From contig OZ024759.1 in the NCBI GenBank assembly GCA_964016885.1, positions 20,770,001 to 20,834,000 on the forward strand: a stretch of DNA of 64,000 bases. Reading direction: 5' to 3'. This stretch comes from Eledone cirrhosa (taxonomy: Eukaryota). Below, piece by piece: positions 1-64,000 of this stretch. A model generated the notes under the pieces. It was given only the letters and a program-made list of their open reading frames with translations, searched no databases and was not told the DNA's origin. The translations under genes and the position numbers were made by a program. The number at the start of each line of letters is the position of its first letter. Position 1 is the stretch's first letter.

Positions 1-3000
1 TCGGTCGGTCATTTGGTTCGGTTCGGATCGGTAATTCGGTCGGTCATTCGGTTCGGATCGGGTCGGTCATTCGGTCGGTCATTCGGTTCGCTTCGGGTCG
101 GTCATTTGGTTCGGTTCGGCTCGGTCATTCGGCTCGGTTCGGGTCGGAAATTCCGTCGGTCATCCGGTTCGGTTCGGTTCCGGTCGGTCATTCGGTTCGG
201 TTCGGATCGGTCATTCGGTTCGGCTCGGTTCGGTTCGGGTCGATCATTCGGTCGGTCATTTGGTTCGTTTCGGTTCGGATCGGTCATTCGGTCGGTCATT
301 CGGTCCGGTTCGGTTCCGGTCGCTCATTCGGTCGGTCATTTGGTTCGGTGCGATTAGGATCGGTCGTTCCGTTCGGTTCGGTTCGAGTCGGTCATTCGGT
401 CGGCCATTCGGGTCGGTTCGGATCGGTCATTCGATCGGTCACTCGGTTCGGGTCGGTGATTCGGTTCGGCTCGGTCATTCGGTTCGGTTCGGCTCGGTCA
501 TTCGGTTCGGTTCGGCTCGGTCATTCGGTTCGTTTCGGGTCGCTCATTCGGTTCGGGTCGGTCAGTCGGTTGGTCATTCGGTTCGGTCATTCGGTCGGTC
601 ATTCGTTTCGGATCGGGTCGGTCATTCGGTCTGTCATTCGGTTCGGTTCGGGTCGGTCATTCGTTCGGTCATTCGGTTCGGTTCGGGTCGGTCATTCGGT
701 CGGTGATTCGGTTCGGTTCGGGTCGGTCATTCGGTTCGGTCGTTCCGCTCCGTTCGGGTCGGTCATTCGGTTCGGTTCGGTTCAGGTCGGTCATTCGGTT
801 CGGTTCAGGTCGGTCATTCGGTTCGGTTCCGGTCGGTCGTTCGGTTCGCATCGGTCATTCGGTTCGGTTCGGGTCGGTCATCGGTTCGGGTCGGTTATTC
901 GGTTCGGTTCCGGTCGATCATTCGGTCGGTCATTCGGTTCGGTTCGGTTCCGGTCGATCATTCGGTCTGTCAGTTGGTTCGGTTCGGATCGGTCATTCGG
1001 TTCGGTTCGGTTCCGGTCGATCATTCGGTTCGGTTCTGCTCGGTCATCGGTTCGGGTCGGTTATTCGGTTCGGTTCCGGTCGATCATTCGGTCGGTCATT
1101 TGGTTCGGTTCGGTTCGGATCGGTCATTCGGTCGGTCATTCGGTTCGGTTCGGTTCCGGTCGATCATTCGGTCTGTCAGTTGGTTCGGTTCGGATCGGTC
1201 ATTCGGTTCGGTTCGGTTCCGGTCGATCATTCGGTTCGGTTCTGCTCGGTCATCGGTTCGGGTCGGTTATTCGGTTCGGTTCCGGTCGATCATTCGGTCG
1301 GTCATTTGGTTCGGTTCGGTTCGGATCGGTCATTCGGTCGGTCATTCGGTTCGGTTCGGTTCCGGTCGATCATTCGGTTCGGTTCGGATCGGTCATTTGG
1401 TCGGTCATTCGGTACGGTTCGGTTCCGGTCGGTCATTCGGTTCGGTTCGGATCGGTCATTCGGTTCGGTCGTTACGTACGGTTCGGTTCGGGTCGATCAT
1501 TCGGTAGGTCATTTGGTTCGTTTCGGTTCGGATCGGTCATTCGGTCCGGTTCGGTTCCGGTCGATCATTCGGTCGGTCATTTGGTTCGGTGCGGTTAGGA
1601 TCGGCCATTCGGTCGGTCATTCGGTTCGGATCGGGTCGGTCATTCGGTTCGGTCGTTCCGTTCGGTTCGTTTCGGGTCGGTCATTCGGTCGGTCACTCGG
1701 TTCGGGTCGGTGATTCGGTTCGGTTCGGTTCGGCTCGGTCATTCGGTTCGGTTCGCTCATTCGGTTCGGGTCGGTCATTCGGTTCGGGTCGGTGAGTCGG
1801 TTCGGGTCGGTCATTCGGTTCGGTTCGCATCGGTCATTCGGTTCGGTTCGGGTCAGTCATTCGATTCGGTTCGGGTCGGTCATTCGGTCGGTCATTCGGT
1901 TCGGCTCGGTCATTCGGTCGTTCCGTACGGTTCGGTTCGGTCATTCTCTCGGTCATTCGGTTCGGCTCGGTTCGTTTCGGGTCGATCATTCGGTCGGTCA
2001 TTTGGTTCGTTTCGGTTCGGATCGGTCATTCGGTCGGTCATTCGGTTCGGTTCGGTTCCGGTCGATTATTCGGATCGGTTCGGGTCGGTCATTCGGTTCG
2101 GTTCCGGTCGGTCATAAGGTCGGTCATTCGGGTCGGTCATTCGGTCGGCCATTATTCGGTTCGGTTCGACTCGGTCATTCGGTCGGTCGGTCATTCGGTT
2201 ATTCATTCATTCGGTCATTCATTCATTCATTCATTTATTCGGTCATTCATTCGTTCATTTATTCGTTCATTCATTCGTTCATTCATTCGTTCATTCGGTT
2301 CGGTCATTCGGTTCGGGTCGGTCATTCGGTTCGGTTCCGGTCTGTCATTCAGTTCGGATCGGTCATTCGGTCGGTCATTCGGTTCCGGTCTGTCATTCAG
2401 TTCGGATCGGTCATTCGGTCGGTCATTCGGTTCGGTTCGGATCTGTCATTCCGTCGGTGATTCGATTCGGATCAGTCATTCGGTCGGATCATTCGGTACG
2501 GTTCGGATCGGTCATTCGGTCGGTCATTCGGTTCGGATCGGTCATTCGGTCGGTCTTTCGGTTCGGTTCTGGTCGGTCATTCGGTTCGGTTCGGAAATTC
2601 CGTCGGTTATTCGGTTTGGTTCCGGTCGGTCATTCGGTTCGGATCGGTCATTCGGTTCGGGTCGGTCATTCGGTTCCGTTCGGTTCGGGTCGATCATTCG
2701 GTTCGGTTCGGGTCGGAAATTCCGTCGGTTATTCGGTTCGGTTCCGGTCGGTCATTCGGTTCGGATCGGTCATTCGGTTCGGGTCGGTCATTCGGTTCCG
2801 TTCGGGTCTGTCATTCGGTCGGTCATTCGGTTCGGTTCCGGTCGGTCATTCGGTTCTGTTTCGGTCGGTCATTCAGTTCGGTTCGGGTCGGTCATTCGGC
2901 TCGGTTCGGATCTGTCATTCGGTTCCGGTCGGTCATTCGGTTCGGTTCGGTTATTCGGTTCGGGTCGGTCGTTCGGTTCGGGTCGGTCATTCGGTTCGTT

Positions 3001-6000
3001 TCGGGTCGGTCATTCGGTTCGTGTCGGTTATTCGGTTCGGTTCCGGTCGATCATTCTGTCGGTCATTTGGTTCGGTTCGGTTCGGTCATTTGGTTCGGTT
3101 CGGTTCGGTCATTCGTTTCGGTTCCGGTCGGTCATTCGGTTCGGCGCGGTCAATCGGTCAGTCATTCGGTGCGGCTTGGTCATTCCGTTCGATTCGGTCG
3201 TTCCGTACGGTTCGGTTCGGTCCTTCCCTACTGTTCTGTTCGGCTCGGTCATTCTGGCGGTCATTCGGTTCGGCTCGGTTCGTTTCGGGTCGATCATTTG
3301 GTTCGTTTCGGTTCGGTTCGATTCCGGTCGATCATTCGGTCGGTCATTTGGCTCGGTGCGTTTCGGATCGGTCATTCGGTCCGGATCGGGTCGGTCATTC
3401 GGTTCGGTTCGGCTCGGTCATCGGTTCGGGTCGGTTATTCGGTTCGGTTCCGGTCGATCATTCGATCGGTCATTCGGTTCGGTTCGGTTCCGGTCGATCA
3501 TTCGGTCGGTCATTTGGTTCGGTTCGGATCGGTCATTTGGTCGGTCATTCGGTTCGGTCATTCGGTTCAGTTCGGTCGTTACGTACGGTTCGGTTCGGGT
3601 CGATCATTCGGTCGGTCATTTGGTTCGTTTCGGATCGGTCATTCGGTGCGGTTCGGTTCCGGTCGATCATTCGGTCGGTCATTCGGTCCGGATCGGGTAG
3701 GTCATTCGGTTCGGTCGTTCCGTTCGGTTCGTTTCGGGTCGGTCATTCGGTCGGCCATTCGGTTCGGGTCGGTTCGGTTCGCATCGGTCATTCGGTTCGG
3801 TTCGAGTCAGTCATTCGATTCGGTTCGGGTCGGTCATTCGGTTCGGGTCGGTCATTCGGTTCGGCTCGGTCATTCGGTCAATCATTCGGTTCGGCTCGGT
3901 CAATCATTCGGTTCGGTCGGTCATTCGGTTCGGTTCCTGTCGGTCATTCGGTCGGTCATTCGGTTCGGTTCGGATCGGTCATTCCGTCGGTCATTCGGTT
4001 CGGATCGGCCATTCGGTCGGTCATTCGGTTCGGTTTGGATCGGTCATTCGGTTCGGCTCGGTCATCGGTCAGTCATTCGGTGCGGCTCGGTCGTTCCGTA
4101 CGGTTCGGTTCGGTCGTTCCGTACTGTTCGGTTCGGCTCGGTCATTCTGGCGGTCATTCGGTTCGGCTCGATTCGTTTCGGTTCGGTCGGTCATTTGGTT
4201 CGGTTCGGTCGGTCATTTGGTTCGGTTCGGATCGGTCATTCGGTCGGTTATTCGGTTCGGTTCCGGTCGATCATTCGGTCGGTCATTTGGTTCGGTTCTG
4301 ATCGGTCATTTGGTCGGTCATTCTGTTCGGTTCCGGTCGGTCATTCGGTCGGTCATTCGGTTCGGTTCGGATCGGTCATTCGTTTCGGTTCGGTCGTTAC
4401 GTACGGTTCGGCTCGGTTCGGTTCGGGTCGATCATTCGGTCGGTCATTTGGTTCGGTGCTGTTCGGATCGGTCATTCGGTTCGGATCGGGTCGGTCATTC
4501 GGTTCGGTCGTTCCGGTCGGTCATTCGATCGGTCACTCGGTTCGGCTCGGTCATTCGGTCAGTCATTCGGTTCGGGTCGGTGAGTCGGTTCGGTTCGGGT
4601 CGGTCATTCGGTTCGGGTCGGTCATTCGGTTCGGTTCGGGTCGGTCATTCGGTTCGGTCGTTCCGCTCCGTTCGGGTCGGTCATTCGGTTCGGCTCGGTT
4701 CAGGTCGGTCATTCGGTTCGGTTCCGGTCGGTCGTTCGGTTCGCATCGGTCATTCGGTTCGGTTCGGGTCGGTCATTCGGTCGGTCATTCGGTTCGGTTC
4801 GGTCATTCGGTTCGGTCATTCGGTCGGTCATTCGGTTCGGTTAGGGTCGGTATTTCGGTCGGTCATTCGGTTCGGATCGGTCATTCGGTCGGTCATTCGG
4901 TTCGCTTCGGTTCGGTCATTTGGTTCGGTTCGGCTCGGTCATTCGGCTCGGTTCGAGTCGGAAATTCCGTCGGTCATCCGGTTCGGTTCGGTTCCGGTCG
5001 GTCATTCGGTTCGGTTCGGATCGGTCATTCGGTTCGGCTCGGTTCGGTTCGGATCGGTCATTCGGTCGGTCATTCGGTCCGGTTCGGTTCCGGTCGATCA
5101 TTCGGTCGGTCATTTGGTTCGGTGCGGTTAGGATCGGTCTTTCGGTCGGTCATTCGGTTCGGTCGTTCCGTTCGGTTCGGTTCGAGTCGGTCATTCGGTC
5201 GGCCATTCGGGTCGGTTCGGATCGGTCATTCGATCGGTCACTCGGTTCGGGTCGGTGATTCGGTTCGGCTCGGTCATTCGGTTCGGTTCGGCTCGGTCAT
5301 TCGGTTCGTTTCGGGTCGCTCATTCGGTTCGCGTCGGTCAGTCGGTTCGGGTCGGTCATTCGGTTCGGTTCGCAGCGGTCATTCGGTTCGGTTCGTATCG
5401 GTCATTCGGTTCGGTTCGGGTCAGTCATTCGGTTCGGGTCGGTCATTAGGTCGGTCATTCGGCTCGGTCATTCGGTCGATCATTCGGTTCGGCTCGGTCA
5501 TTCGGTCGGTCGTACCGTACGGTTCGGCTCGGTCATTCTCTCGGTCATTCGGTTCGGCTCGGTTCGTTCCGGGTCGATCATTCGGTCGGTCATTTGGTTC
5601 GTTTCGGTTCGGATCGGTCATTCGGTCGGTCATTCGGTTCGGTTCGGTTCCGGTCGATTATTCGGATCGGTTCGGGTCGGTGATTCAGTTCGGTTCCGGT
5701 CGGTCATAAGGTCGGTCATTCGGGTCGGTTCGGTTCGGTCGTTCCGTTCGGTTCGGGTCGGTCATAAGGTCGGCCATTATTCGGTTCGGGTCGGGTCGGT
5801 CATTCGGTCGGCCATTATTCGGTTCGGTCGGTCGGTCATTCGATCATTCATTCATTCAGTCATTTATTCGGTCATTCATTCGTTCATTTATTCGTTCATT
5901 CATTCGTTCATTCGGTTCGGTCATTCGGTCGGTCATTCGGTTCGGGTTGGTCATTCGGTTCGGTTCGGTTCCGGTCTGTCATTCAGTTCGGATCGGTCAT

Positions 6001-6880
6001 TCGGTCGGTCATTCGGTTAGGTTCGGATCTGTCATTCCGTCGGTGATTCGGTTCGGATCAGTCATTCGGTCGGATCGTACGGTTCGGATCGGTCATTCGG
6101 TTCTGTTCGGGTCGGTCATTCGGTCGGTCATTCAGTTCCGTTCGGTTCGGGTCGGTCATTCGGTTCGGTTCGGGTCGGTTCGGTTCCGGTCGGTCATTCG
6201 GTTCGGATCGGTCATTCGGTTCGGGTCGGTCATTCGGTCATTCGGTTCCGTTCGGGTCTGTCGGTCGGTCATTCAGTTCGGTTCCGGTCGGTCATTCGGT
6301 TCGGTTCCGGTCGGTCATTCGGTTCGGTTCCGGTCGGTCATTCGGTTCGGTTAGAGTCGGTCATTCGGTTCGGTCGTTCCCTTCGGTTCGGGTCGGTCAT
6401 TCGGCTCGGTTCCGGTCGGTCATTCGGTTCGGTTCCGGTCGGTCATTCGGTTCGGTTCGGTCATTCGGTCGGTCATTCGGTTCGGGTCGGTCATTCGGTC
6501 ATTCGGTTCCGTTCGGGTCTGTCGGTCGGTCATTCGGTTTGGTTCCGGTCGGTCATTCGGTTCGGTTAGAGTCGGTCATTCGGTTCGGTCGTTCCCTTCG
6601 GTTCGGTCGTTCCCTTCGGTTCGGGTCGGTCATTCGGCTCGGTTCGGATCTGTCATTCGGTTCGGTTCGGTCATTCGGTTCGGGTCTGTCGTTCGGTTCG
6701 GGTCGGTCATTCGGTTCGTGTCGGTTATTCGGTTCGGTTCCGGTCGATCATTCGATCGGTCATTCGGTTCGGGTCGGTTATTCGGTTCGGTTCCGGTCGA
6801 TCATTCGGTCGGTCGGTCATTTAGTCGGTCATTTAGTCGGTCATTTAGTCGGTCATTCGGTCGGTCATTCGGTCGGTCAT
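1..6880. repeat. CpG-rich satellite of CGGTT / CGGT / CGGTCATT units with higher-order duplications; runs off the window start
   Basis: Continuous permutations of cggtt, cgggt, cggat and cggtcatt. Rare variants recur at fixed offsets: tcattctctc at 1941/5533 and tcataagg at 2112/5704 (offset 3592); cggaaattccgtcggtcatcc at 145/4959. Confidence 0.95.
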
Positions 6881-7210
6881 TCACTCATTCATTCACTCAT
6901 TCATTCACTCATTCATTCATTCATTCACTCATTCATTCACTCATTCATTCACTCACTTATTCATTCACTCATTCACTCACACTCACTCACACACACTCAC
7001 ACTCACTCACTCACACTCAGACTCACTCACACTCACTCACACTCACTCACACTCACTCACACTCACTCACACTCACTCTCACACTCACTCTCACACTCAC
7101 TCTCACACTCACTCACACTCACACATTCACACCCACTCTCAAACTCGCTCACTCTCACTCATTCACTCACTCATTCATTCACTCGCTCACTCACACTCAC
7201 TCACTCACTG
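6881..7210. repeat. (CATT)n grading to (CACT)n/(CACACT)n simple repeat
   Basis: Read directly; continuous with the satellite end. Confidence 0.9.
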
Positions 7211-7313
7211 GGCATGAAAAAAAATCTGGCAACGCCGTCTCTTGGGTGACGTTGTCAGAAAACGCTTGGTCCTTCAATAATTTACGTTTTCCCACCTTGT
7301 CGGGCAACAAACA

Positions 7314-7560
7314 CAGGTTGTGTGTTGCGGTTGTCTAACTCTGGTTGTGTGTTGCGGTTGTCTAACTCTGGTTGTGTGTTGCGGTTGTCTAACTCTGGTT
7401 GTGTGTTGCGGTTGTCTAACTCAGGTTGTGTGTTGCGGTTGTGTGTTGCGGTTGTCTAACTCAGGTTGTGTGTTGCGGTTGTCTAACTCAGGTTGTGTGT
7501 TGCGGTTGTCTAACTCAGGTTGTGTGTTGCGGTTGTGTGTTGCGGTTGTCTAACTCAGGT
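7314..7560. repeat. 27-bp minisatellite (caggttgtgtgttgcggttgtctaact), about 9 units
   Basis: Direct tandem units, some truncated. Confidence 0.93.
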
Positions 7561-8199
7561 CCACGAGGAAGTGGATAAATGGAATATATTTTCGTTGAAG
7601 GAGTAAAATATAATTTGGTGATTGATAAGGTTTATATATAAATAAATAATTACAATAGTGACGTAAACAGATACTTAAGTTTCGTTGGGTTCTGGATCCC
7701 CCCCCTCATACTCAGTTAGCCTGTCATAATGGATGTATGTGTGTATATATATATGTATACACACATATATATATATACACATACACACACTCATATATAT
7801 ATATATATATATATACACTCGCATACACACACACACATGTGTGTGTGTGTGTGTGTGTAGAGGTAGGAGGAAAAGGTAGCTTTAAGAATCAGTGATATTT
7901 CTTCTTTTTTTTATATATTTAAAAAAGAAATTGAAAAAAAAAAAGAATTTCTTACTTGAACTAAAAAAAGGGTTTATTTATTTATTTAATTTATTTATTT
8001 ATTCAAGTTCACAAATATAGAAAAATATTAATGGCTTCTGACAGTCTCGTGACTTTAGAGTTATAGTGTCAATGATTTTGTTGTTGATGATGATGATCGT
8101 TATTATCGTCTTTGTGGTGGTGATAACAACTCAAGGACGGTTGAGGACCTCTCTATCTCTCTTTCCCTCTTTCTTTATTTACACACACATATATATAGC

Positions 8200-8253
<54 letters not shown>

Positions 8254-8404
8254 CTTTTCGATGTACAAAGAATACTTATTTAAAACGCATACACATATGC
8301 ACTCATGTATATGTATATCCGCATATATATATATATACATACATATATATGTGTGTGTAAATACGTGTATATGTATGTTTATATATGTATGTATAAGTAT
8401 GTGT

Positions 8405-9030
8405 CTGTGTGTTACCTATAGGGGCCTACATCTTACGACCGATTTTCATGAAACTTTACAGGCTCATAGATTAATCATCGGGGAGTTTTTTCTATATATC
8501 AGCGTATCGTTTTTTTTTTTAAATCGATAGGGGGAGGGGGTCACCTTTTTTTAGGTATCGAAAAATAAGATTTTTGGATCTAGCTCCAACATTTTGCCAC
8601 CGATTTCGTTCAAATTTTAAACCAAAATAGAATTTATCATTGCACATACTGTAATCTCTTTATATTTTGCATTTGTTGTTCAGAGACGGCGTGGCAGCCG
8701 CTTAAATATTCAAAAATACCACTTTTACACTCAAATTTCCACTGTTTCGACTCTAGCTCCCACATTAATCAACCTACTTTGTTCAAATTTTACACTACGC
8801 TAGATCTGATTATTTCACGTCTTAAATTGCCTTTACATTTTGGATTTTTTGTTCAAGGAACGGCGTGGCAGCCGCTTAAATATTCGAAAATACCACATTT
8901 TTGCTAAAATTTCCGCCCTTTCAACCGATTTCGTTCAAATTCGAAACTTCGGCTCCACCTCCAACACAAATCAATTTATTTGGTGCAACTTTTATACTAC
9001 GATAGAACCTATCATTGCACATCTTATAGA
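8405..9030. mobile_element. Probable non-autonomous DNA or rolling-circle element with internal sub-repeats
   Basis: acggcgtggcagccgcttaaatattc occurs twice (~8687, ~8860). ccgatttcgttcaaatt-like motifs recur. No termini identified. Confidence 0.35.
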
Positions 9031-10139
9031 TGGTCAAAAGCAAAACGATGGCCACTGACGTGGTCTGAGTTTTTAGTTGTGTATTTGAGAATTCATCGGT
9101 TTCCAATCAAGTAGCGTGAGGAAATTTGGCTTAGTGTTAGGGGTCATTACCTCCATCCCCCAGCATGCCCCTTCGTCAGTCACCCGCGTTTCTCAGTGAT
9201 AGAGGTCATCACCACCTTCCCCCGCATGGCCTGTGTGTGGCCATCGATGAGTCATCGAGAAGCAGTCGCTAAGATCAACACCTTTTCATCAAAGCAGATA
9301 TTATTTTACCTACCCAGGCAACGCTGGGTACTGCTGTCAGTATATGCATATGTGTATATATGTATGTATATATATATATATTTATATGTATGTGTATATA
9401 TGTATGTATATATATATATATGTATGTGTATATATGTATGTACATATATGCATATATATAAATGTGTGTGTATATGTGTATATATATATGCATATATGTG
9501 TATATGTGTATATATGTATATATATGCATATATGTGTATATGTATATATATATGCATATATATGCATATATATATGCATATATATACATATATATATATA
9601 TACATATATGCATATATATACATATATATATATACATATATGTGTATAATTGTATATATATGCATATATATACAACACATATATGCATATATGTGTATAT
9701 AGATATAAGCATATGTGTATATAAATGTTTAAATATATGAGTGTGTGTGTATATATATATATATGTGTGTGTGTGTATATTTATATATATATATATACAC
9801 ACACACATGCAGACATACATAATAAGCTTGCTGTAGAAATAGAACTCATGCGATGCTGGTGTGTGGAGTTGGTGGTAGTAAGGGTTAAGGGCGTGTATGT
9901 TAAAATGTAGTCCCTAAGCTGTCGGCAAAACATCAGAGGACGTCGGAATTTTGCTGGTTTCAGGATCCATTAGTTGTCGTCAGGGATGGATGACTTTTGC
10001 CTTCATAAAATTGAAAATAGCAAAAAATATATACTGCCTTTTCAGCCATAAACTAGTAATAATGGACCCTTCGAAATTAATTCGCCACACTCCACGGTCT
10101 ATTTCACTTCCGTCCCTTCTATGTCCCCTATGCAACACT

Positions 10140-10206
<67 letters not shown>

Positions 10207-10261
10207 TCCCTGAAAGTACATACAATACAAAGAACATCCACATATGTATATATACATACAG

Positions 10262-10320
<59 letters not shown>

Positions 10321-10463
10321 ATATGTATAAATAAATATATATACACAAGCACAACATATGCATAACTATATATAGATATATTTGATTCTGTGTGTATATG
10401 TATAGTTAGAAATTATCCATAAATATGTATCTGTATATGTGCGTGTGTATATATATGCGTGTA

Positions 10464-10496
<33 letters not shown>

Positions 10497-10654
10497 TAAG
10501 ATAGGGGCACTCCCTCACCCCCCCCCCCCCCCCCACATACACACACAGATGTATGAATTACGTTTGTTTGATTTTACGATGAGGGATTTGGTACTTAGCA
10601 ACAGGAAATTGGAAGAAAATGCTGAAATGAAGAATATATATATATATATATATG

Positions 10655-10694
<40 letters not shown>

Positions 10695-10725
10695 TATAAA
10701 TATATATATAAATATATAAATATAT

Positions 10726-10806
<81 letters not shown>

Positions 10807-10807
10807 A

Positions 10808-10898
<91 letters not shown>

Positions 10899-11289
10899 TT
10901 TGACCCTGTGATAATCAGGCAAATCTCCAGAGAAACAAGACTCACTTTTTAGCCTTAAAATGAATATTAAAACTCTTCTTCGGTATTGAATACTCCTTTC
11001 CCTCAGTCGCCAACCACTTACGAATACACACACATACATACACGGTATATATATATATATATTGTTATACTTGGGGGGGGGGGGGGGTTCATATTGTTAT
11101 AATATTGCCAGAAATAATAACAGAACACACTCACTGGTTGGTTTGGGTTGGTTTTCGCTCCTGTATCTTTTATATCTCCATAGTTAATTTATTTGGCAAT
11201 CAATATAACGAATATATATATATATAGGCGAGAGATTTCGACAAAATGGGCTGCGGTGTTCAGTCCACTTCTTTACGGTCGCAGTTCAA

Positions 11290-11810
11290 GTTCCACCAAA
11301 GTCAACTTAACAGGGTCGGACGCCATGCTTTCCACCATAGTTACGTCCCTTTACGGTCTGTGTTCAAATCCCGTCGAGGTTAACTTTGCCTTTCATCGTT
11401 ATGGGGTCGATAAAATAAACTACCAGTAATACACTGGGGTAAGTGCTGGCCTTGTACCAAAAGTAGAAACAATTTTTTCCGGGGTTCAAGATAAAATACA
11501 TTGGAATGAATATCTACATGTGCCACTCCTCTAAATTTCTGGCCTTGTCCCTGAATTCGGAACAAATATTATTATTATTATCTTCTTGGAGTCTCGGTCA
11601 TTGATGTTATTTAACTGGAAATGGTCGGTGGATTGGCAGTATCGGTAGAGGGTCGGACGCCATGCTTTCCAGCATAGTTACGTCCCTTTACGATCTGAGT
11701 TCAAATCCCGCCGAGGTTGACTTTGCCTTTCATCCTTACGGGGTCGATAAAATAAAGTACCAGTAATGCACTGGGTAATTGCTGGCCTTGTGCCTAAAGT
11801 AGAAACAATT
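11290..11810 (+). mobile_element. tRNA-derived SINE family A (Meta/MESC-like core), one partial and one full copy
   Basis: A-box-like tggcagtatcgg, B box gagttcaaatccc, core gcctttcatccttacggggtcgataaaataaagtaccagt, tail gctggccttgtgcctaaagtagaaacaatt. The core-domain name is from recall. Confidence 0.88.
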
Positions 11811-11829
11811 ATTTAACTGGAAAGTTAAA

Positions 11830-12173
11830 TAACATCATGAATGTCAAGCCGCTACCTGCAGCCTCAGATATTCAGGACGTATCGGAGGGTTCTTGCTGGT
11901 CCCACCAAGCATGCCTTTTGAAGTATTAAACAAAAAAGAGGGCTAGACTGTCCTTTAACCATCCTTGAAAACACTTCGAGATAGTACCTAGTGGTCCTAT
12001 GACAATCGGGACGACCTTGATCTCATGACAGTCCCAAAGCTTTTTTAATTCCTACTTTAAATCCTGGTATCAGTTAATTTCTCCTCCTTTTCTTGCACGC
12101 TTGTGTCAAAGGGGCATGCTACATCTACAATCAGGCATGATCTTTTTTCCTTGTCAAAAACTATCATATTTGG
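11830..12173 (-). mobile_element. R4/Dong-type non-LTR retrotransposon 3' fragment (restriction-like endonuclease), decayed
   Basis: Minus strand reads PNMIVFDKEKRSCLIVDVACPFD...YQDLK*ELKKLWDCHEIKVVPIVIGPLGTISK...KACLVGPARTLRYVLNI*, with stops and frameshifts. Confidence 0.8.
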
Positions 12174-12924
12174 CGCATAGAGTTACGGCCCTTGCCATTC
12201 TGAGTTCAAATCCCGCCGAGGTTAACTTTGCCTTTCATCCTTACGGGGTCGATAAAATAAAGTACCAGTAATCTACTGGGTAATTGCTGGCCTTGTGCCA
12301 AAAGTAGAAACAATTATTATTATGACAGTATCGTTAGAGCATCGGACAACATGCTTAGCGACATATAGCTACGGCCCTTTACATTCTGAAATCAAATCCC
12401 GCCTAGGTTAGCTTTGCCTTTCATCCTTCCGGGATTGATAAAATAAAATACCAGTCAAATACTTGGGTCGATTTTATCGACTTTCCCCTACCCCAAAATT
12501 GTTGGCCTTGTCCCTGAAAGTAGAAACAATATTGTTATTATAGTTTCGCCCCGCCGAGGTTGACTTTGCCTTTCATCCTTATGGGGTCGATAAAATAAAG
12601 TACCAGTAATGCACTGGGTAATTGCTGGCCTTGTGCCTAAAGTAGAAACAGTTATTATAGTTTCGCCCCTTTACGTTCTGCGTTCAAATCCTGCCGAAGT
12701 TAGCTTTGCCTTTCATCCTTGCCGGGTTGTTAAAATAAAGCACCAGTAATACACTGGGGTCGATTTATCGCCTTTCCCCTCCCCCAAAATTGCTGACCTT
12801 GTGCCTATATAAGAAACCATTATTATAATTATCTTTGCCTTTCACTCTTACGGGGTCGATGAAATAAAGTACCAGTAATGCACTGGGATAATTGTTGGCC
12901 TTGTACCAAAAATAGAAATAATTA
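12174..12924 (+). mobile_element. Head-to-tail cluster of about 5 SINE family A copies or 3' halves
   Basis: Core and tail repeated at ~12174, 12325, 12549, 12660 and 12833. Confidence 0.88.
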
Positions 12925-12928
12925 TTAA

Positions 12929-13595
12929 CCCTTTAATGTTCAAACCCGCCAAAACCGGCCAGAATTTTCTACCTCTTACTGTTGAAACTGGCTGTAACCG
13001 GCCACCCATGCTGATGTTAAGGTATTGTTCTCAAAATAAATACTTTCAAAATCTCATAGATTCGATATTATGTGAGATAATTATGTGAGGCAAAGCCTTT
13101 ACCATGAAAATATAATAGTGTATATAGAGTAATGTGAATGTTATGTGAGATAAAGCCTTTACCATGAAAATATAATAGTGTATATAGAGTAATGTGAATG
13201 TTATGTGAGATAAAGCCTTTACCATGAAAATATAATAGTGTATATAGAGTAATGTAAATGTTATGTGAGATAAAGCCTTTACCATGAAAATATAATAGTG
13301 TATGTAGAGTAATGTAAATGTTATGTTAGATAAAGCCTTTACCATGAAAATATGATAGTATATATAGAGTAATGTGAGATGTTATGTGAGATAAAGCCTT
13401 TACCATGAAAATATAATAGTATATATAGAGTAATGTGAATGTTATGTGAGATAATTATGCGAGGTAAAGCCTTTACCATGAAAATATAATAGTATATATA
13501 GAGTAATGTGAATATTATGTGAGATAATTATGCGAGGTAAAGCCTTTACCATGAAAATATAATAGTATATATAGAGTAATGTGAATGCTAAAGGG
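12929..13595 (+). mobile_element. piggyBac-like MITE with an internal 60-72 bp tandem expansion
   Basis: TTAA|CCCTTTAATGTTCA...TGAATGCTAAAGGG|TTAA (TTAA at 12925-28 and 13596-99). Unit aaagcctttaccatgaaaatataatag... repeated about 8 times. Confidence 0.85.
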
Positions 13596-14841
13596 TTAAT
13601 ATTGTTATCATAGTTACGCTCCTTTTCGTACCAGTAACACAGTGGGGTCGATTTAATCGACTTTCCCCTCTCCCTAAATTTCTGGCCTTGTGCCTATCGT
13701 AGAAATCCCTATCGTTGTTGTTACTATCACCAAGTTCATTATCAACCACTTTACTTCCATCTGTGTTGTTCAGTGGACGACTCTCTACATAGACTTCTAA
13801 ATGAATTTATTTCAATACTGCTAATGACTTATCGATTCTTAATTAATTTTTTAATTACTTTAGGCGTTATATCTATATTTATTTATTTATTTGCAGTTTG
13901 TGTGTGTGTGTGTGTGTGTCTGTATATGTGTGTTTGTGCCTGTGTGTGTGTCTGTATATGTGTTTATGCCTATGTGTTGTGTCTGAATATGTGTGTTTAT
14001 GCCTATGTGTATATGTGTGTATTTGCCTAGGTGTCTGTGGGTGTGTCTGTTTCTGTGTGAGTATGTGTGTAGAAATATATCAGTAGAGATATATCTGTAA
14101 CCATGTTGAAGTCTTGTTACTGTTAATCATTTCTTAATGAGGGTGGGGCATTTTGGGGCGTGTGCTCGTACCTGGAGCAGGTGGGGCTGGCGGTTGATGT
14201 AGCTCAGTAGGTATATACCTGAGCCTAGGATTTTGAAGTGTGGGGGCGGGCCTACTGCCCTCATGTACTATTTTTTTTTACGTGGATGTACACCACATGT
14301 ACATGTACACTCTTAACCAATCTTACATAGATAAGATAAAAGGCCCTTAACGGATGGAGACGTAGGGGCGCCGTTTTGACAGATGGCATATCTTGGGCAT
14401 TTAAAACCTGACGGAGCACATTTTTCTCCGGGTCGGAGAAAGAGAGAGGAGATAAAAGGAGAGTGAGTGAGTAAGTGTGTGTATGTATGTGTGTGTATGT
14501 GTGTGTGTGTGTGTGATAGAGATATTGTGGAAGAATCTACTACATTACTCGACTGATACTTTATCTATCGACCTCGAAAATATGAAAGTCAAAGTTGCCC
14601 TCGGCGAGGTTTGACCTCAGAGAGCGATGAACTGAAACGCATACCGAGTATTTTTTTAAATTCAGCACCCGAGCGACTCTGCTATGCTAAATCTACGCCT
14701 TTCGTACTTGATCACTAAAGTAAACAATAGGTAGTTTGAATTACATGGGTTTTCATGTCATATTTCACCTGGGTCCGTAATCATATTTGGGGTGGGTTTT
14801 ACAACTTTAATCTTTACTAATAATAAATATTTGCTCTTCGA

Positions 14842-14896
<55 letters not shown>

Positions 14897-15093
14897 GTAG
14901 GTCCCGGGTTGAGTCGGGGATAACCACAGTAAGTAAGGTACTCAATACAAGGCAGAGTAAATTTTTTTTATTTTATTTTATAGAAGGAGCTTCTACAGGA
15001 CTAGTACTGTTTCATTCAGATGAAATCTTCAGGAAGCTTCCTGAAGATTTCATCTGAATGAAACAGTACTAGTCCTGTAGAAGCTCCTTCTAT
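14897..15093. mobile_element. PLE-type fold-back cassette family P1: tail plus perfect 114-bp palindrome (14980-15093), between (TA)n
   Basis: Perfect inverted repeat centred at 15036/15037. Tail ccacagtaagtaaggtactcaataca is shared with the copy at 56851-57037. Confidence 0.85.
15035..15085 (+). ncRNA. Type I hammerhead ribozyme motif (mirror copy on the minus strand)
   Basis: Stem I agcttc/gaagct; CUGAAGA; stem II U-U then ttc/gaa; GAAA; stem III acag/ctgt; GUA triplet ending at 15079. Confidence 0.75.
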
Positions 15094-15322
15094 TATATAT
15101 ATATATATATATATATAAATTCTTGTCGAACACTCTTCGATAAGCAGCGATTCTTTGCTTAAACTTTAATCTGTTATAATATATATATTTTGGGGGACAC
15201 TGTGAATTTTCTTTTTGAAGGACTACTGGCTTTTCAAATTTAGCTGTCCATTTAGCACTGACGGGGACCATCACTATTTTATTAATATCGATGTAGTTTT
15301 TTATATCGATATTGAATGGGCA

Positions 15323-15445
15323 TCCACTGATGAGTTATAAGGGCCCGCTTGTGTGTATATCTATGGATTATATACAAGTTTCTACAAAACCTGGACATTA
15401 TTTATCCCAAATTGTAGAAATGTTATAACGAAACGATCGTATGGA
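15323..15445 (+). ncRNA. Type I hammerhead ribozyme motif with a large branched stem II insertion
   Basis: Stem I tcca/tgga; CUGAUGA 15327-33; stem II gttataa/ttataac; GAAAC gatc GUA with palindromic stem III (acgatcgt). Confidence 0.82.
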
Positions 15446-15619
15446 AGGAAAGAGAGATTTATTTAAATATGTCTCATATAAAATAATACAAGCTATCCAC
15501 GGAATACTGTATAGTTAGCACCCCAAACACTAAAGTGGGATTATACTTAGGTATATCCTAATGTGTGTTGAGTGAGATGGAGTTGGTCAGAGTATCGCTT
15601 AAAGCTTTCTCTGTTAATG

Positions 15620-15682
<63 letters not shown>

Positions 15683-15724
15683 TTCAAAATATTAACAAAT
15701 ATAGATATTCGTGTGATGAAGTAT

Positions 15725-15983
15725 ATTTTATTATACATATTTCAGAGGTACTTCAACAGTACGTCCTCATCAGATAAAATAAGATGATGCATGACATACC
15801 TTGAATAAGTAGATGGTTAAAATTCAGTCATGGCAGTGCATAAGATAGGACAAAACTCAATATTTATATACCTTTAAAAAATGACATATAATACAGAAGG
15901 TGCGTCATGCATCATCTTATTTTATCTGATGAGGACGTACTGTTGAAGATAGCTCAGTACCTCTGAAATATGTATAATAAAAT
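15725..15983. mobile_element. PLE-type inverted-repeat cassette (arms 15725-15795 and 15904-15983)
   Basis: The arms are reverse complements; the left arm has a short deletion. Confidence 0.8.
15919..15983 (+). ncRNA. Type I hammerhead ribozyme motif
   Basis: Stem I attttat/ataaaat; CUGAUGA; stem II including gtactg/cagtac; GAAA; 2-bp stem III; AUA triplet ending at 15976. Confidence 0.75.
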
Positions 15984-16097
15984 CTCTGTGTATCTGTGTG
16001 TGTGTTTCTGTGTGTGCTGGGGAAAAGTTCTGAAACTATCGAGCCCTCTTTGGATTTTAGTCTTCAAATTTATTATTAATACTATATATATATATAT

Positions 16098-16679
16098 ATT
16101 GCCTGTCTGTTTCGTTCCTTGTATCTCTACCACTTTTAGCAGTTTCCTCTCTGTTACCCTCTCCTCAACTTTCACTCACTCATTCTCTGTCACTACCTCT
16201 CCTCCTCCTCTTTCCTCCTCCTCCTTCAAGTTTGACCTGTGTGTAATTCTTTTCTCGCGCAGTCTTGACCGAGCTGGTAATAATTTTTTTTCTCTCTCTC
16301 TTTCGTCTGCGACTTCACAAAACTTGCGTTTACCGAATTCGTAGACCAGTTTTCGTTCTCTCTCTCTCTCTCTCTCTCCTTTTTCCCCCCCGTCAAACTT
16401 GGGCGAAATTCTTTCCTTGCTCACATTTCTACCAGGTTCGATGGTCTTTCGTCTCTTGTTCACGATTTCACAGAGTTTATATTCATAGAGATCTGGGACT
16501 TGTCTATTTCTACTCACTTTCCGTTGCTATAACCCTTTTGTTGTTACTCTAATGTCTCCCCCTTATTTACGTGTCCCAACGACTTTTTTTAGCCGTTGTT
16601 CGCACCAACCTGAGGCATATGGCCCTTAAAGCGATGAAATGCCGAGGACGGTTGGAGGGTCACTGATGAGGACTCACTT

Positions 16680-16683
<4 letters not shown>
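16098..16683 (+). mobile_element. Non-coding TC-rich element (family R, copy A) ending in a permuted hammerhead, between (TA)n
   Basis: Body aligns by eye with the minus-strand copy at 18209-18682 (aaattctttccttgctcacattt vs aaattcttttctcgctcacattt; gtctttcgtct shared). Confidence 0.7.
16605..16670 (+). ncRNA. Candidate non-circularly permuted hammerhead ribozyme (copy A)
   Basis: ccaacc-tga-ggca-UA-tggccct...GAAA-tgcc...ggttgg-agggtca-CUGAUGA. Stem III ggca/tgcc, stem I tggccct/agggtca, outer helix ccaacc/ggttgg. Confidence 0.7.
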
Positions 16684-16737
<54 letters not shown>

Positions 16738-18208
16738 TTGTCGTTTTAACGACTGCTTTCACACACATCCACCCCATATGACCACTTTCGCTATGGCCAC
16801 CAAGCATATAAAAACTTCCTGTCCTTGCCACCAAGCATATAAAAACTTCCTGTCCTTCCCAGATAATAATAATAATAAATATAAATATAATGCTGCCATA
16901 ACACTCATGGAGCCAACACATCTGTAAATGTCTGTCATTTATATACCTATAAATCTACGACCTAACATTAGCATCACTGTCTGTTTCTGTGAATGGGTGT
17001 TGGGGGCTCTCTGTGTATCTGTGTGTGTGTTTCTGTGTGTGCTGGGGAAATGTTCTTTCTTCAAATATATATTCAGAGGAAACGATTGTATTCGAGTTTG
17101 ATCTTTTTATTTATATATTAATGATTAATGAAACATAATTACCAATAAAAGATCAAACCCGATCACACAAAGACACACATACGCACACACACACACACAC
17201 ACAGACACACAGACACACACATACGCACACGCACACACACACAAATAAATATATATATATAAGTATAAATATGTGTTTGTGTGTGTTGGTCTATATATAT
17301 ATATATATTATATATATATATATGTGTGTGTAATTCATTATCATATATTGTATCATTATGTATATATGTATATATATATATACACACACATATATATACA
17401 CATATATATATACACATATATATATATACACACATATATATATACACATATATATACACACATATATACACACATATATATACACACACATATAGATATA
17501 TACACACACATATATATATATACACACACACACACATATAAATATATATATATACACAGATATATATACACATATATACACACACACGTATATATATATT
17601 TATATAGATATATATATACACACACACAAACGCATTAGTATAAATTTCTCTATATTTGATAATTATTAGCAATGTCAGAGTTAGTCGGAATCAGCGACCT
17701 TTATGTCATTTATTCATAACAAATCAATTAGTCAGAGTTTCATTGTTCATTGGGGGTTCTTCAGCATTCTTGGTCTGGTTTGATGTGGTTATAGCTTAGC
17801 TGGAGAAGGTCTGAGACAGTGGAGATAGACATTGAGGATAGGACATTAGAGGAAACAAAAAAAAAATGGTTGTAATTCTATAGAAGAATGGTTTGATCAA
17901 GACCAGTGATTCTGAAATGGACTGGAGTACTTTAACCCCAGGGTGAAGGGATTAGGAAAGAATCTGAACTGTGACACAGTAGTGTGTATTGTGTGTATGT
18001 ATGATTGTGTGTATATATGTATTATGTATGTATGTTTGTGTATGTATGATTGTGTGTGTATATATATGTATGTATTATGTATGTATAATTGTGTATGCGT
18101 ATGTATATATTTATATATATGTATGAATGTTTGTGTATGTATGATTGTGTGTGTATATGTATGTATAATTGTATATGTGTATGTATAAATGTATATATAT
18201 ATATATAA

Positions 18209-18682
18209 AAATTAAAAAATAGAGTAAGAAGCCAGGACTATCCGTCCTCAGTGATCTTCTGGCCACCATAGGTATTTCTTCGCATTAAAGATCATATACC
18301 TCAGGCCAGCGCGAGCAATAACCCAATAAAGTTATTGGGATGCAAAGAATTGGCTGGAGAAAGAGAGACATGTAAAAAAACAAGAATGGTAAGGCAACGT
18401 AAAGGGTGAAAAATCAAGTCAGTGATACAAGTGAACATAAGATCTGGCGAATCAGTGACGAAAAGACGAAAGACGCATCCAGGCCATGCGAAATGTGAGC
18501 GAGAAAAGAATTTTACACAGGTCAGACGGGTGGGAGAGAGAGAGAGAGAGAGAGAGAGGGTGAGTAGCAGAGAGTGAGTGAGTGAAATTGTGAGGAAGAG
18601 GCTAGCAGAGGGGGTGAATGAAAGTAAGAGGTACAAGGAGAGAGAAAGAATAGTGCTGGCTTCTTACTCTATTTTTTTAATT
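18209..18682 (-). mobile_element. Family R copy C, with its 3' tail duplicated in inverted orientation at the 5' end (PLE-like)
   Basis: About 31 bp at 18210-18240 is the reverse complement of 18651-18682; TC-rich body is homologous to copy A. Confidence 0.72.
18244..18309 (-). ncRNA. Candidate non-circularly permuted hammerhead ribozyme (copy C)
   Basis: Minus strand: ctggcc-tga-ggta-UA-tgatctt-taatgcgaa-GAAA-tacc-tatggt-ggccag-aagatca-CUGAGGA. All three helices are fully Watson-Crick. Confidence 0.7.
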
Positions 18683-18794
18683 CATATGCTTGTGCCCTTC
18701 CTATCTACGGTTAACTTTCCTCTTTGTTGTTTACTTGTCTCACTCGCTTTACGCGTTTTAATTGTCCTAATAACTTAATTTAGTTATTATTGCA

Positions 18795-18860
18795 CCAACG
18801 TGAGGTATATGATTTTTAATGCAATGAAATATCTATGATCGTTGGCAAATCACTGATGAG
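18795..18860 (+). ncRNA. Candidate non-circularly permuted hammerhead ribozyme (copy B1)
   Basis: Outer ccaacg/cgttgg; stem III ggta/tatc; AUA; stem I tgattt/aaatca; GAAA 18826-29; CUGAUGA 18853-59. Confidence 0.68.
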
Positions 18861-19322
18861 GGACTCATTTTATAACATGTTATCCATGTGCAACCTGCAG
18901 TATTCTTCTCCCCATTTTTTCACATATATTTACCTAAACTGCGATTCTCTTTTTCTCTCTCTCTCTTACTGCTCCCTCGTTCTCTCTGTTTCTCTTACTT
19001 TCTTTCGCCCCCTCTGTCATGTCAGTTAACACTTTCTCTCTACTGACCTCTTCCTCACACTTCCACTCACTCAATCACTGTTTCTCCCCTTCTCACTTCA
19101 CCCCGTTCGCGACGAAAACAAATTCCTTCTTTCCTACATTTGGATTCATCTCGAAAGGTCTTTTTTCTACGCGCTCATATATTCACCCAGCTTATGCTGA
19201 CAGAATAACTATGTAGCTTGTGCCCTTCCTATCTACGGTTAGCTTTCCCCTGTGTTGTGTACTTGTCTCACTCGCTTTACGCGTTTTAATTGTCCTAATA
19301 ACTTAATTTAGCTATTATTGCA

Positions 19323-19388
19323 CCAACGTGAGGTATATGATTTTTAATGCAATGAAATATCTATGATCGTTGGCAAATCACTGATGAG
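19323..19388 (+). ncRNA. Candidate non-circularly permuted hammerhead ribozyme (copy B2)
   Basis: Identical to B1; CUGAUGA at 19381-87. Confidence 0.68.
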
Positions 19389-19923
19389 GGACTCATTTTA
19401 TAACATGTTATCCATGTGCAACCTGCAGTATTCTCCCCATTTTTTCACATATATATATATATAAACCTGCGGCTCAGTGGTTACTGATGATGTTGATCTT
19501 TTCTTCTTTTCGGGTTATAGCTACAGCCATCATGTATATATGCATTATGTATGTATGTATGTATGATGAATATATGATTGTGTGTGTATGTATGTATTAT
19601 GTATGTCTGTATGTTTGTGTGTATTTATGGACACGTAACTTCTGATGCAGTCGTAGGGACACCGTAGCATCAAACGCCATAGTGTCTTGGCCACTTCAAA
19701 CCTGGCCGAGCGTATCTTCTCTCCAGGTGGGAACATAGCCGAGAGAGATAAGTGTGTATGGGGGGGGGGGACGTAGAGGAAGAATTGACACCAGTACTAG
19801 ACTGGTATTTATTTTTTTATTAATCCGAAAAAGAATGAAAGGCAAGTGTGTCCTTGGCAGAATTTTAAGGACATCCTTGCCGTCCTGAGCCGAATCAAAT
19901 ATCGCAGAACAATCAATTCTCCA

Positions 19924-20050
19924 ACGTCCCTTTACGGTCTGAGTTCAAATCCCGTCGAGGTTAACTTTGCCTTTCATCCTTACGGGGTCGATAAAATAAA
20001 GTACCAGTAATGTACTGGGTAATTGCTGGCCTTGTTCCAATAGTAGAAAC

Positions 20051-20053
<3 letters not shown>
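19924..20053 (+). mobile_element. SINE family A, 5'-truncated
   Basis: B box, core and tail present. Confidence 0.88.
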
Positions 20054-20107
<54 letters not shown>

Positions 20108-20109
20108 TA

Positions 20110-20298
20110 CATGAGGGGGTGGTGAACAATTCCCGGCTTTAAGGGTATCGAGAATGGTTAAAGCCGTTTCCTTTACATGGGAGGTAGGACCGCTGCAACA
20201 AGTGTGTGGATCTGAGGGGGGAATATGTTGAATAACATCATAATTGATTGACCCTCCTGCATTTTCTTTTTCCCAAATCCAGGAACTTTACAGCATCT

Positions 20299-20305
<7 letters not shown>
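20110..20305 (+). mobile_element. Internally deleted mariner (MITE)
   Basis: Imperfect TIRs catgagggggtggtgaacaattcccgg / ccaggaactttacagcatctcctcgtg, preceded by TA. Retains the mariner transposase C-terminus NKCVDLRGEYVE*. Confidence 0.78.
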
Positions 20306-20333
<28 letters not shown>

Positions 20334-21469
20334 CACGTGGGAATGCTGAAAAGTTATATAAAGGGCGAAGGTTTCAAGAATATCATCTTTGTGCGTTCCC
20401 TTGTCCTTTCAATTTGGATTGCCTCGGGAACGTAACCTTATTATGTAAGAAGCTGTCTGATGAGATCAAGGCACTGGTTACGCGGAATCGCGTGGCCACT
20501 GTCGAAATCGAAATATGTATCACAGCCTTATCAATGAAGGAATTTAGCATCTGAAACTACTTCGCATTTTCTTATATCTATCTATCAATCTATCTCGAGT
20601 GAATGGGCCTTCTCTGTATATAAACCTGTAGGTTGAGGAAGATAAACAGAGGGAAGACAGGAACACCTACAAAACGTGTTCCTGGTGTTGAGGGTGTTCT
20701 ATCCACGGGGTGTAAAACAACCCTGCAGTAACGTTCCCTCCTATTGGGGATTTCAATTGTTATTTTATTATATATAGTTTATTGTTATTTATTAATGTTA
20801 AAGTTATTTTTATGTAAAAGCCCCGCCGTCACGTCTTGTAATGTCCCCTTTTTGTACGCCCCTGTGGCAAATAAAGAAAGATATCTATCTATCAAATTGT
20901 GATAACATTTTACACGTTTTTATTGTATGTAAACTTCCCCCTTTGTATTTGTCCCCTTCTTTTGTGCCCCTGTGGCTAATAAAGAAATATATCTATCTAT
21001 CAAATGAAATAACCAATATACCGAACTATATATAATTACAATCCTTAATTAATAATTAACACAGTGTTCTCTATTACGCCTTCCAGCAAATTTTATCAAT
21101 TCGTTGTCACTCTGGTCTGGTACTTGATCAAGTGACCCCAAAGGGCAAAGGTAGATGACAAGAAAACATGACTTAGGATATATAATACCACATCAGATAT
21201 AACAAGGCTTGCTGTACGATATCCTTTCTTTCGCCTTCAAAGTCTTCTCTTTCTTCTTCTTTGTCCACTTACTCCTGTGAGGAGGGTTGTTGGGTCAGTG
21301 TCCTCAAGTACGCCTTCCAGCAAGGCATGCTGTACGATATTCTAATAAATTTTAGCAATTCGATATCACTCTGGTCTGGTCTGGTACTTGATTTATCGAT
21401 CCCTAAAGACAAAGATAGATGAAAAGAAGTATGACTTGAACTTAGGATACATATAACTACTTCTTCGAT

Positions 21470-21845
21470 CCTTACCTGGCACATGGGGGAGGCTGTCTTC
21501 TCAACCAATATGCTGCTGTGGGTGCTGCTGTATGATGGGCTCCATGCTTTTCTATCCATGGTGCTGGCCTTAATGTGGTCGAGGTCGAGGTGCTTTCAGG
21601 TCCTCCTTAATTTCTATCGTCCATGTCTTCTTCGGTGTGCTGCACTGGATTCTCTAGTGCATGGGTCGCTGTCTTGACAAAAGTTGGTATGGTATTCTTC
21701 TGGTGCTCATTCTGCAGACGTGGCCAAACCACTGTGTGCCGGACCACTGTGGCCAAACCACTGTGTTGCCGGACCACTGTGGCCAAACCACTGTGTTGCC
21801 GGATTTGGTCTTCAATGGTCGGCTGCTGCTGGCATTGTTCTCGAA
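21470..21845 (-). mobile_element. RTE-clade LINE 3' fragment with a small internal tandem duplication
   Basis: Minus strand QWFGHVCRMSTRRIPYQLL...PKKTWTIEIKEDLK. tggccaaaccactgtgt occurs three times. Confidence 0.68.
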
Positions 21846-22504
21846 TATAGTAAGGCTTGCTGTACGATATTGTAACAAATTTTACCCTCCCACCATCGAC
21901 GCCGACAGGTTAAAAAGCCACATTTACATTGGCAGTGGAATTTGAAATCAGAATACAAAGATTCGGAATAAATACCAGAAGGCGTATTTCCAGTCGGACG
22001 CTCTAACGATTCTGCCAGCTGGCCGCCATAGTAACTTAATTTGAGGAATCCTAAATGAAACAAGATAAAAACCGTTATTAATATAATTTTCCTTGTAACT
22101 TAATTTATATTTTATGAACATCTAAACAACTACAACAACAACTTCAATAACAACGACGACGACGACGACGACGACGACGAGAGCAGCAGCAGCAGCAGCA
22201 TCAACAATGGCAAAAAAAAATACAACAAGAACAGAAATTAATAATGATATATAACGTTTGGCGGAAGGCCACATAAAATTTGACAGCGAAGATTTCTCGT
22301 GATTTATTCGACGCCATTACCTGATTAGTTACAATTATTATTTTGTAGATGCCAGAGGGATGAGAAAACCACATTCAGACCCTAGCGGGAATTAGAAATC
22401 AGTATGGCGGGGGCCATTTTAATTTTTTAAAACATAGAAAACAGGCTCACAGATTTAGACAGAAATGCATAAGTCAGTTATTTGAACCAGTATATCACTG
22501 CTGA

Positions 22505-23863
22505 GGCGGCGAATTGTCAGAGTGGTTAGAATGTCGGATAGAATGGTATGTGCTATTGCTTTCAGTTCTTTACTCTCTGGGTTGAAATCTTGTCGAGGTC
22601 AGTTCTTCCGCTATATCTCTTTCTCTTGCCTTTCATCCTTACGGGGGTCGATAAAATAAAGTACCAGTAATGCACTGGGATAATTGCTGGCCTTGTGCCA
22701 AAAGTAGAAACAAATATTATTGTTAAGATGGTGGATTGGCAGTATTGGTAGAGGGTCGGACGCCATGCATTGAAGCATAGAGTTACCTCCCTGTATGATC
22801 TGAGTTCAAATCCCGCCGAGGTTAACTTTGCCTTTCATCCTTACAGGGTCGATAAAATAAAGTACCAGTAATGCACTGGGATAATTGCTGGCCTTGTGCC
22901 AAAAGTAGAAACAATTATTTATGGCGGTGGATTGTCAGTATCGGTAGAGAGTCGGACGCCATTCTGAGTTCAAATCCCGCCGAGGTTAACTTTGCCTTTC
23001 ATCCTTACGGGGTCGATAAAATAAAGTACCAGTTATGCACTGGAGTAATTGCTGGCCTTGTGCCAAAAGAAGAAACAATTATTTCACTCTATCTTTCTGG
23101 GGGAAATCTGCTGTATTCAGACCCAGAGAAGAGAGGGGCTTCGTCAGGTTTAATAAAGGTAGCCATCTTGATTTTGATGATGATGTTGTTAATGTAGGAC
23201 TGTATGTTATGTTGTGTTGTGTTATAAAGTTTCTTAATAGTTAAGATGATTGGCAACGAATTGCCAGAGTTGTTAGAACGTTGGATAGAACGGTGTGTGG
23301 TATTGGTTTGTTCTTTACTTTCTGGGTTCAAATCTTGCCGGGGGTCAACTTTGCCTTTCATCCATTCAAGGTCATTAAAAAAAAGGGCACCAGTCTGTTA
23401 CTGGAGTCGATTCTTCCGCTATATCGCTTTTTCACTTCCATTCTTTCACTCTGTATCCTTTCTCGAAGAAATCTGCTGTATTCAGAGATGGGTTTCGTCG
23501 GGTTTAAGAAAGGTAATCTTGATTTTTATGGTGTTGTTGTTAAAGGAGGACTGTGTGTTATGCTGTGTTGTGTTATAAAGTTTCTTCGGAAGAATACGGT
23601 CTGACCGAACCTATATTTCAGGTCTGATAGTATACAGTTATATAACTGCCATAGATCAGTCAACATGTCAGTATGATCAAACCTCCGAAACGATCGTAAA
23701 ACAATTATGTGAATAGGTAAAATAACTCGACTTTGTTGTTATTATTTTCATTGTCAAATCCCACCGAGGTTGATTTTGCCTTTCATCCTTACGGGGTCGA
23801 TAAAATAAAGTACCAGTAATGCACTGGGTAATTGCTGGTCTTGTGCCTAAAGTAGAAACAATT
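22505..23863 (+). mobile_element. Cluster of about 5 SINE family A copies plus a local duplication (23107-23235 / 23471-23586)
   Basis: Core and tail at ~22628, 22728, 22922, 23330 and 23755. Confidence 0.82.
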
Positions 23864-24055
23864 ATTTTCATTGTTAAATTAATATCTTTTATCTGACTCT
23901 GTATCTAAGGATTTAACTCAGCGGAACACGGAACCTTTCTATGGATTTCACTGGATTACTCACCATCAGATTACATTGAGTTCTATCTACGGTACGGACC
24001 CTACCACCAAGGGTAGACCACATTGAAAAAAAAAAAATATATATATATATATAGA

Positions 24056-24282
24056 TAGTTATGTTATAAACAACATAAGATAATTATTTCATTTACCAGT
24101 GGTTTCTTGAAGGCAGATATTTATATCTGTCTTCAGTCGTCTGATGACAGATATAAATATCTGCCTTCAAGAAACCACTGGTAAATGAAATAATTATCTT
24201 ATGTTGTTTATTACATAACTAATAAGCTCTGTAGCCTACATAGAGCACTCTTTTTCCTGTACCTTTCCTACGGAAATACTTC

Positions 24283-24286
<4 letters not shown>
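24056..24286. mobile_element. PLE-type fold-back cassette family P2 (palindrome 24056-24221 plus tail), degenerate HHR
   Basis: Apex tcttcag-tcgt-ctgatga; GAAACC act GGTA. Tail agagcactcttttt...cggaaatacttcatt is shared with 28041, 30050, 44140 and 52120. Confidence 0.82.
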
Positions 24287-24320
<34 letters not shown>

Positions 24321-24361
24321 AAATGAAAATCCGAAGGCAAGGTAAAATTCCAATCATTTAA

Positions 24362-24435
24362 TCACAACACATGTTTCGATAAGAGATGAATCGATTGTGA
24401 AGCCATGATCGATTCTCACTGATCTCATCAGGTGA
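24362..24435 (-). ncRNA. Type I hammerhead ribozyme motif
   Basis: Minus strand: tcac CUGAUGA gat...gaatcgat/atcgattc...atc GAAAC atgt GUU gtga. Confidence 0.7.
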
Positions 24436-24588
24436 AAATGAATTGTCTTCAAATTCTTGATATGAGGGAGAAAAATAACGATGTTGTCCCACAGAATTCA
24501 TTCCCTCATATCATACACAACCAATAATGCACCTTACTATATAACAACTATGTATATATATATTGTTATGTTATCTATATTACAGTAG

Positions 24589-24773
24589 GGCGGTGGATTG
24601 GCAGTATCAATAGAGGGTCGGACGCCATGCTTTGCAGAACAGTTACGTCCCTTTACGGGCTGAGTTCAAGACCCGCCGAGGTTAACTTTGCCTTTCATCC
24701 TTAACGGGTCGATAAAATAAAGTACCAGTAATACACTGGAATAATTGCTGGCCTTGTGCCAAAAGTAGAAACA
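24589..24773 (+). mobile_element. SINE family A, full length
   Basis: ggcggtggattggcagtatc head, B box, core, tail. Confidence 0.88.
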
Positions 24774-24959
24774 GTTATCTATATTACAGTAATATTTCCC
24801 TTTGCTTTCTATCATTTGTGTCATTTCATTATTGATTTCTTTGTGGATTGAGAGATAATTGCAGTGCCCCAGCCTGGCCTCAGCCTGTCGGTTAAAACAC
24901 CTAATGAAGTAACAGAGATATAGTTTTTATATAAAATGTTTATTGCATTGTTGTATATA

Positions 24960-25255
24960 CCTCCTTCTCCTCGTGCGTATTCCTCTCTCTTCCTCTCTCT
25001 TTGTCTGCTTCTTGCTCCCTCTTTCTCTCTTGCTCCCCCTCTCTCTCTCTCTCTCTCCCCCCTCTCTCTCTCTCTCTCTCTTGCTCCCCCCCTCTCTCTC
25101 TCTCTCTCTCGCTCCCCTCTCTCTCTCTTGCTACCACCTCTCTCTCTCTTGCTACCACCTCTCTCTCTCTCTTGCTACCACCTCTCTCTCTCTCTTGCTA
25201 CCACCTCTCTCTCTCTCTTGCTCCCCCCTCTCTCTCCCTCCCTCTCCCTCTCTCT

Positions 25256-25302
<47 letters not shown>

Positions 25303-25545
25303 TCTCTCTCTCTCTTCCTCTCTCTCTCTCTCTCTCTTGCTGCTCTCTTGCTGCTCTCTTGCGGCTCCCCCTCTCTCTCTCTCTCTTGCGGCTCCCCCTC
25401 TCTCTCTGCCTCTTTTTCTCTTCCTTTCTCTCTGTCTCTCATACTCACCTCTCTTTCCCTACCTGTCTCATACTCACCCCTCTCACCCCTCTCACCCTCT
25501 GTATCTCACCCCTCTCCCCCTCTCACCCCCCCCCCCCTCTCACCA
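24960..25545. repeat. (CT)n-rich compound simple repeat
   Basis: Read directly. Confidence 0.92.
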
Positions 25546-25930
25546 CACCAGCTGCTCTATATATTTCATTTAGTCTGGTTCCTTTTAATGTTTTCTTTTA
25601 TTCTTTATTATTTTTCCATTAATTTTCTGTTGGCCAGGTTTACACATTTCGTTGTTGCTGTTGCTGTTGTTGTTTCGTGAAGTTTAATTTTAGGAGAGTC
25701 TTCCATTGGTCTATAAGAAGATCTTTTATTGATTTTAATTGATTAGTTATTTCCACCTTCAGTTTATTATCATCCTATTCAGAAATTTCCATCTCGAGAA
25801 TTTTCTATTCTTAAATCCTTCCTATATTCCTTTTAAATCATATATTTGTTCTATTGTGTTATTCTAGTTCTATATGTCATCCCCAGTATTCTGTAGGTAC
25901 TTAAGTATCTGTGTTTTGTTATTTACAGTG

Positions 25931-26138
25931 GGCAGTATCGGTAGAAGGTCGGACGCCATGCTTTGAAGCATAGAGTTACGACCCTTTATGATCTGAGTTC
26001 AAATCCCGCCGAGGTTAACTTTGCCTTTCAACATTATGGGGTCGATAAAATAAAGTACCAGTAACGTACTGGGGTCGTATTAATCGACTTCCCCCTTCCC
26101 CAAAATATGCTGGCCTTGTGCCTATATAAGAAACCAAT
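25931..26138 (+). mobile_element. SINE family A, long-tail variant
   Basis: Core followed by ggggtcgtattaatcgact. Confidence 0.88.
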
Positions 26139-26502
26139 ATTTACAGTTTATTTTTCATATGTTAGATCTATCTTACGTTCCTAAGGGATATTTCAACTCG
26201 AATCTTTGTTAATATTCTTTGTTTATTGTTTTCAGTATTGTATTTTCCCCCTTTTTCCCCTTTTGTATTCATTCTTTCAAGTATTCTATTTTAAGGTCTG
26301 TTATCTTTTGGGGGTTTTGAGAAGATAAGTTCTTAAATAATCTAAATCAAGAGTTACTTTTAGTTGAGGGTTATTTTCTCTCCAGATACTTTGTGTGTTG
26401 TGTTAGAATAGTTTCCTTTTGTGAGGAGAATAGAGTGGAGCTGTGAAATATTTATATAGCATAAAAACGTATTTCTCTTGCGCCTGGTTATGTCTTTAGT
26501 GT

Positions 26503-27262
26503 ATCATCACCATCACCACCTCATTATTATCATCATCATTATTATCACCATCATCATCATTACCATCATCATCATCATTATTATCATCAGCGTCATCATC
26601 ATTGTCACCACCATCATCACCACCATCATCACCACCATCATCATCACCATCACCACCACCTTCATCAGCACCACCACCATCATCATCATTATTATTGAAG
26701 CGGTGGGTTGATAGAATCGTTAAAGCGTCAGAAGTTAAAATTCTCTATGGTGTTTGTTCTGGCCCTTTACGTTCTGAGTTCAAATCCCGCCGAGGTTAAC
26801 TTTGCCTTTCATCTTTACGGGGTCGATAAAATAAAGTACCAGTAATACACTGGGTAATTGGTGGCCTTGTGCCAAAAGTAAAAACAATTATTATTATTAT
26901 TATTATGCGTAGTTTATTTTATATTTTCATTGGTAAATCAGTCTTGCCATTGTGCGCTTTTACTCGAGTTTATTGTAAACCCCCATTATCCGTGTCTTTG
27001 TATTGTCCCCTAAATGTCGGCTCTTGTGGCCAATAAATGAAATCATCATCATCATCATGTCCTCCATCAGGATTGATCTTAATTCCTGGTTTAGAGAAGA
27101 TAGCGAACCACATTCTGTGGTCTTTGGTATGATGACGTTATTTGCATCTATCATCATTATCATCACCATCATTATCATCACCATCATTATCATCACCATC
27201 ATCATCATCATCAATATTATCATCATCAATATTATCATCATCATTATTTTCATCATCATTAT
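26503..27262. repeat. (CAT)n/(CAC)n tracts flanking a SINE family A copy (26698-26888)
   Basis: Read directly. Confidence 0.88.
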
Positions 27263-27646
27263 TTTTTTGAACTTCCAGACATATTTTTGTACTTCGCTAA
27301 TTTGAAGCCGAGCAATAATTAGCCGAATACGGCTCCTTTTGATTATATACCCCCGTCCCTGACCGCTCATCCACACCCCTTCTCTCTGCCGCCGCGCTGC
27401 TACATATTTGAGCGACGGTATAAAAAGGTTTTAGATCAGTAGGAGGGTTAACTATAAATGTCATATCACTTTGATACTTGGTTGAGCTAATTAATGAGCA
27501 GTAAAACCTCAATTGAATAACATTATTTTGGCATTGATCCGAGAAACGCAATGTTCAAAATATTTGCAGTAATGATGGTTTATTGCTTATATTGACAACA
27601 AACTAAGACATCATTATATATATGTATATTTGTATGTGTATATGTC

Positions 27647-27690
<44 letters not shown>

Positions 27691-27705
27691 AGTGTACGTG
27701 TCTAT

Positions 27706-27745
<40 letters not shown>

Positions 27746-27760
27746 TGAGAGAGATACGTC

Positions 27761-27794
<34 letters not shown>

Positions 27795-27979
27795 AATATA
27801 TATATACACACACTCATATACACTCATATACATCTGACCCTCTCTCTTTCTCTCTTTCATATATATATATAATTTTAATAGGGTGTTAACCGACTCATCG
27901 ACCCTAGCGAAATATATATATAATGACTAAATAATAAACTTATACACAACTGCATATGGCCTTCGCTATATTTAATGTT

Positions 27980-28011
<32 letters not shown>

Positions 28012-28040
28012 GTCTGTGTGGTGTGTGTGTGTGTGTTTTA

Positions 28041-28245
28041 AGTATTTCCGTAGAAAAGGTAAAGGAAAGAAGAGTGCTCCATGTATAGAACAGAGCTATT
28101 TAATTACGTAATAAACGACACAATATAATTATTCCATTACCAAAGGTTTCGCGAAGTTAGACGATTCTAACAGAAACGTCTGTTTCGTTCATCAGATGAA
28201 ATATCTGAGATATGGAATAGTTATATTATGTTGTTTATTACACAA
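28041..28245 (-). mobile_element. PLE-type cassette family P2 with a type I HHR motif (28132-28201, minus)
   Basis: Minus strand: tttcat CUGAUGA a-cgaa..agacg/cgtct..ttcg-c GAAACC ttt GGUA atggaa. Short inverted arm at ~28212-28241. Confidence 0.75.
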
Positions 28246-28390
28246 TTAAATATATATGTATGTATAAAGACACATATATACATATAGACAGAGAGAGAGA
28301 ACACCCTCAAGACAACGGTAATGTAAGCAATTCCTACCACAAGCATCGGTGACACACTGGGTCAGACTGTTACTACCATTGTTTAGATAT

Positions 28391-28578
28391 AATTGTTTCT
28401 ACTTTAGGCACAAGGCCAGCAATTACCCAGTGCGTTACTGGTACTTTATTTCATCGACCCCGTAAGGATGAAAGGCAAAGTCAACCTCGGCGGGATTTGA
28501 ACTCAGATCGTAAAGGGACGTAACTATGCTGGAAAGCATGGCATCCGACCCTCTACCGATACTGCCAATCCACCGCCC
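28391..28578 (-). mobile_element. SINE family A, full length
   Basis: Reverse complement of the 11623-11810 copy. Confidence 0.9.
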
Positions 28579-28855
28579 TTTGTTTAAATATAATGGTTCC
28601 TAGTTTATAGAATCCTAGTTTATAGAATCTTCTAGAATCATGGGAACACTTCAAGAAGTTATAATTCTTTAAACAAACGTTTTAACCCTTTCCTTACCAT
28701 ATTTCTAATGAAAGACACTGCCAATGATTTTTGAAATCTTTGTAAAATGATTTATGGTGGGATTTAGTAATATAATTAATTTTCTCATTGCCAAGGAGGT
28801 TTTTGGAACATAACTTAACAACGGATCTTACATAAAATTATGATACAAATTATGG

Positions 28856-28885
<30 letters not shown>

Positions 28886-28890
<5 letters not shown>

Positions 28891-29091
28891 AACGAGTAGG
28901 ACCCCGACGGCTGAGCTCAAGCCGTTTCGACGGCTAATTCTGGACTTAATTAGTCTAGAATTAGCCGTCGAAACGGCTTGAGCTCAGCCGTCGGGGTCCT
29001 ACTCGTTCCTATTACCCACTCTACTACCCTAAGTATTGAGTACTTTGGTGCGTCATGGTCCACCTGGTTCCTTACCACTTTTCCTCCGTTA
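28886..29091. mobile_element. PLE-type fold-back cassette family P3 (palindrome 28886-29012 plus tail) holding the 3' half of an HHR
   Basis: GAAACGGCT tgagctc AGCCGTC forms stem III plus GUC; no CUGANGA. Relatives at ~29430, 29858, 45563 and 52545. Confidence 0.82.
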
Positions 29092-29109
29092 TATATATAT
29101 ATATACACG

Positions 29110-29226
<117 letters not shown>

Positions 29227-29954
29227 TTAGTAATAAACGAAAGACATACACCTTATATCTCTTTATTTCATTATATATATTTCGAAGATTCAAAGTTTTA
29301 CGTATAACCTAAAGCAAAAGATTTTCTCTCCAGACGAAATATATAATTTTTTCCTCATATACTGGTAGACAAACGAACTGGACAGATCGATGACCACCAG
29401 GCTATATACATATATATATATTAGAAATAGTCGAGGCCCGGCGGATGAGCTCTTGCCGTTTCGACTGATAGTTCCAGACTCTTTCTAATATAGTCTTACT
29501 CTACTATCCCAAGTATCGAGTACCCTTTTGAATAATTGTCAAACTAGTTTAATCCATATATATATGAGAGAGAGAGAAAGAGAGAGCCCCGCACGAGCAA
29601 TTCAAAGGTCCGGCAATCTGAAGACTGGTTAATCCGTGGGTGTAGAGTTACAATGTTATGGGTAGATATCCAGGTCCGCAAGCGCTCAAGCTCCTCCGTT
29701 GCTATATTTCTAATGAAAGGCATTGAAAATAAACATTTGGAGAGATTTAGTAATACAAGTAACTAACTTTCTCTTTAAGTTGCTGTTTGAAACATAACAA
29801 CGGTTTTACATAGAATTATGATGGGATGTTATATATATATATATATATATATATGCTTATTACCCACTCTACTACCCTAAGTATTGAGTACTTTGGTGCG
29901 TTATGGTCCATCTGGTTCCTTACCACATTTCCTTCGTTATATATATATATATTA

Positions 29955-30092
29955 AACAACACAATATAATTATTCCATTTCGTGAAACCTTAGGTAATGA
30001 AATAATTATATTGTGTTGTTTATTATATCATTAAATAGCTCTGTACTTTACATAGAGCACTCTTCTTTCTTTTACCTTTTCTACGGAAATAC
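29955..30092. mobile_element. Family P2 short fold-back remnant
   Basis: aaacaacacaatataattatt is inverted; gaaacc tta ggta; P2 tail. Confidence 0.75.
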
Positions 30093-30118
30093 ATTACACA
30101 CACAGACACAGACACACA

Positions 30119-30213
<95 letters not shown>

Positions 30214-30336
30214 TTAAAAATAAACACCTTGGTATCATATAACGAGAGGCGACTTAGAGCAGATTGGTACCAAAAGAGTAAACAAAGGTTCTTATATAAA
30301 ATTATGATGGAAAATATTTAGCTAAGTATAAACACT

Positions 30337-30935
30337 TGAACCCTTTCGTTGCCATATTTCTTAGAGCACTGCTTATGGCTTTTAAATAGTTTTGAAAATA
30401 TTCAAGCATTTAGAGTGAATTAGTAATGTAACCTTTTCATTATTAATTTGGTGTTTAGAACATAACTTCACGACGGTTCTTACATATAATTATGATGGAA
30501 GCATTTTTTTTATTAATATACACATTTTAACCCTTTCCTTACCATATTTCTAACGAAAGACATAGTCTATGATTTTGAAGTCATTTTGAAAATAATCAAG
30601 AATTTGGAGAGATTTAGTAATAATATAACTAACTTTCTCGTTAATAAATTGATGTTTAGAACATAACATAACTACGGTTCTTACATAAAATTATGATGGA
30701 AGGAATTTAGATAACTATAAAACAATTTATCCCTTTCCTTACCATATTTATAATGAAAGACACTATCTATGGTTTTAAAGTCATGTTTATGACACTGACA
30801 TTTTTATGGCACTGTCTATGGTTTTGATGTCAGAAAATAAAGAATTTGAAGGGATTTAGAAATATAACTTTCTCATTACGTTGGTGATTAAAGCAACAAA
30901 AGTTCTTACATAAAATAAGGATGGAATGTTTTTAG
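30337..30935 (+). repeat. Three diverged ~195-bp tandem units of a dispersed element starting (tt)aaccctttc (piggyBac-like end)
   Basis: Units at ~30337, 30527 and 30727. Relatives at ~28682, 29700, 34261 and 42640. Confidence 0.65.
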
Positions 30936-32433
30936 ATATATTCTAGACGTCCCATGACGTCGCGGGTAGTCTAGTAATATATATATATATTTAGAGGGTT
31001 ATAATATATAGAAATAAGAGAGGGTTATAATATATATATAAAGAGAGTGGGTTATTGGTTATCACGGAGCTGTTGGCTATTTATGAAGTTACCCGGAAAA
31101 AACCCGTATCTCTGGAACCCGTGCTCCGATTTACGCGAAACTTGTTTTATTCCATTTGTATTCCCATTTCAGGGGCAACTTCCTTTCAAAGTATTTTCCC
31201 ATTATGCACCGTTTCGGCTGTATTACATTACAGACAATCACACAATCGCAGAGTTTTAGTATTGTATAGATAGATAAACACTCTAAAATACATAACTTAG
31301 TTTTGTAGAACCAGTGGTGATTTCTGGCAAATAATTACTTGCTCTACACAGGTCTATTTTGGGACTATTCCTTTAATATATATGTCCTTTCTTTATCTCT
31401 TTCTTTCTTTCTTTCTTTCTCTCTCTCTCTTTCTTTTTATCTTTCTCTTTCTTTTTATCTTTCTCTTTCTCTCTCTCTTTCTTTCTCTTTTTTCTCTTTT
31501 TTTTCTCTCTTTCTTTCCTTCTCTCACTCTTTCTTTCTTATTCTCCGAGAGGAACTTGCTAGGCCTTCACTCTACTCTTCTTTACTTCTGGAGAGGGAAA
31601 CGTTGTGGGTGGTCTCTCTCTCTCTCAACCTTCCTTACAGCTGAAACTTAGCTGATTCCGACAGGAAGGAGAGTGTGTGGGGGGGGGGGGGCGGGATAGA
31701 CAGACGGACAGGGAGAGAGGGAAGGAGGAGAATGGAAGGGAAGAGAGAGACGGGAAGGAAGACTGAAAGACTGGCAGACAGAAAGGACGAGAGAGAGAGA
31801 GGGGGAAGAAAGGAAGGGAAGGAGGGAGAGAGATAGGAAGGAAAGTAGAAAGTGACGGACAGACGGACATGCAGAGAGAGACAGACAGAGAGAGAGACGG
31901 AGACAGACAGAGAAAGAGAGAGAGACGGAGAGACAGAGAGAGAGAGAGAGACATAGAGACAGAGAGACAGAGAGAGAGAGAAACAAACAGACAGAGAGAG
32001 AGACACACAGACAGAGAAACAGAGACAGACAGAGAGAGAGAGACAGACAGACAGAGAGACAGACAGACAATGAGAGAAACAGAGAGAGAGAGAGAGAGAG
32101 AGAGACAGTCGTCTCCAATCCCTGGCTGGTGTTTTATTTATCAATCTGGAAAGAATAAAAAATCATATCTAAATTGATCTTGGCAGTATTTGAACTGGGA
32201 GGGAAGATGGGCGGAACAAATACAGCAAGGCATTTTATCTGACGTTCATTAAATGCCATTGTGGTATTTGTTTCGGTTCTTCTACATCCTGAGTTCAAAT
32301 CCCACCAAGGTCAACCAACAGAAAAGATACATATTAAACAGAAAGAAAGAAACAAACTTCATTTTCTTTTTACAATTTATTTTCAGCTTTTTATTTATCT
32401 TCAATATTTTTTCGGTGTGTAGATGTGTCTGTA

Positions 32434-32474
<41 letters not shown>

Positions 32475-32672
32475 CTGAATGTGTATGTGTGTGTGTATGT
32501 ACGTTTGTGTGTCTGTATGTGTCTTTGTGTGTCTGTACCCTGTATATGCATACGTAAGTGCGTGTGTGTGTTTGTATGTATGTGTCTATGTTTGTGTCTA
32601 TGTATGTGTATATATATATGTGTGTGTGTGTATGTGTCTCTATATATGTCTCTATATATGTCTGTTTGTTTG

Positions 32673-32703
<31 letters not shown>

Positions 32704-32954
32704 CTGTATAAGTATATATATGTGTGTGCGTGTGTATGTGTGTCTGTTTGTATATATATATATATATATGTGTGTGTGTGCCTGTTTGTATATATATACG
32801 TATATATGTGTGTCTGTGTATATATATATATATATGTGCGTGTCTGTGTGTGTATATATGTGCCTGTGTGTATATATATATATATATATGCGTGTCTGTT
32901 TGTATATATACATGTGTGTCTGTGTATGTATATATATATATATATATGTATGTA

Positions 32955-33007
<53 letters not shown>

Positions 33008-33018
33008 GTGTGTGTGTG

Positions 33019-33083
<65 letters not shown>

Positions 33084-33106
33084 ATGTATATATATGTATG
33101 TGTGTG

Positions 33107-33137
<31 letters not shown>

Positions 33138-33258
33138 TTTGTTTGTTTTCCATTTCAGGGTAAAATGGTTCCATTGATTTACGTAGCTGTATTGATTTAT
33201 TTAGTTTTATCGTTGACGAATTTTCAAACGTGAATTTCTACAGTAATTCACGTTTGAG

Positions 33259-33760
33259 GTCTTGTTGTTGTTGTTGTTGCTATTGTTGTTGTTGTTGTTG
33301 CTATTGTAGTTGTTGTTGTTGCTATTGTAGTTGTTGTTGTTGTTGCTATTGTAGTTGTTGTTGTTGTTGCTATTGTAGTTGTTGTTGTTGCTATTGTAGT
33401 TGTTGTTGTTGTTGCTATTGTAATTGTTGTTGTTGCTATTGTAGTTGTTGTTGTTGCTATTGTAGTTGTTGTTGTTGCTATTGTAGTTGTTGTTGTTGGT
33501 GGTGTTGGTATTGTACTTGTTGTAGTTTCTATTGTTGTTGTTGTAGTTGTTGTAGTTTCTGTTGTTGTTGTTGTTGCAGTAGTTTTTGTAGTTGGTGCTG
33601 TAGATCCTGTAGTAGTAGTAATACTAGTTGTAGTAGTAGTAATACTAGTTGTAGTTGTAGTAGTTTTAGTAGTTTCAATTGTTGTTGTTCAATTGTTGTT
33701 GTTAAAGTGTTAGTGGTAATAGTAGTAGTTATTGTCGTTGTTATTGTTGCTGTTGTTATA
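33259..33760. repeat. (TTG)n/(TAG)n compound trinucleotide repeat
   Basis: Read directly. Confidence 0.93.
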
Positions 33761-34364
33761 TTACCTTCGTCTTTGCTATTTGTAACTTGCTGTTGAAGAT
33801 GATGATGATTTTATTGTTGCAATCGAAGCGGCCATATTGTTTGATGTTTCACCAAGATGCTGATCCACCCCACTCCACCCACTCTTCTCCTCTCCTCCGC
33901 ACCACTCCTCCCCCACTCCTTCCACTCCACCCCCACTCCTTCCACTCCACCCCCACACCTCCCACCCCCACAGCTCCCCCAATCCACCCCCACACCTCCC
34001 CCACCCACCCCTACTCCACACCTCTCCAATCTGCTCCATTTTTGCTCTTCCTGTTCTGTAATTTAAGAATCGAAGCTTCTTTTTTCTTTTTTCTTTTTCT
34101 TTTTTTTCTTTTTCTTTTTTTTCTTTTTCTTTTCTTTCTTTTTCTTCTTTCTCTTTTTTTTCTTTTTCTTTTTTCTTCTTTTTCTTTTTTCTTTTTCTTC
34201 TTTTTCTTCTTCTTATTGCCTAAACAACATTCAATCTAATTCTTCATAGTATTCCATAGTTTAACCCTTCATTGCCATATTTATAATTAAATACACTGTA
34301 ATTAAATTAGATAGAGAAGAATTTGGAAGAATTTACTAAGCTATTATTTATTATTTCATTTGGA

Positions 34365-34858
34365 AGCATAGTTAGAGGGCCGGACGTCATGATTTGCAGC
34401 ATAGAGTTACGGCTCTTTACGGTCTGAGTTCAAATCCCGCCGAGGTTAACTTTGCCTCTCATCCTTACAAAAGTCAATAACATAAAGTACCAGTAATACA
34501 CTGGGGTAATTGCTGGCCTTGTGCCAAAAGTAGAAACAATTATTCTGTTACAGCTCTTTAAGCCCTGAGTTTATATTCCGCTGAGGTTACCTTTGCTTTA
34601 CCTTTCATCCTTACAGAATTGATAAAATAAAGTACCAGTAATACACTGGGGTAATTGCTGGTCTTGTGCCAAAAGTAGCAACAATTATTATGTTACAGCT
34701 CTTTAACCCGTGAGTTTATATTCCGCTGAGGTTACCTTTGCTTTACCTTTCATCCTTACAGAATTGATAAAATAAAGTACCAGTAAAGCACTGGGGTCGA
34801 TTTATCGGGTTTCCTCTCCCCCAAAAGATTGTCAGCCTTGTGCCTAAATCAGAAACCA
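34365..34858 (+). mobile_element. Three head-to-tail SINE family A units
   Basis: Units 2 and 3 share private variants (gagtttatattccgctgaggttacctttgctttacc). Confidence 0.85.
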
Positions 34859-35689
34859 TAATTAAGATGTAATAAAATACTGATAAGTTTTGAAAATCCG
34901 GTAGAATGTGGTAGAAAAATCCAAAGGGCAAATGATGACAAATAAAATAAATCAAAGCAATGTTTTACCCAGTATATTTCAACATGATATTTCAGGGCTA
35001 TATCCTCTTTTCAAATGTGGAGCTGAAACAGTTCAAAACAAAAACGTACGATCGATACCGCATCTTACCGACATTTTGAAATTTATCGTTTTTTTTTTTT
35101 TATTACATATCTCATATTACCTCATATTAATTCTACTACTTTATTATTAAGATGGTATTTTTAACAACAACAATAAAAAAATTACATTGGAAGGTTTTAA
35201 TTTAAATATGAACCCTTTAATATGGGTTGCTCTGTTACATAGAACTAGAGCTAGTTTTAGTTGGGTTGGGTTGGTATCAGGAGGGTTATGAAATTATGAA
35301 AAGGAATAAAGATGCATTCGTTAACTAAGATAAATACGTGTGCTGTGGTGAGATGAGAAGTTCTGGCGTTGGGGGAAGGGGCTGATGGAAGTAGGGCACT
35401 TGTTTTGACAATGAATGGTGGCTGAGTGAGGATAGGGTTCCTTCTACGAAGAAACGGTGGTAAGGCAGGGCCTTCTCTGATGAAATGGGGAATATGTGAG
35501 TATTGCCAACCTAGCTCTAAAGAGATGGGAGGAGGGGGGGGGGAGTAGGTGTACACGACTGGCCCTTTTGTGAAGAAATGCGGTGGGGTGGGTCTTGGTA
35601 TTGCCAACCCTTCTCTGAAGAAATGAACTCTGTGAGTATGGCTGACTCTTAACCGAAAAAAGGGGTAGGTGGGGATTATGACTATCAAT

Positions 35690-36925
35690 CTCTCAAGAAA
35701 TGGGATGTTTGTGGAGTATGACTGTCCACTCTCTGAAGAAATGGGATATTTGTGGAGTATGACTGTCCACTCTCTGAAGAAATGGGATGTTTGTGGAGTA
35801 TGACTGTCCACTCTCTCAAGAAATGGGATGTTTGTGGAGTATGACTGTCCACTCTCTCAAGAAATGGGATGTTTGTGGAGTATGACTGTCCACTCTCTTA
35901 AGAGATGGGATGTTTGTGGAGTATGACTGTCCACTCTCTCAAGAGATGGTATGTTTGTGGAGTATGACTGTCCACTCTCTCAAGAAATGGATGTTTGTGG
36001 AGTATGACTGTCCACTCTCTCAAGAAATGGGATGTTTGTGGAGTATGACTAACCCTTCTCTCAAGAAATGGGATGTTTGTGGAGTATGACTAACCCTTCT
36101 CTCAAGAAAAGGGATGTTTGTGGAGTATGACTGTCCACTCTCTCAAGAAATGGGATGTTTGTGGAGTATGACTGTCCACTCTCTCAAGAGATGGGATGTT
36201 TATGGAGTATGACTGTCCACTCTCTCAAGAAATGGGATGTTTGTGGAGTATGACTAACCCTTCTCTCAAGAAATGGGATGTTTGTGGAGTATGACTAAAC
36301 CTTCTCTCAAGAAAAGGGATGTTTGTGGAGTATGACTGTCCACTCGCTCAAGAAATGGGATGTTTGTGGAGTATGACTGTCCACTCTCTCAAGAGATGGG
36401 ATGTTTGTGGAGTATGACTGTCCACTCTCTCAAGAAATGGGATGTTTGTGGAGTATGACTAACCCTTCTCTCAAGAAATGGGATGTTTGTGGAGTATGAC
36501 TGTCCACTCTCTCAAGAAATGGGATGTTTGTGGAGTATGACTGTCCACTCTCTCAAGAAATGGGATGTTTGTGGAGTATGACTGTCCACTCTCTTAAGAG
36601 ATGGGATGTTTGTGGAGTATGACTGTCCACTCTCTCAAGAAATGGGATGTTTGTGGAGTATGACTGTCCACTCTCTCAAGAAATGGGATGTTTGTGGAGT
36701 ATGACTAATCCTTCTCTCAAGAAAAGGGATGGTTGTGGAGTATGACTGTCCACTCTCTTAAGAGATGGGATGTTTGTGGAGTATGACTGTCCACTCTCTT
36801 AAGAGATGGGATGTTTGTGGAGTATGACTGTCCACTCTCTTAAGAGATGGGATGTTTGTGGAGTATGACTGTCCACTCTCTTAAGAGATGGGATGTTTGT
36901 GGAGTATGACTAACCCTTTCCTGAA
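35690..36925. repeat. 41-bp minisatellite (ctctcaagaaatgggatgtttgtggagtatgactgtccact), about 30 units
   Basis: Period 41 (35821 to 35862); gtccact and aaccctt variants. Confidence 0.96.
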
Positions 36926-37229
36926 GAGATTGGGTGCATATGAGCGTGGCTGGCCCTACTACGAAGAAAGGAGATGTTTGTAGAGCATAACTGGTCCTTC
37001 TTTGAAGAGATGGGGGAGGTGTTTGAGCTTGGCTGACTCTTTTCTGAATAAATGGGAGGGGTGGGAGATATTTGAGCTTGGTTATTGTTTTTTTTCTGAA
37101 GAAGACGGTGGGTGTGAACATGACTGGGCCTTCTTAAAAAACGGGGGTGGATATAAACATTGCCGATTCTTCTCCAAAGAAATGGAGTATCTATGAACAT
37201 GGAACTTCTCTGAAGAAATGGTGTATATG

Positions 37230-37582
37230 TGAACATGAACTTTTGTGAACAAAATGGCGTGTCTATAAACATGAACTTCTGTGAACAAAATGGAGTGTGT
37301 ATAAACATGAAATTCTGTGAACAAAATGGAGTGTGTATAAACATGAACTTCTGTGAACAAAATGGAGTGTCTATAAACATGAACTTCTGTGAACAAAATG
37401 GAGTGTGTATAAACATGAACTTCTGTGAACAAAATGGAGTGTGTATAAACATGAACTTCTGTTAACAAAATGGAGTGTCTATGAACAGAAACTTCTGTGA
37501 ACAAAATGGAGGGTCTATAAACATGAATTTCTGTGAACAAAGTGGAGTGTGTATGAACATGAATTTCTGTGAACAAAATGGA
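37230..37582. repeat. 36-bp minisatellite (aaacatgaacttctgtgaacaaaatggagtgtgtat), about 10 units
   Basis: Direct tandem units; 12-aa periodicity in the ORF track. Confidence 0.94.
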
Positions 37583-37710
37583 TTTTGTTTGAGTATGTCC
37601 GTCTCCGAAATATTGGAGTTTGTGTGTGTGAGGTCCGGTCTCTAGACAGCTGCCGAATGGTATCGCCATTCCAGAACATTCCCACTTGCTGTGTATATAT
37701 GCTAATGGCT

Positions 37711-37742
<32 letters not shown>

Positions 37743-38129
37743 CAGCCAGAGAGAGAGAGAGAAAGAGAAACAGACAGAGAGAGAAACAGGCAGACGGTGA
37801 GAGAGAGAGCAAGAAGCTTCCGTACATGCCACAGAGAGGCTGTCTTATCTTCTTATCTTCTTCCATCTTTTCCCTCTTCAAGACACCAAACCAGACATTG
37901 AGAGAAATGAGAATAAATAGATAGATAAATAAATAAATAAATCTATGAAATACGTTGCTCCCTTCTGACATGTTTATTATACTTTGATAAATACTGCGGC
38001 TTTACAACTATCTCTTCGCACTCCGCCATTCTTCGGTTATCTCCGAATATTTCCGCCCCCTGTCTCCTTCTCTCCAGTTCCTCCACATATTCTCTACGTC
38101 TCTCAAACTCTCCCTAATTCTACTTCCAC

Positions 38130-38539
38130 GTATTCTCTCTCTCTCTGCCACTCACTCACTCACTCTCTCTGCCACTCACTCTCTCTCTCTCTCTCTCTCT
38201 CTCCCTATATATATATATATATATCTGTTTGTCTGTCCTTAGCACTCTTTTTCTCTCTCCCTTGCCATTATCTCTCTCTCTCTCCCCCCTTGCCATTATC
38301 TCTCCCCCCCCCCTGCCATTATCTCTCTCTCTCTCTCTCTCCCCCCCTTTGCCATTATCTCTCTTGCCATTATCTCTCTCTCCCCCTTGCCATTATCCCT
38401 CTCTCTCTCTTTTCTCTCTTGCCATTATCTCTCTCTCTCTCTCTCTCCCTTGCCATTATCCCTCTCTCTCTCTCCCCCTTGCCATTATCCCTCTCTCTCT
38501 CTTTTCTCTCTTGCCATTATCTCTCTCTGCCCCTTGCCA

Positions 38540-38607
<68 letters not shown>

Positions 38608-39030
38608 CTTCTCTCTCTTTCTTTCTCTCTCCTCTCTCGTCTCTCTTTCTCTCTCTCTTCTCTCTCTCTCTCTTCTCTCTCTCTTCTCTCTCTTTCTTTC
38701 TCTCTCCTCTCTCGTCTCTCTTTCTCTCTCTCTTCTCTCTCTCTCTCTTCTCTCTCTCTTCTCTCTCTCTCTTCTCTCTCTCTCTTTCTCTCTCTCTTCT
38801 CTCTCTTCTCTCTCTTCTCTCTCTCTTCACATATCTGCCTCTCTTCCCCTCTCTCTCCAAAGATTTAAGATATATCACCTCTGTCTCCACTCTGTCCCGC
38901 AAGTATCTACCTCTCTCTCTCCCCGCTCTCCACCACCTCCTCTCCATCCCCTTCTTCTCCTCCCCTCCCAACCCCCTTCTTCTCCTCCCCTCCCAACCCC
39001 CTTCTTCTCCTCCCCTCCCATCCTCACCGC
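38130..39030. repeat. (CT)n-rich compound repeat with recurring ttgccattatc
   Basis: Read directly. Confidence 0.9.
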
Positions 39031-39210
39031 CCTCTACATCTCTAGAGAATGTATCACCTCTGTCTCCGTTCTGTCCCGCAAGCCTCCACATGTCATGTCC
39101 AGGCATCTTTAGTTACACTTAATCCGCCATGACACTTGTGTAGGAACGTCACGTATATATATATGTCTGTCTCTCTATACAACATCTACTTCATCATTAA
39201 TGTTACATAG

Positions 39211-39258
<48 letters not shown>

Positions 39259-39307
39259 TTGTACATATAAATATACAAACACACACACATTTGTACTTAT
39301 AAATATA

Positions 39308-39345
<38 letters not shown>

Positions 39346-39884
39346 TACATATAAATATACAAACACACACACACACATTTGTACATATAAATATACAAAC
39401 ACACACATACACACATACACACACACATACGTATACGTATATATTTGTGTGTATATATACACACAAGCATACACATCTGTGCACTTAAACACACGTACAC
39501 ACGCGCGTACACATTTGTGCACATACACACATTTGTACACATACACACACATTTGTGCACAAACGTCACGTATATGTAAGTCTCTATAGAACATAGACAT
39601 ACACACTCATATACAGATCTACACACATTTGTGCACTCACGCATCATATACACACATGCACACACACACACACGCACATTTATGCACACTCTCGGACACA
39701 TAGATACATACGCACACTCTCATACATAATCACAGACACATCCGTACACAGACACATACATGTACACACACGTACACACACACACTTAGAGATAACAGTC
39801 AATGGTGCTGTCCGACTAGCTGTAAAGTGGAGCCAACCTCATCAATGGCAGCAGCAACAACAACAACAATGGCAGCTACAACAA

Positions 39885-40062
39885 TAATTGTTTCTACTTT
39901 TGGCACAAGGCCAGCAATTATTCCAGTACATTATTTTATCGACCCCGTAAGGATGTAAGGCAAAGTTAACCTCGGCGGGATTTGAACTCAGATCATAAAG
40001 GGCTTTGACGCATGCTTCAAAGCATGGCGTCCGACCCTCTACCGATACTGCCAATCCACCGC
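39885..40062 (-). mobile_element. SINE family A
   Basis: Reverse complement of head, B box, core and tail. Confidence 0.88.
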
Positions 40063-42545
40063 TACAGCCACAACAACAACAGCAACAGCTGCAAAAACAA
40101 CAACAACAGCAGCAATAAAAGCAACATATACAGCAATAACAGCAACAGCAGCAATAACAGCAACAGATGCAGCAATAACAGCAACAGATGCAGCAATAAC
40201 AGCAACAGATGCAGCAATAACAGCAACAGATACAGCAATAACAGCAACAGATACAGCAATAACAGCAACAGATGCAGCAATAACAGCAACAGATGCAACA
40301 ACAACAGCAATAACAGCAACAGCAGCAATAACAGCAACAGATATAGCAATAACAGCAACAGATATAGCAATAACAGCAACAGATATAGCAATAACAGCAA
40401 CAGATACAACAACAACAACAACAATAACAGCAACAGATATAGCAATAACAGCAACAGCAATAACAGCAACAGCAGCAATAAAAGCAACAGATACAACAAC
40501 AGCAATAACAGCAACAGCAGCAATAAAAGCAACAGATACAACAACAGCAATAACAGCAACAGCAGCAATAAAAGCAACAGATACAACAACAGCAATAACA
40601 GCAACAGATAAAACAACAACAGATACAACAACAGCAACAGATACAGCAATAACAGCAACAGATACAACAATAACAGCAATAACAGCAACAACAACAGCAA
40701 CAGATACAACAGCAATAACAGCAACAGATACAACAGCAATAACAGCAACAACAACAGCAACAGATACAACAGCAATAACAGCAACACCAACAACAGATAC
40801 AACAACAGCAATAACAGCAACAACAACAACAGCAACAGATACAACAGCAATAACAGCAACAACAACAACAGCAATAACAGCAACAGATACAACAACAACA
40901 GCAACAGATACAACAGCAACAGATACAACAGCAACAGATACAGCAATAACAGCAACAGATACAACAGATACAACAGTAACAGCAACAACAGCGACGACTG
41001 TGACAACAACAGCAACAACGACTGTGACAACGACCGTGACAACAACAGCAGCAACAATAACGACTGACAACAACAACGACTGTGACAACAACAACAACGA
41101 CTGTGACAACAACAACAATAACGACTGTGACAACAACAACAACAACTGTGACAACAGCAACAATAACGACTGTGACAACAACAACTGTGACAACAACAAC
41201 TGTGACAACAACTGTGACAACAGCAACAATAACGACATTGACAACTACGACAATGATTACAAGAAGAATAATTACAAGGAAAACAACAGATGCATCAGCA
41301 ACAACAGATGCAACAACAACAACAACAACAGACGGAACATCAATTTCAATAACAACACAACCACAACAACATGTACAACAATAACAACAACCACCACAAC
41401 AGATGCAACAACAACAACAGACGGAACATCAATTTCAATAACAACACAACCACAACATCAATCACAGCAACATGTACAACAACAACAACCACAACAACAT
41501 GTACAATAACAACAACCACCACCACCACAACAGATGCAACAACCACAACCTTCACAATAACAACAATAACAGCAGCATCAAGAGCAGATGCAACAACAAA
41601 AACAACAACAACCACAACATCATCATCAATCACTGCAACAGGTGCAACAATAACAACCACCACCACAACAACAATAACAACAACAATCACCAGCACCACA
41701 ACAACAACAATAACAACAACCACAACCAGCACCACAACAACAACAATAACAACCACCACCACAACCACAGCAACAATAACAACAACCACAACCAGCACCA
41801 CAACAGCAACAATAACAACAACCGCAACAATAACAACCACAACCAGCACCACAACAATAACAACAACCACCAGCACCACAACAACAACAATAGCAACAAC
41901 CACAACCAGCACCACAACAACAACAATAACAACCACAACCAGCACCACAACAACAACAACCACCACAACCAGCACCACAACAATAACAACAACCAGCACC
42001 ACAACAACAACAACCACAACCAGCACCACAACAACAACCACAACCAGCACCACAACAACAACAATAATAACAACCACAACCAGCACCACAACAATAACAA
42101 CAACCACCAGCACCACAACAATAACAACAACCACCAGCACCACAACAATAACAACCACAGCCAGCACAATAACAACAACCACAACCAGCACCACCACAAT
42201 AACCACAACCAACACCACAACAATAACAACAAAAATAACAACCACAACTAGCACCAGCACAACAACAACAACAATAACAACCACAACCAGCACAACAACA
42301 ACAACAACAACCACAACCAGCACAACAACAATAACAACAACCACGACCAGCACCACAACAATAACAACAACCACCACCAACACAACAATAACAACAACCA
42401 CAACCACCAACACAACAATAACCAACACAACAACAATAACAACAACCACCACCACAACAACAACAACAATAACAACCACCACCACAACACAATAACAATA
42501 ACAATAACAACAACCACAACCAGCACCACAACAAGTACAATAACA
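40063..42545. repeat. 2.5-kb compound (CAA/CAG/CAC/TAA)n trinucleotide array
   Basis: Sub-domains agcaataacagcaacagat, then gactgtgacaac, then accacaaccagc. Confidence 0.92.
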
Positions 42546-42789
42546 TTGAACCAAACTGAGGAGAAGTATATTATTAAACAAGCTAGTGACAGAGATTCTA
42601 CGTTGGCGCTTCTCCGGCATTTTGTTTACCAAGAATCACTTTTATTTCTCATGAAACAGACTGACTTGGATTTTGAAATAGTTTTGAAAATACTCAAGAA
42701 TTTATCCAGATTTCGTACTATAACTATAACTAACTTTCTCAATAGTTTATAACTTTGCCTATTAATACGTATGATGAGCAAATGGGGTC

Positions 42790-43072
42790 CCATGTGCTGG
42801 CCTCCCCACAGCCCCGGCGGACAGGATGGAGAAGGCGTTTCCCCGGAGGATGGTAAGGGAGATGCGCCGGAAGAGCCATTCCAACTCGCGAAGCTCACAC
42901 CTGCGGCTGGCCAGCTCAGCGCCTTTGGTGGTGCGTAGGGAGGTAGCCGTAGGGCCGAGGACACCAGAAGTTTCCACTGCCAAGGGCACGACCCCGAACC
43001 TACCGGACCGGAGAGCGACCGGTACTTGGAGAGTTTGGCCTCCTTAGCCGGAGGTGGAGCAATACCTGGTTA
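42790..43072 (-). mobile_element. CRE-clade-like non-LTR retrotransposon 3' fragment (restriction-like endonuclease end)
   Basis: Minus strand AKEAKLSKYRSL (frameshift) VVPLAVETSGVLGP...RELEWLFRRISLTILRGNAFSIL. GC-rich island in AT-rich DNA. Confidence 0.75.
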
Positions 43073-43411
43073 GTCACAGACTGCACCAGGTTGCGGCTGG
43101 AATCGAACCCATGACATTATGATCGTAAATCCAACATGGCTACATGTTAGCCAGTAATGTGATTTCAAAGCCGAAAAAGCTGAACAAAAATAGATACAAT
43201 CAACCCCTACGAGCTTCAATACAGTTTCCCTCTACCCAATTTCATTTAACAAGCCTTAGGGATCGAACCTGTGACCTCATAATTGCAAGGTACACTTAGT
43301 CATGCCTATGTCTGCAGACAAATACTAACCCCCGCCACCCATAAACAATAAGATATTCACAAATAAAATTGCGTGAGAGAATATACATGTATAAACTGCA
43401 TACACACACAC

Positions 43412-43450
<39 letters not shown>

Positions 43451-43463
43451 TATATACATATAT

Positions 43464-43522
<59 letters not shown>

Positions 43523-43526
<4 letters not shown>

Positions 43527-43844
43527 TGCTTTGGGAGGGTCATGTTGCCAATAAGAAACACACGCACCAGTTGTTTCACTACAATTTATTATAAATTAAA
43601 TTTGTCACAGAATGTGTGACGAAAGAACTTTGACAATATATGAACAATCGTCTGGTTGTGGAACCAACCAGCCAACCGGAAATTTATAAATTCCTAAATT
43701 TATAAGTTTAATTTATAATAAATTGAAGTGAAAGCAACTGGTGCGTGTGTTTCTTATTGGCAACATGACCCTCCCAAAGTATAACAATATCGGTTTCAAC
43801 ACACGTTTTCAGATAAAGAATCTTGCTAAACAAATTCAGAAACG

Positions 43845-43848
<4 letters not shown>
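43523..43848. mobile_element. PLE-type fold-back cassette family P4, between (TA)n
   Basis: Inverted arms ~43523-43600 and ~43706-43785; HHR 3' half gtgac GAAA gaactt tgac. Confidence 0.8.
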
Positions 43849-43901
<53 letters not shown>

Positions 43902-44214
43902 CACGATGGTCCAGGTAACTGTCAAACATTTCCCTGAGTAGGTTTTTTTCGTTGTTCTGGTCCGAGCGGCTCGCATTCGGTCACTTGCTTCAATTTGCAC
44001 AGCTGTCTAAATGTAATGTTATAACTCTAAAGTAAAATTCCTTATTGAGTGCTTTTGGCTGCACTTCCCGACAGCATTCGTTAGCTTGCCCGTAACCAGA
44101 GCTTCCATTATGCTGTACCACCTTCTTGTATATATATAACTAATAAGCTCTGTAACCTACAGAGAGCACTCTTTTTTCCTGTACCTTTCCGACGGAATTA
44201 CTTCATTCACGCAC

Positions 44215-44331
<117 letters not shown>

Positions 44332-44659
44332 TTTACACCATTTGTTTCGGCTCTGAGTTTAAATCCCGCCGAGGTCAACTTTACCTTTCAGCCAATTTAA
44401 GTCGATAAAAAAAAAGTACCAGTCAATTATCCCTCTATATGTTTTTCTCGCTTCCTTTCTTTCACACTCTCTTTCCTTCTCCGGAAGAAATTTCCTCAGG
44501 TCTGGTGAGTGGGTGGGCTCCGCCAGATTTAAACATACACCTAACAAACATCGTATGTTAATATGGCCCCATTACGACTCCCGACCGAATTTGCGAGTCC
44601 ATATCATACTATATATACTTAGGAATGTGTAAAATGTATCTTGAAGGGAGCACAGAATA

Positions 44660-44915
44660 AACGAGTCTTATACGGCGACCTGAGACAGATTTCAGATGCC
44701 ATAAAGGCTAGACGACTTGGTCCCCTAGGTCACATATGGTAAAGAGATTAGGCAGAGGCATTGCACTAGTTACTGCTATGGGAACCCACACATGGTAGAA
44801 GAAAAAGGTGCCCCACGCTACCTGTCTGGAGAGGGTTTGTAAAGACACGAATCTTTGAAAGATTGAACTCGCGGGAACTCTGTTGGATAGGGACAATTGG
44901 GGAAGTGTAATTACC
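44660..44915 (+). mobile_element. RTE-clade LINE 3' fragment, decayed
   Basis: LYGDLRQISDAIKARRLGPLGHIW*RD*AEALH*LLLWEPTHGRRKR...DRDNW. Confidence 0.72.
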
Positions 44916-44976
44916 AACGTTGTCCCAGGGGGAAACTTGATATGATTATATATATATATATATATATATATGATGG

Positions 44977-45162
44977 GGCGGTGGATTAGCAGTATCGATA
45001 GAGGGTCGGACGCCATGCTTTGACGCATAGTTATGGCCCTTTCCATTCTGAGTTCAAATCCCGCCGAGGTTAACTTTGCCTTTCATGCTTACGGGGTCGA
45101 TAAAATGAAGTACACATAATGCACTGAGTAATTGCTGACCTTGTGCCAAAAGTAGAAACAAT
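44977..45162 (+). mobile_element. SINE family A, full length
   Basis: Head, B box, core, tail. Confidence 0.88.
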
Positions 45163-45200
45163 TATATATATATAATTGTTTCTATATATATATATATATA

Positions 45201-45545
45201 GTTATACTTTGGGAGGGTCATGCTGCCAATAAAAACACACGCACCTTTGGTTTTCACTTCGATTTATTATAAGTTTCCGGTTGGTTGGTTGATTCGATAA
45301 CCGGGTGGTTGTTTATATATTGTCAAACTTAGTCATTGAGGAGGTCACAGAATGTATGACGAAAGAGCTTTGACAATATATAAACAACCAGCCAACCAAC
45401 CAACCGGAAATTTATAATGAATTGAAGTGAGAACCAACAGGTTCATGTGTTTTTTATTGGCAGCATGACCCGCCCAAAGTATAACAATATCTGTTTTAAC
45501 ACGTTTTTAAATAAGAAATCTTGCAGAACAAATTCAAAAACGAAG
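45201..45545. mobile_element. Family P4 fold-back cassette with a degenerate type I HHR (45332-45374)
   Basis: Arms 45201-45326 and 45370-45485; gtca UUGAGGA g gtca...tgac GAAA gagctt tgac. Confidence 0.8.
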
Positions 45546-45562
45546 TATATATATATATATAT

Positions 45563-45754
45563 ATAACGAAGGAAATGTGGTAAGGAACCAGATGGACCAT
45601 AACGCACCAAAGTACTCAATACTTAGGGTAATAGGAACAAGTAGGACCCCGACGGCTGAGCTCAAGCCGTTTCGACTGCTAATTCTGACGGCTAATTTAG
45701 TCCAGAATTAGCCGTCGAAACGGCTTGAGCTCAGCCGTCGGGGTCCTACTTGTT

Positions 45755-45759
<5 letters not shown>
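45563..45759. mobile_element. Family P3 fold-back cassette (tail on the left, palindrome 45631-45759)
   Basis: Nearly identical to 28886-29091 in the opposite orientation. Confidence 0.85.
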
Positions 45760-45804
<45 letters not shown>

Positions 45805-46522
45805 TACAAGAAAGCATAGCTCTCCACTAACTCGAGCAAACGTGACCCATAAACCTACATTCTACCAGACTCCCACTACACAAAACCATGCACAAACTGG
45901 CAAAACAGCCACCAAACTGCACCAAATGCTGGTATGGGTATGTATGTATGTATGTATGTTTGTATGAGTGTATATGTATGTATATATGTATATACGTATG
46001 TATGTGTATGTGTACGTTATTCTGGTATATATGTTTTTTTTTATTTTTCACCAATAACGTGAGAGATCCGGTTTCTAACCCCAAAACAAGGAGCTCTTTC
46101 ATTGGCATAAACACAACATCAATTAGATGATTAAATGTGTGTATGTTTATGACTCTCTCCCTGTCTCTCTCCCCCTCTCTTTCTCTCTCCTCTCTCTCTT
46201 TCTCTCTCCTCTCTCTCTTTCTCTCTCCTCTCTCTCTCTTTCTCTCTCCCCTCCTCTTTCTCTCTCCTCTCTCTCCCTTTCTCTCTCCCCTCCTCTTTCT
46301 CTCTCCCCTCTCTTTCTCTCTCCCCTCTCTCTCCCCTCTCTCTTTCTCTCTCCCCTCTCTCTTTCTCTCTCCCCTCTCTCTCCCCTCATCCCCCATTCTC
46401 TCTCTCTCTGTGGTTGTCATTACATGAGTGAATCTGTATGCTCTGAGCTATATGTGTACATAGATAGGTTTCTATACACCTGTGTATATACAGCTATTAC
46501 ATGTATGAATGTGTATGTATGT

Positions 46523-46564
<42 letters not shown>

Positions 46565-46885
46565 ATGGACGTGTGTGTGTTTTGTGTCGATTAATTTCGA
46601 GTTTATTTTTGACCGACCACCTTCCTAGCGGCAAGGTTGTAAAGAAAAAGAAATTTCCGCTGTTCCTGTTGCAATCGTTATATGTAAAAATGTTTCACAA
46701 ATTTTAAAGCTTCCAGATATCATGGCTATTTGTAGTTTATGAATTAAGGAGCTGTGTTTTTCTCCAAGACCCCACATTTAGTTATACTTTGATCCAGGCT
46801 GGTTGGTATATATCCTTTTGTTCCCAAAATAATAATAGGTATGAAACTGAACGTTTATTTTGGGTACAGGATCTGCAAACTCATT

Positions 46886-46994
46886 AATTGTTTCTACTTT
46901 TGGCACAAGGCCAGCAATTACCCAGTGTATTACTGGTACTTTATTTTATCGACCCCGTAAGGATGAAAGGCAAAGTTAACCTCGGCGGGATTTG
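46886..46994 (-). mobile_element. SINE family A 3' half
   Basis: Reverse complement of core and tail. Confidence 0.88.
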
Positions 46995-47057
46995 CAAACT
47001 CATTAATGGTCCGTAGATATCAGATCGTATGTATGTTCTGGTTTTATAATGTCACAA

Positions 47058-47230
47058 ATGTTTACCAATGTAGAGAGAGTCGGTTTCTAACATAGACACA
47101 AGACTCTCGCATTGGAATTTACACAACATCAACTAGGTAGATATGTATGCATGTATGGATGTTATTGTATGTGTGGCGGTATATGTTTTGAGTTGTATGT
47201 GTGCATGTGTATATGCTTTATATCTGTATG
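47058..47230 (-). mobile_element. 3' UTR remnant of the R4/Dong-type family (also ~46045-46130)
   Basis: ggtttctaacatagacacaagactctc...ttggaatttacacaacatcaactaggtagat matches 53440-53500. Confidence 0.75.
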
Positions 47231-47251
47231 TGTGTATGTATGTATGTATGT

Positions 47252-47520
47252 AAACCAGTGAACTATGTTCTCCACGGTATTGTGAAGGTTCACAGGCAAC
47301 CTGATGCAAGACCTGAGGCCAGGGAGATCCATAGTTGTCGTCAGTGTGTGAAGGAGTGCAAGTCTCTAGCAGGTTTGAAAAGCCATATTCGAGCGTCACA
47401 CATCTGAACCTGACAAGCGATTGCAATACTCTTAGCAGAGTTTGCAGCCATCATGTATGTATGTATGTATGTATGTTCTAAGAAATGGCCATACTCGGAT
47501 ACGAGTTGGCTTCTACAATG
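47252..47520 (+). mobile_element. LINE 3' end encoding a C2H2 zinc finger (RTE-like), with (TATG)n tail
   Basis: CRQCVKECKSLAGLKSHIRASH*; tail ggccatactcggatacgagttggc matches 54737-54765. Confidence 0.68.
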
Positions 47521-47599
47521 TATGTATGGTTGTATGTACGTGTACGTATAGGTGTATATGTGAAGATATATATATAAATATATACGTATATATATGCAA

Positions 47600-49200
47600 A
47601 AGCTGGACACTGGAAACCACCGAGGTTAACAAACTGATGTAGTTTGAGAAAACATGCTAGAGGCGTGTTATGCGTATCAGTTGAAGGACCCAAAGTCTAA
47701 AGACTTGGTCTTGGAGGAGATGGGAACAGAGCAGCAGATGGCCACAGCCAAGGGGAAGGCAAAAACTGCAGTACTTTGACCATGTCATCAAAGCCCCAAA
47801 CCTCTGTACCTTGACCATGTCATCAAAGCCCAAAACCTCTGTACCTTGACCATGTCATCAAAGCCCAGAACCTCTGTACTTTGACCATGTCATCAAAGCC
47901 CAGAACCTCTGTACCTTGACCATGTCATCAAAGCCCAGAACCTCTGTACCTTGACCATGTCATCAAAGCCCAAAACCTCTGTACCTTGACCATGTCATCA
48001 AAGCCCAGAACCTCTGTACCTTGACCATGTCATCAAAGCCCAAAACCTCTGTACCTTGACCATGTCATCAAAGCCCAGAACCTCTGTACCTTGACCATGT
48101 CATCAAAGCCCAGAACCTCTGTACCTTGACCATGTCATCAAAGCCCAAAACCTCTGTACCTTGACCATGTCATCAAAGCCCAAAACCTCTGTACCTTGAC
48201 CATGTCATCAAAGCCCAGAACCTCTGTACCTTGACCATGTCATCAAAGCCCAAAACCTCTGTACCTTGACCATGTCATCAAAGCCCAAAACCTCTGTACC
48301 TTGACCATGTCATCAAAGCCCAAAACCTCTGTACCTTGACCATGTCATCAAAGCCCAGAACCTCTGTACCTTGACCATGTCATCAAAGCCCAAAACCTCT
48401 GTACCTTGACCATGTCATCAAAGCCCAAAACCTCTGTACCTTGACCATGTCATCAAAGCCCAGAACCTCTGTACCTTGACCATGTCATCAAAGCCCAAAA
48501 CCTCTGTACCTTGACCATGTCATCAAAGCCCAGAACCTCTGTACCTTGACCATGTCATCAAAGCCCAGAACCTCTGTACCTTGACCATGTCATCAAAGCC
48601 CAAAACCTCTGTACCTTGACCATGTCATCAAAGCCCAAAACCTCTGTACCTTGACCATGTCATCAAAGCCCAGAACCTCTGTACCTTGACCATGTCATCA
48701 AAGCCCAAAACCTCTGTACCTTGACCATGTCATCAAAGCCCAAAACCTCTGTACCTTGACCATGTCATCAAAGCCCAGAACCTCTGTACCTTGACCATGT
48801 CATCAAAGCCCAAAACCTCTGTACCTTGACCATGTCATCAAAGCCCAAAACCTCTGTACCTTGACCATGTCATCAAAGCCCAGAACCTCTGTACCTTGAC
48901 CATGTCATCAAAGCCCAGAACCTCTGTACCTTGACCATGTCATCAAAGCCCAAAACCTCTGTACCTTGACCATGTCATCAAAGCCCAAAACCTCTGTACC
49001 AATATCCTGGAAGGACGCATCGATGGTAGAAGATCGAAAGGGACACCAAGAAGATGCGAGAGTGATGATACCAGGGAATGGACAGGAAGAACAAGGACGG
49101 CGTGCAAGGTCTTGGAAAGGCAGAGGAGCCAGTATATAACATTGGTGTAATAATCCATGGTCCCCAACCTCCAGTAAAGAGGATGGGGCCGTGGTAAGAG
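47600..49200 (+). mobile_element. RTE-clade LINE 3' fragment interrupted by its own 35-bp expansion
   Basis: SWTLETTEVNKLM*FEKTC*RRVMRIS...KLQYFDHVIKAQNLCTNILEGRIDGRRSKGTPRR. Confidence 0.8.
47776..49000. repeat. 35-bp minisatellite, 35 units (ttgaccatgtcatcaaagccca[a/g]aacctctgtacc)
   Basis: 1225 bp / 35 = 35 units, almost invariant apart from one A/G site. Confidence 0.97.
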
Positions 49201-50153
49201 AGAGGATCCCCCCAGGAGGAGCATTGGTGCAACTCTCTATGGTCCCTGACCCTCAGTAATGAAGATGGGGTCCGTGTGAAGGAAAGCAGCCAGCCGAGAA
49301 CATTGGTGTAATAATCCATGGTCCCCAACCTGCAGTAAAGAGGATGGGGCCGTAGTAAGAGAGAGGATCCCCCCAGGAGGAGCATTGGTGCAACTCTCTA
49401 TGGTCCCTGACCCTCAGTAATGAAGATGGGGTCCGTGTGAAGGAAAGCAGCCAGCCGAGAACATTGGTGTAATAATCCATGGTCCCCAACCTGCAGTAAA
49501 GAGGATGGGGCCGTAGTAAGAGAGAGGATCCCCCCAGGAGGAGCATTGGTGCAACTCTCTATGGTCCCTGACCCTCAGTAATGAAGATGGGGTCCGTGTG
49601 AAGGAAAGCAGCCAGCCGAGAACATTGGTGCAACTGTCTATGGTGTCAGACCATCAGTAATGAGGATGGGGCCTAGGTGAGAGAGGACCTCCCTCCAGGA
49701 GGAGCATTGGTGTAACTCTCTATGGTCCCTGACCCTCAGTAATGAAGATGGGGTCCGTGTGAAGGAAAGCAGCCAGCCGAGAACATTGGTGCAACTGTCT
49801 ATGGTGTCAGACCATCAGTAATGAGGATGGGGCCTAGGTGAGAGAGGACCTCCCTCCAGGAGGAGCATTGGTGTAACTCTCTATGGTCCCTGACCCTCAG
49901 TAATGAAGATGGGGTCCGTGTGAAGGAAAGCAGCCAGCCGAGAACATTGGTGCAACTGTCTATGGTGTCAGACCATCAGTAATGAGGATGGGGCCTAGGT
50001 GAGAGAGGACCTCCCTCCAGGAGGAGCATTGGTGCAACTCTCTATGGTCCCTGACCATCAGTAATGAAGATGGGGTCCGTGTGAAGGAAAGCAGCCAGCC
50101 GAGAACATTGGTGCAACTGTCTATGGTCTCAGACGATCAGTAATGAGGATGGG
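49138..50153. repeat. 161-bp higher-order repeat of two related ~80-bp monomers, about 6.3 units
   Basis: aacattggtg at 49138, 49299, 49460, 49621, 49782, 49943 and 50104. Confidence 0.95.
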
Positions 50154-50477
50154 AAGAGAAGAATAAAGAAGTCACATATTTGATACGTCTATTGAGAAAT
50201 TGTCTGTATAAGAGTGTTTCAGCCATATGCCTTATATTCTAAACACTCGTACAATTCTGTTTTGATATCGTTCAAGATATCTCACGACGTATCACACCTT
50301 AAGGTAGTCTGTATGTATATATATATATATATATACACTTAGGTGTAGTCCAGTTAGGGTACTCCGAGTAGTGGATTGTACCAACGCTTGGCTAATTTTG
50401 ACTCAACATGGTGTTTCCATAGTGATGCTGCGAGTACGCGGTGATTTTTATGTTGTTTACACTTGGAGTAATGATAA

Positions 50478-51341
50478 ATCAAGAAAGAAGAGTGACACGG
50501 TTTGCTATACAAAAAAGGTTTTTAATCACTTTGCTGACAATTGTTTCTCTGAACTGGTAGGTCTAGAGATCGCTACCCGCCTGTTTTCGCGTCAATCGAT
50601 CACCAATACATAGTTGTAACCACCTCAAACTGCAACTGTCACCTACCGGATAGGTGCCCATTGGCGAACAGATGCCTTGATTCGAGCCTAGTGTACATGT
50701 GTACGGTCACCTCGGGCAACTCCACTTGGCATTACATTGGATCCACCGCGGGTACTTTTAAAGAAAGATGGTATGTGCACAGACACTCGATGAAGAATCG
50801 TGCACTTATAGGTTCTACAACCCTCGCCAAAAAATCTGGGAACTTAAGGACAATAGCACCAACTACAATATCAACTGGTCGAGGTTGTCGGCCGCAAGGG
50901 CATACAGTACCGGTATGTCCTAGTGTAGGCTCTGTGATCTTGAATTACTGTATATCCTTAGGAATGAGAAAAGGCTACTCAACAACAAGATAGAAAGATC
51001 AATTTTCTGCAGACACAGGATCGCCACTAAATTCACAAGATTTAAGCCACCGTGAATCGAACCAACATAACTTAGCATTCAACATATTATATCCACGCTA
51101 TTACACGGACCACCACAGAACTAGTATACTCATTAAGCAGATTCTAGCCTTCTTAATTCTATACCACAGTAATGTCTTCAAATATCTTATCAACCCATAA
51201 ATATATCTCTTCTCAGCTGTTGTCAACACAACTTCCTCACCCTTGATTCTCAACAGATGAACCTAAATCCAAGTACATTTTCGGAATACTACCACAGTAA
51301 AATATCACCTTCCTCCTGTTGTTATAATTGTAGTCAGCATG

Positions 51342-51427
<86 letters not shown>

Positions 51428-52100
51428 CCTCCTTAACCTCTGTATTAACTTACCTATTATATTGCTACTCTGTTAATGTTATCTTATACATGTATGTTAT
51501 TGATGATGTGAAAGCTAAACAACCCCAGGATTCGAACTAACAATCCCTTCATCTAATATAGACCACATAAATACTGAATCCACTTCACACCACAAAAATT
51601 ACTATCCTCACTACAATGATAAATATTTTATCTGTCAGATAATAAATAATTCTTACGGTCACCAAAAGGAAATGGTACATTGTTGAAAGCACGGCTTACC
51701 TCTACACTATATATAATACACTCCATGACAGCTTTTACATGTCAATTTCATACATCTGCCTCATATCAACTCGTTTTACATGCTAAAGTCTTAAGTATAC
51801 TCTATGTCTTACTTAGATTGATGTTGAGATTATTTCAAATAATTTATTGCTAGCACTGTTAGTATTGTTGTTATTGTTCTGATTGAATGCTACTACTATA
51901 TATAGAAGCCATGCCTGTGTATTCCCTTCATTCTCGCTAGCTCTGATGTATTGACTGGTTACAACTATGTATTGATGATCAATTGACGCGAAAACAGGCG
52001 GGTAGCGATCTCTAGACCTACCAGTTCAGAGAAACAATTGTCAGCAAAGTGATTAAAAACCTTTTTTGTATAGCAAACGGTGTCACTCTTCCTTCTTGAT
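50478..52100 (+). mobile_element. 5'-truncated Penelope-like element (probably Hydra clade) with an inverted 145-bp pLTR
   Basis: 50478-50622 is the reverse complement of 51956-52100. GIY-YIG remnant inside; ends in (TA)n. Confidence 0.85.
50631..51055 (+). pseudogene. GIY-YIG endonuclease domain of the Penelope-like element (one frameshift, one stop)
   Basis: CNCHLPDRCPLANRCLDSSLVYMCTV...HYIGSTAGTFKERWYVH...TTLAK/IWELKD...INW...Y...*CRLCDLELLYIL...LLNNKIE...CRH. Confidence 0.88.
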
Positions 52101-52116
52101 ATATATATATATATAT

Positions 52117-52441
52117 ATGTAAATGAAGTAATTCCGTCGGAAAAGTCCAGGAAAAAAGAGTGCTCTATGTAGATAACAGAGCTTAATAGTTATGTAATAA
52201 ACAACATAAGGCAATTATTCCATTTACCAGTGGTTTCTTAAAAGCAAAAAATGTTGCTTTCAATCATCAGAATGAAAAAATCCTGGTCTATTTATTGAAT
52301 TTGGATTTTAAAAAAAATTTTTTAAATCCAAATTCAATAAACAGACCAGGATTTTTTCATTCTGATGATTGAAAGCAACATTTTTTGCTTTTAAGAAACC
52401 GCTGGTAAATGGAATAATTGCCTTATGTTGTTTATTACATA
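52117..52441. mobile_element. Family P2 fold-back cassette (palindrome 52191-52441) with complete HHR motifs on both strands
   Basis: Near-perfect ~250-bp inverted repeat; tail on the left. Confidence 0.85.
52355..52414 (+). ncRNA. Type I hammerhead ribozyme motif (mirror copy on the minus strand ~52218-52277)
   Basis: Stem I tttcatt/aatggaa; CUGAUGA; stem II ttgaaagcaa/ttgcttttaa; GAAACC gct GGUA. Confidence 0.8.
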
Positions 52442-52544
52442 CATATATATGTATATATATGTGTGTGTGTAAGTATGTATGTATGTCAGAATGGAGGCGG
52501 TAAAATACAGTTAGACCATTGTTCACCAGCGGAACTCGATGCTT

Positions 52545-52647
52545 GGGGTATAGAGTGGGTAATATGAACAATTCTGGACCCCTACGGCTCAGCTCCGGCC
52601 GTTTCAACAGCTAGAGACGGCCGGAGCTCAGCCGTCGGGGTTCCCGA
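52545..52647. mobile_element. Diverged family P3 fold-back remnant
   Basis: cccctacggctcagctccggccgtttc...gagacggccggagctcagccgtcgggg; tagagtgggtaat tail. Confidence 0.7.
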
Positions 52648-52702
52648 AATTTTCATATATATACATATGTATGTTGTGTGTAGTGTGTGAGCGAGCGCGC
52701 TT

Positions 52703-52765
<63 letters not shown>

Positions 52766-53417
52766 GACACACACACACACACACACACGTGTGAGTGCCA
52801 AAGAAAATAGCAACCAAATAACGCACAATCTGTAAAGCAGCTATGTAACCAGTTAATATATTATATATATATATATATATACACATTATATATATATATA
52901 TATATACACATTATATATATATATATATACACGCATGCGTGTGAAGCAACAACGATATTGAATCGTCACTGGTATTTCCTCAAATTACTTCCCAGTCCTA
53001 AAGCAGAAACACTTTAAACTACTTCGACGCATCAAATACAGTAAGTGAACGCATCATATTCTAACAAATAAAACACTTGACAATGAGTGCTGGAAATTCG
53101 AAACGTTTAACACACAAAAAGGCAAGGATGTAATATGAACAGTTGAAGCTCCAGAAGATAGTGAAGTATTGCATAAACTGAAGAGAGAGAGGAGAAGAGA
53201 AAATATATAATATAAATTAAAATATGAACAAACTTGGTAGATTTATGATATATATATATATATAGAGAGAGAGAGATATAGATGTGTGTGTATGTACAAG
53301 TGGAAGCTTAGTAAAATCGAAGCTTTGGCTGTGGGCAAGAAAAGTCGACCTACAATAGGAATGAGTTAGCAAAGCACATATATATGTATGTTCTTCTGGT
53401 GTTATAATTTCACAAAG

Positions 53418-54270
53418 TTTTACCAATAGAGAGAGAGTGGGTTTCTAACATAGACACAAGACTCTCTCATTGGAATTTACACAACATCAACTAGGTAGAT
53501 ATGCATGTGTAGATATGGATGTTATTGTATGTGTCGATGTGGATGTTTTGAGTTGTATGATGTGCATGTGTATATGCTTTGTATCTGTACATGTGTATAT
53601 GCAGTTACTAGATGCAATGTTTTACATATTTTTACTGTTCCATTAATGGATTGCACTTGTAATTTCCTAACTAGTTGTGTTCTTTCTGTTCCTGTGAAGC
53701 CTAGCTTCTCAAGATTTGTATTGGGGCAGTTACTAACATATCCCAGTGCCCCAATAATCACAGGCATAAATCTGAAGGTGTAATCAGGATGGAGTGTCTG
53801 CAGATTTCTCATCAGTTCTGCATAAATATTCTCCTTTTCACTAATCTTTGATATTATATTGGCATCTGCTGGACAGCTAATTTCCACTACTGTGCATGCT
53901 TTCTTCTACCTGTCCCATATCATAATATCTGGTCTGTTATGCCTGCATTTTATTGGGGTTTTTACTGGAACATTCCACCAGTACTCTTTCATATTATGTA
54001 CATGGATGTCTTCCACATTGTTATAGCTTTTAATGTGTTTATTATCGGGGCTATCTTTTATACGAACTGCATTGTACAGTGTTTTGGCCACTACATCATG
54101 TCTCATAGGTAGATAGTACCGCGATGACATCTTTGGACAGCTGCTGATGACATGGGTGATATCCTCGATGTTAGTTCTGCAGAGTCTGCACTTGTTATCA
54201 CATCTAGGTGTTTTGCCTGCATCCCTATCTTTTTTGTGAATCAGGTATTTCGTGCTAATCTCCTGGATTG
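53418..54270 (-). mobile_element. R4/Dong-type non-LTR retrotransposon 3' part: CCHC knuckle, restriction-like endonuclease and 3' UTR
   Basis: CRLCRTNIEDITHVISSC, RHDVVAK, RPDIMIWDR*KKACTVVEISCPAD, KENIYAEL, PVIIGALG; one in-frame stop. Confidence 0.87.
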
Positions 54271-54283
54271 TATGTATGTATGT

Positions 54284-54770
54284 CAAGTCAGGTCACCAGT
54301 TGGTGCTACTGGTAACATGTATCCCAGTACAACCTGTCTCATGGTCGAGTCGTTGGCGACTAAACTGGCAACCCTACCAAGGTTTCTTGGTGAGGAAGGT
54401 GACTTTGGACATCCTGCAGGACTAAAAACAAAACCTGTCAAAGGGCAAAGGAGCTCTTAAGAGTCATGGCCATCCAAAACACCGGGAGAGATGACCCCTT
54501 AGCCTTTGTCAAGGCAGAATTATAGGAGAAGGAAAACTCTGATATAACACCTGCAACCCTGGTGGTATCCAATGATGTTGACTTGTTCTTCTTTTTGGTA
54601 CCATGGGCCCAGCACTGTGTCAATAATTGTCACAAGTGTAGTGTTTGTACCAGAGTATTCAAGTCGCTGGCTGGACTAAAAAGTCACACTCGTTCAGCGC
54701 ATCGGTAGGGGTTCTCCTACATGGATATAAAGTAGTGGCCGTACTCGAAAACGAGTTGGCAACCACCATG
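54284..54770 (+). mobile_element. Probable internally deleted LINE derivative (5' UTR-like part plus C2H2 3' end) flanked by (TATG)n
   Basis: CSVCTRVFKSLAGLKSHTRSAH; tail shared with 47252-47520. Confidence 0.6.
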
Positions 54771-55075
54771 TATGTATGTATGTATGTATGTGTGTGTATA
54801 CATACATAATTTCATGTATGTTTGTGTGAATATATATATATATGTATATCGATACATAATTTCATGTATATATCTATCTTATTTTGATTAATAGAGTACC
54901 AGTAATACACTGGTTATTTGTTGGCCTTGTTCCAAAAGAAGAAAAAATTATGTATGTGTGTGTGTATGTGTGTATGCGCATTTTTTCATGTTAGAAGCCG
55001 TTCACGTCTGTCTCTTATAAACTAATACAAAAAATATAGACATTATGTATATGTGTGTATACCTGTCTGAGTATA

Positions 55076-55142
<67 letters not shown>

Positions 55143-55434
55143 GTGCACATATAATTAATTTACTGCTTTCATTCATTATACTGCGGCCTAGCTGGGGCAT
55201 CACCTTATTTAGACCTCGTTCATACGTTCATGAAACCTGCTACTAATTTTATCGATCATTGTTTGTCGAACCGCTATGTTAAGGGCCATAACAGTAAACG
55301 TAATCATACGAATACACATGAGCCTTCCTCACACACACATGAACCCAATGAACTCCCTCACACATACACACACACATGAACACCCCATCACACACATTAA
55401 TTACCCCCACCACACACACACACCCAATGAACCC

Positions 55435-55497
<63 letters not shown>

Positions 55498-55804
55498 CTC
55501 ACACCAACACATGACTAGAATAAATTGAGGAAGTTAAACAAGAATTCTTCATTGGCATATCATGCTTGGGAAAAGAAGAATCATATTTTGGTCTAGAGAT
55601 AAAAGGAAATATTGACTCAACGTTTCAGTCACATCTTCTGACTTTATCGATTTCGAAGTCAGATTTAGATCATTTTAGACATACAGAAAAAACGACTTAG
55701 TACATTTTTTGGCTAAATGTATTTCGTGGGTTCGATCCCTACAAAGGGCGGTGCTTTCTGTTCTTAAGCGATTCGCTTCATTTTACCTTGTTTTTTCAAA
55801 GAGG

Positions 55805-56455
55805 TTTGGTGTCCCTATCATTGAAACACCCAAGAAACTTATAGGATACAGCCTCGTAGCTGGAGTGGTTAAACATGGATAGGTGAGAGAATTGTAACAA
55901 CAATATGACCATATCTTTATCTATGATAGGACTGGGGTCCCTATCATTAAATACTCATGACACCTATGAGATACCAACTCGTAGAAAGGGAAACGAAACC
56001 TGCATAGGTGTGAGCTGTAACAGCAACATGGCCATATCAATATCTATGAAAGGACTGGGCTCCTTCTCATTAAAACACAGGGAGCCTATGAGACACAATT
56101 TTGTAGGGGGGGGGGGGGGGGCAGCTAAACTTGGATATGTTTGAGCTGAAACAACAATATGGCTAAATCTATCATATGACAGGCGTTCCTATCATCAAAA
56201 CACACTGGAAACCTATAAGATAGAACCTCGTAGGAGGAGCAACTAAACCTGCATAGATGTAGACTGTAACAACAACAATGGGTATATCTATAATAGTACT
56301 GGGGTCCTTGTCATTAAAACACTCAGGAGGGGCAACTAAATTTGAATACGTCAAAGCTGTGACATGATAGTACTGGAGACAACATCATTTTAAACCATTG
56401 AGGAACCCGCCTATGAGACACAACCTCATCTGACACTAGCTAAACCTGCATATGT
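55805..56455. repeat. Old degenerate ~123-bp tandem repeat, about 5 units
   Basis: gtccctatcatt / aaacctgcatag / ctgtaacaacaa recur at ~55811, 55937, 56059, 56185 and 56304. Confidence 0.75.
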
Positions 56456-56850
56456 GTGATTTGTGAGTATTAGAACATTTCATGTCTGTGGAGCAGGAAT
56501 GACAGACATTTGGTATGGGCCTTACCATTTTGAATGGTGGTGATCTTCGACTTAATTTTGAATTATTTCATTTCGTTCTGTTACTTGTGATCACGTCGTA
56601 TACACTTTACACCCCACTCTCTCCCCCTCTCTCTCTCACTCACATATATATACATATATATAATAATGAATATAATCGAAGTTGCAGCTGCACAATAGCA
56701 GCTGAACAACCGAATTATCGGTGGTCCTGTGGTAAGTTACTGGTGTAACTATGCATAGTTGGGTAGACTATGCTTTGGAGGCAAGGTTTCGATCTTTGCT
56801 GGAAATTTATATAAATATATATATATATGTGTGTGTGTGTGTCTGTGTGT

Positions 56851-57037
56851 AACCCGGGTACAATCGTGGGTAACCACAGTAAGTAAGGTACTCAATACAT
56901 AGCAGAGTATAGATATGTAATATAGAAATGGCTTCTACAGGACTAGAACTGTTTAATTCGAAGGAAATCATCAAGAAAGCCCTGATGATTTCCTTCGAAT
57001 GAAACATTTCCAGTCCTGTAGAAGCCATTTCTATATT
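56851..57037. mobile_element. Family P1 fold-back cassette (palindrome 56919-57037) with HHR core
   Basis: CUGAUGA tttccttcgaat GAAAC...ctGUA gaagc; tail shared with 14897-14960. Confidence 0.82.
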
Positions 57038-57514
57038 GATTAATTATATATATTTATATATATATATATTCATACATACATATATACATACATGGGCCTC
57101 CATTGGTTTCGATGAGGAGTGCTCCAGTTGATTTCATGCACGAGAAAGTAACACTCAATGTATTTGATAACTTGAAAATTTCCATAAGTTGAAAATTTCC
57201 ACAAGAAAAATCGAAATACGACAAATGAAAAAAAGCATCCACCTTCTTCAGCCATTTTCTTTGTTTTGCCTTGTTTCCCTTTGTTGACTTCTCTTTGTTT
57301 ATTTTAATACTTTAACATAATATTATATATATATATATATATATGTGTGTGTATGTGTGTGTTTATATATGTGTGTGTATGTATGTGTATGTGTGTGTTT
57401 ATATATGTGTGTGTATGTATGTGTCTGTGTGTGCGTATATATGTGTTTGTATATGTGTGTGTATATATATATGTGTGTGTTTGAATATATGTGTGTATAT
57501 ACATACATATAAGT

Positions 57515-58306
57515 GAAGGTGCATGGCTTAGTGGTTCGAGCGTCAGGCTTACAATCGTGAGTTCGATTCTCGGACAGGGCTTTGCGTTATGTCCTTAAGC
57601 AAGACAATTTATTTCACGTTGTTCCAGTTGACTCAACTGTAGAAATGAGTTGCGACGTCACTTGTGCCAAGCTGTATTGGCCATTGCTTTTCCCTTAGAC
57701 AACATCATATATAGTGTATATATATATTGTATAGAGTGCATCATATATAGGGTGTATATATTGTATAGAGTGCATATATTGTCTATATATATAATGTATA
57801 TATATGTTTTGATACCTCTGGTGCCAAGCTGTATCGGCCATTGCCTTTCCCTTAGACAACATCATATATAGGGTGTATATATTGTATAGAGTACATCATG
57901 CATCATATATAGGGTGTATATATTGTATATATACACCCTATATATATATATATATATACACCCTATAGTCTATATATATAATGTATATATATGTATCAGC
58001 CTTTCACTTTCCCTTGGATAACATCATATATAGTGCATATATATATATTGTATAGAGTACATCATGCATCATATATAGGGTGTATATATTGTATATATAC
58101 ACCCTATAGTCTATATATATAATGTATATATATGTATCAGCCTTTCACTTTCCCTTGGACAACATCAGTGGAGTGGAGAGGGGAGGCTGGTATGCAAGGG
58201 TGACCACTGGTCTTCCACAAAACAACCTTGGTCGACTTGTACCTCGGAGAGGAACTTTCTAGGTACAAATCCCATGGTCATTGGTGAGAGAAGGGGGTCT
58301 TTGCCC
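57515..58306 (+). mobile_element. tRNA-derived CORE-type SINE (family B) split by TA-rich inserts and local duplications
   Basis: A box tggcttagtgg, B box gagttcgattc, CORE-like tgtccttaagcaagac...ctgtagaaatgag. ttcccttRgaYaacatca repeated four times before the 3' part resumes at ~58165. Confidence 0.7.
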
Positions 58307-58689
58307 TTTATATATATAAATGTGGTAGGTGGAACCCGACAACGGGGCCAGCAGACAACAGGAGGATGTTCAGAAAAAAACCCAAAAAAACCTCCCACCA
58401 AGCAAGTGTTTCAGCCCTTGATTCATTCTAACACTGTAAAGGAGCCAGTCCCACCTAGGTCATGCTTCTCTGGGTGTCCTCCTCGTATTGTTGTTTTTCT
58501 CCTACATAGTGATCTTGTTTCCCATTCCTGTGGTTTACACCACTCGGCTGCCACTTCTTCTTTTCTTATCTTCGAAGCATGTGGTTATATGACAGTTTCC
58601 CATTTCTTTACACAGTCCTTTGCATTATTATTTGCATTATTATTTACTTTATGTAAACCCTTGTGGTTAATAAAGAAATCATTATTATT

Positions 58690-59025
58690 TGGCAGTATCG
58701 GTAGAGGGTTGGATTATGCTTTCCAGCATAGTTACGTCCCTTTACGATCTGAGTTCAATTCCTGCCGAGGTTGACTTTGCCTTTCAGCCTTACGGGGTCG
58801 ATAAAATAAAGTACCAGTAATGTACTGGGATAATTGCTGGCCTTGTGCCAAAAAGTAGAGACAATTATTATTAAATTCTGTGTTCAAATCCCGCCGAGGT
58901 TAACTTTGCTTTTCATCCTTACGGGCTCGATAAAAATAAAGTACCAGTCACGCACTGGGGTCGATTTAATCGACTTTGCCCCTCCGCCAAAATTGCTGGC
59001 CTTGTGCCTATATAAGAAACAATTA
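58690..59025 (+). mobile_element. Two tandem SINE family A copies
   Basis: Core and tail twice; the second has the long tail. Confidence 0.88.
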
Positions 59026-59034
59026 TTATTAAAT

Positions 59035-59190
59035 TCTGTGAGACCTTCTAAGCTGCACTGGTTGGGCAGTAGAGGGCAAACAAGGCAGTGCTGCATCGTA
59101 TGATCCTCCTCTCTGCATTCGCAGATGGTTGGGCCGGTCTTGTAGCCCCATCTGCCACTAAGAACCCTCAGAAGCTCCAACACTTCACAT
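59035..59190 (-). mobile_element. Vingi/Ingi-like LINE C-terminal CCHC fragment
   Basis: GRWGYKTGPTICECREEDHTMQHCLVCPLLPNQCSLEGL resembles the KWGY..CECGEEQT..H..C end of Vingi elements (from recall). Confidence 0.62.
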
Positions 59191-59206
59191 CTTCGTATCT
59201 ATTTAA

Positions 59207-59436
59207 CCCTTTAACATTCACATTACTCTATATATACTATTATATTTTCATGGTAAAGGCTTTACCTCACATAATTATCTCAATTAATATCTCACCTATG
59301 AGATTTTGAAAGTATTTATTTTGAGAACAATACCATAACATCAGTTTGAGTGACCAGTTACAGCCAGTTTCAACAGAAAGAGCTAGAGAATTCTGGCTGG
59401 TTTTGGCAGGTTTTGGCCAGTTTGAACACTAAAAGG
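59207..59436 (-). mobile_element. piggyBac-like MITE, unexpanded 230-bp copy of 12929-13595
   Basis: TTAA on both sides (59203-06, 59437-40); single copy of the unit expanded at 13 kb. Confidence 0.85.
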
Positions 59437-59815
59437 TTAAACAGCAATCTATGTTCGCGATTTGATGTATCCTAATACAGTCCCAGATAAAATAGCTGAA
59501 AGGGACGAACTGACATAAAGTTTGATGATTAAGTTGAGTTAGTGTTCTATAGGGAAATGTACTGTATATTCTACATAGGTTTCTTGATGTATTAAAATTG
59601 TATTTTCCTCCGTGTCACAGAAACAAAACGCATGTATGTATGTGAGCATAAATTGATGTATGTATTTATATGTATGTATGTGTAGATATATATATATGTG
59701 TGTGTGTCTGTGTATGTGTGTGCATATATGTGTATGTATATATTCGTGAATAAGTATACGTAAATATATCTATATTCATTTATGTATATATATATTTAAA
59801 TATATATATACATTC

Positions 59816-59879
<64 letters not shown>

Positions 59880-59981
59880 TCGTGAATAGGTATACGTATA
59901 CATAGATATAGGTACGTGTATATTCATATATACATGTATTACAGACCGATATGGAAACGATGTATGCATACACAATCACAC

Positions 59982-60036
<55 letters not shown>

Positions 60037-60413
60037 GTTTTGGCAAGAATTCAATGAACCTGAAGCTATATACATATACATTATATATATATATATTATA
60101 TATACATAGATATATTACACACACACACATATATACACCTACATATAAATATTATATATACATAGATATATTACACACACACACATACACACCTACATAT
60201 AAATATTATATATATATATATATATATTATATATACATAGATATATTACACATACATAGATATATTACACACACACACATATACACCTACATATAAATAT
60301 TATATATACATAGATATATTACACATACATAGATATATTACACACACACACACATATACACCTACATATATATATTATATATATATACATATATATATAT
60401 TACACACACACAC

Positions 60414-60464
<51 letters not shown>

Positions 60465-61003
60465 AATATGCTATGTTCACTCAAGGCAAATATGTCGTAT
60501 AAGGCATAAATCATAAATATTTTATATTTATGATTTGTTTTGGCTTTGTTTTGTCTTTTTTTTTTATTTTTTTTTTTTTATTTGTTCCGGTGAATCGTTT
60601 GATTGTCTTGTTGTTGCTGTAGTTGTTGTTGTTGTTGGCTACTATAATATTAAAGATATATAGATATGAACGTCTATGTATACTACGCTCACACACACAC
60701 TCACACGCACATGTGTATATATTCACACACACACAGACATGTATATATTCACAAACACTCACACACATGTATATATTCACAAACACACACACACACACAC
60801 ACACATGTATATATTCACAAACACACACACACACATACATATGTATATATTCACAAACACACACACACACATACATATGTATATATTCACAAACACACAC
60901 ACACACACACATATGTATATATTCACAAATACACACACACATGTATATACACACACTCAGATATGTATATATTCACAAACACACATGTATATATTCACAA
61001 ATA

Positions 61004-61048
<45 letters not shown>

Positions 61049-61049
61049 G

Positions 61050-61085
<36 letters not shown>

Positions 61086-61411
61086 TTTATACGCATACAT
61101 AGGTTTATATATATATATATGATATATATATATAAATAAATATCGATAGTTAAAGAGATATATGCATAGACATATATACATTAAAACATGTGTGTTTGGA
61201 ATATGTGTGTGTATATATATATATATATATACACACTAACATTGGTAATAGGTATGTAATATATATGTGTGTGTGTGTGTGTGTGTGAGAGAGATAAGAG
61301 CCTCTAATTTAGCTAAATACATACGTTTTGCTGTGTTTAAGCTGAACGGATAAAGATAGTTGCTTTATCGACCAAAGTGTGTATGTATGTGTATATATAT
61401 ATATATACACT

Positions 61412-61443
<32 letters not shown>

Positions 61444-61623
61444 TATATATGTATATATAATACATTTGTTGCTAGTTGTCATTAGATTTCGGCCACTCTG
61501 GGCGCCAAGCACGGCAGATTGCAGATTTAACCGATTTCATATAACCCAAATATATATATTTTCTTTTCATGTTTCGTACTCATTTTATCGACTATTATTT
61601 GTTGAACCGCTATGTTACAGACA

Positions 61624-61706
<83 letters not shown>

Positions 61707-62057
61707 CTGTCTTCCACACCATTTCTGTCTACGATATTCTACTCATAAAGTAATGGTGAACCCAATGTGACACGCAGTGGGATTGAACCAACGCTTAATG
61801 ATTGCAGGAAGAACTTATACGCAGATAAATTCGTATCGGTGGCCACTTACTTAGCTCTTGCATGAGTCGTAGGGTCGCCGTTGTTGCACGATGGCATTTA
61901 GACCTGTCAGAACACAAACGATTTCTTCCAGAGAAAGACCGTGTACTCTCGCCCACCCCTCAACAGGCTTCTATTCAGTAACTGGGCTTCAGGCAACTCG
62001 TAGCCGCAAACCCTTTCACCACACAGCCACACCTGCACACACACACCGACACGCACG

Positions 62058-62176
<119 letters not shown>

Positions 62177-62239
62177 ACACACACACGCTGATATACAGAT
62201 TCATCGCAAGGTCTATACATTTTATAAGGGTTTGTGTAT

Positions 62240-62508
62240 TATCGTACGTGTATGTGTACATATATGCATATATATATATATATATACATATATACATATA
62301 CATATGTACGTGTGTATATATGTACATCTATATATACGTGTGTATATATGTGTGTGTGTATATATATGTATATATCTACATATATATATATGTATATATC
62401 TACATATATATATATGTATATATCTACATATATATACACATATATATCTACATATCTACATGTATGTGTCTGTGCATGTGTATATATATGTATGTGTGTA
62501 TATGTGCA

Positions 62509-62552
<44 letters not shown>

Positions 62553-62626
62553 TATATGTGTCTGTGTATCTCTATATATATATATGCGTATGTATGTATG
62601 TATATGTACGTGTGTGTGTATGTATG

Positions 62627-62657
<31 letters not shown>

Positions 62658-62805
62658 GCTTATGTATGTATATGTACGTGTGTGTGTATGTATATATATA
62701 TATATATGCGCTTAAGCGTGTATATGTACGTGTATATATATATATATTTATATACATATACATATACCTATATATATATATACATATATATATACATATA
62801 TATAC

Positions 62806-62868
<63 letters not shown>

Positions 62869-62933
62869 CATATATATATACACACATATATATATATACA
62901 TATATATATATAAATATACATATATATATATAC

Positions 62934-62968
<35 letters not shown>

Positions 62969-62981
62969 CATATATATATAC

Positions 62982-63054
<73 letters not shown>

Positions 63055-63173
63055 TATATATACACACACACATATACATATATATATATATATACATACA
63101 TATATATATATACACACATATATATATATATATATACACACACACATATATATATATATACACACACACACAC

Positions 63174-63205
<32 letters not shown>

Positions 63206-63315
63206 GTATGTGTATATGTACGCGTGTGTGTGTGTGTGTGTATATATATGTATACATACATACGCATATATATGCGTATGTATGTATGTATGTATGTATG
63301 TACGTGTGTATATAT
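62240..63315. repeat. (TA)n/(TACA)n compound microsatellite, one of many (e.g. 9340-9810, 10635-10895, 17290-17630, 32420-33135, 59690-61140)
   Basis: Read directly. Confidence 0.95.
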
Positions 63316-63421
63316 CCCCAGTCGGCCTGCTCGTCAACAGATCAGCTTTGAATGCACAAATCGTATTTCTGTTATCTATAAATATATCTACAGCATCGAT
63401 ATTTTTGCTTCACAATCGTCT

Positions 63422-64000
63422 TCGCCACCTTCTCCACCATCGCCACCTTCTCCACCATCGCCACCATCGCCACCTTCTCCACCATCGCCACCATCTCCAC
63501 CATCGCCACCTTCTCCACCATCGCCACCTTCTCCACCATCGCCACCTTCTCCACCATCGCCACCTTCTCCACCATCGCCACCATCGCCACCTTCTCCACC
63601 ATCGCCACCTTCTCCACCATCGCCACCTTCTCCACCATCGCCACCTTCTCCACCATCGCCACCTTCTCCACCATCGCCACCATCTCCACCATCGCCACCA
63701 TCTCCACCATCGCCACCATCTCCACCATCGCCACCATCTCCACCATCGCCACCTTCTCCACCATCGCCACCATCTCCACCATCGCCACCATCTCCACCAT
63801 CGCCATCATCTCCACCATCGCCACCTTCTCCACCATCGCCACCATCTCCACCATCGCCACCTTCTCCACCATCGCCACCTTCTCCACCATCGCCACCTTC
63901 TCCACCATCGCCACCTTCTCCACCATCGCCACCTTCTCCACCATCGCCACCTTCTCCACCATCGCCATCATCTCCACCATCGCCACCTTCTCCACCATCG
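63422..64000. repeat. 18-bp (9-mer-based) minisatellite tcgccacc[t/a]tctccacca; runs off the window end
   Basis: Direct tandem units. Confidence 0.95.

Follow-up and report, generated by a model that had tools for sequence, protein, structure and literature searches.

A predicted non-circularly permuted hammerhead ribozyme with a replaced stem II in a high-copy, probably Penelope-like repeat of Eledone cirrhosa

A stretch of 64,000 nt from Eledone cirrhosa (assembly GCA_964016885.1, contig OZ024759.1, positions 20,770,001 to 20,834,000), referred to here as the window, contains short motifs that carry the core blocks of a hammerhead ribozyme in a rearranged order. The question raised by this locus is whether these motifs are self-cleaving ribozymes, how their strands are connected and which element harbors them. 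An earlier note, made from the letters alone, had described four copies with three distinct sequences, in which the cleavage site is followed by GAAA and then by CUGANGA, and had placed the start of the first copy at 16605 (all positions are those of the window).

A topology scan of the 64,000-nt window for the outer helix, stem III, UH, stem I, GAAA and CUGANGA returned four places (16605-16669, 18795-18859 and 19323-19387 on the plus strand, 18245-18309 on the minus strand), while the same scan gave no match in any of 200 windows simulated with a second-order Markov model of this sequence. The identical four places, and nothing more, were recovered when the window was searched with a profile. 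The four copies and three sequences described before are thereby borne out, and the stem III, stem I and outer helices are present as they had been quoted, with a seventh pair of stem I in copies A and C only. The full motif begins approximately 33 nt further 5' (near 16572, 18763 and 19291, and at 18342 on the minus strand) and contains three added helices, P1, P2 and P3. The start at 16605 was consequently set too far downstream, and the transcripts proposed with it would omit the upstream strand of P1, P2 and P3.

The general order of the 5' half is the 5' strand of P1, hairpin P2, the 5' strands of P3 and P4, UGA, stem III, UA, the cut and stem I. The 3' half continues with UAA(U/A), the 3' strand of P3, one base, GAAA, stem III, six bases, the 3' strand of P4, stem I, CUGANGA, one base and the 3' strand of P1. 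In copy A (16572..16674, plus strand, delimited by strand-by-strand reading and the topology scan), the 5' strands of P1 (16573-16576), P3 (16600-16603), P4 (16605-16610) and stem I (16620-16626) enclose hairpin P2 (16577-16598) and stem III with UA (16614-16619), the cut being predicted after 16619. These are followed on the same strand by the 3' strand of P3 (16631-16634), GAAA (16636-16639), the second strand of stem III (16640-16643), a kink-turn strand (16644-16649), the 3' strands of P4 (16650-16655) and stem I (16656-16662), CUGAUGA (16663-16669) and the 3' strand of P1 (16670-16673); most siblings of copy A have one extra base 3' of CUGAUGA. Copy B1 (18763..18865, plus strand) has its P1 5' strand at 18764-18767, P2 at 18768-18789, the P3 5' strand at 18790-18793, CUGAUGA at 18853-18859 and the P1 3' strand at 18861-18864, with the predicted cut after 18809. 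Copy B2 (19291..19393, plus strand, predicted cut after 19337) lies 528 nt after B1, and its P2 has one mismatch. Copy C (18239..18342, minus strand) comprises P1 (ATCC/GGAT), P2, P3, P4 (CTGGCC/GGCCAG) and a CUGAGGA core at 18251-18245, the predicted cut falling between 18295 and 18294; it carries C.A at 10.1/11.1 and a G instead of an A at kink-turn position 2b.

For a larger alignment, 39 copies were picked to span the subfamilies, taken from 153 distinct stretches (first 116 loci) and 32 matches to a relaxed pattern. In P3, P4, stem III and stem I, 90.5% of the cells were paired, compared to 35-43% in slid-partner controls, and double changes occurred in 18 of the 22 pairs. In the 23 copies with an alignable upstream part, 91.4% of the cells of all seven helices were paired (P1 90%, P2 90%, P3 86%; slid-partner controls 31-47%), with double changes in 23 of 35 pairs, and compensatory changes in P1, P2 and P3 were found within single copies. 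Pair-count and pair-type measures did not exceed shuffles in the four-helix alignment of 39 related copies (43/500 and 27/500), nor did the pair-type measure in the seven-helix alignment of 23 related copies (264/500); since the aligned copies share ancestry, shuffle controls overstate significance. In 37 of 39 copies (one misplaced row dropped), CUGANGA follows at a constant distance, even though the pattern used did not demand it. The relaxed pattern, with a different stem III, gave its 32 matches (reversed control 0) mostly in older families with other helix sequences, and the core bases are retained in families whose helix sequences differ widely, part of these bases being demanded by the search patterns. 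The earlier reading had been made dependent on covariation and core conservation in a larger alignment, and both were observed (90-91% of cells paired versus 31-47%, core in 37/39); CUGANGA, GAAA and UH are also each adjacent to their own helix, stems I and III, in the aligned copies, as had been claimed. By covariation and core conservation over many subfamilies, the assignment to a non-circularly permuted hammerhead is well supported as a prediction from sequence. The wiring is shared by an old family, designated Z (L197-L226, 81-86% identity with the query copy), in which P1 and P3 are present and the P2 hairpin is absent.

Stem II is normally formed between the strand that precedes GAAA and the one that follows CUGANGA. 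In the motif described here each of them pairs with the upstream strand, with P2 located between both pairings, and a continuous stem II between the CUGANGA and GAAA strands is absent, P1 and P3 being found instead. Direct pairing amounts to 0-1 bp in 32 of 39 aligned copies, to at least two pairs in 7/39 and to at least three in 1/39. At 10.1-11.1, a single G-C, G-U or A-U pair is present in 33 of 39 copies and a non-standard one in the remaining 6, including copy C of the window; subfamilies in which 10.1/11.1 is A.A, C.A or A.C have spread in the genome. The former statement that stem II comprises at most one G-U pair is therefore adequate for direct pairing, but overlooked that both strands pair upstream.

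According to the accessible text of Huang et al. (2021, PMC8191799), a standard kink-turn is built of a bulge of three bases, then tandem G.A and A.G pairs, with a non-Watson-Crick 3b:3n. The loop joining stem III to P4 fits this description, including the tandem G.A/A.G, in 37 of 39 copies, a count to which the search patterns contributed by demanding part of these bases. No copy has a Watson-Crick pair at 3b:3n, and 30 of 39 have C:G at -1b:-1n, identities that are in line with folding in metal ions. In the predicted fold, P1, P2, P3 and the 0-1-bp stem II would meet in a four-way junction and thereby keep the CUGANGA strand joined to that of GAAA, and the kink-turn would fold back P4, the extension of stem III, to let P4 continue directly into stem I. 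Single-strand folding, to which pseudoknots are invisible, recovered P2, P4 and stem III for each of the three sequences, and additionally P1 for B and C.

The motif belongs to an abundant repeat. A tight 33-base pattern had 7,013 exact matches in the 3.0 Gb genome (reversed control 0), and three listed sequencing runs, contigs of one sample, confirm the high copy number. One motif is present per non-coding unit of 493-745 nt, near the 3' end of the unit (49 unit intervals, some from overlapping loci), and the units are arranged in head-to-tail arrays and inverted pairs flanked by (TA)n. Among 81 terminal copies with (TA)n within 300 nt (of 85 examined), the 3' ends were located at +64-66 from the cut in 17 and at +104-115 in 54 (71/81 together), a pattern which resembles the optional tail of Penelope-like elements. 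For the latter, the accessible text of Craig et al. (2021, PMC8557442) lists partial tandems, inverted 5'-truncated copies, (TA)n targets and an optional 30-40-nt tail, and partial tandems, inverted 5'-truncated copies, an optional tail and microsatellite targets were all found here, as expected of a non-autonomous Penelope-like element. Within the window, which is microsatellite-rich animal DNA, copy A lies in a 5'-truncated non-coding unit (16083..16735, plus strand, 97% identical over 663 nt to locus L004) that ends at 16684 in (TA)26 (16684-16735). The repeat around copy C (approximately 18205..18640, minus strand) belongs to a diverged subfamily, shows 68% identity with the A unit across 393 nt and faces the B array head-to-head. 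This array is a partial tandem (18688..19463, plus strand) of a truncated first copy, one full unit, a second ribozyme and a tail; the full unit extends from cut site to cut site over 528 nt (18810-19337).

The 5' ends of the repeat copies were surveyed with patterns demanding three non-consensus bases immediately upstream of a given position. Matches numbered 83 at the cut (position 0), 88 at +2 and 11 at -5, the counts at 0 and +2 being inflated by TA microhomology; after removal of TA-like and likely deletion rows, sorted by eye, the comparison was 37 versus 8 (p 1.5e-5). A gapped listing of TA junctions was dominated by microhomology and left out of the counts. Inverted junctions starting exactly at the cut and free of microhomology are present at L014, L053 and L111. 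Exactly one unit followed by the next ribozyme was found in 15 of 29 copies starting at the cut versus 16 of 84 others (Fisher p 0.0014). The 5' ends are scattered along the whole unit and show a step at the predicted cut rather than a sharp spike, with +2 no rarer than 0; in many arrays the cut site is intact and the sequence continues across it. The step and the one-unit spacing would fit templates with a cleaved 5' end; given a step instead of a spike and arrays through the intact site, cleavage would be incomplete, or the ends would be ligated afterwards.

The best explanation, given a probability of about 0.72, is a predicted self-cleaving hammerhead of the order site-GAAA-CUGANGA (S-G-C), its stem II replaced by an upstream strand; one such hammerhead is present per unit of a high-copy repeat that probably originated from a Naiad tail and represents a non-autonomous Penelope-like element. 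Transcripts of tandem units would be cut after AUA, the predicted self-cleavage site, and the resulting RNAs of unit length may form circles like those of retrozymes. Priming at (TA)n targets, 64-115 nt 3' of the cut, would be carried out in trans by a reverse transcriptase/endonuclease of the Penelope type. Synthesis would end early, at the 5' terminus left by cleavage, or continue across a junction that is uncleaved or has been re-ligated, which would generate the partial tandems.

An unlikely alternative, although the strongest of those considered, is that the hammerhead cleaves only with help, either as a dimer between tandem units or with a kink-turn-binding protein, P1 and P3 possibly holding it inactive as a switch. 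Dimer cleavage is reportedly known for small Penelope-associated hammerheads, which counts in favor of such help, as do the direct stem II of 0-1 bp in 32/39 copies and the intact junction kept in many arrays. Many kink-turns, moreover, need L7Ae-type proteins according to the accessible text of Huang et al. (PMC8191799). In contrast, the pairing of P1, P2 and P3 (86-90%, with compensation within copies) argues for a substitute for stem II in cis, and the identities at 3b:3n and -1b:-1n (never Watson-Crick and C:G in 30/39, respectively) accord with folding in metal ions. Somewhat less probable still is a ribozyme-derived structure that is no longer catalytic and is kept as a recognition signal for reverse transcriptase. 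Its location 15-65 nt from the 3' ends, the presumed sites of priming, is in agreement with such a signal, and so is the spread of subfamilies with A.A, C.A or A.C at 10.1/11.1; such a structure would leave unexplained why the core bases are kept while the helices differ widely between families, and why the number of 5' ends rises at the predicted cut, where a transcriptase arriving from the 3' side would presumably have unwound the structure already. Chance pairing in a family of merely related copies, for which only this relatedness and the shuffle controls that overstate significance speak, is very improbable in view of 0 matches in 200 simulated windows, double changes in 23/35 pairs and older families that share the wiring with unrelated helix sequences.

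The origin assigned to the repeat rests on a comparison with Naiads, which in the accessible text of Craig et al. (2021, PMC8557442) are reported to be devoid of canonical hammerheads, only 'core' or 'half-core' matches being flagged. In the supplement of that study, 58 of 62 CTGATGA passages were viewed, 19 of which are in the Naiad consensus file. Judged by eye, 8 of these 19 have the order S-G-C and a strand before GAAA that pairs upstream; assigned by file order, they are Beroe, three near-identical Acropora, two near-identical Octopus and two other records, the one of Beroe being weak (2-bp stem I). Two nematode passages have the order C-S-G and nine have neither order, while one further S-G-C was seen by eye among 30 of the 43 CTGAAGA passages. 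By the same inspection, the Acropora tails contain P1, P2 and P3, and the two Octopus tails contain P1-P4 with a UGA/AAUGAU loop and a P2 loop identical to those of window family B. Among published elements, those of Octopus contain the nearest relatives of the motif. Stem III of old family Z resembles that of the Octopus Naiad tail. The nematode records, located before Naiad_Hcon and Naiad_Hpol, appear by eye as complete C-S-G hammerheads whose stem II is normal and whose stems I and II are linked by a helix; for this order, the accessible text of Eckert et al. (2023, PMC10085705) gives two metagenomic examples only.

An autonomous partner was sought in the genome. A Naiad frame combines an N-terminal GIY-YIG domain with a reverse transcriptase bearing a DKA motif. 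No Naiad coding sequence was found beside the ribozyme, including the regions upstream of the older families, and no genome match was obtained with a short pattern built on the published tail of the Octopus Naiad. A DKA-motif pattern had three genome matches, one of which is a decayed Naiad-like reverse transcriptase (L230:3980-5260) with 99 related places; among the 30 of these that were scanned, decayed remnants of one lineage, none had the motif within approximately 1.5 kb. Protein searches gave no clear full-length protein with an N-terminal endonuclease, and a GIY-YIG family search led to Penelope-like elements with a C-terminal endonuclease, none of which had the motif at its own tail in 50 of 150 listed places. 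The elements with long frames that were examined are likewise of the C-terminal-endonuclease type with tails devoid of the motif. Frames of this type at L177, L178 and L179 (938, 844 and 1096 aa) encode candidates for moving the repeat in trans.

Descent of the repeat from a Naiad tail is nevertheless probable, judged from the sequences compared, and the motif probably accounts for the ribozyme that Naiad elements seemed to lack. It is stated with less confidence, but still favored, that Naiads across animals carry predicted hammerheads of non-circular order only, namely an S-G-C form with a splinted four-way junction (with a kink-turn in cephalopods) and a C-S-G form in nematodes. These would be the first such ribozymes encoded in animal genomes, presumably active in cis and driving a new retrozyme-like class with thousands of copies. 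If this is true, non-circular hammerhead permutations, so far derived from anonymous environmental RNA, gain a host and a function in animal genomes; the statement that Naiads thrive without hammerheads would be overturned, as would the suggestion that hammerheads merely parasitise Penelope-like elements.

Several other features of the window were recorded. A decayed GIY-YIG-like frame with a CNC...CPL...C linker (50553-51000, plus strand; no Pfam match at E 0.1) is likely a Penelope-like remnant, and a fragment at 53522-54292 (minus strand) represents the C-terminus of a non-LTR retrotransposon with a weak zf-RVT match. Positions 1-6878 are occupied by a long degenerate satellite of GGTTC/TCGG units, and palindromic stretches (14974-15099 and 15725-15983) are located just upstream of the ribozyme repeats. 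A SINE-like repeat of approximately 135 nt, present at 19924-20060 and at about 25 other places, is the commonest dispersed repeat seen around the ribozyme copies.

With regard to described ribozymes, no Rfam family reached its gathering score in the window and no hammerhead was among the 49 matches at E up to 10, so that the comparison with Rfam suggested before gave no known hammerhead; the order is also none of the circular types I-III. The Rfam matches are of low complexity only, apart from a weak C/D-box snoRNA over B1/B2 at E 5.7. Twister and pistol were weighed by eye against their consensus and dropped, and a pattern scan of metagenomes for the motif gave no match. A literature search, covering mostly journals outside subscription, yielded no report of this wiring, nor of permuted hammerheads in Naiads or animals.

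The order itself, present in all four copies as the earlier note had claimed, is not novel: it is that of the type-SGC hammerheads (HRIMA-1 and variants), which according to the accessible text of Eckert et al. (2023, PMC10085705) stem from metatranscriptomes, cleave in vitro and were not found in genomes of known organisms. The permutation was thus read correctly, whereas the strand replacing stem II, the kink-turn-type loop, the Penelope-like host and the Naiad tails had been missed. As described in the same text, stem II is continuous in published type-SGC hammerheads, with an additional helix that connects it to stem I, and their descriptor demands G10.1-C11.1 plus at least two more stem II pairs (2-6). 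The window family shares with them the S-G-C order, CUGANGA, GAAA and UH each beside their own helix, and a short linker between stem I and the strand that precedes GAAA. It departs from the descriptor both in stem II, which has 0-1 bp and is accompanied by an upstream strand forming P1, P2 and P3, and in the helix joining stems I and II, since the extra helix here extends stem III across a kink-turn-type loop (PMC10085705). The block order is therefore already published, while the splint for stem II and the kink-turn on the stem III scaffold are without a match found in print. Like the standard kink-turn of Huang et al. (PMC8191799), the loop has a 3-nt bulge, then tandem G.A/A.G and a non-Watson-Crick 3b:3n; unlike there, it is predicted from sequence rules and is located inside a hammerhead. 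The repeat has (TA)n targets, partial tandems, inverted 5'-truncated copies and an optional 30-40-nt tail in common with Naiad as described in the accessible text of Craig et al. (2021, PMC8557442), and differs from it in consisting of non-coding 493-745-nt units to which no endonuclease or reverse transcriptase frame was found attached. Non-LTR retrozymes are described in the accessible texts of Cervera and de la Pena (2020, PMC7229834) and Li et al. (2026, bioRxiv 10.64898/2026.07.22.740005) as non-coding tandem units of approximately 170-400 nt with one type I hammerhead each, for which mobilisation by Penelope-like elements via cleaved or circular RNA has been proposed. The repeat of E. 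cirrhosa resembles these in having one hammerhead per non-coding tandem unit, whereas its hammerhead is of the non-circular S-G-C order instead of type I, and its units are longer.
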